A stretch of 64,000 nucleotides of DNA from Eledone cirrhosa (Eukaryota): assembly GCA_964016885.1 (NCBI GenBank), contig OZ024763.1, forward strand, positions 21,018,001 to 21,082,000. The letters run 5' to 3'. The translations under genes and the position numbers were made by a program. A model generated the notes under the pieces. That model did no database searches. It saw only the letters and a list, made by a program, of their open reading frames with translations, and was not told where the DNA came from. Positions 1 to 64,000 of this stretch are shown piece by piece; within the stretch, counting starts at the first letter, position 1; the number at the start of each line of letters is the position of its first letter.

Positions 1-687
1 AAATAAAATTAGAAATGTTAATAATCATGAATGGAAGATACATATATAATATGAGAAATTTAACCATTGTTTAAATATGATTAAATGTTTAGTTAATCAG
101 TTAAATATTGAGATACAATAAAAATTGAGATCTATATATTAAGAAATCTATATATTATTATTAAGACTATATTATTAAAAATCTATATATTATATAACAC
201 ATATACACACGCAAAAATACAAACATATAAATATATATACACACGTATAAAAATATATATATACATATCTAACTACGTATATAATATATACATACAAAAT
301 ATAAAGAATTTTATAATTTAAGATATAGGAATCTTATAAAATCAGAGAAAATCATTTCAATGTCATATCAAAGCAGCGTGAAGGAAAATTACGTTATTTA
401 GTTATATAAATGTTACGATTGTTAAGATATTAAAGGAAATTTTATGTTATACACACTTTGTTATTAAACAAATTTTTTTTATATAAGTTTTATAAGATTA
501 CCTGTTATGTAGTTATGACTGTTATTATATGTTTATTTGTCACGAACCTTGGGTTAATCCCTATAAATAAGTGCAATCGAATTGTATGCATATACACATA
601 TATATACATACACAATTCCCACATATACATACATATATGTACCCACACAAATAGGTAGATATGCATTACATATATATATATATATGT

Positions 688-1032
688 GGAGGCACATGGC
701 TTAGTGGTTAGAGCATTGGCCTTGCAATCGAAAGGTTGTGAGTTCAATTCTCAGACCGGGTGATGTGTTGTTTCCTTGAGCAAGACACTTTATTTCACAT
801 TGCTCCAGTTTACTCAGCTGTAGAAATGAGATGATAGGGACTGGGGTCCCTATCATTCCACTGCAAAGTGGTCGTGGAGGTGCCACGGCAAAAAAGCACC
901 CAGCGCTCACTGTAAATGAGGTTGGTGTTAGGAAGGGCATCCAGCTGTAGAAATCAAGCCAGAATCAGTTCCCGTCCCACCCTTGCAAGCAGGGAAAAGT
1001 GGACGTAAAATGAAATGAAATGAATGAAATGA
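688..1032 (+). mobile_element. tRNA-derived SINE, family A (tRNA head, CORE/Meta-like middle, RTE-type tail)
   Basis: Pol III box A TGGCTTAGTGG and box B GAGTTCAATTCTC; middle CCTTGAGCAAGACACTTTATTTCAC; tail GGTTGGTGTTAGGAAGGGCATCCAGCTGTAGAAA ending in a short simple repeat; near-identical copies at 12031, 12706, 13061, 42045 and 48925. Confidence 0.9.
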
Positions 1033-1332
1033 TACATACAGATAGACATACACGCATAAAATATATGTACATGTATATCAATACACACATACACATATAT
1101 ATACACACATATAGAGACAGAAGTATATATAAATACAGTATCTTTACTCCAATTATTTGTTGAGTGCTTTATATCAGTTATAAAAATATTAGCTTGTATA
1201 TAATATAAATAGAACTTTTACATATATATATATATAAATGAAGTAATTCCGTCGGAAAAGTCCAGGAAAAAAGAGTGCTCTATGTAGGTAACAGAGCTTA
1301 ATAGTTATGTAATAAACAACATAAGGCAATTA

Positions 1333-1391
1333 TTCCATTTACCAGTGGTTTCTTAAAAGCAAAAAATTTGCTTTTAATCCTCAGAATGAAA
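1333..1391 (-). ncRNA. Type I hammerhead ribozyme (canonical core)
   Basis: Minus strand reads TTTCATT-CTGAGGA-TTAAAAGCAAA-TTT-TTTGCTTTTAA-GAAACCACTGGTA-AATGGAA: stem I, CUGANGA, perfect 11-bp stem II, GAAA, near-palindromic stem III, GUA cleavage triplet. Confidence 0.85.
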
Positions 1392-1535
1392 AAATCCTGG
1401 TCTGTTTATTGAATTTGGATTTTAAAAACAAAAATGCAATCTATATGAAAGTGAGGCTGGAGAAAGAAGAAGGAAAGGAAAAATAAAATAAAACCACACA
1501 TGCAAACACACACACAAACACACAAAAGCATACAT

Positions 1536-1572
<37 letters not shown>

Positions 1573-2128
1573 CACACTCATACATACACACACTCATATA
1601 CACATATATATGTGTATATATATACACACATACACATACATATACACATACATACGCACATAAATATCAACACATCCATACATACACATACATATATACA
1701 ACCACACACACATATATACACACATATATATATATAGAAATATAAATATATATATATATAATAATAAAGATTATTATATAGTTGACAGCGGTACAAACGA
1801 CGGGTAGATGAACAGACACGCGTGGTAAGCAATACACACAAATGCACGTACACATACGTACGAAAAAGTAAATACATACACACACTCTCACACATAAATA
1901 TACATATACAAATACATAAACACATACATACACATACACAAATACATACACAAACACGCACACACACACGTATACAATTATACACACACACATATATATA
2001 TATATAAATACACACACACACACACATATATATGTATACATACACACACATATACATACATAGCTATACAATTATACACATACAAATACGTACATATCAT
2101 AAACACGCACAACCAAATACAAACACAT

Positions 2129-2257
<129 letters not shown>

Positions 2258-2359
2258 CACACACATATATGTGTGTAAAACTCAATCTTAGATAATTTCT
2301 ATGAACCTTACATATACATATATATAGTAGTAATGTTATAAAGCAACATAAGGCAATTA

Positions 2360-2420
2360 TTTCATTCACCAGTGGTTTCTTAAAAGCAAAAAAATTTTGC
2401 CTTCAATCCTCAGAATGAAA
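2360..2420 (-). ncRNA. Type I hammerhead ribozyme variant (GUG at cleavage site)
   Basis: Minus strand TTTCATT-CTGAGGA-TTGAAGGCAAAA...TTTGCTTTTAA-GAAACCACTGGTG-AATGAAA; non-canonical NUG triplet. Confidence 0.7.
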
Positions 2421-2592
2421 AAAACCTGGTCTATCTACATATACATATATATACACACATATATATATATATATACACATACACATACATACACATACAT
2501 ATTGGTATGTGAAGGGTAAGGCAAAAAGAATATATGCGGGGGGGGGGGGAAGACATAGGAAAAGGTGAAATATAAGGGGAGATAAGGGAGAA

Positions 2593-3879
2593 ATTATCTT
2601 TCATGCTAGAAAAACTTTACTCTTTACTAATGAAAATATTTGGGTTAAAAAGTCAAACCCTGAAAACTCTTTTGATGTTGCAATGGGTTCATATGATAGT
2701 GTGGATGTGTGTGACTTAGTAGGATTATTCCTTCTCCACACCCTCAAAGAGAAATTTCCTTCCCATAATATCGGTTTATACCGTGATGACGGATTAGCAG
2801 TTTCTCATACCACCAACGGCTATAACCTTGATAAATTCCGTAAAGATTTAATCAATACTTTTGCTAATCTTAACCTTAAAATCACTATAGATACGAACCT
2901 TACTAATTCTAACTTTCTTGATATTAATCTTGATCTACTTACCGCCTCTTTTATACCCTATCATAAACCTAATGAAAATCTTAGGTATATACACAAAGAG
3001 TCTTGCCATCCCCCTATAGTTTTTAATAATCTTATTCCTAACATTAGCTGTAGGATTTCTACCTTATCTTCGTCTATAGACATTTTTAATAAAGCCGCCC
3101 CTTATTATAATAAAGCCCTTAAGAACAGCGGCTTTACAGAAAACATTGCTTATTTACCTACTCCCCCCCCCCTAAAACTAACCACAATAACAGGAAAAGG
3201 AAGATTATTTGGTTCATACACCCCTTCTCTCTAACTGTCAAAACTAATGTAGGAAGGAAATTCCTTGAACTATTAGACAAACATTTTCCTCCTAATCATA
3301 GATATTATAAGATACTTAATAGGAACGTAGTTAAGATCAGCTACTCTTGTTGCCCATCTATGAAGTCCAAAATCACCAGTTCAAACCGTACGAGAATAAA
3401 TCCAGGATGCAGTTGCAGGAAGCCGGATGAATGCCCATTGCAGGGTAAATGTAACACCAAATCTGTCGTTTATGAGGCTAAGATAACGCCAGTAATCAAC
3501 AACCAGCCAGCCAGGAGTGAGCGATATGTCGGTATGACCCAGGACAGGTTTAAAACCAGATTTTACTCACATGTCGCTTCTTTTAAGCACTCCGATAAAC
3601 GAACATCAACGGCCCTCGCAAGTAAGGTGTGGGAACTCAAGGATAGTAACATCCCGTACTCTATTGATTGGTCTATCTTTAGACCATTCGAGGGAGTACC
3701 AAAGGGGCACAAAGAATTGTTCTTTGTGTACCACAGAAAAATATAGGATTTTGCTAAACTTGAGAGCCACTTCCGCTTGCCTTAACTCAAAGACTGAGAT
3801 CTTCAGATGCTGTCCTCATCTGAAATCACATCTGATCTGTAACTGGATTGACACTCCTATGATAAATCAACCGCCTTGA
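2593..3879 (+). pseudogene. 5'-truncated Penelope-like retroelement RT + GIY-YIG endonuclease (Naiad-like), two frameshifts
   Basis: FDVAMGSYDSVDVCDLVGL and GLYRDDGL RT motifs; IIWF..PFS..VKTNVGRKFL thumb region; CSCRKPDECPLQGKC linker; VVY...RYVGMT..FKTRFYSH GIY-YIG; C-terminal CSLCTTEK and LNSKTEIFRCCPH. Frameshifts in poly-C at ~3165 and at ~3685. Confidence 0.9.
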
Positions 3880-4113
3880 AGTCCTTCTCTGCTCTTTACT
3901 TCTGCTACGGTTTTTTTTATTTGCTGAATCCACGTTCTGTAATCTTGTATTTATTTTCTCCCTTATCTCCCCTTATATTTCACCTTTTCCTATGCCCCCC
4001 CCCCATATATTCTTTTTGCCTTACCCTTCACATACCAATATGTATATGTATGTGTATGTGTATATATAATTATATATATGTGTGTGTATATATATGTAGA
4101 TAGACCAGGTTTT

Positions 4114-4174
4114 TTTCGTTCTGAGGATTGAAGGTAACATTTTTTTGCTTTTAAGAAACCACTGGTGAATGGAA
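4114..4174 (+). ncRNA. Type I hammerhead ribozyme variant (GUG at cleavage site)
   Basis: TTTCGTT-CTGAGGA-TTGAAGGTAA-CATTTTT-TTGCTTTTAA-GAAACCACTGGTG-AATGGAA; stem II pairs with several G-U wobbles. Confidence 0.7.
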
Positions 4175-5153
4175 TAATTGCCTTATGTTGCTTTATAACA
4201 TTACTACTATATATATGTATATGTAAGGTTCATATGAATTATCTAAGATTGAGTTTTACACACACATATATATGTGTGTGTATATATATATATATATATG
4301 TATGTGTTTGTGTTTGTATTTGGTTGTGCGTGTTTATGATATGTACGTATTTGTATGTGTATAATTGTATAGCTATGTATGTATGTGTGTGTGTATGTAT
4401 TTACTTTTTCGTCCGTATGTGTACGTGCATTTGTGTGTATTGCTTACCACGCGTGTCTGTTCATCTACCCGTCGTTTGTATTGCTGTCAACTATATAATA
4501 ATCTTTATTATTATTTTATTTTATTTTTTTTTTTTTTATTATATATACATATATATTTTTTTATTATATATATTTTTTCTTATATTTATTTTTTCTTATA
4601 TTTATTTGCGTGTGTGAATATGTAGAGGAGTGTATATTTTTCTAATTTTGTACATGTATATGTACGCATTTATGTATGTGTATGTATGTACGTGTGTATA
4701 TAGGTATGATTGTGTGCATGTATGTATGTATGTATATGTATGTGTGTATGGCTATGTATGTGTATGTGTATGCATGTATATATATATGTATATATATATT
4801 TATATTTCTCTCTATATATATATATGTGTGTATATATGTGTGTGTGGTTGTATATATGTGTGTATGTATGGATGTGTTGATATTTATGTGCGTATGTGCG
4901 TATGTGTATATGTATGTGTATGTGTGTATTTATATACACGTGTATATGAGTGTGTGTATGTATGAGTGTATGTATATATATATATGTGTGTGTGTGTATG
5001 TATGCTTTTGTGTGTGTGTGTGTGTCTTTGTGTGTGTGTTTGCATGTGTGGTTTTATTTTATTTTTCCTTTTCTTCTTCTTTCTCCAGCCTCACTTTCAT
5101 ATAGATTGCATTTTTGTTTTTAAAATCCAAATTCAATAAACAGACCAGGATTT

Positions 5154-5213
5154 TTTCATTCTGAGGGTTAAAAGCAAAATTTTTTGCTTTTAAGAAACCA
5201 TTGGTAAATGGAA
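5154..5213 (+). ncRNA. Type I hammerhead ribozyme (core A9>G variant, GUA site)
   Basis: TTTCATT-CTGAGGG-TTAAAAGCAAAA...TTTTGCTTTTAA-GAAACCATTGGTA-AATGGAA. Confidence 0.72.
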
Positions 5214-5238
5214 TAATTGCCTTATGTTGTTTATTACA

Positions 5239-5269
<31 letters not shown>

Positions 5270-5273
<4 letters not shown>

Positions 5274-5845
5274 GTTTCTACTTTTGGCACAAGGCCAACA
5301 ATTATCCCAGTGTATTACTGGCACTTTATTTTATCGACCCCGTAAGGATGAAAGGCAAAGTTAACCTCGGCGGGATTTGAACTCAGATCATAAAGGGGCG
5401 TAACTCTTTGCTGCAAAGCATGGCGTCCTACCCTCTACCGATACTGCCAATCCATCGCCTTATTATATATATATATATATATATATAATTGTTTCTATTT
5501 TAGGCACAAGGCCAGTAATTATCCAGTACATTACTGGTACTTTATTTTATCGACCCCGTAAGGATGAAAGGCAAAGTGAACTCAGATGATAAAGGGACGT
5601 AACTCTATGCTTCAAAGCATGGTGTCCAACTCTCTACCGATACTGCCAATCCACATATAATTGTTTCTACTTTAGGCACAAGGCCAGCAATTACCCAGTG
5701 CATTACTGGTACTTTATTTTATCGACCCCGTAAGGATGAAAGGCAAAGTCAACCTCGGCGGGATTTGAACTCAGATCGTAAAGGGACGTAACTATGCTGG
5801 AAAGCATGGCGTCCGACCCTCTACCGATACTGCCAATCCACCGCA
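5270..5845 (-). mobile_element. Three tandem copies of tRNA-derived SINE family B (Nin/Deu-like domain)
   Basis: Copies at ~5270-5462, 5487-5655 and 5658-5845; minus strand GGATTGGCAGTATCGGTAGAG...GAGTTCAAATCCCGCCGAGGTTGACTTTGCCTTTCATCCTTACGGGGTCGATAAAATAAAGTACCAG...AGAAACAATT. Confidence 0.85.
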
Positions 5846-5992
5846 CATATAATATAATATAGTTAGCACCCTAAACGTATAATTGGGAATATACTTAGGT
5901 ATTTCCTAATGTTTGAGAGTGAGATGGAAGTTTGTCGGAGTATCGCTAATAGCTTTCTCTGTTAATGTATTAAATATATAAATATATATATA

Positions 5993-7657
5993 ATCATCAT
6001 CATCATCATCATCGTTTAACGTCCATGTTCCACGCTTGCATGGGTTTGGACGGGAGTTTTCCCACTTGAGGCAAGAGTAGTTGTCTTGCTCGCATAGGAC
6101 TGTCTGGCGGGTTTTCTACAGCTGGATGCCCTTCCTAACACCAACCACATTTACAGTGTTGGGCTGGGAGGTTTTTACCGTGTTGCCTACACGGCCACAT
6201 TACAGCGTGGACTGTGTGTTTTTTTTGTCGTGACACCTACACGATCTCATTTGTTTCGGCCTGGATGTTGTGGCACCAACATAACTTTACATTGAAAGGG
6301 GCGGTGTGGATGGGTGGGGGTGGTGGGACGGGGGTGTGTTTTGTTAGAAACGCCTACTGACTGTAGTAGGTTTTACTTTGTATTTAGGTCAGGCGGGTCT
6401 TCTCTATTACTGAGTACCGCCAAAGGTCTCGGTCCAGTGACATTGTCTTGGAGAGGTGTAAGTGTGTGAGGTCGGAATTTATCATGTCGTCCCAGGTTTT
6501 TCTGGGTCTGCCTACTCCGTGGCTACCGTCTATCTTTATTGCCCTGCACTTTGTTATACAGCTGTCGTCTTTCATGCGCATCACGTGACCATACCAACGT
6601 AGCCTTCTCTCGAGTAAACAACATCTGATCCCTCTTATTTCTAATTTTTTCCTTAGTTCGTTTATGCTTTGCTGTTCACGTATATTACTATTACACATCC
6701 AGCGGAGCATGCAAGCTTCGTTCCTCTCTAGTCTGCATATATCCTCTGCACACAATGCCCAGGTCTCACTGCCATGCAACATTGCTGTCCGTATGCAGGC
6801 ATCATACAACCTGCCTTTCATTTTTAGGGAGAACCCTTTAGCGGCTAATAGTGGTATAAGCTCTCTGAACTTTTTCCATCCAATTCTGACTCTAGCTACT
6901 GTACTTTCAGAGCACCCTCCCCCACTGCTGATTTTGTCACCCAGGTAACGGAAGCTGTCCACTATTTCTATAGAACCCTCTGCGCAATTGAAAGAGCTAG
7001 TATTTCGTGGACACTTGCTGCTACTTATTGCACCAGAGCACCGCCCACATGTAAAATCTATGTTCTTAGTTAGCTTACCTGTGATCCCACTACATCTTTT
7101 ATGCACCCATACTTTGCATTTGGGACATAAAATGGAGTTTCTACCTACGCCTTTCCTACACACTGAGCATGGCCATGTCTCGGAAGGGACCGGCACCTTA
7201 TTTTCTTTCCTACAAACTAGAACTTTAGTCTTAGCCAGGTTAATTTTAAGGCCTTTTGATTCTAGGCTGTGCTTCCATGTTTGGAATTTCTTCTCTAGCT
7301 CGGCCATTGATTCAGCTATGAGCGTTAGATCATCTGCGTATAGGAGTTCCCATGGGCAGCCGGTCTTGAACTCCTCTGTTATAGCCTGAAGGGCAATAAT
7401 AAATAGTAGGGGGCTAATGGACACCAACTTTTACGCTAAACTCTTCACTATATTCGTTGTTAATTCTAACCTTGCTGACTGTTTCTTTATACATGGCTTG
7501 TATAGCTCTCACAAGCCTAGTTCGTCAACACCTAGTTTTCTAAGAGCCCCCCAGATAATGGAACGGGGGACTCTGTCAAAGGCTTTCTCCAAGTCGACAA
7601 AAGCTAAATATAGGGGTTTACTTTTAGCTAGGTACTTCTCCTGTAGTTGTCGTACAA
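5993..7657 (-). mobile_element. 5'-truncated RTE-clade LINE (RT C-terminal half, PHD-like finger, 3' UTR with (ATG)n tail)
   Basis: ORF 6384-7427 with ELLYADD, a C4HC3 motif, MLHGSETW and RLRWYGHVMR; upstream piece AFVDLEKAFDRVPR; disrupted at ~7415-7510; diverged from the 8452 copy. Confidence 0.92.
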
Positions 7658-7956
7658 TATATATAGATATATATATATATATATTGTACGACAACTACAC
7701 TGTACCACTTTGACCCCTCTAACTAAATTTTGTCCGAACAACACCACTAGAAGAATCTACTTCCCAGCCAACCTTAGCACGCCTCATTAAGCTAACTGCT
7801 GCCAAAACATTCTCTCTTCACAATCTCTACTAGTCTGAAAGTCTTAAACACTAAGACTCCCTCCACCTTACACACTTCCCTCTTCACCTTCTCTTCCTAC
7901 CTCCTTCTTTATCTTTTATCTAGTGTATAAAATATTTTCATATCATTCTAATACAA

Positions 7957-8073
7957 AGGTCTGATGACATGGTGTGTTGGCTTACAGTGTACTTTCGGTT
8001 TTTGATAATATTTGTGTATTATTCAAATAGCGAGGTATAGGTAACTCATACACTATAGAAACAATTGTTACCT
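7957..8073 (+). ncRNA. Type I hammerhead ribozyme with ~90-nt extended stem II
   Basis: AGGT-CTGATGA-[CATGGTGTGT...ATACACTATA long imperfect hairpin]-GAAAC-AATT-GTT-ACCT followed by AATAAA; stem I AGGT/ACCT, palindromic stem III, GUU site. Confidence 0.7.
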
Positions 8074-8146
8074 AATAAATTCTATATACCCGCATTTCCA
8101 TTTCGTAAATTTTTTCTCCATATATATATATATATATATATATATA

Positions 8147-11100
8147 TCATCATCATCATCATCATCACCGTTTTACGTCCGTTCTTCCACGCTAGCATGG
8201 GTTAGACGGGTTGTCCTGTTGTGGGCAGTGTCTGGTCGGCTGACCATGCCTTGCTCATACAGGAACTGATCTGGCTTGATTTCTACAGCTGGATGCCCTT
8301 CCTAACACCAACCTCATTTACAGTGAGTGCTGGGTGCTTTTTCGTGGCGCCTACACGTCCACTTTACAGTGTGGGCTGGGTGCTTTTTTGCCGTGGCACC
8401 TCCACGGCCACCTTGCGGTGGAGGGGGGGGGGGGCATATTGTTTATATGCTTCAGCATGTACCCATGGGAGGTCGGGTACCCTGTATTACTGCGTGACGC
8501 CAGAAGTCACGGTCGTGTGTCATTGACTTTGAGAGGTGTAGTTGGGTAAGGTCGGCTTTTATCACCTCATCCCAAGTCATCTTGGGTCTCCCCACTCCGC
8601 GGTTTCCATCAACTTCTAGTGCTCTGCACCTTTTTATGCAGCTGTCATCCTTCATACGCATCACATGTCCATACCAGCGTAACCGCCTCTCCTGCACGCA
8701 GCATTTGATTCCTCTTATGCTCAGTCTCTCTCTCAATTCCTTTATGCTTTGTCGTTCACGTATATTACTGTTACACATCCATCGGAGCATGCAGGCTTCG
8801 TTTCTCTCTAATCTACGTAAGTCTTCCACCTTCAGCGCCCAGGTCTCACTACCATGCAACATCGCTGTTCGGATACACGCATCATACAGTCTGCCTTTCA
8901 TTCTGAGGGAGAAGCCTTTTGCAGCTAGCAGTGGTAGTAGTTCCCTAAACTTCTTCCATCCCGTTCTTACCCTAGTTATTGTACTTTCTGAGCACCCACC
9001 TCCGTTGCTAATTCGGTCACCTAGGTAGCAGAAGCTGTCTACTGTTTCTACAGGGCCCTCCCAGAGATTGGTGGTACTTGTTTCCTGTGGCTGTTTGCTT
9101 GCTGTTTCAGCACAGCTGCTGCATGTGAATCCTACATTCTTAATTAAGCTTCCTGAGATCCCGCTACATCTCTTGTGTACCCATTGTTTGCATTTGGGGC
9201 AGAGAATGGAGTTTCTACCTACACCTTTCCTACATACTGAGCAAGGCCATTTCCCTGAGGGGATCTGGGTTCTGTTTTCTCGTCTACTTACAAGGACCTT
9301 AGTCTTTGTCATGTTGACTTTGAGGCCCTTTCTCTCTAGTCCCTGCTTCCAGGTTTGGAATTTATTCTCTAGTTCTACCATAGATTCAGCTATGAGTGCG
9401 AGGTCATCAGCATACAGGAGTTCCCATGGGCATCCGGTCTTAAACTCCTCCGTTATTGCCTGCAGGACTATGATGAACAGGAGAGGGCTAAGAACAGAGC
9501 CCTGGTGGACCCCAACCTGTACGCTAAATTCCTCGCTATACTCATTGCCAATCCTAACTTTGCTGACTGCTCCCCTATACATGGCTTGTACCGCTTTCAC
9601 AAGCCATTCATCTACTCCTAGTTTTCTAAGAGCCCACCAGATTACTGCACGTGGAACTCTGTCAAAGGCTTTCTCAAGGTCGACAAATGCCAAGTAGAGT
9701 GGCTTACTTTTAGCTAGGTACTTTTCCTGTAATTGCCTCACAAGGAAGAGGGCATCAGTGGTGCCTTTCCCTGGTACAAACCCAAATTGCATCTCGTCTA
9801 TATTCACCCGGTCCCTAATCAGCTGTGCTATAACTCTTTCTGTTACTTTCATGACCTGGTCCATCAACTTTATACCTCTATAGTTTCCTCTATCTAGTGC
9901 ATCGCCTTTACCTTTGTAGCAGTTGACAATGATGCTACTGCACCAATCTTTTGGTATGGCCTCCTCTAGTATTACCTGGTTAACGATACGTGTGGTTATA
10001 GTGTGACCTACAGACCCAGATGCCTTCAGCATCTCGGCAGCTATACCCGATGGACCGGTTGCCTTCCCTATCTTCATATCTCTGATTGCCTTACTTACTA
10101 CGCTGCCGCTGACTTGTACTGCTGGTCCCTCTATAGGGTCTACGTGGGGTAGGGTCTCTTCTTCCCATGCATTCTCCTCATTTAGTAATCTATCATAATG
10201 ACTCTTCCATGCATCTTTCTTCTCAGCACTTGTGAGGGCAAGCTCACCTTTATCATTCCGGATACACTTCTCTCCAATGACATCACAACTATCTCTGACA
10301 CACTGCCTCGCAATCTTGAATACCTCCTGTTTCTGGTCCTCACGTTGTAAAACATGCTTGAATTTTCTATCCTCTGCTTCCCTCCTAGCTAAGTATACTT
10401 GTCGCCTAGCTTCCCTCTTGGTCTCTATGTAATGTACCCTGCTCCCCCCGTTCTTCCATTCTTTCCATGCCTGTCTCTTGGCCTTGACTGCTTCATCTAC
10501 CTTATTGTTCCACCACCAAGTCACTCTCCTCCTGCTTGAGGTCTTACTCCAGCCACAAACCTCATCCGTCGCCTCTAGTAAGTTATTTTTTAGGAACTCC
10601 CAGTTCTCTTCTACGTTAAATGTCTCTATCTGTTCTTCTTTACTGTCGTAGGCGTTGAGTAAAATATCTTTAAATCTGTTACTGGTTGAGGGGACTTTCA
10701 GCTTCCAGATCTTTCTTCTCCAGGTTGGCCTCTGTTTCAGGGCTCGTCTAGTTCTGACCGTGAGGTCGCTGACAACTAAGCTATGTTGGGATGTACATTC
10801 CTCACTAGGGAAGGCTTTTGTGTTTACGACCGTCCATCTGTCACGTCCTCTGATGAGGATAAAATCTAACTGACTAGAGTGCTCCCCTGATCTATAGGTG
10901 ATCAGGTGGTTGTCGGGTTTTTTAAAGTTTGTGTTACATATCGACATGTCATTGGCGTCGCAGAATTCTAGAAGTCTGAATCCTTCCTCATTCCTTGTGC
11001 CAACTCCATGGCCTCCATGTACTCTATTGAAGCCGTCGCAGTGTTTACCTACGTGTCCGTTAAAATCTCCTGCAATGATTAGGAAGTCCTTGTCGTCTGT

Positions 11101-11556
11101 TAGAGCAGTAGTGTGTATTAGGGACTCGTAAAACCTATCCTTAAGTTCGTCTGGCAGCCCCGATTGGGGTGCGTAAGCTGATATTATTGTGGTAATTGTC
11201 TTATTCAGGACTAGTCTAAGTTTAATGATTCTTGCATTTACCCTGTACACTGAGATTACTTTATCTACCCACTTGTCAGCTAATAGTATACCTACACCAC
11301 CCATCCCATCGTCATTTCCCACCCAGAAAAATTTGTAGCACTGGCTTTTTCCTACAAGGACTCTAGCAGACCCTCCTCTCCATCTAGTCTCTTGCACACA
11401 GCATACATCAACTTCCTTTCGCTCTAGCATTTCTACGATTTCTCCTGCTCTTCCTTTCATTGAGCCTACATTGATGGTACCAACTCGGAGTTTTGGGCAT
11501 TTGTCGACACTCGTAGGGGAGGGTCTCTGGGTTGGCGCTTCACGTGGGTGCTTGGT
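8147..11556 (-). mobile_element. Near full-length RTE-clade LINE
   Basis: Single long ORF, ~300-bp 3' UTR, (ATG)n tail at 8147-8167; both ends abut (AT)n. Confidence 0.95.
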
Positions 11557-11571
11557 ATATATATATAACAT
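8452..11571 (-). CDS. RTE LINE protein: APE endonuclease + reverse transcriptase + PHD-type zinc finger (1039 aa, uninterrupted)
   Basis: APE motifs TINVGS, CVQETRW, SAYAPQ, AGDFNGHVG, LDFIL, SQH; RT motifs NYRGIKL, QFGFVPGKGTTD, FVDLEKAFDRV, GVHQGSVLSP, YADD, FCYLG; C-x2-C-x10-C-x2-C-x4-H-x2-C-x14-C-x2-C at 9112-9243. The first ATG lies in the AT flank. Confidence 0.95.
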   Translation of the reverse strand: MLYIYTKHPREAPTQRPSPTSVDKCPKLRVGTINVGSMKGRAGEIVEMLERKEVDVCCVQETRWRGGSARVLVGKSQCYKFFWVGNDDGMGGVGILLADKWVDKVISVYRVNARIIKLRLVLNKTITTIISAYAPQSGLPDELKDRFYESLIHTTALTDDKDFLIIAGDFNGHVGKHCDGFNRVHGGHGVGTRNEEGFRLLEFCDANDMSICNTNFKKPDNHLITYRSGEHSSQLDFILIRGRDRWTVVNTKAFPSEECTSQHSLVVSDLTVRTRRALKQRPTWRRKIWKLKVPSTSNRFKDILLNAYDSKEEQIETFNVEENWEFLKNNLLEATDEVCGWSKTSSRRRVTWWWNNKVDEAVKAKRQAWKEWKNGGSRVHYIETKREARRQVYLARREAEDRKFKHVLQREDQKQEVFKIARQCVRDSCDVIGEKCIRNDKGELALTSAEKKDAWKSHYDRLLNEENAWEEETLPHVDPIEGPAVQVSGSVVSKAIRDMKIGKATGPSGIAAEMLKASGSVGHTITTRIVNQVILEEAIPKDWCSSIIVNCYKGKGDALDRGNYRGIKLMDQVMKVTERVIAQLIRDRVNIDEMQFGFVPGKGTTDALFLVRQLQEKYLAKSKPLYLAFVDLEKAFDRVPRAVIWWALRKLGVDEWLVKAVQAMYRGAVSKVRIGNEYSEEFSVQVGVHQGSVLSPLLFIIVLQAITEEFKTGCPWELLYADDLALIAESMVELENKFQTWKQGLERKGLKVNMTKTKVLVSRRENRTQIPSGKWPCSVCRKGVGRNSILCPKCKQWVHKRCSGISGSLIKNVGFTCSSCAETASKQPQETSTTNLWEGPVETVDSFCYLGDRISNGGGCSESTITRVRTGWKKFRELLPLLAAKGFSLRMKGRLYDACIRTAMLHGSETWALKVEDLRRLERNEACMLRWMCNSNIRERQSIKELRERLSIRGIKCCVQERRLRWYGHVMRMKDDSCIKRCRALEVDGNRGVGRPKMTWDEVIKADLTQLHLSKSMTHDRDFWRHAVIQGTRPPMGTC

Positions 11572-11671
11572 TCAATTTGTTTCCAATTATTCAAACAAAT
11601 CGAATGTTATTATTAATGTTTGAAAAACTCAGATCATATTTATTATATTCACCCATGTAGAGCGAAAATTT

Positions 11672-11723
<52 letters not shown>

Positions 11724-11734
11724 AGAGAGAGAAA

Positions 11735-12010
11735 GAGCACGTCGGGCTGAGGAGGCCAGACTCTCCAAGTACCAGTCGCTCTTCGACAGGTTCGCGGTCG
11801 TGCGCTTGTAGTGGAGACTTCCAGTGTCCTTGGCCCTAGGGCTACCTCCCTACTCATCACCATAGGTGCTGAACTGGCCAGCCGCAGGTGTGCCCTCGCA
11901 AGATGGAATGGCTCTTCCAGCGCATCTCCCTTACCATCCTTCGGAGAAGCGCCATCTCCATTCTGTCTGCCAGGGCTGTGGGGAGGTCAGCACGTGGGAC
12001 TCCATTTGCT
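11735..12010 (+). mobile_element. 3' remnant of a CRE-like non-LTR retrotransposon (restriction-like endonuclease C-terminus)
   Basis: GC-rich island after (CA)n(GA)n; joined frames read RAEEARLSKYQSL..VETSSVLGPRATSLLITIG...WLFQRISLTILRRSAISILS, matching the K..KY..L / ET.G..GP.A / QR.S.AI.RGNA.SI pattern of CRE-clade RLE domains. Confidence 0.7.
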
Positions 12011-12030
12011 CGACATACGGATTAAGACAT

Positions 12031-12372
12031 GGAGGCACATGGCTTAGTGGTTAGAGCATTGGCCTTGCAATCGAAAGGTTGTGAGTTCAATTCTCAGACC
12101 GGGTGATGTGTTGTTTCCTTGAGCAAGACACTTTATTTCACATTGCTCCAGTTTACTCAGCTGTAGAAATGAGATGATAGGGACTGGGGTCCCTATCATT
12201 CCACTGCAAAGTGGTCGTGGAGGTGCCACGGCAAAAAAGCACCCAGCACTCACTGTAAATGAGGTTGGTGTTAGGAAGGGCATCCAGCTGTAGAAATCAA
12301 GCCAGAATTAGTTCCCGTCCCACCCTTGCAAGCAGGGAAAAGAGGACGTAAAATGAAATGATGATGATGATG
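12031..12372 (+). mobile_element. SINE family A
   Basis: Almost identical to 688-1032; (ATG)n tail. Confidence 0.9.
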
Positions 12373-12498
12373 AACCTCTCTTTTTCTTTTATTTACTCTT
12401 TTACGATCTTTAAATAAAGTATCCAATTATAAACATACAAAAAAAATAGAAAAAGAGGAAGTTTCATTTACATATGAAAAATATTTATTGCGTATCGA

Positions 12499-12588
12499 CC
12501 TGTTATGCGTGTTTCACAGAGGATTTGCTCAAGGTGACACATAGGAGTTATGGACCCGACTCCAGTATCGATCTGCTCCTCAGACTGG
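12499..12588 (-). ncRNA. Degenerate hammerhead motif with long stem II (PLE 3'-end remnant)
   Basis: Minus strand CCAGT-CTGAGGA-GCAGA...TCTGT-GAAAC-ACGC-ATA-ACAGG, then AATAAA; mismatches in stems I and III. Confidence 0.5.
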
Positions 12589-12705
12589 TGATGTGACAAA
12601 AGATATGTCATGTAAACGAAACTTCCTCTTTTTCTATTATATACACTCTGCCTGTGCATAGAGTGCTTGATTTGGTACCAACACCAGTATTTCATCATAC
12701 TACCC

Positions 12706-13043
12706 ACATCATCATTCCATTTTACGTCCTCTTTTCCCTGCTTGCAAGGGTGGGACGGGAACTGATGCTGGCTTGATTTCTACAGCTGGATTCCCTTCCT
12801 AACACCAACCTCATTTACAGTGAGTGCTGTGTGCTTTTTTGCCGTGGCACCTCCACGACCACTTTGCAGTGGAATGATATGGACCCCAGTCCCTATCATC
12901 TCATTTCTACAGCTGAGTAAACTGGAGCAATGTGAAATAAAGTGTCTTGCTCAAGGAAACAACACATCACCCAGTCTGAGAATTGAACTCACAACCTTTT
13001 GATTGCAAGGCCAATGCTCTAACCACTAAGCCATGTGCCTCCA
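12706..13043 (-). mobile_element. SINE family A
   Basis: Reverse complement of 688-1032. Confidence 0.9.
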
Positions 13044-13060
13044 TCTATATATATATTTAT

Positions 13061-13452
13061 GGAGGCACATGGCTTAGTGGTTAGAGCATTGGGCTTGCAA
13101 TCGAAAAGTTGTGAGCTCAATTCTCAGACCGGGTGTTGTGTTGTTTCCTTGAGCAAGACACTTCATTTCATATTGTTCCAGTTTAATTAGCTGTAGAAAT
13201 GAGATGATAGGACTGGGATCCCTATCATTCCACTGCAAAGTGGTCGTTGAGGTGCCACGGCAAAAAAGCACCCAGCCCACACTGTAAAGTGAACGTGTAG
13301 GCGCCACGGAAAAAAAGCACCCAGCACTCACTGTAAATGAGGTTGGTGTTAGGAAGGGCATCCAGCTGTAGAAATCAAGCCAGAATCAGTTCCCGTCCCA
13401 CCCTTGCAAGCAGGGAAAAGCAGATGTAAAATGATGATGATGATGATGATGA
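13061..13452 (+). mobile_element. SINE family A (with an extra internal ~48-bp unit)
   Basis: tRNA head, duplicated AAAAAAGCACCCAGC unit, (ATG)n tail. Confidence 0.9.
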
Positions 13453-13464
13453 TAGATATAGATA

Positions 13465-13965
13465 TAAAGAGGTAAGCAGGTTGAACTTATGATCATAATG
13501 TTCTAGGTTCGATTCCTTGACTGGGTTGTGTGTTGTGTTCTTCATTTCATGTTGCTCTTGTATACTTGGCTGAAAATGTGTATTAGTAATAGCTGGGGGT
13601 TTAAGCCTGCAATGGACTGGCATCTTGTCCAGGGGGAGTAGTCTTGTACTCTCAGTCACTTCATGCCACAGAAACTGGGATAAGTACCGACCTGATGAAC
13701 CCCTGGGCTTGAGACAGACTTTAACTCTAGAATGGACTGGCATCTTGTCCAGGGGAAGTTCTTTACTCTCTGTCACTTCATGTCATGGAAACCAGGATAA
13801 CCACCGGCCTGGTGAACTTTCTGCCTTGAGAGAGATTTTAGTCCTGTGATGGGCTTGCATTCTGTCCAGGGGAAGTCCTTTACCCTCAATCACTTCACGC
13901 CACAGAAACTGATATATGCACCAGCTTGATAAACCTTCTGGCTTGAGGCAGACTTTAAACTTTAA
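13465..13965 (+). mobile_element. Diverged Meta-like SINE with its 3' module repeated three times
   Basis: GGTTCGATTCC box B; three ~120-bp units TGGACTGGCATCTTGTCCAGGGG...CAGACTTTAAC; related pieces at 31850-32030 and 54600-54782. Confidence 0.6.
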
Positions 13966-14439
13966 CTTTTTAAGAACCCTTTACCTAATTTTCTCAACTA
14001 TTATTTATAATGACCAACTGTTATTGCAGCTATTTTCTGCATTTAGGACTCTCACACTTTCAAATTTCAAACATTCACACTGCTTTGATTATTCATAAGG
14101 TCTAATTAAGGTGTTTAAAAGTGATAGTGTTGACTCATTCATTTGTAAGTTGCCATATCTTGTTTCTGGAAGCAACAGTTACCACCTATCGTATTCCAAC
14201 CGTATCTTTTGTTGCCATCTAAATTCTATTTAATAAATTTCTTGAATTTTGCTCCCTCCCTCCCTCTCTCTCTCTGAATCTTTTATCTCTCTCAATCTCT
14301 CTCCCTGTTTCTGACTGTTAACTTACTCTGTATCTCTTTCTCTCTCTTTTTCTGCCTCTCAACTTTCTCTCTCCTTTTGATTTTCTCTCTCTCCCTGTCT
14401 TTATCTTTCTCTCTGCCACCCTCCCTCTCTCTGCCAACC

Positions 14440-14765
14440 TCCCTCTCTCTCTCTGCCAACCTCCCTCTCTCTGTGCCAACCTCCCCCTCTCTCTCTCCCT
14501 CTGCCAACCTCCCTCTCTTTCTCCCTCTCTCTCTATATATATATCTCTCTCTCTCCCACCTTCCAAGTTTTTCCCTGACATTTCATATATTTTGAGAGTG
14601 ACTATCTAAAAGTGATTGCAGAGAATGAAAATTTAATGATGTACTTACCACAACTCATTTCATTGCAAGCTTCTAGCAAATTTTGAATTTAGATAGCAGA
14701 GTCTTTTGTATTTATCTATGATTGCCAAGAAAGTTTAGAATAATTAAATAAAAAGCTTTTTCAAG
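14440..14765. repeat. ~300-bp segment duplicated at 37860-38161
   Basis: (CT)-rich CTGCCAACCTCC units followed by CCCACCTTCCAAGTTTTTCCCTGACATTTC...AATTAAATAAAAAGCTTT, nearly identical in both places. Confidence 0.85.
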
Positions 14766-15057
14766 TTCTTAGTTCAAAAATTTTATTTTACTAGAATTTT
14801 TTTCAACTCGCTGACGCGTATGTGTATATGGGTGTGCAGGTGTGCATGTGCATATGCATACATTTATATGTATGAGTATATAAATATAAATGCACAAACA
14901 CAGACACACAAAAATACTATAAGCTAAATAAGCTGTAGCTTAAAGTCACACACCCTTGGGGGCCTCATTGAAAGAATATATAATTCTATTTCATTAGTTT
15001 TTATTCTTTAACACTATATCATAAAAAAAGAAAATTATATATATATATATATAACTT

Positions 15058-15376
15058 CCCATGGGAACAAGCCAAAGCTGAAGCATATAGACAATATACC
15101 CCTATCACCTCCCACTGCAAAATGGTCATGGAGGTGTCATGACAAAAAAGCACCCAGCCCACATTGTAAAGTGGTCGTGTAGGCACCACGGAAAAAAAGC
15201 ATTTAGCACTCACTGTAAATGAGATTGGTGTTAGCAAGAGCACCCAGCTGTAGAAATCAAGTCAAAATCAGTTCCCGTATGAGCAAGACAAGGTCAGCCG
15301 ACCTAACATTACCGACAACAGGACAACCCGTCTAACCCATGCTGGAATGGACGTAAAACAGTGATGATGATGATGA
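15058..15376 (+). mobile_element. Heavily 5'-truncated copy of the RTE LINE 3' end
   Basis: Begins CCCATGGGAAC..GCTGAAGCATATA (end of the LINE ORF) and follows the 3' UTR of 8147-8470 to an (ATG)n tail. Confidence 0.8.
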
Positions 15377-17756
15377 TATAAATTAGTTCTGTATGAGCAA
15401 GGCATGGTTACCTGACCAGGCATTTCTCACAACAGGACAACTTGTCTAACCCATGTTAGCATGGAAAAATTGACATCACACATTGTTTGATGGACTGAAG
15501 TTGCTAAAATTTATATATAGGTTTTATTTTCCTTTAAAAACTTCCATGAATAACTTTCTGTATAAACGGTTGAATAAAAAACACTAAATATTTGTTTCCT
15601 TTTCACCAACTTTCATAATTTTCCCATCAGATATTGAAAACAGTAATTAATTTCATACAATTATAATTTATCAGACTATTAAGCACATGTTTAGAGATGA
15701 AAAATGTTTTAATATTTACATGTACATTATGCTTCGATTACATTGATCTCCAATCACGTCCAATCATGAAATCAATCAAAGTTTAGTATAGGTGTAAGTA
15801 TCAAAACGTTTTTTGATTCTTTTTCGTTTTTTCATCTCTAAATTTGAGATTAATAGTGTGAAAAATTAGAATCCTATTAATAATAACTCATCTCAGGCAG
15901 TTAGACATTAAAAGAAATCATAAATTTATTCACAAAATAAATTCTTCTTCAGACCTAACTTGAAGAGGTGGGAACAAAACAGTGTATTGTATATTACTAC
16001 AGTGTATTGATGTTCTTTGCAAGAACCAGTTAATATCATTATCATCATTACTGTGATTACACATAGAGTATTAGACACCATGCTTTGCAGCATAGAGTTA
16101 TGTCCCTTTACGTTCTGAGTTCAAATCCTGCCAAGGTTAACTTTGCTTTCATTGTTATGGGGTCGATAAAATAAAGTACCAGTAATGTACTGGGATAATT
16201 GCTGGCCTTGTGCCAAAAGTAGAAACAATTATTATTACCATGAGTGTATCAGTCGTTTGATCAATAAAATAATAGCTTGCTCATGAAATTAACTTGTAAG
16301 TGGCTGAGCATTCCACAGATGCCTGCACCCTGACCATATCTTGCTCATACAGAACTGATTTTGGCTTGGTTTCTACAGCTGGATACCCTTCCTAATGCTA
16401 ACCACATTTACAGTGTGTACTGGGTGCTATTTGTTGTGACACCTATATGACCACTGTGCGTGTGTGTGTGTATATATATATATATATATGTTTTATATGT
16501 ATATATATACATAAGTATGCGTATATGTGTATAGACACACATACACAATCACGGGTGTTGAAGTAAATTTTGCTGTTACATAAACTTTCTGCTACTAACC
16601 TCATACACACACTCATACATGCACACAAGCATGCACACACACACTCACACAGGCATACACACATACAGTCTATGACTAGTAGTTGCTACCTTTCTGAGAA
16701 AGAGAACTCAATACAGAGAAGAGTAGCAGAGTAGTAGAGTATGTAATTTTCTCACTGAGAGTATAAAACACACACATACACACTATTACTAGTAGTTGCT
16801 ACCTTTCTGAGAAAGAGAACTCCATACAGAGAACAGTAGTAGAGTAGTAGAGTGTGTAATTTTATAATTGAGGGTGCAGACAGTACAATGTCTCACAGAT
16901 ATTGATCAATGTCATCTAAATGGAAATTCATTGGACTATTACGGTTGTTTTATTTGGATGTGTTTGAAGTCAATTTTACAGTTGTATGACTTTTATACTA
17001 ACCACTTCATCTACACATACACAGCGGAAAAATATTTCTAAGATAAATTTAAGTTAGCTGTTATGTTATTTAAATAAATGTAAAAAAAAAAATACTGTAT
17101 ATATATATATATATAAAACTGTATATATATATACATAGACATATATACATATATATATATAAAACTGTATATATATATACATAGACATATATACATATAT
17201 ATATATACATACATACATATATATATACATATAAATATATATATACATACATACATACATACATATATACATACATATATATATACATATATATATATAT
17301 ATCATAGCTTTCTACTAAATTAAATGTTTCCCATGAATAAATTCTTTGAAGTACAATAATGAAGTGTCTGAATGGTTGTTTAGTTTTGGTGAAAAGTCTT
17401 GTTCTGGGTTTTTTTTTTTTGCTTTTTTTTTGTTTTTTTGTTCTTCTGAGTTTATTTCCTCCCCATTTATTTTAGTTGTAATCTAATTGGCAGTAAAAGA
17501 TATAGAAAGACTACAGACTGAAAATGGAGTGTGTCAGTTACAGAAAAAATTCTGATGCAACTCTGCAAAAAAAAAAAAAGATAAAATCCACCCACAAAAA
17601 TATACACCCCAGACAGTATGTGTTTTGATCTATGTTGCCAAAATTACATTGTTTGGTTTTATTGGATTCTTGTTAGGCAGGAAAGGAAAGGTACTGATTG
17701 TCAGGTTAGATCAAGTGAACTGTGTTTTGCTTTGGTCTTCCCATTGCTGGTACTGT

Positions 17757-18170
17757 CTGCTGGTCACAACTCCTGACAGAAGAAAGGATCTGATCTTTAG
17801 ATCAAACCAAGGAAACTATATTTCCATTGTTCTTTCCATTCCTGATACTACCTGCTGGTCACAACTCCTGACAGAAGAAAGGATCTGATCTTTAGATCAA
17901 ACCAAGGAAACTATATTTCCATTGTTCTTTCCATTCCTGATACTACCTGCTGGTCACAACTCCTGACAGAAGAAAGGATCTGATCTTTAGATCAAACCAA
18001 GGAAACTATATTTCCATTGTTCTTTCCATTCCTGATACTACCTGCTGGTCACAACTCCTGGCAGAAGAAAGGAACTGATCTTTAGATCAGACCAAGAAAA
18101 CTATGTTTCCTTTGGTCTTTCCATTGCTGATACTTTCTCCTGGTCACAACTCCTGGCAGAAGAAAGGATT
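17757..18170. repeat. 95-bp minisatellite, ~4.5 copies
   Basis: TGGTCACAACTCCTG recurs at 17761, 17856, 17951, 18046 and 18141; unit resembles the dispersed tail at 29930-30010, 36675-36750 and 38400-38460. Confidence 0.9.
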
Positions 18171-19044
18171 AAAATTCCTGAGGTGAGATTTGATCTCAGA
18201 ACGTACAGATTTGGAACAGATACCGTAAAGCATGCTGTTTGACTCTTTTAACAACCCTGCCAATTCATTGCTACTGGGACCTATGTCCTATTTATCGGCC
18301 ATAAAAGGATGAAGGCCCTTATAAAATAAAGGGTCATCGATACTGTTGTTCCTCTGGACTAAGCAATAAAAGACAATGGCAATGAGATAATAAAAAAAAG
18401 ATGTCTTAAGTGCTAAATCTGGTAAAAAAAGGCAAGGGAAATAACCCAGATTAAAAATAAAAGCTAAGAATTAATAAACGTTTTCTCTATTTTTATGAAA
18501 ATAGTCACAATATAGGAATTACGTTACTACTATATTTATAGGAAGGAAGAAAGTTCTAGAATAGCAATTCTTTAGAAGATTTTTTCATTTTTTTTTTGCT
18601 ACTTGTTTGATAATTTTGTAATTTTATTCCTCTTTATATTTAGTAGTAGGCTCAATGAAACAATTGACTGGCTGACTAATTTAAATTTTATGGACTATTA
18701 ACCTTATTATTTTTTCTATTTAACACTATATTTTGATTTAATTTTTGAATATTTTCAACTACTCACTTCTTATATATGCAAATTTTTCAAGTCTCTGATA
18801 CTTTATTTACAAACTATGGTGACAAAAATGTTTAAAACTATAAAGTGTTTGAGTTCAAAACCAATCGATGGAAGTATAGATATGTGGAAATATGATACCT
18901 GAAGGTGTAGAGGAGTCGTTAGAAGATCCAGCTCTCTGCACTTCCTGAGTTCCAATCCTTCCAAGATCATCTTTGACTTTCATCTTACCGAGGTCAAAGC
19001 TTGTTTGATTTTGCCTACTTTTGGCTTATGAATATGACCACCTC

Positions 19045-20000
19045 TAATCATCATCATCATCAGTTTTTGCTTGCATGGGTTGGACTGCTCCCTTCCAGCA
19101 CAGCATTTCTCTATTTGTTAAGTTCCTTTGTTATCTCTTCTATGAACTTCAGGGATTTGAAATCTGGTTTTGCCACCTCCACTCTGGTCATCCTCTGCTG
19201 CAACTTTCTTCTATAGGGATTTCTTATCTCCTCTTCTTCACTCAGAGATCATCATCCATGTGCATCACATGTTCATACCAGCGCAGTTTTCTTTCTTGCA
19301 CACTAGCTCTAATTCTTCATATATACCCAGCTTTTCTCTCAGTTCATCCATGTTTCATCATTCTCACACATTAACATTGCGTATCCATTGAATCATGCTT
19401 GCTTCATTTCTCTCCTGTCTTTGCCTATCTTTTGCATTCACTGCCATTGCCTATGTCTCACTATCCATGCAGCATCATAAATTGGACACACAGACATCAT
19501 ACGGCTTGATATCATCCTCATCATTATCATTTAATGTCTGCTTTCCCTGCTAGTAAGGATTGGAAGGGTCTACATAGACCAAGCTAGAACTGAAGTGATG
19601 CCACTGACCTCCCAGACAGACTGAGGATCTGTGTCTTACTTATGTACAGTCTCACATTCTACCGTGTGTCCAGGAGAGGTTGTCATGTCTTTGACACAAC
19701 TGAAGGGTCCTCCCATCTTACTTATCATCATGTCCTTTGCCATCTCTTCTTTGAGCTTCAGCAGTCTGAGTTCAGCTTTCACCACCTCCGCCCATGTTTC
19801 TCCTGGCACTTCTTCGCCTAGCGATTATCTTTCATGTGTATATCATGACCATACCAACGCAGTCTTCTTTCCTGCACACTACAGTTTATCCCTCTTATAC
19901 ACAGTTTCACTCTCAACTCGTCTACTAGCAAGGGTTGAAAGGGTCTATATGGACCAAGTCAGCACTGACGCGGAGCTAATGACCTCACAGACAGACTGAG
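19045..20000 (-). mobile_element. Degenerate RTE LINE fragments
   Basis: Antisense remnants of NEASMIQW..NV and RKLRWYEHVM motifs, interleaved with (ATC)n tails. Confidence 0.6.
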
Positions 20001-21496
20001 GGGTTTGTATTTCACTAATGTATGTATATTAATGTAAAAGTGCTCTTTTTCTCTATAAATCTGATAGGTTTCACACATAGGTGCCACATTATAAATAAAT
20101 ATTATAGCATAGAAAGATAGTTCATATGTTAAAAGTGATTTTTATAAGAAGGTTAAAGTTCAAACCTAAAGTTCTTCTATCCAGCATTCTTCATCATTTT
20201 GTTGTTATCACATGTATACACATATATATATATCTATATATATATTGCAGTTTATTTAAGAATTTGAGAAAATTTATTATCATTAATAATCCATTTATAA
20301 AATACTCTCCACTAACTCTGAAGAAAAGGAGTTAGAATTTGAATTCGAATTTGAATTCAAACAGAATTTCAACAATGTTTGCTGCTCTGAAATATCTCTC
20401 TCGTTCAACAACCAAACAAATTATTCCATATTTTGTTTGGCTTGATAGACATTATTTTGAAGTGATGGATTGTTGGGGATAAAATGAATATAAATATTCA
20501 ACAGCTCAAATATAAATAGAAAAGAAAAGAAAAGAAACAACAAATTTTTAAAAGCAGTTAGTTAACCAATAAGTTGAAAATAGCTTTCTAGTTACAGAGA
20601 GTGAGCATTGTAAATTTAGAGCCAGAAGATATATTGGAGTGGCTGACCATAGAAAACCCATAAATCAGTTTAGTAAGTTAGAATTTTATTCCTTTATAAC
20701 TATATTTTTATAAGAGGCTGTATGTAATACTAATTCAAAAATAGGTTTTATTATTCATAGATTACTTTATTTCACATGAAATTTTCGAATAATATAACAG
20801 TAGAAAGTATAAATAAAGTTATATTATTTTCCAAGATGCTTTAATGTTACACATGGTTTCATATTTTAGACATTTTCAACATTACATTCTTTTATTGAAC
20901 TTTTATAATCTAATAGAAGTTGAACAGATAAAAGCAGATTAAAAGAAAAAAGAAAGAAAATACTGGGGGGGAAAAAAGCTGTCTGTCTTTCTTTGTAATT
21001 CTCAAACTGGAAGATATTCCCAGTTGTTGCAGCTATCATCGTCTTAGCTTTATTGAAATTTAAAAAAATATGAAAGAAAAAAGGGAATTTTTTATTACAA
21101 TAGGGTTAATCATAAAGAGACATATTGTTAGAGTGAGTAAGGGAGAGAGGAAGAGAGAGATAGAGAGAAAATAAATTGCAGAGGATGATGCGAATTAGGC
21201 TTAAAAGATAGAAAAAGAATTTTCCATCAGCAACTTCCTTTTCTGTCTTTTAAGGGTCTTTACCCTATTTTATAAGTTATCTTATAGCATCTCTGCACAT
21301 GAACACATCATTCTTTATATTAACTTTATCTTCTCAGTGCTCTATAAGAGTCGAGATAACAAAATATTGTTAAATAAAATTGTTGGAAGATTTGAATTTG
21401 AATAGGAACCTTTTGAAATGGGTGGTTTATGTGTTCTAGAAACAGGGGCAGTTTTGGGCAGGTTGGTATCAAAGGGGTTGCAATGACAGCTAAATA

Positions 21497-22176
21497 TATC
21501 AAGGTCAGCTGAAAAGTTCACAGGCTGACCAAGATACTCTCATGGAATGACCAAATGAGGTTTATTTTTCAACATAGTCCCTGGAAAGAAACAGTGCAGT
21601 TATTAATAAGAAGAGTTGAAATTAATGCATGCAAGATTTCACAGCTCTAGCATCACTCCTTCATAGGCTGACCAAGATACTCTCATGGAATGAGCAAATG
21701 AGGTTTATTTTTCAACATAGTTACCCTTGGAAAGAAATGATGCAGTTTTTAATAAGAAGAGTTGAAATGAATGCATACAAGATTTCACAGCTCTACCATC
21801 ACTCCTTCATAGTCAGCTAAGTTCATAGGCTGATCAAGATACTCTCATGGAATTACCGAATGAGGTTTATTTTTTAACATAGTCCCTGGAAAGAAACAAT
21901 GCAGTTATTAATAATTGTTTCTACTTTAGGCACAAGGCCAACTATTGTCCCAGTACATTACTGGTACTTTATACTTTATTTTATCAACCCTGTAAGGATG
22001 AAAGACAAAGTTAACCTCGGCGGTATTTGAACTCAGAACGTAAAGGGCCATAACTCTATGCGACAAAGAATGGTGTCTGGCACTCTACCGATTCTGCCAA
22101 TAATGCATGCTAAATTTCACAGCTCTAGCGTCACTCTTTCATATTCAGCCTATGAACTTTCCAGCTCAGCCTCGTA
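21497..22176. mobile_element. Mariner-type non-autonomous element with internal tandem units, interrupted by a family-B SINE (21913-22100)
   Basis: Ends GGTCAGCTGAAAAGTTCACAGGCTGA ... TCAGCCTATGAACTTTCCAGCT; repeated unit CAAGATACTCTCATGGAATGACCAAATGAGG; other copies at 37180-37565, 40000-40455 and 59075-59243. Confidence 0.7.
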
Positions 22177-22395
22177 TTTGAAATTCGAATACCTTGAATG
22201 ACACTCTGCTATATCATACACAAATCAAGGATGAAACTAAGTTATTGATCTTCTAATCAGGAACCTTATTAGTGTCTATCAAAATATTTGAAAGAATCAA
22301 AGAACTTTGTGACATTCTGCCATCATCTGAGCTACAGACAACCAGATTAGAAGTTCTTTTTTTTACTGACTTGATGTAATCTGTCTGAGAGAATC

Positions 22396-22692
22396 TGAAT
22401 CAGCAACAACAACAACAACAGACATTCATGACAATAGATAATCTAAAAGGAGCCAACACACACACACACATATATATATATACATATATACACCTTGTAT
22501 ATATATATATATGTGTCTGTGTGTGTGTGTATATATATATATTTTGAAAAGCATTAGAAATGTGCAACCGGTAAAACTTAAAACCAAAACTGAATACTAA
22601 CCAATACTATTACTAATTTTTACTTATTCCTAATTAAACTATTTTTCACTGGGAACAATTTGCCAGCATTTTCTTTTCCTTTTACCAATATA
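22396..22692. repeat. Direct repeat 1 (~290 bp) flanking the second PLE
   Basis: CTGAATCAGCAACAAC...TTTTCCTTTTACCAATATAT, repeated at 25339-25621. Confidence 0.9.
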
Positions 22693-22755
22693 TCATAACT
22701 CGTGTGTTACACCTCTATTCTTTTAAATATCATATCCTCACACGAGATACAGAAA

Positions 22756-24066
22756 ATGCCAACAAAAACAGATACAACTCTTATCAACACAAATGAAGAG
22801 ATTCTACAGGAACTCAAGAAAATTAACACCAACCTATCTGTGCTGGTCGACAAACTTGATTCCACAAATGAGGAAACCGTCACCGGATACAAACCCTCCA
22901 AAATCGGCGATAAACTTCAAAACCTTTGCGATACTATCCAAACTATGTTCACTACTACCAACCCAGGAAAAACCAACGAAGAACCATGTGAAATTGATTC
23001 ATACAAAATGAAAATTCGAACAATTCCAAAATGGAACAAATCCCTCAGAGACAGAAAGTTCTCATTCTGGAAGATGATACAAAATCACAACAAAGCGGAG
23101 ATATATGAAAAATGGCTTAACTCAACCACTCTAACTCTCCCCCGTAAAATACAAATAAAGTCCATTCCAAATGAACCCGAACCACAAAGACACCTTAGGG
23201 AAAGAATGGCATTGGAAAAAATGAAGACAGAAATTGAACTTCTTAAATTGAGGGCCCAGACAAATGAGGAAAAAATCAAAACCATCGATGAAGAGATCCT
23301 CCTGGAAATCAACAATAAAACTGAAGGCCCCAAGGTAGAGAAGATCTCTAAATTATGGAAAGGGGACTGCAACAGAGAAGAACTGAAATCCCTTCAACGC
23401 TGGGAAAAAAGTGCCGCTTGGTTCCTACACTATGAATCGACTTTTCAAACGGATTACACCTCCAATAACCCGTTCATAAAAATAGGAAAACCCATAACTG
23501 AACCGCACAACAACTTCGCAAACCCCCCAGCCACTAACAAACGTAGAAGGAAGCACCACACCGAATATGAACTTCCCAACCTCGCTACCATAAGAAGGAA
23601 CAAAAACCCTAGAAATCATCTCCCCCAGAATGACATTTACAACTTTCCCCCTTCAAGGAGACACCATACCAAATCACTCAACTACTACGCGGATGCCTCA
23701 TCGTCAAACATAGGGAAAAGATACCACCACCATGATAGATGTAACAACTTCCCCGCTTCAAGGGGACAGCAAGGTAATTTCCATTTTCTCAACTCTCGCT
23801 TCCACAATACACAACAAATCCACACCACACGATACAACCAACAACGTAGGCCACCTATAACACCACAATCCAACATGGCACATAGAAACACACATCCATA
23901 CTCGCAATACAGGAACACCCCATTCAATCTACAACCACGAACCCGAACCACATTTTACAACAACAAGGAATATAACAAACACAGGAGACCACTTAACATC
24001 AGCAGACAACCCCTCTACCCCAACCATTTTTTAGACACAGCACACAGATACAGGCAAACAAAATAA
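22756..24066 (+). CDS. ORF1 of a two-ORF Penelope-like element (coiled-coil-like, basic low-complexity C-terminus)
   Basis: Uninterrupted ~436-aa ORF with the same A/C-rich strand bias as the downstream RT; heptad-like ERMALEKMKTEIELLKLRAQTNEEKIKTIDEEIL; R/N/H/P-rich tail; no recognisable enzyme domain. Confidence 0.7.
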   Translation: MPTKTDTTLINTNEEILQELKKINTNLSVLVDKLDSTNEETVTGYKPSKIGDKLQNLCDTIQTMFTTTNPGKTNEEPCEIDSYKMKIRTIPKWNKSLRDRKFSFWKMIQNHNKAEIYEKWLNSTTLTLPRKIQIKSIPNEPEPQRHLRERMALEKMKTEIELLKLRAQTNEEKIKTIDEEILLEINNKTEGPKVEKISKLWKGDCNREELKSLQRWEKSAAWFLHYESTFQTDYTSNNPFIKIGKPITEPHNNFANPPATNKRRRKHHTEYELPNLATIRRNKNPRNHLPQNDIYNFPPSRRHHTKSLNYYADASSSNIGKRYHHHDRCNNFPASRGQQGNFHFLNSRFHNTQQIHTTRYNQQRRPPITPQSNMAHRNTHPYSQYRNTPFNLQPRTRTTFYNNKEYNKHRRPLNISRQPLYPNHFLDTAHRYRQTK

Positions 24067-25339
24067 CACAAGACAGGGAGGAGAAACCGAGAGTAATAAA
24101 AATGATCAATCTAACTAGTGTAGAACCAACACTCAACCTTATCAACTTACTCTCCAAAGGTCTTAAATTCACACCGACCCCACTACGTCCTAACTACTAT
24201 GAAATGAAGGAAGACATCACAGACTTCTGTAGAAAGTTACGACTCAGTGAAGAACTATTCGACCAGCACAATAAGGATGAATCATTAGCCAGAAATAGAA
24301 GCAATTACACCCCATCAAAAGGTAGAAATAAAATCCTGGACGAATTCTGTGAACACATCACAAACTTCCCTTACCAACACTTGCACAGACAAAAACACAA
24401 GCCAAACCTCAACAAGAAAGAATGGGAAGAATAGATTAAAAACTGACAGAACCATTACAATTAAAGAGGCTGATAAAGGGAGTACAGTAGTCCTAATGGA
24501 GACAGAATTCTATATCAACTTAGCACTCTCCACTTTGGAAAACGAAACATACTACGAAAAGGCTGAACACTACAATCAACAGAAAATTATGAGAAACCTA
24601 AAAACTCTGATCAACCAATACAAAGAAGGACTCACTAATAAGGAATTCAGCTTCATCACAAACTTCACAAGTAAATCCAGCCCTTTCTACGGTATCCCTA
24701 AAGTACATAAAAGAGAATTAATAAGTAAGGCATGCAATGAAGCCACAGACATAGTCATCAATGTCCCCTCACCCAATGATCTCAAATTAAGACCTATAAT
24801 AGCAGGCCCCGGTTGCGAAACTCACTGCCTTAGCAACTTCATTGATACCCTTCTCAAGCCTTTTCTCAAACACATTAAAAGCTATATAAGGGACGACCTA
24901 GATATGCTCAATCACCTCCCTAATATGCCCCTTTCTGAAGAAACCCTACTAGTGACGTTCGATGTAGTCAACCTATACTCCAACATCCCCCACAACCTAG
25001 GAATAGAAACTATCCAATTCTGGCTGGATAATTACCACAATGAACTCCCACAACGCATCAAAAAAGAATTTGTGATAGAGGGACTCAAATTTATCTTGGA
25101 GAACAATTACTTCGTTTTCAATAACAAACCCTACAGGCAGAAATCTGGGACCGCTATGGGAACGAAAACAGCCCCCACTTATGCCAACCTAGTCATGGGA
25201 TACCTGGAAATCACTAAAGTACTAAACAAATTTGGAAACACTCTCCACTTACACATAGAAAGGAACTGGAAGCGATATCTAGATGACTGCTTCATCCTTT
25301 GGCATGAAAACATCGAGAAACTTAAAGAATTTCACACCC
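24030..25339 (+). pseudogene. Penelope-like (Neptune-type) reverse transcriptase, one frameshift, 3'-truncated
   Basis: INL..LLSKGLKFTPTP, IKEADKGSTVV, FYGIPKVHK, RPII, TFDVVNLYSNIP, GTAMGTKTAPTYANL, WKRYLDDCF; frameshift at ~24430; ends abruptly at repeat 2 with no thumb or GIY-YIG. Confidence 0.9.
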
Positions 25340-25616
25340 TGAATCAGCAACAACAACAACAGACATTCATGACAATAGATAATCTAAAAGGAGCCAACAC
25401 ACACACACATATATATATATACATATATACACCTTGTATATATATATGTGTGTGTGTGTGTATATATATATATTTTGAAAAGCATTAGAAATGTGCAACC
25501 GTAAAACTTAAAACCAAAATTGAATACTAACCAATACTATTACTAATTTTTACTTATTCCTAATTAAACTATTTTTCACTGGGACAATTTGTCAGCATTT
25601 TCTTTTCCTTTTACCA

Positions 25617-25621
<5 letters not shown>
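25339..25621. repeat. Direct repeat 2 flanking the second PLE
   Basis: Copy of 22396-22692 with a few substitutions and indels. Confidence 0.9.
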
Positions 25622-25671
<50 letters not shown>

Positions 25672-25703
25672 CACACAAGTGTGTATACATATATGGATAT
25701 ATA

Positions 25704-25777
<74 letters not shown>

Positions 25778-25823
25778 CACACAAGTGTGTATATATATAT
25801 GAATATATATGTGTATATATATA

Positions 25824-26671
25824 CAGGGTGCGGCGATATTTTTTGGCAATTTTCAACTGCTAATTTTATGCAAATTTTTTTAACTTCCGTTGTCACTCTT
25901 GTCTTCATAAAAACAGTGACTATATTTCCATTATTTATTTTCAGAATAATTGATTATGAATAATTTTGAACCTCCAAATTTGTGAAAGAGACATGGAGTT
26001 CTTCTTGGAATCCATGCTGAGAGGACAAATAAGACCAGAAGATCAACTCCCAGAACAACAGGTGGCTCGCTGTCTCATCCAAAGACGTGCCCAGAGTCAT
26101 ACAGACAAAGTTCCCAGCGACCACATTGGTCTTAGGTGTCGTCAGCAGTCAAGATGACCTCATGCCACCTCACTTCTTCCCTGAGGACCTCAAGCTGAAC
26201 ACCGATGGCTACATCTGTGTTCTGAGCGAGGTAGTAAAGCCCTGGGTCGACCAGGTAGCTGCAGGTAGGCCGTACGTGTGGCAGCAAGACTCAGTGCCCT
26301 GCCATACCAGCCGAAAGACCCAAGCCTGGCTGTCAGAGAACTTCATCGACCACACTTCACCTGACATGTGGCCTCCCAGCTTGCCTGACTGCAACCCCCT
26401 CGACTTCTTTGTGTGGAGGCGCAGTGGAACGAGACACCAACAGATCTAGCTGCAATACGAAAGACAATCTGAAGGCCAGGATCAAAAGTGCCTTTAGGGG
26501 CCTAAGTCGGGGGACAGTGACGAAGGCCTGTAGCCGGTTCCGAAGCCACCTTGAGACCGTCATCAAAGCCAATAGCGGGTTTATCAAGTGAGATCGAAAG
26601 AACAGGTCATGAAGACAAACTGACCCAAGTTTGATAAATAAATCTTAAAAAATAAAACTACTGTCCGCACC

Positions 26672-26674
<3 letters not shown>
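25824..26674 (+). mobile_element. Tc1/mariner superfamily DD37D (maT) transposon, internally deleted and frameshifted
   Basis: TA|CAGGGTGCGG ... CCGCACCCTG|TA termini; WQQD-x37-D (WPPSLPDCNPLDFFVW); C-terminal KACSRFRSHLETVIKANSGFIK. Confidence 0.88.
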
Positions 26675-26720
<46 letters not shown>

Positions 26721-26721
<1 letters not shown>

Positions 26722-27110
26722 TGATTAATGTTCAGAGCCATCCTCAGAATTCTCGTGTAGCACCCATCCACCATCTGAGTGAGTTTCTTGGTCAGTGTCC
26801 AAGTCTCAGACCCGTATACACTGAGGATGAAGAATTCAGAACTGTATGGGAGTCAGCTCAAAAGTGACACAGAGGAGACTGAAGTTAACTGGACATGCTC
26901 ACCGACATCCAGAATTGACACTGCACTCAGTACTCCTGTGGGAGCCCCTGCATGGACACACTGGAGAAGAAGATCAAGGTTAACATATGTTGATGCCTTA
27001 AGGACAGACACTGGTCTGTTGGAGATGCAGGACATGGCAGCGATAATGAGGGACAGAAACCGCTGGAGAGAACTCGTCCATGGATCTCGGGAATTTTAGC
27101 CGCCCTAGAT
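26721..27110 (+). mobile_element. RTE/RTEX-type LINE 3' fragment with inverted 5' segment
   Basis: 26721-26820 minus encodes YGSETWTLTKKLTQMVDGCYTRILRMALNIN; 26821 onward plus encodes the continuation NSELYG..RRLKLTGHAHRH..LLWEP..TYVDAL..DRNRWR. Confidence 0.75.
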
Positions 27111-27579
27111 AGATAGATATATATATAACACAAGTAGCTATATTTCTATCAAATATGTACCAACACACACGTGTATATGTAGATTTATACACACACACAT
27201 ATATATATATGCATATATATGTGTATGTGTGTGAATAAAGCAAATATATATGTATGTGTGTATATAAATCATATATACTATTTCTCTAATAATAGCCATA
27301 AACAATAATCCATATTTAGTAAAGACCTATAGCCTAATTCAAAGCTACACGAAAATAGAACAGAGATATTTGACTTTTAAAAAATTCATTTCCATCTATT
27401 TTTACATCACATTTTCCTTTCCTGACATTCCCTTGCTCCATTCACCTACTCACCCTGTTTCCTCTTCTGTAATTGCTCTTTAACCCTTTAGCATTTACAT
27501 TACTCTATATATACTATTGTATTTTCACGGTAAAGGCTTTACCTTGCATAATATCGAATCTATGAGATTTTGATGCTTT

Positions 27580-28322
27580 CACCCACCTGTCTTGTTTCTT
27601 CTGTCATTGCTCTCTACACTGTAATAATCTTCATCACATTTTTACATCTATTTACATCCCACTTTTCTATTCCTGATCCACCCTTGTTCCATTCATCCAC
27701 CCACCCATCCTGGTTCCTTTCCTGTCATTGCTCTCTACACTGTTCATGATCTTCACCACATTTTTACATATATTTACATCACACCTGTCTTGGTTCCTCT
27801 CCTGTCATTGCTCTCTACACTGTTCATGATCTTCACCACATTTTTACATATATTTACATCACACCTGTCTTGGTTCCTCTCCTGTCATTGCTCTCTACAC
27901 TGTTCATGATCTTCACCACATTTTTACATATATTTACATCACACCTGTCTTGGTTCCTCTCCTGTCATTGCTCTCTACACTGTTCATGATCTTCACCACA
28001 TTTTTACATATATTTACATCACACCTGTCTTGGTTCCTCTCCTGTCATTGCTCTCTACACTGTTCATGATCTTCACCACATTTTTACATATATTTACATC
28101 ACACCTGTCTTGGTTCCTTTCTTGTCATTGCTCTCTACACTGTTCATGATCTTCACCACATTTTTACATATATTTACATCACACCTGTCTTGGTTCCTCT
28201 CCTGTCATTGCTCTCTACACTGTTCATGATCTTCACCACATTTTTACATATATTTACATCACACCTGTCTTGGTTCCTCTCCTGTCATTGCTCTCTACAC
28301 TGTTCATGATCTTTTCCACATT
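27580..28322. repeat. 80-bp minisatellite, ~9 copies
   Basis: ACACCTGTCTTGGTTCCTCTCCTGTCATTGCTCTCTACACTG... at 27781, 27861, 27941, 28021, 28101, 28181 and 28261, with diverged units upstream. Confidence 0.95.
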
Positions 28323-28325
28323 GCC

Positions 28326-28698
28326 TTAACCCTATAGCATTTAAATCAGCTGTATCCAGTCAGAATTCTCTCACCTCTTTCTGTTCTACCTGGCTGTAAC
28401 TGGTCATTCATACTGATGTTAAGATATTGTTCTCAAAATAAATTACATCAAAATCTCATAGATTCGATATTATGTGAGATAATTTTGTGAGGTAAAGCCT
28501 TTACCATGAAAATACAATAGTATATATAGAGTAATGTAAATGTTATGTGAGATATTATGTGAGGTAAAGACTTTACCATGAAAATATAATAGTATATATA
28601 GAGGAATGTAAATGTTATGTGAGATATTATGTGAGGTAAAGACTTTACCATGAAAATATAATAGTAAATAAAGAGTAATGTAAATGCTAAAGGGTTAA
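28326..28698. mobile_element. TTAA-flanked piggyBac-like MITE with internal tandem units
   Basis: TTAA|CCCTATAGCATTTA ... TAAATGCTAAAGGG|TTAA; same family at 52570-52798 and a partial copy at 27480-27575. Confidence 0.75.
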
Positions 28699-30990
28699 AT
28701 GAATGGAGACATTGTCAAGAAGTAAGGACTTGCAGGGCACAAGTCAACCTCACCTCACTAGTACTGGTGACATAGTAAAATACTCCCAACACATTCTGTA
28801 AATTGGTTGATAGTGAACATGCTTTTGAAATGTGGATCTACTGCAGGATATTGAAAGTTCCTTGGACTGTAAAAGTGAGAAACACTCAAGTACTGAACAA
28901 AATGTGATTGGATGGCCCAATACTGTTGTGCTGGTGCCATGGTAAAATGTTCTTGTGTCCTATGCTCCAGATAAAAAATATTGAATACTACAATAACTTT
29001 TTTCAAACTTTTTTCTCAAAAATAAGGACATTAAAAAAATAAGCACATTAAAAAAAAATACGGTACTTATAGTAACTTAGAGAAAAATTGTCATTCAATG
29101 ATGTTTTTTTTTAAAAGAAATTATGATTTATTGGACTTTGGTTTCATTACACATCCACTCCACACAACCCCACTTCACCCCTACCCTCTACACCACTCAC
29201 TCCCCATCATTCCACTTCCTCCACTCAATTTAACTCCAGAGAATTTTTTTCTACTTAGAGATGTGTAAATCTCTAGACCTGACATGCCAATTACTGACAT
29301 TAATAGCTTTACTTAGAATGAGCAGTGGGCATTTATTACCATTATTATTATTATTTTTATTTCTATTATTATTTCTATTGCGCATCATTACTGCTTTACT
29401 GAACACAGCTCTGTGCACCTTGGGTATGTGCAGTGTAGTTTTTGCTGATGTTGTTTCTATTGTATTGATAGTACTTTTTGCAATATGTGTGCAGTACCTA
29501 GTAGTGCAATCTTTTGTATGTTGTATATATTTGTAAGTCCTGGGGTTTTGGTTATGGATTTGTCTGTGTGTTTTTATCATTCTTAGAACAGCTATTAATA
29601 TAAGTATTGTTCTGTATTGTTTCTGTTTTCATTTTCCACAGTTATTTCTATCTCTAGATCTTTATATTTGGAGAGTTTCTCTATTTCCTTTATTATTATT
29701 ATTATTATCATTAAGAAGAGTGGTGGGTTGGCAGTATCGGTAGAGATTTGGACAACATGCTTTGCAGTATAGAGTTATGCCCCTTTAAGTTTTGAGTTCA
29801 AATCCCACCAAGTTTATTTTTGCCCTTTATCCTTATGGGGGTAAGCACCAATAATGCACTACACCATAACACAGTATATTGATCGACAAGATCCCAGACC
29901 TCATTTGCTTACTGAATGGAGCTCATCAAATCGGACCAAAGAAACAATATTTCCATTGGTCTTTTCAATTGCTGATACTATCTACTTTCTATCAGTTGTA
30001 ACTTCTGGCAGAAAGAACAGCATGAAATAAAGTGTCTTGCTCAAGGGTATAATACATCACCCGGTCTGGGAATTGAACTCACAACCTCCAAATTACCAAT
30101 CCAATTCTTTAACCACTAGGCCACATACAGAAATGTTGAATTGTATTACATTTCTAACATCTGTTTTGTGATAAGCTTTCTTTTCAACTTTTCATTTCAT
30201 TGCTTATTCTTTTCCATGGCAAGCATGGATTATGCAATAGATTTTGATAGAGAAAAAGTCATCAGTCTGGTAGACATGTCACTATAAATTATTTATTTTC
30301 AATGGTTGAACATGAAGTGTGAATTGTGAAAAATGTAATTCTTACAACACAAATGGATCAGATAAATGCTGGCAGACTCAATGTATTCCGATTGGTTGAG
30401 CGTAGGATTAAATTCTGAAACTATACTTTCAAGTAATTTCATAACATAAGTACAAAATTTAATGTCTTTAAAATTCTAAATAAAAAAAAAAAAACAGACA
30501 CACACAACATCAACAAAAACTGCTTCTTATCCCAGTTATTTTTGGATAACTTTTAAAGCTGAAAGCGATTTACAAGAAAAAAAAAAAAAAATGTAATATG
30601 ACATCTTTGACTTGAAGACTTCTATAATAACTACATCAGTTATTTGTTCCCATTCCCTATTTATCTCCAAGGAAACCGATTTCTTTTTAAAAGGTATTTA
30701 TTTACCTTATTGATTAAAGTCTTTTCTTAAACAGCTCACTTAAAAATCTCTCCTGTATAGATACTATAATAGTCTTTCAACTTCGTTCCATTCCTACCCC
30801 TTTCTACTTTACATACTTTAAATAATTACATCATTCCCATTCCCACTAAACAGATTGACTTTTTCATCATACAGTTTCATAAATGCCTTGTGTAATTCTT
30901 TTAGGAAAATTATTTTGTTCTGAAATTCTTACATGAACTTGCTTTCTGCCTGACAAAAATCTAAATTAATTTCAAAGAGAATACTAATCT

Positions 30991-30999
30991 TTATATATG

Positions 31000-31042
<43 letters not shown>

Positions 31043-31245
31043 CTGTATATATATATATATATATATATACAGTTATATATATATATATATATATATATAT
31101 AATCGTATATATATATATGTAACCGTATATATATATATATATAACCGTATATATATATATATACGGTTATATATATATATATTATATATATATATATATA
31201 ACCGTATATATATATATATATGTAACCGTATATATATATATAACC

Positions 31246-31299
<54 letters not shown>

Positions 31300-31409
31300 C
31301 CGTATATATATATTTATATATATATATATATAACTGTATATATATATATATATATAACCGTATATATATATATATATATAACCGTATATATATATATATA
31401 TATATAACC

Positions 31410-31441
<32 letters not shown>

Positions 31442-31443
31442 CC

Positions 31444-31475
<32 letters not shown>

Positions 31476-31530
31476 CCGTATATATATATATAACCGTATA
31501 TATATATAACCGTATATATTTATATATATA
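30991..31530. repeat. (TA)n microsatellite punctuated by ACCG/ACTG
   Basis: Repeated (TA)nACCGTA units of variable length. Confidence 0.9.
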
Positions 31531-32059
31531 ACTATCACAAATGCTGGTAGCATTTGTAAGCATTATTATTGAAAACTGTTATTGTAAGCATTACTATTAT
31601 CACAAGGGCAGTGGATTGGCAATATCGGTAGAGCATCAGACAACATGTTTTGCAGCATATATTTAAAACATTTTATGTTCTGAGTTCAAATCCTGCCAAG
31701 GTTACCTTTTCCTTTCATCCTTACAGGGTCGATAAAATAAAGTACCAGTAATGCACTGATAATTAACTTTCCCTTCTCTCCAAATTGTACCTAAATCAGA
31801 AACAATTATTACTGAAAACTATCTTATATATGAGCATGCACATGGATGTGTGTGGAGGTGCCTGGCCTAGTGGTAAGGGTGTTTAACTTGGAGTTTAACC
31901 CTGCAATAGACTGGCATCCTGTCTTGTACTCTGTCGGTGCATGCCACAGAAACCAGAATAAGCATTGGCCTGATGAGTCTCCAGGCTCTAGTCAGACTTT
32001 AACCCTGCAATGGACTGGCATCCTGTCCAGGAAGAAGGCTTGTATTCTCATTTTATTCA

Positions 32060-32610
32060 CTTTTAGATATCCTAAAAAAAAAAAAAAGAGCAATAAGCTG
32101 GTGACAATTGAAACACATTGGATCACAGGTCTCTTTAATCAGGGTTGACCTGGGGAATGAAACAACAGCAATGACATCTTGCTGGCAGACAGTAGAAGTA
32201 TTTTGTTTTATAGATATCCTAAAAAAAAGTATTTCATGACTCATCACACTGTTCATTTTCCTGACATTTGTCATTATTCTATGTACTATACATGCACCTT
32301 TGATGAGTTGTAGTGCACCTGAGCACTGGACACAATAACTTTATTATTATTATAAAAAGGGGATAAGCTGGTGAGAATTGAAACACTTTGGATCATAGGC
32401 TTGTTCAATGAGGGTTGACCTGGGAAATAAAACAACAGCAACCGAGATCTTGCTGGCAGACATTAGAAGTATTTTGTTATATAGATATCCTAAAAAAAAG
32501 GGGGATAAGCTGGTGACAATTGAAACAGTTTGGATCATAGGCTTGTTCAATGAGGGTTGACCTGGGGAATAAAACAACAGCACACAACATTGCTAGCAGA
32601 CATTATAAGT
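32060..32610. repeat. ~150-bp tandem units (SINE-tail-like), ~3.5 copies
   Basis: GATAAGCTGGTGACAATTGAAACA...GGTTGACCTGGGG..AAACAACAGC recurs at ~32092, 32362 and 32504. Confidence 0.75.
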
Positions 32611-32917
32611 ATGAGTAGTGTAATCTTTTAACTGTAAACTCTTGTGTAACCTAGGATTTGGTTTGACTCTATTATATAATGGAAACTGTTAACACCGAAT
32701 CAAAAGAAAATATTGATTTACAAGATACACACATTCATAAAATGAAAACAAAGCAGATACAGCTAATATGATAATAAATCTGCAATTGAGCAAAAGTAAG
32801 GAAAAATATGTGTATAGCTTGTAATTTCTTTCATATGGAAAGATTTTCATTTTTATATCTATGTTTATACATATATATATGTGTGTGTGTGTATATATGT
32901 ATATGTGTGTGTATGTA

Positions 32918-32962
<45 letters not shown>

Positions 32963-33577
32963 GTATATATATATAGATAGATATAGATATTTATTTTTTT
33001 CTTATTAATCTTTGCTAAAGTGGTTTTCTATTTTTCAGTTGAGTATACCCAGCAAAATGTTAAGTAAATTATAGTCGACTGTGGTTTATAGTGTAATAGT
33101 AAAAGCAGACATAAAGATCAATATTACTGCTTTTTAGGCTTATTATGGTCTGATGGCTAGGAAACTACATTGATTGTTTAAATCTTGCATAGTATTAATG
33201 ATAAAAACTACTGGTTAGTAACTGATTCTATCTTAATGTAAACTGGTGAAACTGTTACATAAGACAGACATCTATATATATATATATTATATATTATATA
33301 TATAATATATAATAGGTATTTATATATATAATATATAATGTGTGTCTATATATATATATGTATATGTCTGCATGTATATATATATACATATATATAAATA
33401 AATATATAATATATATATATATATATATAATATATAATATGAGTGTATATATAATATATAATGTATGTGTGTATATATAAATATATATATGTATATATAT
33501 ATATAAATGGACGTTAAATGATGATGACGATGAACGATGAGGATATATATATATATATTTATATATATATGTATGTA

Positions 33578-33650
<73 letters not shown>

Positions 33651-33689
33651 ATATGTGTGTATTTATTTATATATATATTATATAATGTG

Positions 33690-33723
<34 letters not shown>

Positions 33724-34154
33724 ATATTATATAATGTGTATATATATATAATGTCTATTGTCAAAAGTTAAATTTGCTAAAATAAAATCCAATAAAATCC
33801 AAATAAGAACTAGAACTTAATTAGGTTCCCAAAATATGTTTGACCCCCCAGTAACATAAGCAAGGGATTATGTAATATATTATATAGGAAATACTAATGA
33901 AATACATAGTGGTTTATCTTTCTCTCTGTTGTGTGGGGGGAAGTCTGTATAAATATATATATGGGGTTGTATATGTGGGAGTGTATGTCTATGCATGTAT
34001 ATGGACGTGTGTGTGTATGTATGTGCGTATGTATATATGTATGTGTATAAATATGTACGTATATGTATGCATATATATGTATGTATGTATATATGTATGT
34101 CTGTGTGGTGGAGGATGCCTATGTGTATATGTATATGTACATATGTACTATTTT

Positions 34155-34376
34155 CATCATTTCATTTCATTTCACTTCTGCTTATCCCTGCATGCAAGGG
34201 TGGGACGGGTACTGATTCTGGCTTGATTTCTACAGCTGGATGCCCTTCCTAACACCAACCTCATTTACAGTGAGTGCTGGGTGCTTTTTTGCCATGGCAC
34301 CTCCACGACCACTTTGCAGTGGAATGATAGGGACAACAGTCCCTATCATCTCATTTCTACAGCTGAGTAAACTGAG
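34155..34376 (-). mobile_element. SINE family A, 5'-truncated
   Basis: Tail and middle match 810-1030; no tRNA head. Confidence 0.85.
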
Positions 34377-34566
34377 TGTATATATATATGTACATATATG
34401 TATATATGTATGCATGTATATATGTGTGGATATATATATGTATATGTATGTGCATGTATGTATATATGTATATATATATATATATATATATACATACATA
34501 TATATATATATGTATGTATATATATATATGTGTGTATGTGCATGCATATATGTGTATGTGCATGCA

Positions 34567-34608
<42 letters not shown>

Positions 34609-34615
<7 letters not shown>

Positions 34616-34908
34616 AAAAAGAGATGAAATCGAAAATGCAACTGGAGTCTTATTTTTTTTAAAAATATATATATTTATTTGGTTCCTTTACCGGTTTCGC
34701 AGTTCTTCTGCTTTTCAAAAGTAGAGTTGAGATGGAGGGTCTGTGGATTTTCTTACATCTGTGAGAAAAACCACAGACCCTCCATCTCAACTCTACTTTT
34801 GAAAAGCAGAAGAACTGCGAAACCGGTAAAGGAATCAAATAAATATATATATTTAAAAAAAAAATAAGACTCCAGTTGCATTTTCGATTTCATCTCTTTT
34901 TCTTTATA
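34609..34908. repeat. ~300-bp near-perfect palindrome (foldback)
   Basis: Arms ~148 bp centred at 34758, e.g. AGAAAAAGAGATGAAATCGAAAATGCAACTGGAGTCTTA / TAAGACTCCAGTTGCATTTTCGATTTCATCTCTTTTTCT. Confidence 0.95.
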
Positions 34909-34963
34909 CTTTCACTCGTGTAGGACACCTCGCTTATTTTTCAATTTGTAAAAAAAACCTCAC

Positions 34964-35020
<57 letters not shown>

Positions 35021-35671
35021 GATGTATAATAAATTGAATGGAAAGTAATAACAACACAAAATAATTCTATTATATATATATATATACACACACACATATA
35101 TATTTACACACACATATATATATACATATAAACTTTGTAATTTATTTTATATAATGGAATATTAACTACCATTTGGCAAAGCCTAATCCAAAACATTTCC
35201 ATTAGACCGCCATAGTAATTTATAATTCTTGATAAACTGAACAGCGAAAAACAAAAGCTAAATTCTGTTTCAAACATAAACGCATTAATAATAAAGTATA
35301 AAGTAGTTGCAAACAAATATGTTAGCACTGTTAGTAGCATTATCTTTGATTAAATAAAGGTCTTTTATTTCTTTCAGTTGCAGAAACATGTTAAACAAAA
35401 ATCGCCCACTGTTCGGATCTGTTGTTTTTGTTCAGGTTTTGTTCTGTTCTAGTTTATCTGATATTTTGTGAACAAATACTTTTGGGTTCTGAATAATAGG
35501 GAGGATGGGTGGGGTGGTGGTGGTAGGGTGGGGTGGAATAAGCGTGGGGAGTTGGAATAATTGCGTGTGTATGTGTGTGTATGTGTGTGTTTTTTTTTTA
35601 GCAAAATCGGTAATTTTTCTTGGTTGTCTATGTTGATTTTGTTTCCCAAAACCAGAATTAGTCGTTTAGTT

Positions 35672-35710
<39 letters not shown>

Positions 35711-36108
35711 ACATGATATGTATGTGTGCGTATATATATTGCTTCAAACAAATTACAACACTTTATGTTCAGATTTTTTTCAATATGTTGACACGTATGT
35801 ATGTGTGTGTGTGTGTGTGTATGTACATGCATATACATACATTTATATGTATGAGTATATAAATATAAATATGCAAACACAGACACACTTACAAAAATAC
35901 ACACACACATTTACACAAACATACTCATACACATACACTCACACACAGCATAACAAATGGAAGACCAGCTGCTGTTTTGCTATAGTTTTTTCACCATCCC
36001 CTTCCTTCCTTTTACATACATATACATTCACACAAACACACACACACTCATTGTGTGACAGACAGACAGAAGTTGTTCAAATTTATATAGATATAGATGT
36101 GTATATAT

Positions 36109-36144
<36 letters not shown>

Positions 36145-36210
36145 CAGGATTAAACCAGTATTAGTTGTTGAAATGGCAAGAGCTCAGCCTTTGGGCACGG
36201 ACTGTTTCTA

Positions 36211-36268
<58 letters not shown>

Positions 36269-36619
36269 TACAAGATGGATTCAGTAAGAAACTGGTTAGA
36301 CCATTACTCACCAGAGTATTCAATACTTGGAGTAGTAGAGTATGGTTATATGAATGAGCCAGGACCCTGACAGCTGAGCTGTTGCTGTTTCAACAACTTG
36401 TTCCAGACTATATATAGGGAGGAAAAGGAGACATAAAATGATGATGATGATGATATATATATATAGGAAAAGAGTCAGGACCCCGACGGCTGAGCTCTGG
36501 CTGTTTCGACAGCTAGATCCAAACTAAGCTAGACTCTTTTCCTATTACCCACTATACTACCCTAAGTATTGAGTACTCTGGTGTGTTATGGTCCACCTGG
36601 TATCTAACCACACTTTCTT

Positions 36620-36671
<52 letters not shown>

Positions 36672-38194
36672 GTGAGTTACAGCCGGTAGATAGTATCAGC
36701 AATGGAAAGACTAATGGGGAATCATTTGTTTCCTTGGTCTGATTTGACAACTTCCACTACACTTGGTAAGTGAATGAGGTCTGGGATTTTGTCAATCATT
36801 TCCATCACAATGTCTTCTGTTGCTCTTCTGTTAGCCGCTACATTTGATATATATTAAATGTCTGCAATAAGAAAGAAATCTTTTATTGTCTGACTGACAA
36901 GCCAATTTGAAGAATTGAAGAATTGAAGAATTACTAATGCTGATACAATTGAAACAGACAGCTATGATAAAACAGCTTTCTTGAACAAAAATAAAAGAAA
37001 AAAGAATTCAACTAGTAATTCAGATACTAATGTTTCTGACATTCTGACAGGTTAGAACTGGTTACAACTAGTTGATGAAATCTATCAGCCTCTTTGACAA
37101 GAGAGGTAATAAATAAATCTCTAATCAGGGATGGATAGCTGCTACTTTTTTGAATTCTAATGGCTCAGATGTACCATATATGAAGGGTCGGGTCAGCTGA
37201 AAGGTTCATAGGCTGTAAAGTTCATAGCCTGTCCAAGATACTCTCATGGAATGACCAAATGAGGTTTATTATTTTTCAATATAGTCCCCCCTTGGAAAGA
37301 AACAATGTAGTTATTTATAAGAAGAGTTGAAATTGATGCGTGAATGATTTCACAGCTCTAGCATCACTATATATATATATGATGATGATATATGTATATA
37401 GAAGAGTTGGCTGAAAAGTTTATAGGCTGACCAAGACACTCTCATAGAATGACCAAATGAGGTTTATTTTTCAACATAGTCCCTGGAAATTAATACATGC
37501 AAGATTTCACAGCCCTAGCATCAATCCGTCATAGTCAGCCTATAAACTTTTCAGCCGACCCTCATATATCATCATCATCATCATCACCGTTTTATATCCA
37601 TTTTACCACACTAGCATGGGTTAGACGAGTTGTCCTGTTGTGGGCAATGCTAGGTCTGGTGACCATGTCTTGCACATTCAGAACTGATTTGGGCTTGGTT
37701 TCTACAGTTGGATGCTCTTCCTAATGCCTAGTATATATATATATATACTTGTTCCAAGAAGTTATATGAGACCGAAATGGGGATTCCTTCGAAGGGTCTT
37801 TCATGTAACATTATTCGATAGTGCTCATAGCTCAGAGATCAGAGTCGCTCTCTAACTCTCTCTCTCTCTGCCAACCTCCCTCTCTCTCACCCCCTCTCTC
37901 TCTCTCTCTGCCAACCTCCCTCTCTCTCTATATATATATATATCTCTCTCTCCCACCTTCCAAGTTTTTCCCTGACATTTCATATATTTTGAGAGTGACT
38001 ATCTAAAAGTGATTGCAGAGAATGAAAATTTAATGATGTACTTACCACAACTCATTTCATTGCAAGCTTCCAGCAAATTTTGAATTTAGATAGCAGAGTC
38101 TTTTGTATTTATCTATTATTGCCAAGAAAATTTAGAATAATTAAATAAAAAGCTTTCTCAAAATTGCTATCTTCAATTGTGTGTTCCTGCCAAC

Positions 38195-38462
38195 CCTTAC
38201 GCGTGTATTCACGATCGTATTCTGAAAGAATACGATCGTGAATACAAGCGCCGGAAATGAGGTTCCTCCGAAGGGTCTTTGGATAGAGTGCATAGCTCAA
38301 AGATCAGAGAGTTGCTCCAGGTAGAGCTGCTAAATCACCGAATTGAGAGATCACAGCTCTGATATCATGGGCATGTGGTTAGAATGGCAAAACGAACCCA
38401 CAGGAAGCAATGTATCCATTGGTCTTTCCATTGCTGATACTAACTACCGGTTGCAACTCCCT
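38195..38462 (+). mobile_element. RTE (Expander-like) LINE 3' remnant
   Basis: Reads SERIRS*IQAPEMRFLRRV..DRVHSSKIRELLQVE..RIERSQL*YHGHVVRM; related piece at 37765-37848. Confidence 0.7.
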
Positions 38463-38480
38463 ACCATAAAATAATATTTC

Positions 38481-38700
38481 TTAACCCTTTAGTTACCAAC
38501 CCAGCGAAAATTGGCCCTGGTTCTATGAAATAAAATCACCCATTTTAAAGGTTTCCAATTTAAATTAAAACCTTCCAACATAATTTTCTATAAGAACCCT
38601 ACATTAAGTTACTATCTTAGTAATGAAATAATTAATAATTTTAGTAAATCCCTCAAAATTCTTCCTTAATTCATTAGAAATGCAATCATTAAAGGGTTAA
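38481..38700. mobile_element. TTAA-flanked piggyBac-like MITE, second family
   Basis: TTAACCCTTTAG ... TTAAAGGGTTAA termini; related tandem pieces at 40600-41210, 54790-55110 and 58820-59070. Confidence 0.6.
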
Positions 38701-38914
38701 AGTAGATTCAGTGAAAATATTTTGGGATTCCATACAAATGTAGAATGATGGGGATTGTCTGCGAAATATATAGATATTGGGTTCTAGGAATTTCTGAAAA
38801 TCATATAAGGGCTTCCATGAAAAAAAAAACAAAAAAAAAACAAACAACAAAAAACAACACCACCAAAACACAAAACAACTTTTGGAACAGCTACCATTAT
38901 GTTGTGTATGTATG

Positions 38915-39240
38915 TATGGTCCCCGTAACTCCTGATTGTGTCGTAGGGGTGCTGTATTGACATACAATATTTCTTGGGCATTTTAAGCCTGGCGGAGCCC
39001 ACCCCTCTCAAAGCCTGAGTACAGCAGATTTCTTCCAGAGAAAGATAGAAAGTGAGAGAGAGGAAATGAGAGAGAGATATATAGAAGAAGAATCGACCCC
39101 AGTACTACTAGACTGGTACTTTTTTTTATCAACCTCGAAATGATGAACGGTAAAATTGAACTGAGAGAGCAGATAGCTGGAACAAATGCCATAAAGTATT
39201 CTATCTGATGTTCTAACGACTCTTCCAATTCGCCGCCTTT
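38915..39240 (-). mobile_element. SINE family C (Nin-like domain, different tail)
   Basis: Shares GTACCAG..TACTGGGGTCGATT and CTCTGGAAGAAA..GGGCTCCGCCAGG with 42890-43170 and 45285-45592. Confidence 0.6.
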
Positions 39241-39409
39241 ATATGGAGGTAATAGAAATGGATAGATTTCAAATATTTAAAAGTACAAGAAAACTGCAAT
39301 CTCTTAGATTATTACCTATAAGATGTATTCATTTTTTCAACCCCAAAGTTCGTGTCACTTCATTTTCTTATACTTTCTTATATTTATTTGTGTGTGTATG
39401 TGGAGGGAG

Positions 39410-39840
39410 GGGGTGACAGATTGTGTGTGTGTGTGACTGACAAATTTTGTGTGTGTGTGTGACCTGCAGATAGTGTGTATGTGTGACACAGATTATTTGT
39501 GTGTGTGTTTGTGTGTGACTGGCAGATTGTCTGTGTGTGTGACTGAGAGATTGTGTGTGTATGTGTGACACAGATTATTTGTGTGTGTGTTTGTGTGTGA
39601 CTGGCAGATTGTCTGTGTGTGTGACTGAGAGATTGTGTGTGTATGTGTGACACAGATTATTTGTGTGTGTGTTTGTGTGTGACTGGCAGATTGTCTGTGT
39701 GTGTGACTGAGAGATTGTGTGTATATGTGACTGAGAGATAGAGTGTGCATGACTGACAGATTTTGTGTGTGTGTGTGACTGACAGATTGTATGTGTGTGT
39801 ATGTGTATGACTGACAAAGTGTGTGTGTGTGATTGACAGC
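39410..39840. repeat. GT-rich minisatellite, 82-bp unit
   Basis: GTGTGACACAGATTATTTG at 39481, 39563 and 39645. Confidence 0.85.
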
Positions 39841-42044
39841 CGGTCTTGTGGCTTCTTCATTCTGCGATAAATAGTTGAAGCTAGAAATAGCCTTCATAGG
39901 TTTACACTCCTGTCAAATGTCAGTGTGTGCATGCTTACTAAATACATTCAATTACTTAATAGCACTTATACATCTCCTGTTAGTGTTCTCTTGTATATAT
40001 TAGAGTCAGCTGAGAAGTTTAGAGGCCAAGATACTCTCATGGCATGACCAAATGAGGTTTATTATTTTTCAACATAGCACTCCCCCCCCCCCTCCCACTT
40101 CCTTGGAAAGAAACAATGCAGTTATTAATAAGAAGAGTTGAAATTAATGCATGCAAGATTTCGCAGCTCTAGGAATTTCACAGGCTGACTAAGATACTCT
40201 CATGGAATGACCAAATGAGGTTTATTTTTCAACAGCCCCCTGGAAAGAAAAATGCAGTTATTGATAAGAAGAGTTGAAATTAATGCACGCAAGATTTCAC
40301 AGCTCTAGCATCACTCCTTCATAGTCAGCAAAGTACATAGCCTGACTAACTACTCTCGACCAAATGATGTTTATTATTTTTCAACATAGTCTCTGGAAAG
40401 AAACAATGCAGTTATTAATAGGAAGTATTGAAATTAATGCATGCAAGATTTCACATGTACCAGTTAAATATTGGGATCAATATAATTAATTTTCTCCTTT
40501 CTGCTAAATTACTTGTCCTATTGTTAGAAAGAATTACGAAGTGGCATGGGTTAGATTCCTGGACTGGGTTGTGTGCTGTGCTTTTGAGCAAAACAGGGTC
40601 AGATTCAGGCAGTTTGGAACGTAACTTTTTTTTTTTTTCTATAGATAAATATAAACACTTTAAATCAAATAGAACCAGAGTCAGTTTCAGGCAGTTTGGA
40701 ACAAAACTCAACAACAGTTGTTACACAAAATTATGATAGGTTTTCAGATAAATATAAGCACTTTAAAATATACAGTTTTGTATTGTAAAACCATGGGTAG
40801 TTTTAAGTGGTTTAGTATCAAAAGGGTTAAGCTAGTGTTTGGACCACAATAAAGGCTCTTATTTAAAGTTGTGGTGGAAGGTTTTTAGATAAATATAAAT
40901 ACTTTAAAACAAACAATTTTGTATTATAGAATCGGATCAGTTTCAGGCAGTTTGGAACACAACTTAAGAAAGGTACTTACATAAAATATGATAGAAGGTT
41001 TTTAGATAAATATATACACTTTAAAACAAACAGTATTATATGATAGAAACAGCAGCAGTTTCAGGCAGTTTGGAACCTAACTTAACAAAGGTACTTACAT
41101 AAAATTATGATGGCAGGTTTTTACTTAAATATAAATACTTTAAAACAAACAGTTTTGTATTGTAGAACCAGGGGCAGTTCCAGGCAGTTTGGAATCAAAA
41201 AGGTTAAGAGATGTTTAACATCTATATTTATTTGTAATGAAACAGTTTTATTTAAGATGACCTTAATAAACTTATTTCTGCTTTTATATATTTTCTAAGT
41301 TAAAGATTTCTAGCTGACCAATATATAAACAAATATAAATATATAAATATATTAATCTCAAAACAATGTGTGAAAGAATTAATATAAACAAAAAAGTATT
41401 CCATTAAAATCTACTCACTGGTAAAGCCAGATATATTATGGCTCTTTAGTATTGTGTATTGGTCATGTATAAAAAAGGGTGATCGATTAAAGCAATACAT
41501 TTTCTGTTTAGTATATTAGTATACTAGTAGTATATTGTAGGAACCAGATGAAATGAAGTTATAAACTGTTATATTTGTCTTGTTGAGTCGTAAATCAAGG
41601 CATTTTATTAACCTGAATTATAAATTAACTGGAGACAGTTAGTGGTCTGTGGAAAATACATACAAATATATAAACAGTTTCCAAGACCACTTGGTAACAA
41701 ATAACAACAACAATAATAAATAAGTAAAAAGATAATAATAATAATAATAATAATAATAATGGCTTCATTTATTGGCCACAAAGGCCAACAATAATAAATA
41801 AGTAAAATAAAATAGAAAAATAAAAGATATATAAAAAAAAAATCAATGTGATTTAGAAACAAGTAGAATTGAATGTTAGAGAGAATATTTACACTGCTTC
41901 CAGCATCACACTATCCCACCTCACACTGCTTAACACATGCAGACACATGTAGACCTGCATATATATATATATATATATATCGCAGAAAAAAAGAGAATCA
42001 GTGTTGCGACGCTTTAAGCATCCAAGACCAATTATATATATATA

Positions 42045-42440
42045 TCATCATCATCATCACCGTTTTACGTCCGTTCTTCCATGCTAGCATGGGTTAGACG
42101 GGTTGTCCTGTTGAGGGCAATGTCCGGTCGGCTGACCATGCCTTGGTCATACGGGAACTGATTCTGGCTTGATTTCTACAGCTGGATGCCCTTCCTAACA
42201 CCAACCTCATTTACAGTGAGTGCTGGGTGCTTTTTTGCTGTGGCACCTCCACGACCACTCTACAGTGGAATGATAGGGACTGGGGTCCCTATCATCTCAT
42301 TTCTACAGCTGAGTAAACTGGAGCAATGTGAAATAAAGTGTCTTGCTCAAGGAAACAACACATCACCCGGTCTGAGAATTGAACTCACAACCTTTCGATT
42401 GCAAGGCCAATGCTCTAACCACTAAGCCATGTGGCTCCAC
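42045..42440 (-). mobile_element. SINE family A with the long RTE tail
   Basis: tRNA head at ~42440; tail nearly identical to LINE 3' UTR 8147-8340. Confidence 0.9.
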
Positions 42441-43316
42441 ATGTATATATATATAATATATATATATGTATATGTATATGTATAGAGAGAGAGTGAGTGA
42501 GTGAGTGAGTGATGTAGAGGAAGTGAGAAAGAGATATAGAGGAAGAATTGACCCCAGTATTGGACTGGTACATTATTTTATTGATGTATATATATATATG
42601 TATATAATATATAGCAGCATGGACATAATGAAGTGTGAGGGGCTGAAGAAAGTGTTAAGGTGGTATAAGGGATTGAAGGAAGGTGTGATGAGGTGTATGG
42701 GATTGGAGGGAGTGTTGAGATGCTGTAAGGGATTGAAGGTAGGGGGTGATGAGGAGGTGTAAGGGACTGAAGATAGGGGGCAGTAAGGAGGTGTAATAGG
42801 CATTGATTCAGTGTGTGTAAGAGATATATTCTAATGCAATAACATTAGCATGTGTTTCGTAGACATGTAGAGACAGTGCGTGCTAATATACAGTGTGTCT
42901 CGGACAGGTTTTAAGACCTGGTGGAGCCCATCTCCTCTTTCCAAGTCTGAACACAGCCAATTTCTTCCTGAGAAAGAGAGAGAGAGAGAGTGAGTGAGTG
43001 ATGGAGAGGAAGTGAGAAAGAGATATAGAGGAAGAATTGACCCCAGTATCGGACTGGTACATTATTTTATTGATTTCAAAAGGATGAACTGCAAAGTTAG
43101 CCTTGGCAGGATTAGAACCCAGGAATCGTAGAGAGCTGGATGTTCCAAAGAGTCTGCCAATTCGTCACCTCCAATGTATGTATGTGTGTGTGTATATATA
43201 TATCATCATCATCATCACCATTTTATGTCCATTCTTTCATGCTAGCATGGGTTAGAGAGGTTGTCCTGGAGGTGTTATATAGGAGATTTATTGCTCAATC
43301 CTGGTTACAAATGTCT

Positions 43317-43374
<58 letters not shown>

Positions 43375-43384
43375 GTGTGCGTAT

Positions 43385-43623
43385 CATCATCATCATCATC
43401 ATCATCATCGTTTAATGTCCATGTTCCACGCTTGCATGGGTTTGGACGGGATTTTTCCCACTTGAGGCAAGAGTGGTTGTCTTGCTCGCATAGGACTGTC
43501 TGGCGGGTTTTCTACAGCTGGATGCCCTTCCTAACACCAACCACATTTACAGTGTGGGACTGGGAGGTTTTTACTGTGTTGCCTACACGGCCACATTACA
43601 GCGTGGACTGTGTGTTTTTTGTC
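43385..43623 (-). mobile_element. Short 3'-end copy of the second RTE subfamily
   Basis: Matches 5993-6230; another copy at 61995-62158. Confidence 0.85.
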
Positions 43624-44704
43624 ATATATATATATATATATATATATATAAAGAGAGAGATAATTATTTACATTTTGGCTATAATTCTAAGCTGCTACTA
43701 GTAACACTTTCATGCAGTTATGATTTTTTAAAAGAAAGAAAAAAAAAAAAAATAATAATTTCGATATTTTAGCACATTCAGATTTAATATAACAGTTTCT
43801 TAAAAAGCTTAAAGGCTTATATATATAACCCACCCACCAAAACAACAACAACAGCAACAACCAAAAAACAAACAGTAAACCTCTCTAAAAAAGCAAACAG
43901 AAAACCTCCCTAAAAAAGAAACAAAACCTCCCTAAAAAACATTTGGAAAATGATAAATGTGTAAACATGTCTATGTGTCAAAGGTCATCCATGTTTAAAG
44001 TTCTTCCAAGATAAGTGATCCACTGAGAAAACCTCCTAATGTAAACCAAGTAGAAAAGATTGATTTTTGAGAGGAGAAATCACAAGCTGCAATTTTCTGG
44101 CGAACTTCTCTTCTTCAGTAGCCAGAAGTCTTTCTGCAACAGTGAAGAAATTTGAATTTTCCATGATATGAACCTGTTACGTCTTTTGAAATGAGACTTA
44201 ATAATCGATAGCTCCTATTTTATGGCAAAGCAATAAAACAAGAGTAAATTAAGAACGAGGCAAAAACTGATGTTGCTTCAGCATTTGTTGCAATATTTAT
44301 GCACACAGTTCAAATACTTGAGATAATATTAGTTACTGTGCTCATTGACTGTATTTTTAACTTAAGATTTTGCTGAATAAAATTTATTTTCCACTGGCGA
44401 CATGATAGGCAGCTGAATAGTCGAGGTGTTGTTTACTACTGACCCAGAGGTCACTGGTTCAATCTTTGCCAAGGGTATTAAATTACATCTTTAAACATGA
44501 CACATTACGCTGGTTGGGTTACTTTATTTATCTTAACTGATAAATTTACTATAGCTGCCAATTGATGGTTGAATGATTGGTGTAATGTACTTGTCCCCAC
44601 CTCCACCTTTACAAAATTTAGTGCAGTTCTCTAAATTTGTGCAACCACCCAACCCATTAAAAAAAAGTAACATGGAAAAAAACACACAAAAAACCACACA
44701 CACA

Positions 44705-44766
<62 letters not shown>

Positions 44767-46277
44767 TGAACATCAGCAACCCATTCCACTCATTATTTCC
44801 TCTATATTGGATCGAAGATAAACACTTTCCTCTTTGGCCAAGTCCTTATCGACTTTATCAAGTTCTATTTAGAGAGGAAGGTGACGGCAGAGAGGGGAAG
44901 TGCTCCCTTCAAAATTGCTAAACTTCTGACTGTGTTAGAAATAATTATATATGGATAAAACATATTTATCACTTTAGTTATTCTTTGAGGACTAATCTGT
45001 TAATAGTTGTCTACACGAAGGTCGTTTAGCAGAAAATCTTTACTGTAAGGTCTTAGTTTACTTTATAGGTTGTTTTTGTTAAACAAAATTAATTGTTATA
45101 AAGGATTTTATTGATACTTCTCATCTAAAACACTTCATAGTCCCTTATCTATAAAAATTTCTCTTTACCACTAGGCCAAGTGCCTTCACTAAATATCTTT
45201 AGTAAGATAGTAATTCAATCTATTTAAAGTAACTCTGAAATAAACTGGAAGTAATTTGGAAATAAAATCTAGAATGTATGATATGTATGGACCTGTAACT
45301 CCTGAGGGAATTGCAAGGGGCCACATTGACATGGTGTTTTTAGGGCATTTTAAAACCTGGTGGAGCCCAATCCTCTCCAGATTTGAATATAACAGGTTTC
45401 TTCCAGAGAAGAATAGAAAGACTGAGAGAATAGAATGGAAGTGAGAAAGAGATATCGATCCCAGCACTTGATTGGTACTTTTTTTTTTATCGACCTCGAA
45501 TGGATGAGAGACAAAGTTGACCTCAGAGAGCTGAAACAAACACCACAAATCACTCTATCTGACATTCTAACAACTGCCAATTCACTGCCTTTATGTATTT
45601 AATATTTATTGTAAATTAGGTACAGCATGGCCAACTCTGGTCAGACTTGTCTCCCAATGTGAACGACCCGTCTAACCCATGCAAACATGGAAAAATGGAT
45701 GTTAAATGATGATGATGATGATTAAAAGAAGAAAAAACGAAAGCTGTTTTTTTTTCTTTCTTGCAAGAAGTAGAATAGTTTCTATTTAAATACATGTACG
45801 CTACTTTAGTTTGACAGAAATCTTTGGTTTTAGACATGGAAATTATCTCTTGACTTCTTTCTAGTAGTGCAGCTGTATTGGTTTTCAATATGATTGAGAC
45901 TATCTTATGTTAGCAGCTAGTCTATCATCATCATCATATTTGTTGTCCTTGTCATCATCGTCGTCATCACCACCACCACCACCACCATTATCATCATCAT
46001 CATCATCATCATCGTTTAAAATCTAGGTAAAGAATAATCTGATTCTGCTATAACTGAGGCTCACAAGTTCTGTTACCTGCACCCCACTAACACACATATA
46101 CTTACCCCCTATTTCTATCCTCACAGCTTGGCTAAGGATACCCTGGCGTCCTAGTGTTGAAATGTGGTAGTACTGGTTCCACAATCTAAACTATAATAAA
46201 GTAAGGAGTGCAGGACTGCGTCCAGAATATATTTTTTTTATCCCGTTAGTAAAATAAGTTGGATTAGTTTGAATAAA

Positions 46278-46465
46278 TAATTGTTTCTACTTTAGGCACA
46301 AGGCCAGCAATTACCCAGTGCATTACTGGTACTTTGTTTTATCGACCCCATAAGGATGAAAGGCAAAGTCAACCTCGGCGGGATTTGAACTCAGATCGTA
46401 AAGGGACGTAACTATGCTGGAAAGCATGGCGTCCGACCCTCTACCGATACTGCCAATCCGCGCCC
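46278..46465 (-). mobile_element. SINE family B with target-site duplication
   Basis: Full copy flanked by TTAGTTTGAATAAATAAT on both sides (~46264 and ~46466). Confidence 0.9.
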
Positions 46466-47599
46466 TTAGTTTGAATAAATAATGAATGAATATTACATAA
46501 TTTATCTACTAGATTTCGTTATTCTTGATTAAATATAAATAATTTTGTTGCTTATTTTAAGATTCACTTCTTTAAAATTTTCAAATGTCAACACTTCCAG
46601 TTAGCGATCGCTTAAATAAACATTCATATATTTCCTTCACTAATTTTCCCCTAATGCAGTTTATATATAATATCGTCTTTTTTTTAATGTATCATGGATT
46701 ACGTTACTGATGACATAAGACAGTGTAACACAGTCTTCGTTCAATTTCTGTGTATATTGTCAATTACGATTTTATTTCATGTATCATATCTACATGCATA
46801 TATACTTGCGTATAATATCAATATACACACTAGACATGCTAGCAGAAAACCACCCGAAGAGTGGTTTTCTGCTAGTAAAATATAATGATGATCATCATCA
46901 TCATTTAGCGTCCAATTTTTCCATGCTTGCATGGGTCAGACAGGTCGTCCACGTTGGGAGACACGTCTGGCCAGAGTTGGCCACGTCGTACCGTGCTCCA
47001 ACGAGGACTGTAAATTTAGCCAGGTATTCTACAGCTGGATGATGATAATGATGATGATGATGATGGAGGAGAATTTGCTGCTGCTGATTATGATGAATTC
47101 AATGATGATGATGATGATAATAAATTTGATGATGATGATGATGATGAAGAATTTGCTGCTGATGATGATGGTAATGTTGATGATGATAAATTTGATGATG
47201 AGGATGATGAAGAAGAATTTGCTGCTGCTGATGAGGATGATGATGAGGAGGAGGAGGAAGAGGAGTACTAACTTCTGTTTCAGTGATGTATCTAGTAGTA
47301 TGCTGATAGAAAATAGGAAAAAAAAAATATCAATATTAAAAATTTTCTAAGACTTTTGTTGACATGTTCTCATCTATTGCTTGTGGCTAGTAACTTAAAA
47401 CATGTTGAAATGTTGCCATGCTTGCAGACTGTCTTACAATTATACAAAATTGAGATATGACTACATTTATTGAAGTTACATACTAACAGGATTTAGAATT
47501 TTATTGGAATTGGTTCAGTTTTATCATGTACCAGTAACAGCCATTTATTTCACCTTGGAAAACTGGAAAGCTATATTTTATCTCTATGTATTTGAATTC

Positions 47600-48235
47600 C
47601 CACACTGTAAAGTAGTAGTGCTGGTGCCTCAGTAAATTGCACCTGGTCCACTCTGCAAAGTGGTAGTGATGGTGCCACAATAAATTGCATCTTGTCCACT
47701 CTGTAAAGTAGTAGAGCTGGTGCCACAATAAATTGTACCTGGTCCACTCTGTCAAGTGATAGTTCTGATGCCATAATAAAATGCATTTCAACCACATTGT
47801 AATCTGGTAGCGCTGGTACCATGAAGAAAAGCACCCAGTCCACTCTGTTAAGTGGTAGTGCTGGTGCCACAATAAATTACACCTGGTCTACTCTGTATAG
47901 TGGTAGTGCTGGTGCCACAGTAAATTGCACCTGGTCCAATCTGTAAAGTGGTAGCGCTGGTGCCACAGTAAATTGCACCTGGTCCACTCTGTCAAGTGGT
48001 AGTGCTGGTGCCACAATAAATTACACCTGGTCTACTCTGTAAAGTGGTAGTGCTGGTGCCACAGTAAATTGCACCTTCTCCACTCTGTAAAGTGGTAGTG
48101 CTGGTGCCACAGTAAATTGCACCTGCTCCACTCTGTAAAGTGGTAGTACTGATGCTACAATAAAATGTACTCAGTTCACTCTATTATATAAAAGTGCTGA
48201 GGCCACAATGAAATGCATCCAGTACATTCTATAAT
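47600..48235. repeat. 48-bp minisatellite, ~13 copies
   Basis: CCACTCTGTAAAGTGGTAGTGCTGGTGCCACAATAAATTGCACCTGGT; a diverged array lies at 55740-56215. Confidence 0.9.
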
Positions 48236-48924
48236 GTAGTCCATTCTGTCAAGTGTTTTGATAATGATAGACATAATAGCATTCACACCTATTTACATAT
48301 TTGATGACATAGCAATAGCTCTCTTTCTATTGTGTTTATTTGTACTTGTTACTTAGTTGAACTGTAATACATAGATCATTGAATATGTTTCCACATTATT
48401 GGAGGGGCTTAAGCCTCAAAAGCCCCTTAGCATGGGAAGGCTTGCAGAGGAGGTTGGTATGGAAAGGGGTTATGTCTCTAACAAGAAATGAAGACTATAT
48501 ATTTGGGGAATAAGTTTAATAGGGATTATATTTAACGGGACTAAGTTCAATAGGGATCAAAGTTTAATAGCTGAAATGAATGTCTCTAAAACTGAATATC
48601 TGAATTGCTTGATAGTTCTGACTCTAACTCTCATCAAAGAGGGTGCGATGATGACAGTATGGTTAGACCTTCCGGGTAGAAGTTTAAACCTTGTTATAAA
48701 CGGAAAAAACATTAAATATATTTTAAAAGAAACAGTGGGGGGGGGGGGGGGGGGAGGTAGAATTTGAAATAATTTATATTTGTTAACATATTATTTTTTC
48801 CTTTATACGATTGAAATTGCCTTTTCCTAATATTATCCTGTAAAAATCTTGAAGGAGAAATTTCTTCACAGTATCTTATGAGTATTGAAATGTTGAAGTT
48901 TTTTTTATTATGAAAAATGTATTC

Positions 48925-49257
48925 ATCATCATTTTACTTCCGCTTTTCCCTGCATGCAAGGGTGGGACGGGAACTGATTCTGGCTTGATTTCTACAGCTG
49001 GATGCCCTTCCTAACACCAACCTCATTTACAGTGAGTACTGGGTGCTTTTTTTTGCCGTGGCACCTCCACGACCACTTTGCAGTGAAATGATATGGATCC
49101 CAGTCCCTATCATCTCATATCTACAGCTGAGTAAACTGGAGCAATGTGAAATAAAGTGTCTTGCTCAAGGAAACAACACATCACCCGGTCTGAGAATTGA
49201 ACTCACAACCTTTTGATTGCAAGGCCAATGCTCTAACCACTAAGCCATGTGCCTCCA
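48925..49257 (-). mobile_element. SINE family A
   Basis: Reverse complement of 688-1032. Confidence 0.9.
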
Positions 49258-50043
49258 TGTATGAGTATATTGTACATATAAAAAAACTACTACTACAGAT
49301 TGAGTGTGATTTTGTAGTGTGCATCTCAAAGGCCAACTCCTTGTTAAGTGGAAACACTCAACATATTCAACTGATTTTCAACCACCTTATATATTGATTT
49401 ATATACTTTCTTAATACATAATAAATAAATTTGAGCAACTTCCATCTGTTCATCCGTCCGTCACACAATGTGTGTATGTATGTGTGTGTGATTGTGTGAA
49501 TATATGTGTGTGTAGAAGAAAGGGGATGGTGAAAAAAACTATAGCAAAACAACGACTGGCGTTCCATTTTCTACGCTGTGTGTGAGTGTATGTGTGTTTG
49601 TGTAAATGTATGAGTCTGTGTGCTTGTGTGAATGTATGTGTGTGTTTGTGTGAATGTATGTGTGTTTGTGTGAATGTATGTGTTTTGTGTGAATGTATGT
49701 GTATGTATGTTTTTGTGAATATATGACTGCGAGCGTGTATTTTTGTAAGTGTGTCTGTTTGCGAGTTTATATTTATATACTCATACATATGTGTGCATAT
49801 GCACATACACACATGCTCACATATATATACATACGCGTCAGCATGTTGAAAAAATCATAGTCCTTACTTAATTCAGTATACCTACACTACTCCATAGTTT
49901 AATAAATATTACCATCTCTATATTACACACCACCACATAATACCATACATCTGCTATATTGCCCACACACATACACCGAATTTGCCATTTAGAATTTACA
50001 TCTTTGAGTTATTTCCTTTTGTTATACTATGTTTCCTATAGAA

Positions 50044-50303
50044 GCATTTGACATGCTTTATTTTTAACGGCATTTGACATGCTTTATTTTTAACGGCATT
50101 TGACATGCTTTATTTTTAACGGCATTTGACATGCTTTATTTTTAACGGCATTTGACATGCTTTATTTTTAACGGCATTTGACATGCTTTATTTTTAACGG
50201 CATTTGACATGCTTTATTTTTAACGGCATTTGACATGCTTTATTTTTAACGGCATTTGACATGCTTTATTTTTAACGGCATTTGACATGCTTTATTTTTA
50301 ACG
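50044..50303. repeat. Perfect 26-bp tandem repeat x10
   Basis: GCATTTGACATGCTTTATTTTTAACG repeated with no spacers or variants. Confidence 0.95.
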
Positions 50304-52344
50304 GTATCTTCAAACTTGTCGAAGCGCCTGAAGATTAGGTCATAAATTTGAACAGTCTTACAATCTGGGGATATGGTCAAAATTGAATCTTGACACCTTA
50401 GTGCTTTTGTTCCATATATAAACGTATATATATATATATACCCCCTTTGTTCACAAACATAAACATCTAACTTTGTAACACCGAGATATGAATTTCGATG
50501 TTAGAATCGTACTCATACCCATTCAGGGTTCCTAATTGAACCCTTTATTTTCTTGTGAGCCTCTGAGGAGGCCAACTTGGGTGTAACATGTGTAAGAGTT
50601 CCTTATAAATATATTTTAATGGCTTGCTTCTCTTTCATCTATTTCTTCGATTATATATATATATTGTCCAGTGTAAAGTGTTTGGAATTAAAAAGGGTAT
50701 CCAACCGAAGAAACCATGCCAAAACTGGAACATATATAAGCAAATTTTGCCTCCTCCTTTCCCTCTCCCTAGTCAGTCTAGGAGGTCAGTACTGATATGG
50801 TCTATAATGGTCGTGGTCACCCTAGGAGGTCAGTAGCTCTGATTAAATACTGATATGGTTTATAATGGTCATGGCCACCCTAGGAGGTCAGGATCTCTGA
50901 TTAAGTACTGACTGTGGTTGTCTAGGAGGGTTGGAATTCTAATTAAGTACTGACACGGTCTGTAATGATCCATCTGACCTCATATTAGGATGAACAAATA
51001 TAGCAGGTTTGTATCATGGAACCAGGGGCAGTTCCAGGTGATTAATGTCAAAAGTGTTAAAATATAAATCAGAGATATTATTTCACAATGAATTTAGTCT
51101 AGAACTTTTAACATCTTTTGTGCAATGAACTGGATTACATTCATATATCCATTTTTAGTTTTATAATTAAAAATTAAATTTGTTCATGTAATAAATTATG
51201 TTACTTATTATTTTGTTTTTGTAATTTCCGTTTAATTTCTAAATTTCTTCTTTTTTGGGGGGTCTTTTCTTTTTTACTTGTCTTTTTTCCCCCACTTTCT
51301 AAACTTATAAGTATAAGATACTCAACTCTGAATTTAATTACACACTTTTTTAGTAGACATTTTGTGTGTAACCCCTCCTTTATTAGACTTCTCTTCAGTA
51401 TCAACTAGTCTGTATGATTATATTTACAGTTTCTCAATTGTTTACCCAATTCAATTTCACTATTAGATTTGCTATGATTCTTACCAGCTAAACATTTTAA
51501 TTTGTTTTCATAAACAAATTTCGAATTGCACTCTGCAGTTGAACTGCTTGAAGTTTTAAGCAATTTAATTGATATGAGTGTAAAGTTTAGACAGTTTACA
51601 CTTCACTAACAAATATGGCTGCTTATTATTATTTATGTAAATAAATGTAATTTCTAAAAGTTTACAGCAATTGCAAACCATGCTATTGCATTAACACATT
51701 CTTTTCCAAATAAATTCAATCCATTGTTATAATATTAATTTCCATTATAGTAAGCTAACTGTTTTCATTCTTAAGGGGTTGATAAAGTAAAGTACCAGTA
51801 ATGCACTGGGGTTGATTTAATTGACTTTTCCCTCCCCCCAAAATTGTTACCCTTGTGCCGAAATCAGAAACCATTATAATAAATCTACTACTTTCCTCCT
51901 TACGAGGTCGACAAAGTTAAGTACAATCTGTTTGCTTTTTACATGAAAATGTGTTCGTCAATGCAGTGTGTAAAGCAGTTTCGCGTAATTCAAATATTTT
52001 CTGATAAATAAAAAAATTAAAAACTGCATGCGATATTTGTGCAAAGTGAATATTTAATAATATTTTTTCAAGAGGCATTAAAGTGAATTTGTGTACTTCA
52101 AGTTTGCGTAAAAAGTAAACAGACTGTACCTGTAATGCACTGGGGTTGATTTAATCGACTTTTCCCTCCCACAAAATCATTGCCTGTGTGTCAAAATAAC
52201 AAACCATTATAGTAAGCTAACTGATTTCATCCTCATGGGGTTCGATATAATAAGGTACTAGTAACACACTGGGATTGATTTAATTGACTTGCCCCTCCCC
52301 CAAAAATTGTTGGTCTTGTGCTTAAATCAGAAACCAATATGGTA

Positions 52345-53546
52345 ATATGTTTCAAGAGAGGAATAGGTAGGGGCAATGTCGTGGTGGAAAAGAACTCTCT
52401 GATGAAGTTTCCAGGGAACTTTTCTGCTAAATTTCTGGCTAATTTTTCTCAAAACTTTTTCATAAGCAAATGTTACTGTTTTTCTTTCTTCTAAGAAGTC
52501 AATGATCAAAATACCCTTAACCCCCCCCCCAAAAAAAAAAACTTTCCTCCTGAAAGATTTACTCTTGCTTTAACCCTTTAGCATTTAAACCGGCTATATC
52601 CGCCCAGAATTCTCTCACCTTTTTCTGCTCAAACCGACTCCAACTGGCCCCTCATACCGATATTAAGGTACTGTTCTCAAAATAAATACTATCAAAATCT
52701 CATAGATTTGATATCATGTGAGATAATTATGTAAGATAATGTGTTTACTGCGAAAATACAATAGTTTATATAGAGTAATGTAAATGCTAAAGGGTTAACC
52801 AGATACTTTCCACTTTTAGATAACCATTGCTTTGACTGAGCTTTGTCTTCAGAATCATACTGGTAAAGTCACGTTTCATCTCCAGTCACAATTTGCCACA
52901 GAAAGTTTCTGGATTTTGACCCCCATTTGTTTAAAATTTCTAAAGAAAGCTCTAATCTTCTTTGTTGTTGATCCAGACTCGACAGTCATGGCACCCAGAG
53001 GGCAGGGCTGAAAGTTCTCTGAGCTTCTATTTATCACTTAAAACTGTATGAAGTGAATCAACAGAGATGTCTAGGGTGTAAGCTATTTCTTCTGCTGTTA
53101 ATTATTGGTCTCCATCAATTAAATCTCAAACAGCATTGATTTTCTTCTTCACAAACTGATGTTGATGGATTGCTGGTTCACTCATCATCTTCAACTTCAT
53201 CTCACTTTTCTTTGAAAAGAGTTATCCATTTGTAAATTGCTGATTTTTAAAGGGAAGTATCTCCATAAATATTTCTTGAAGCTTTAATAATGTTCTTTTT
53301 CTTACGAGCAAGTTTTACCATAAACTTGATGTTGGCTCTTGCTTCAGTTTTGACAAAACACATTTTTGCTTTAAGTGTGGTTGTTTTTAAGATGGCATAA
53401 ATTTCGATTCATTGCTTCTGATTATTTCTGGATCAAACAGGTTAGAACGCGTATGTGCACATTTAAGGTGATGCAAGGAAGTAGCAAAATATTTATATAG
53501 TGTTCCTATAAAAGACATTTCCCAAAACTTTTTGAATCCCCCTCAT
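52345..53546 (-). mobile_element. Decayed mariner transposon, interrupted by a TTAA MITE (52570-52798)
   Basis: KLHQRVLFHHDIAPTYSS (HDNAP motif); terminus TATGAGGGGGATTCAAAAAGTTTT on the minus strand at 53521-53547. Confidence 0.7.
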
Positions 53547-53559
53547 ATATATGTATGTA

Positions 53560-53605
<46 letters not shown>

Positions 53606-56219
53606 GGGTGTCCCCAAAAATGTATACACACTTCAACAGCATTCTAATAAATATTTCCTGTACAGGTAATGAAAGTGTGTATACATTTTTTTGTGTGTAT
53701 ATATATATACAATATATCAGCTTTAGCCATTTCAACAGCTAGTTCCAGACTCCAGAAATAGCAAGAGCTCAACCATTGGGCCCTGAATCTTTCTAATATA
53801 GTCACACTCTACTATTGCAAGTATTGAGTACTCTGTTGAGTCAATATATTTTTTTATATACTGATATTTTTATTATATATATATATAAGAATTTAGCTTC
53901 AACTTAGCTGTATACAAGCATATATGTGAGTTTCGTATATCTAAAGATATACGGTATGTTTATTAAATGAACATTTTGAAAGCCTCAGCTATGAACAGAA
54001 AACTGGTGGTCAGCACCACTGAATGGTAGCCGGCAGAAGCAAGGGGGATAATTGTCTCTGCATTTTGAACTTAAATGGTTCTCATCAGGACAATGCTTCT
54101 CTCTTCCTACTATCTATCATCATCATCATTATATCAATTGTTCCATGATGTCATAGGCTGGATGGGACTTTTTAAGGCAATGTTTTACAGCCAGATGCCT
54201 TACTTGACACGAACCCTTTGAGTTGCTTCTTATGATAGACAGGGATACAGTGTACCTATTCTAAACAGGATACACACACACGTTCTTTAGGTTTGTCTAT
54301 ATTGTATTCTATATTTTTATGGGTGTTTTACATATATATATTTGACATTGTCATTGTTCTTTCGTTGTTCTTGTGTTATTTATTTAGATCTATTGATTGT
54401 CTTCTGAGTCTGTCTGCATTAGTTTATTATTAATATCTGTAGTAACAAACTGGTTAAGGTTTTCCCCTATTTTCTGTGCAACAGGATAATGGTGGTTGAT
54501 CAGGCAAACTGGATAGCAAATCGCCTATGTCTCATCACCACCACCATCATTATCATCATCATCATCATTATCATATTTAATGCCTGTCTTCCCTGCTATG
54601 TGGAGGCGTGTGGCATAGTAGTAAAGGTGTTGAACTTACGATCATAATGCCATGGGTTTGATTCCTGGACTGGGTTGCATGTTGTGTTCTTGAGCAAAGC
54701 ACTTCATTTCACATTGATCAAGTATACTCAGCTCTAAATGAGTACCAGAAATAACTGGGGGTTTAACCCTGTGCTGGACTGGATTAAAATTATGATGGTA
54801 AGGTTTTTAGATAAATATGAACACTTTAAAATAAATAAGCGAGGCAGTGGGAAGGATGGTCTTATCTAAATATGATATTTGGAATTTTATAGAATAATTT
54901 CTATAAATAGTTTTGTATTATAGAACCAGAGTTAGTTTCAGGCAGTTTGAAACATAAAGGTTCTTACATAAAATTATGATGTAAAGTTTTTAGATTAATA
55001 TAAACACTTTAAATTAAACAATTTGTTGCATAGGACCTGATACAGTTTCTAGGCAGTTTGGAACAAAACAAACTGATACAATTTCAAGTGGTTTTGTATA
55101 AAAAGTGTTAAAACAACTGTGTATTCAAAATTATTGAAATTTTGTTAGGATAATTACTAAATCTGCCGGTGGACTTAGCTGAAGTGATGAAAATAGTGTG
55201 ATTATAATACTGAATAAATTCAACAGTAATTTGATTACAATTGCAAAGATTTTACAATCTAATGGATGGAATAGAAACATTTTTATCTCATTTCCATAAC
55301 CAATTGAAACAATGAGGATACTTGTGGTGATGAATTAATTGTATTTGCTGTGTATATGTGTGTGCATGTGCCTGTATGTGTGTGCATGTGTGTGTGTGTG
55401 TGTGGGGGGGGGCAGTTAAGAACGATGATTCCAGCATATTTTATTAGACTGTAATGACCTGTCCAGACCAAGCCAGAATGGAAGGCAGACATAAAATGAT
55501 GATGGTGATGATGATGATGATGATCATCATCATCATTTTACATCCACTTTTCCATTCTTGCATGGGATGGACAGCTTTTTGTTTTTAAATGCAGCATTCC
55601 TCTATCAGTCACATTCTTTCATCATTTTCTCTCTGAGCTTCAGCAATTTAGTAATTTGAGGTCAGTTCTTACCCTCTCCACTCAGATCTTCCTTTCTTTC
55701 TCTCTACTGCAGCTCCCTATTGGGATTTCTTGGTAGTTCAATCTGTAAAATGGTAGTGCTGGTGTCATGTAGCCTGCACACAGCCCATCTTGTAAAATGT
55801 TAGCATTTGTAGCTCGATAAAATGCACCTAGTCCACTCTGTAAAGTGGTAATGCTAGTGTCATGAAAAATACACCCAGAACATCTTGTAAAGTATTAGTG
55901 TTTGGAGCACAATAAAATGCACCCAGTCCACTCTGTAAAGTGGTACTGTTGGTGTCATGTAAAATTACATGGAACGTCCTGTAAGGTGTTGGTTCCATGA
56001 TAATATGCACCCAGCCCACACTTTAATGTGGTGATTCTGGTGTCATGAAAAATACACCAAGGACATTCTGTAAAGTGTTAGTATTGGTTCCACGATAAAA
56101 TACACCTAGTTCACTCTGTAAAGTGGTGATGCCGGTATCACAAAAAATACACCTAGGACACCTTGTAAAGTGTTAGTCTTTGTAGCACAATAAAATGTAC
56201 CCAGCCCACTCTGGACTAA

Positions 56220-56670
56220 AAAAGTACAATTGAAGTCACTAGGTCTCTAATATTGTACAAGAAAGGTATGATCGAAGTGAAAAGGTCCATAATATTGTAT
56301 AAAAAAAGGTACAATTGAGGTGAAAAGGTCTCTAATATTGTATAAGAAAGGTATGATCGAAGTCAAAAGGTCCTTAGTATTGTAAAAGAAAAGGGAAGAT
56401 CCAAGTCACAAGGTCCATAATATTATATAAGAAAAGGTACAATTAAAGTCACAAGGTCCATAATATTGCATAAGAAAAGGTACAATCGAAGTCACAAGGT
56501 CCTTAATATTGTATAAGAAAAGGTACAATGAAAGTCAAAAGGTCCTTAATATTGTATAAGAAAAGGTACAATGAAAGTCAAAAGGTCCTTAATATTGTAT
56601 AAGAAAAGGTACAATTGAAGTGACAAGGTCTCTAATATTGTATAAGAAAAGGTACAATTAAAGTCAAAAG
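56220..56670. repeat. 43-bp minisatellite, ~10 copies
   Basis: AAGAAAAGGTACAATTGAAGTCACAAGGTCCTTAATATTGTAT units. Confidence 0.9.
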
Positions 56671-57815
56671 GTACTCAGTGTTGGTTAATTCTTAATACAG
56701 TTTCCTGTCTTCTGCTGGCTGTTTTCTTGGAAACAGGTCCGAAAAATAAAAAGCAGGAAACATTTAGTTACGGTGTATACTACGCACAGTGTATACCATG
56801 TACCCCCAAAACAAACAAAGGAAAAAGAATGTACAGTATACATGGAAGAATACTGTATTTAGAGAAGGCAAATAAAATGTAGTTTGCTTGAAGCATTGTA
56901 TATGATATATAACGTTGAAAGAGATAGAAGGCCAAACAATGCAAAATGGACTGTAAGATGAGGGTAACAAAAAAGTAAGTTATCTGGTAATCTTTGTTTT
57001 GTTTTTTGTTGTTCTTTCTGCTGTCCTAATATTTCAGGACCTAAGGTAAAATTCTATTGTCCTCATTCTTTCCTCTATAACTCCTATTACCTCAGCATCT
57101 TTTAATCTTGTACGCATTGTAGGGCTTTCAAATATTTAAACTTATTTAAATTTGTTTTTCCTATTCCACAATGCTTCAAGCAAGCTACAACACCCTGTAC
57201 TTTATTTTATCAACTGCCTCCCCTTTCGTCCTCAGAGGGATGAAGAACGAAAGACAAAGTTGACCTCGATAACTTTAATGATTATGACAATGATAAAGAT
57301 GACGATAGCATCCTCTTAACCAACCATTTCCTAAATTAAAATAATATAAAAAATAAAACAAGATAAAAATAAAAAATACAAAAAAATACAAAATAAAAAT
57401 ACAAAAAAGAGAAAAAAAAAGAATCTCTTGATTAAATCCATGGAGGTTGTTTTAAGAACTTCCTTGTTTGTGTCTATTGATCATTTCCAGTTTTCATCAT
57501 TCTTCCATCACTTATTCGAGACGTTTGTTTAGGTCTGTTTACTTATGCTTATTGTTTTCAATCTTTTTTTCTTTCTTTCTGTCTTTCTTTCTTTCTTTCT
57601 TTCCTTCTTCAGTATTCTTTGCCAACTTTTCTATTGTTGCTATTGATTTTTCTCTATGAAATTATTCTATAAAATTCCAAATATCATATTTAGATAAGAC
57701 CATCCTTCCCACTGCCTCGCTTATTTATTATTTATTATTTATTTATTTATTTTATCTTATTTTAGCTATTTATTTTATTTATTTATGTATCTATTTGTTT
57801 GTTTTTTGACAGTTC

Positions 57816-57849
<34 letters not shown>

Positions 57850-58474
57850 GTTATTATTTTTACTGTTGTTGTTTCTTTTTCTTGATGCTAACTTTATTTT
57901 ATCAATTTAAATAAGAACAAAACAAAAAAAAACAAAAAAAGAAATTTGTAATTTCTAATCAAAGCAATCACAAAACTGGAATGTGTATTTGTGTGTATAT
58001 GTGTATGTATGTATGTGTTTGTGAATATATATGTATGTGTGTGTGTGTATTCATATATATATATATATACATGTCAAAAGAAACTACCAGATTGTCTGAG
58101 GCATGTATGTGTGTATGTATATATATATATATATATATATATAAATATATATCAAAAGAAACTGTAATAGATTGTCTGAGGAGGCATGTATTAGAATTGG
58201 GATGCTGTGTAACTCTAGATTTCAAAACAACTAGAAAATATGCCACATCAATTAGGGTGGTTTACCTGTTGCAGGTGAAAAGAAGTCACTTAGAATTTGA
58301 TGTATTGAATGACTTTACTATTATTCTGCTGAAAGACAACACAACACTGTCTATAATTATATAATTTTTAATTAATTCTGAAAATATTCAAGAATTTCCA
58401 GGGATTTAGTAATATAACTAACTTTCTCATTTATTATTTAGTTGGTGTTTGGAACATAAATTAATAAAGGTTCT

Positions 58475-58810
58475 TCCTTCTTCTATACATCCGTTACCAA
58501 TGCCATGAGGAAGTTTATTCTCCAGTTCATCCTGTCTGGCATTGCCATCTGAATTGCCCCTGTCTGCAACTCGGTGTCACCTTTAAGATCATCCATCCTT
58601 CCATGTTGTGGTTGGCTTCCCAACTTGTCTGCATGCAGCAGGTTGATTTTGATATTTCACATGTCCGGCTAATGAAAGCCTCCTACACCTTATGATATCA
58701 GAAAGGTAAAGGTGTGTTCTCCAGGATATGTTCTGGACCTTTCTCAGCATCTGGGTGAATGTGCCATTAATCCTCTTTGTGAGTCTTTTGTCAGTGTCCA
58801 TGACTCACAC
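58475..58810 (-). mobile_element. RTE/RTEX-type LINE 3' remnant
   Basis: LTKRINGTFTQMLRKVQNISW..IIRCRRLSLAGHV..GKPTTTWKD..DRMNWR. Confidence 0.7.
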
Positions 58811-59776
58811 CGTAGAGGTTCTTACATTAAATTATGATAGAAGGCTTTTAGATAAAAATCTTCACAACTATCATGATCATCATCATTTTAACGTCTGCTT
58901 TCCTTGCTACTCTGGGTTGGATGAGTCTACAAAAACCAAGTCAGTACTAAAGCGGGACTATTGACCTCCCAGATATAAAATTGTGATGGAAGGTATTTGG
59001 ATAAATATAAACACTTTAAAATAAACAGTTTTGTATACGTAGCACCAGGGGAAGGTTTTAAGCAGCTTGGTATCCAAGATACTCTCATGGAATGACCAAG
59101 CGAGGGGAGGTTTATTTTTCAACATAGTCCCTGGAATGAAACAATGCAGTTATTAATATGAAGAGTTGAAATTAATGCATGCAAGATTTCATAGCTCTAG
59201 CATCAATCCTTCATAGAGCCTATGAACTTTTCATCTGACCCTTGCAGTTACATTTCGTGGCACACAGTTTGGGACTCATTCATTAACAAAAGGAGTGGCA
59301 CTAGGGCAGACAAAGGGTCTAAAAGAAATAAGCTTTGCACCATTTTGTTTTGGTTGGCGGCTCTGTACTTGTAAAGTTTAAAATAGAATTATGTTCACTC
59401 ATATTATTTAAATCTATTTACTTTTATGAGAAGAAAGTTATAATTTTCTCTTCTATGTCACATTCAGCTGTGAAACTTGCTATTATACATATATAAAATT
59501 TTATAATAGATAATTAAAGAGAGAAAATGTTTGTTTGAATAAATATACTTTTCAACTCTCGAAAGAGCTTTTGTAAAATTGTAAGAAATATGATATTGAT
59601 ACGAACGATAAAAATTGCAAAATTTATTTCATGATTATTCAATGTTCATAAAATAATAACTATGAAATATTTAAATGTTGTATAATTATAGATAGGATGA
59701 GTTGGAGTAAGGATTCTTTTGTTATTTTAGGTGCCGTCTGTATAATTTGTGGTCTCACTGCTTCCACATCACAAAT

Positions 59777-59974
59777 TACGGTATATACTTGAATATAAGC
59801 TGACCTCACTATTTTCATGCCGGAGAAATAGGTAAAAATCCAATCCAAACCTTTCTTATGTAGAATTTGAGGTTGTGAAAATCATAAAAATATTGGCCCT
59901 GAATGTAGTCCAACCCCTTATTATCGATTTATTTTGGTTACATATTCCTTGGCTTATATTCAAGTACATACAGT
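59777..59974. mobile_element. pogo/Tigger-like MITE
   Basis: TIRs TACGGTATATACTTGAATATAAGC ... GCTTATATTCAAGTACATACAGTA; shorter relative at 60727-60823. Confidence 0.7.
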
Positions 59975-60002
59975 ATATATATACGTGTGTATATATTTAT
60001 AT

Positions 60003-60112
60003 ATAGGAAAAGAGTCAGGACCCCGACGGCTGAGCTTCGGCTGTTTTGACAGCTAGATCTAGCTGTCAAAATAACCGGAGCTCAACCGTCAAGGTCCTGA
60101 CTCTTTTCCTAT
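60003..60112. repeat. 110-bp palindrome adjacent to a hammerhead
   Basis: ATAGGAAAAGAGTCAGGACC...ACAGCTAGA|TCTAGCTGT...GGTCCTGACTCTTTTCCTAT; related copy at 36462-36598. Confidence 0.85.
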
Positions 60113-60175
60113 TACCCACTCTATTACCCTAAGTATCGAGTACTCTAGTGCGTTATGGTCCACCTTTATTTCAGG

Positions 60176-60284
60176 TATTGACAATTGTTTCACTGATCAG
60201 GTGAGTCTAGAAGCCGCTAATCGCTCAAAGTTGCGTCACTCGATCTCCATTACATTATTTACCTCTGATCAACTCCTCAGAATA
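60176..60284 (-). ncRNA. Type I hammerhead ribozyme with ~80-nt stem II region (canonical GUC site)
   Basis: Minus strand TATT-CTGAGGA-GTTGATCAG...CTGATCAGT-GAAAC-AATT-GTC-AATA, then CCTGAAATAAA. Confidence 0.8.
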
Positions 60285-60398
60285 TATATATATTTATATA
60301 TATATATATGTATATATATATATAGAGAGAGAGACGTAGAACACTGGAAGGTAATATCCGTAGTGGTAGAGCACTCAGTCCATGGGACGAGTTAGGAA

Positions 60399-60517
60399 GA
60401 AGTGGTAACACAACAGTAAGTTCACCATAACAAGAACAATTGTTTCACCTAATTGTTTCTGCTAAGGTGAAACAATTGTTCTCGGTATGGTGAACTAAGG
60501 GTTGTGTTACCACTTCT
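60399..60517. repeat. Foldback containing two HHR 3' halves (GAAACAATTGTT)
   Basis: AGAAGTGGTAACACAAC..GAACAATTGTTTCACCT / AGGTGAAACAATTGTTC..GTTGTGTTACCACTTCT; the preceding 60337-60395 recurs at 63756-63815. Confidence 0.75.
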
Positions 60518-62217
60518 ATATATATATATATATATATATATATGTTCACAGGATGTCCCCCAAAAATGTATACACACATTTATTAGAATGCTGTTGAAGC
60601 ATGTGTGCATGTTTTGGGACACACTCTCTCTCGCTCTATATATATATCATCATCATCATTTTACGTCCGCTTTTCTCTGCCTGCATATATATATATAGGT
60701 ATATATATACATATATATATATATATATACCATATATACTCGAATATAAGCCGAGCCCCTTCTACCATTGATTTTTTGTGGGGGTGGCACATACTCCTCG
60801 GCTTATATTGGAGTACATACGGTGAGTGCAATACAATACTTACACTTGATTTCTTACAAACAGATTTCTACAAATGCAACAACAACAACAAAAGGGGGTG
60901 GGAGGAGTTTATTCAATTCATTGAAATACAATGAGGGCAATTTATTAGCTGATTGTAGATAGATCATTTTGATATTAAACTAATTTCATGTTTATTTATG
61001 ATTTGTATTATTTATGGCAACACAACATGTCTGTTTTATATGTAAATTTATATCTGTTTTAATGTTTTCTTGTCGAATATTAAGAAAATTAAGATTAAAA
61101 TTTAAAAAAATATTTTATATATATATATTTTTTAGTAGAAATTATATTTTACTTGAGTTCTTCATCATCATCATCACCATTTAACATCCATTTGCCATGC
61201 TTGCATTATATATATATATACATATATATATATACACACACACACATACATCCATATATACATGTGTGTTTGTATATCTATATATCTATCTATAAACACA
61301 CACACACACATATATATTTCTGAATATATATATATATATATATATATAACTTTTCTTTTTTTTTGTTAGAAAGAATTTTATTTCAAAATACTCTAATATA
61401 TTTCTAGGATAAAATTACATAAAAACAACAAAGAATCAAGAATTTCTATATTGTTTGACCTTTTCTTCATTAACATTTCTGTAACCACCATTCCTTGTCA
61501 CAATCAACAATTGGTATATGATAGTAATGATAAGAACCGAGAATGAAAATTGTTGGCGTTATTGATTTCAATGTTATAGCTTTCAGAAAATTAAATTGAT
61601 TGAACTCTAGTTAAGGTGGGAAATGTTATTATAATATCGTGGTTATGGTTTCATTATTTTTTATTTTTTCAATATCACTGGGAGAACTAAGAATTTAAAT
61701 TAATTTTTTTTATTTCGTTGTTTATTGCATTTCAATTTTGATGCAGTATTTTCCATAAAACTCTATACAACACAACAACATAACAACATATTTTATATAT
61801 ATATAGTAATTAACTTTGTTGTAGGATTAACTAACTTTTCGAAAAATAATTTGTTAGATTCTCATTGGAAAACAGTATTATATATATATATGTATATGTG
61901 TGTGTGTGTGTACATGTGTATAGGCATGTGTATTTGTATGTGTGTACATGTGTATACGTATGTGTATATGTATGTGTGTGTGTATATTTATGTATCATCA
62001 TCATCGTTTAACGTCTATCTTCCATGCTAGCATGGGTTTAGACGGGAATTGTTCCACTTGAGGCAAGATTGGTCGGGAGACCGTGTCTCGCTCGTATAGG
62101 ACTGTCTGGCAGGTTTTCTACGGCTGGATGCCCTTCCTAACACCAACCACATTTACAGTATATATATATATATGTGTGTGTGTGTCTGTGTATGTATGCA
62201 TGTGTAAATGTTTGTGT

Positions 62218-62249
<32 letters not shown>

Positions 62250-62624
62250 TATGTAAAATCCCAACCGCGCCGCCAAGCAGTTTCGGCTTGTGTCAATGTA
62301 TATATGTATGTGTGTGTATGTGTGTGCTTATGTAGACCTCCAAAGGATGAAATTTAAATTTCACCTCGGCAAAATTTCAACTCAGAACGAATACCACAAA
62401 ACATTCTATTCAGCTTTCTAATGACTCAGCCAGTTCACAGTGTGTAGTTTTAACTAAAATAACTCCATGTAAAGGAATTTTTAAATGACTGTCTTAATAG
62501 CAGTCTGTAAAAGTCTCTTAAAAAAGCATTCTATCTGATGTTTTAACTGCTCTGCTAATTTGCCACTTCTTACAAATAAATACTGTTACAAACTTAAGTA
62601 TGTAACAGTATTATATACACATAC

Positions 62625-63018
62625 TTATCTCAGGAGGTGTGGCATCACCTTGGAGGATGTAGAGGAGCTGGCACAGGACCGCCAGTGATGGAGGGTGTTT
62701 GTAGACCTAGTCGGCTCTATGCATGATGATGAAGCTTTGGAATGCTGGCTTAGGATGACCCTGGCATTGTTGACTAATAGCAAAAAGAAGAAGACATACT
62801 TAAGTAAGCAGGAAGTTATACACAAGTTACTATTGCAGGAACCAACTTCCATGAAACACAGTAGAGGAAGACCTGCCCGAACATTCATTGATCAGCTCTC
62901 AGACGATACAAACCTCAGTAAGGAGCAGTTGCCAGAACTAATGAATAGAAAATCATGAATTGTGGAGAGAGACTTTGTTAGGAATGTTCCATTATGGTCA
63001 TAATAATGATGATGATGA
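62625..63018 (+). mobile_element. Two RTE-type LINE 3' remnants
   Basis: EELAQDRQ*WRVFV and HKLLLQEPTSMKHSRGRPARTFIDQLSDDT, each followed by (ATG)n. Confidence 0.6.
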
Positions 63019-63705
63019 CATAGTTAAGATAACATTTGTTTAAAGCATTCCTTAGGTAAACTATCACACAATAACAACATTATAGATACAATCATAGCTT
63101 AGTAATTTAGTAATTTTCAACATTCATTTAAAGAACAAAATGTTAGATTGTGTGTAAATGTGCTGTAACCTTTCAAAACAGGGTTTCTAGCATTTCAGAT
63201 TCGTCTTTCATTTTGTCTGTATGTTTATGTTTCACTAGTGGACCAGTGGTGTTAATAATGATGGCTTAGTGGTTAGAGCATTGGGCTTACAATCAAGAGG
63301 TTGTGAGTTCGATTCTCAGACTGGATGGTGTTTTGTGTCTGTGAGCAAGACTCTTTATTTCACATTGCTCCAGTACACACAGCTGTGGAAATGAGCTGAA
63401 ATGTCACTGGTGCTGAGCTGTATCAGCTCTTGCTTTTTCCTTGGACAGCATCATATATAGTGTATATATAATGTATATATATAGTGTATATATAATATAT
63501 GTGTATGTTGTGACGGTTGTTGGGCACACAAAAAGAACATGTTTTTGCCTGCAGCATATCACATAAACATAAATTCATCTGATGAAATCGCACCCATATC
63601 AGCAACAAATGCAACTGCTGCATCTTGAATGCATATGGGTCACCATATAAATAATTATAATGAATAAATGCTTTATATAAACACACCATCCTTCTTAATG
63701 TTACT

Positions 63706-63754
<49 letters not shown>

Positions 63755-63865
63755 GTAGAACACTGGAAGGTAATATCCGTAGGGGTAGAGCACTCAGTCC
63801 ATGGGACGAGTTAGGTAGAAGTGGTGAACTAACTGTTGTGTAACCACTTCTATATACATATATAT

Positions 63866-64000
63866 AATTGTTTCTACTTTAGGCACAAGGCCAGCAACTA
63901 CCCAGTGCATTACTGGTACTTTATTTTATCGACCCCGTAAGGATGAAAGGCAAAGTCAACCTCGGCGGGATTTGAACTCAGATCGTAAAGGGACGTAACT
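63866..64000 (-). mobile_element. SINE family B (runs off the window end)
   Basis: Nearly identical to 5658-5795 and 46278-46415. Confidence 0.9.

What the first reader, a model, noticed from the sequence alone, without database searches (positions are those of the whole stretch)
60003..60284. Stand-alone canonical hammerhead with ~80-nt stem II insertion, AATAAA and a terminal 110-bp foldback
Seen on the minus strand: intact core CUGAGGA/GAAAC, 9-bp basal stem II enclosing a long insert, palindromic stem III (ACAATTGT), GUC site and 4-bp stem I; then AATAAA and a palindrome; the whole unit sits between (AT)n tracts with no ORF. Downstream parts recur at 36462-36600 and more weakly at 36290-36415 and 53720-53840. 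Inference: a small non-autonomous ribozyme-bearing retroelement or a PLE terminus that targets (AT)n.
Basis: partly seen in the sequence, partly recalled or inferred. Interest (0 to 1): 0.7.

Follow-up and report, generated by a model that had tools for sequence, protein, structure and literature searches.

The report
Long-armed hammerhead from Penelope-like retrotransposon
This is a broken-off end of a high-copy jumping gene that carries a predicted self-cutting RNA with an unusually long, conserved arm, joined at this one spot to a folded-back end of a second jumping gene, so it is not a small mobile element of its own.

Summary
The type I hammerhead motif at 60284-60176 (minus strand) is real. 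It is not stand-alone: it is the pseudo-LTR end of a Penelope-like retrotransposon with at least 1,513 copies, whose longer copies encode an RT plus GIY-YIG protein with Hydra-clade motifs and insert in (TA)n. The 'terminal foldback' belongs to a second family. The join occurs once in 3 Gb, and 0 of 59 other foldback loci carry this hammerhead. That second family is also a Penelope-like end, with a predicted U3-A8 variant hammerhead whose decayed 3' half forms the foldback arms. The notable feature is the 78-90 nt stem II domain. It folds as a long hairpin with compensatory changes across subfamilies (6 of 14 insert pairs), whereas published Hydra hammerheads have 3-10 nt loops. Cleavage and expression are untested, and this copy is probably a dead fragment. 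The scan's notes had already recorded long-armed Hydra hammerheads on other DNA of this genome. Verdict: new variant of a known kind, interest 0.4.

The parts
60281..60284 (-). Hammerhead stem I, 5' strand (4 nt); also the 5' truncation point of this copy against the (TA)n tract. The family has a fifth pair that is lost here.
60274..60280 (-). Catalytic core C3-A9 (CUGAGGA)
   Evidence: conserved across subfamilies
60192..60273 (-). 82-nt stem II domain: 9-bp basal stem (60273-60265/60200-60192), A-rich internal loop, inner helix (60253-60241/60216-60205), internal loop and 3-bp terminal hairpin
60180..60191 (-). GAAA, palindromic stem III (predicted 2 bp plus tetraloop as a monomer, 8 bp as a dimer) and predicted cut site after C17 at 60180
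60176..60179 (-). Stem I, 3' strand
60165..60170 (-). AATAAA, part of the family A pseudo-LTR; AATAAA or ATTAAA lies 4-10 nt after the cut site in 7 of 7 subfamily representatives
60164..60165 (-). One-off junction between family A (about 43 nt of its usual 3' end missing) and family F (about 24 nt of its tail missing), at a 2-nt AG microhomology
   Evidence: (loose ends at 60165)
60113..60165 (+).
60003..60112 (.). Foldback: two head-to-head 3' ends of family F, turning at 60057/60058 inside the 3' strand of F's stem II. Each arm holds a decayed 3' half of F's predicted hammerhead, with no 5' core.
60285..60325 (.). Degenerate (TA)n target tract
36462..36625 (+). Separate family F copy with its whole tail; no family A hammerhead
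7957..8075 (+). Related long-armed hammerhead (family G, 90-nt domain II), the end of a very young Hydra-type element

Best explanation
The stretch is a likely inactive chimera of two retrotransposon ends: a truncated pseudo-LTR piece of a high-copy Penelope-like element with Hydra-clade protein motifs (family A), joined at a junction found nowhere else in the genome to a folded-back pair of 3' ends of a second Penelope-like family (F). Shown: family membership, the link to an RT/endonuclease ORF, (TA)n flanks, the two fixed 3' ends of copies, the unique junction, and paired changes in stems I and II and in the insert. Inferred: both pieces were inserted into one (TA)n tract by the elements' endonuclease and RT, and a later deletion at an AG microhomology fused them. 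In the parent element the hammerhead likely cuts the tandem transcript after GUC or GUU, most efficiently as a dimer formed through the palindromic stem III. Genomic copies end 59 or about 223 nt downstream of the cut site, so reverse transcription likely starts internally on uncut (or circularised) RNA. The long stem II arm is kept as a structure, most likely as a handle for the element's own protein; this step is untested.
For: 1,513 exact matches to a 24-nt family A core pattern, control 0. L031 holds two copies of this hammerhead 3,394 bp apart around a broken RT-EN ORF; L100, L102 and L103 have it just 3' of the ORF. The ORF shows RWK, DKT, a CxCx5C linker, CxxC and CxH around the conserved E and N, and no CxxC inside the GIY-YIG core: the Hydra features of PMC8557442 section 11. 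The predicted fold (pLDDT 81) matches RTs including TERT, and Atlas neighbours carry RVT_1 and GIY-YIG. Of 37 family A copies, 19 end at CAC|(TA)n and 9 at a longer tail end; 5 are head-to-head inverted. 33 of 36 other copies continue into family A sequence by a regex test. The junction matches once at up to 1 mismatch, and 0 of 59 other F loci carry a family A-D hammerhead. Covariation on 11 representatives: 15 of 31 pairs change on both sides, insert alone 6 of 14, 0 of 500 shuffles, slid controls 29-43% paired against 89-93%. RNAalifold recovers the insert helices unaided. Stem III scores +2.4 kcal/mol as a monomer hairpin and -6.4 as a duplex. F core TTGATAA in 19 of 25 copies; F linked to a Hydra-type ORF in L261, L222 and L233.
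Against: No cleavage or expression data. The minimum-energy fold of this copy is not the hammerhead (-19.8 against -9.2 kcal/mol). Pfam gives no RT or GIY-YIG hit for the element's own ORF pieces and only sub-threshold hits in 2 of 12 homologues; the PDB sequence search was empty. Clade assignment rests on motifs and by-eye likeness, not on a tree. The structure tested was drawn from these same sequences, the shuffles ignore relatedness, and the compensatory cells come from a few lineages (mainly C, C2, A2). Domain II folding z-scores are modest: -1.4 to -3.1, and +0.2 for C2. RNAalifold did not predict stems I and III. Young subfamily D has U4 changed to C. No intact family A ORF was found. 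Covariation of the F hammerhead was not tested. Deletion and template switch cannot be told apart.
Confidence: 0.8

Rival explanations
1. Same two families, but they were joined during one insertion event, when the RT switched from family F RNA to family A RNA (or the reverse) at the AG microhomology, not by a later deletion.
For: PLE insertions are often complex and inverted (PMC8557442 passages). A family F end is fused directly to a Hydra RT fragment in L198/L262. The junction has a 2-nt microhomology.
Against: Both partners lack exactly the ends that normally face a (TA)n tract, as a deletion across an intervening tract would give. Neighbouring insertions in one tract are common here.
Confidence: 0.15
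2. The motif is a hammerhead-shaped relic that no longer cuts; selection keeps the fold only as a protein-binding or 3'-processing signal.
For: Subfamily D, with copies 99-100% identical, has CCGAAGA and a bulged stem I. Position 10.1-11.1 is unpaired in 6 of 11 representatives. Hammerhead cleavage was not needed for insertion in vitro by an Anolis PLE (PMC11167929 passages).
Against: C3, G5, A6, G8, G12-A14, A15.1 and U16.1 are invariant in 11 of 11 representatives while stem I covaries. U10.1-U11.1 hammerheads are known to cleave (PMC3088659 and PMC7229834 passages).
Confidence: 0.15
3. Hammerhead plus foldback is a small non-autonomous retrozyme-like element in its own right.
For: At this locus the unit lies between (TA) tracts with no ORF. 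Animal retrozymes are proposed to derive from PLE pseudo-LTRs (bioRxiv 10.64898/2026.07.22.740005, part 1 of 5).
Against: The junction is unique; there is no tandem array; 0 of 59 F loci carry the hammerhead; contigs of three public runs leave the window sequence at 60165 and continue into F's own tail.
Confidence: 0.03

Closest known systems
Hydra clade of C-terminal EN+ Penelope-like elements (Craig et al. 2021, PMC8557442; includes Hydra-1_Obim)
   Same: RT then GIY-YIG; RWK, DKT, CxCx5C linker; CxxC and CxH around E and N; no CCHH; (TA)n target; type I hammerhead near the 3' end; U-U at the base of stem II is common in File S2; short stem III.
   Different: All Hydra hammerheads in File S2 have stem II of 3-7 bp and loop 2 of 3-10 nt; these have a 78-90 nt structured domain. 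Repeat unit 3.4 kb against generally under 3 kb. The hammerhead sequence differs from that of Hydra-1_Obim.
Minimal type I hammerheads of metazoan PLEs (Cervera and de la Pena 2014, PMC4209133)
   Same: In pseudo-LTRs, mostly found as single motifs from truncated copies, short stem I, palindromic stem III predicted to work as a dimer; the U3-A8 core variant is described there in Schistosoma and fits family F.
   Different: Helix II there is 6-8 bp with a small loop in the parts read; here it is extended by a conserved 64-nt hairpin.
Non-LTR retrozymes (Cervera and de la Pena 2020, PMC7229834), e.g. axolotl HHR_Amex2
   Same: Type I; 2-bp stem III with tetraloop and U-U at the base of stem II; weak as monomer, better as dimer.
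   Different: Retrozymes are tandem 150-450 bp non-coding repeats. This is a single fragment of a coding element.
Poseidon PLE of Anolis (Frangieh et al. 2024, PMC11167929)
   Same: Two fixed 3' ends downstream of the hammerhead that define an optional tail.
   Different: Different clade; the tail there is 30-40 nt, here about 164 nt (A), 78 nt (F) and about 105 nt (G).

Membership tests
Type I hammerhead ribozyme | Core C3 U4 G5 A6 N7 G8 A9 ... G12 A13 A14, A15.1-U16.1, H17 | tested here: met
   invariant except U4, N7 and A9 in 11 representatives; one of them has G17
Type I hammerhead ribozyme | Three helices, stem I open-ended, supported by covariation | tested here: met
   4 of 5 stem I pairs and 5 of 9 basal stem II pairs change on both sides; stem III never varies in pairing
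Type I hammerhead ribozyme | G10.1-C11.1 pair and loop 1-loop 2 tertiary contact of canonical motifs | tested here: not met
   G-U in this copy, U-U in 18 of 36 others; no small loop 2; no hammerhead family among the 150 listed of 224 Rfam rows
Type I hammerhead ribozyme | Self-cleavage after N17 | not testable with these tools
   needs an in vitro assay
EN+ Penelope-like element | One ORF with RT and C-terminal GIY-YIG endonuclease | tested here: met
   met in other copies, absent from the window fragment; no intact family A ORF found
EN+ Penelope-like element | Partial tandem giving pseudo-LTRs, inverted 5'-truncated copies, optional tail | tested here: met
   L031 tandem; 5 of 37 copies head-to-head; two 3' ends
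Hydra clade | RWK, DKT, CxCx5C linker, CxxC/CxH around E and N, CCHH absent | tested here: met
   read from translations against PMC8557442 section 11
Hydra clade | (TA)n insertion preference | tested here: met
   28 of 37 copies end at one of two fixed points followed by (TA)n
Hydra clade | Phylogenetic placement with published Hydra RTs | not tested
   only by-eye likeness to File S4 and Fig. S7 passages
Non-LTR retrozyme | Tandem short non-coding repeats, each with a hammerhead, spread as a unit | tested here: not met
   single, junction unique; no tandem array here (rows shown end before this region; one search finds one copy)
Naiad/Chlamys PLE | N-terminal endonuclease, DKA motif, no canonical hammerhead | tested here: not met
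   endonuclease is C-terminal and the motif is DKT

The most novel reading that the evidence does not exclude
These elements define a long-armed class of hammerhead in which stem II has become a conserved 60-70 nt RNA domain that the telomerase-related PLE protein binds, coupling RNP assembly to cutting next to a conserved poly(A) signal. Because the spacer exceeds the limits of published searches (7-17 nt, half-cores noted to 35-50 nt in PMC8557442), such ribozymes would be widely missed in animal retroelements.
Probability: 0.3. Interest if true: 0.7.

Novelty: new variant of a known kind. Interest (0 to 1): 0.4.

Why it matters
The locus itself is an ordinary fossil. The family-level result matters for two reasons. 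First, a hammerhead whose stem II is a long hairpin kept by paired changes over divergent subfamilies gives a testable handle on an open question: what PLE hammerheads do and how PLE proteins pick their RNA. Young families D and G supply near-identical templates for that test. Second, short-loop descriptors and Rfam models miss this form, so ribozyme counts in animal genomes are probably low.

Tried and rejected
Rfam scan: no hammerhead among the 150 rows listed of 224 at E up to 1; the miRNA hits are microsatellite or hairpin artefacts. Pfam on five ORF pieces and PDB sequence search: nothing useful. Intact ORFs: G000:C1:386237300-386243000 held only two short G ends in (TA)n. Expression: no RNA holder listed; the three runs laid are contigs of one sample and may be the source of the assembly, so they are not independent and depth is no copy number. 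By eye I rejected a SECIS or kink-turn reading of the insert (spacing does not fit the recalled consensus) and a pseudoknot between the A-rich loop and upstream sequence (no consistent covariation sequences). A dimer partner in cis: the half hammerhead at 60449-60434 has the same palindrome but is buried in its own hairpin. The 'twin hairpin' idea from scan notes: the 60 nt after the second end fold a 6-bp hairpin (-9.9), those after the first only weakly (-5.2); inconclusive. The covariance model could not be run genome-wide, so no census of long-armed motifs exists here. Luense et al. 2017 on PLE hammerhead variants was not held and may describe long stem II variants. The full-text search 'hammerhead + long stem II + Penelope' gave 0 papers; 'cephalopod + hammerhead ribozyme + retrotranspos' listed 2. 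Supplements of PMC4209133 and of the bioRxiv preprint were not seen and may bear on novelty.

Full report
Observation. On the minus strand the window reads (TA)n, a 4-nt stem I strand (60284-60281), CUGAGGA (60280-60274), an 82-nt stem II domain (60273-60192), GAAA, the palindrome ACAAUUGU (60188-60181), C17 (60180), the stem I partner (60179-60176), AATAAA (60170-60165), 52 further bases and a 110-nt foldback (60112-60003; 6 of 55 pairs mismatched). A descriptor for this architecture finds 3 motifs in the window and none in 200 dinucleotide shuffles. Rfam lists no hammerhead among the 150 rows shown of 224.

The hammerhead is a repeat end. A DNA search of the own genome gave 1,721 first-look candidates; the best matches from the 40 scored were 93-97% identical. 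An exact 24-nt family pattern occurs 1,513 times, with 0 for the control. Locus L031 holds two copies 3,394 bp apart in direct orientation around a broken ORF, and L100, L102 and L103 carry the motif just 3' of the same ORF. Among 37 family A copies, 19 end at CAC followed by (TA)n, 9 end about 164 nt further on, and 9 end otherwise. At the 5' side a regex classed 19 as continuing into the pseudo-LTR, 9 as starting at (TA)n, 5 as head-to-head inverted and 4 as other; the query included (TA) flank, so the (TA) class is inflated. This is the anatomy of Penelope-like elements described in PMC8557442 (passages).

The protein. [quoted passage not shown] These are the features listed for the Hydra clade (PMC8557442 section 11), and the sequences resemble the Hydra alignment passages by eye. 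A 631-aa open frame of sister subfamily B (L092; 82% identical in DNA to L031) has 365 homologues at E up to 1e-10 among 7,997 scored, most unnamed; the best named one is a hypothetical protein of Argonauta hians. Its model (pLDDT 81) matches reverse transcriptases including TERT, and Atlas neighbours carry RVT_1 and GIY-YIG. Against this, Pfam finds neither domain in five of the element's own pieces and only sub-threshold hits in 2 of 12 homologues. No tree was built, and no intact family A ORF was found.

The foldback is another family. Searched alone, it gave 5,508 candidates. Its other copies begin with about 24 nt that the window lacks, and contigs of three public runs of one sample leave the window sequence at 60165 into that tail. 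None of 59 other loci of this family carries a family A-D hammerhead, and the 23-nt junction matches once in 3 Gb at up to 1 mismatch. The partners share AG at 60165-60164. Longer copies show the parent, family F: stem I ACCCC/GGGGU, core UUGAUAA (19 of 25 copies; these were picked by likeness to one copy), a 56-nt domain II, a 5-bp stem III with a palindromic loop, and GUC. A U3-A8 core is described for Schistosoma PLEs (PMC4209133, parts 1-2 of 4 read). F follows a Hydra-type endonuclease end in L261, and the same ORF end is continuous with F's upstream sequence in L222 and L233. The window's foldback is two head-to-head F ends that turn inside stem II; both arms lack the 5' core and have G12 changed to A. 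F's fold was not tested for covariation.

The long arm. Sister subfamilies were collected by searches and 11 copies were aligned, chosen by hand from 101 distinct loci to span the variants. On a structure I drew from these sequences, 15 of 31 pairs change on both sides and 89% of cells pair; no shuffle of 500 reaches this, and slid controls pair 30-38%. The insert alone gives 6 of 14 pairs and 93%. RNAalifold predicts the same insert helices unaided but not stems I and III. Caveats: the shuffles ignore relatedness, a few lineages supply most compensatory cells, and single-sequence z-scores run from -3.1 to +0.2. Between seven representatives (21 pairs) identity is 0.80 for C3-A9, 1.0 for GAAA and stem III, 0.61 for domain II, 0.35-0.45 for stem I and 0.57-0.68 for flanks; one representative (E) is a single copy with G17. 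A covariance model found a more distant relative at window 7951-8081 with a 90-nt domain that folds as one long hairpin; the 40 scored copies are identical over 181 bp and lie 3' of a Hydra-type ORF. In File S2 of PMC8557442 every Hydra hammerhead has a loop 2 of 3-10 nt (supplement parts 1-2 and one search read). Full-text searches found no paper on long stem II PLE hammerheads, but Luense et al. 2017 was not available.

How it likely works. Shown: the structure of copies and the conservation above. Inferred from known PLE biology: the endonuclease nicks (TA)n and RT starts at internal sites of the RNA, which explains copies ending 59 or about 223 nt past the cut site (PMC11167929 passages). 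The hammerhead likely trims the tandem transcript. Stem III is unstable alone (+2.4 kcal/mol) and stable as a duplex (-6.4), so cutting is likely weak in monomers and better in dimers, as for the similar axolotl motif (PMC7229834 passages; review PMC6765202 passages). A U-U or G-U at the base of stem II is precedented (PMC3088659 passages). AATAAA or ATTAAA sits 4-10 nt after the cut site in 7 of 7 representatives but not in F; a cut there would remove a poly(A) tail, which is a lead only. The most likely role of the arm is a binding handle for the element's protein; I take this reading from scan notes and did not test it. The window copy keeps the core but has lost a stem I pair, has a private wobble, has no upstream pseudo-LTR and no free partner, and its minimum-energy fold is not the hammerhead. 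It is probably inert.

Verdict. Real motif, wrong unit. PLE-borne hammerheads and the Hydra clade are known; the long, covarying stem II is a variant I could not find in print. The scan had noted it on other DNA of this genome, which is not independent support. New variant of a known kind, interest 0.4.

Noticed in passing
window 7957-8075 (+); L258: Family G long-armed hammerhead (90-nt domain II); the 40 scored copies are identical over 181 bp, so the family is very young; a 5'-truncated Hydra-type ORF without stops lies upstream in L258.
   Followed up: partly
window 60335-60517 (-): Another folded-back PLE-like end with a half hammerhead and the same ACAAUUGU palindrome; run contigs suggest a parent with a short stem II; a second copy lies at 63708-63866.
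   Followed up: partly
L094-L097, L107-L121: Subfamily D has CCGAAGA (U4 to C) and a bulged stem I, yet its copies are 99-100% identical, so it spread recently with an atypical core.
   Followed up: partly
families A-E, G and window 60449-60434: Several families share the same stem III palindrome, so cross-family hammerhead dimers are possible in principle.
   Followed up: no
window 60003-60112: Both foldback arms carry the same G-to-A change at F's G12, which suggests both were copied from one variant template (or parallel CpG decay).
   Followed up: no
window 1384 (-) and 2569-3674 (+): A third hammerhead motif with a 25-nt domain II, and a separate Hydra-type RT/EN fragment.
   Followed up: no
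L032-L105: Many other hammerhead families with domain II of 12-51 nt occur in fetched loci, so arm length varies widely in this genome.
   Followed up: no
L198 / L262: A family F end is fused directly to the middle of a Hydra RT, another chimeric junction.
   Followed up: partly
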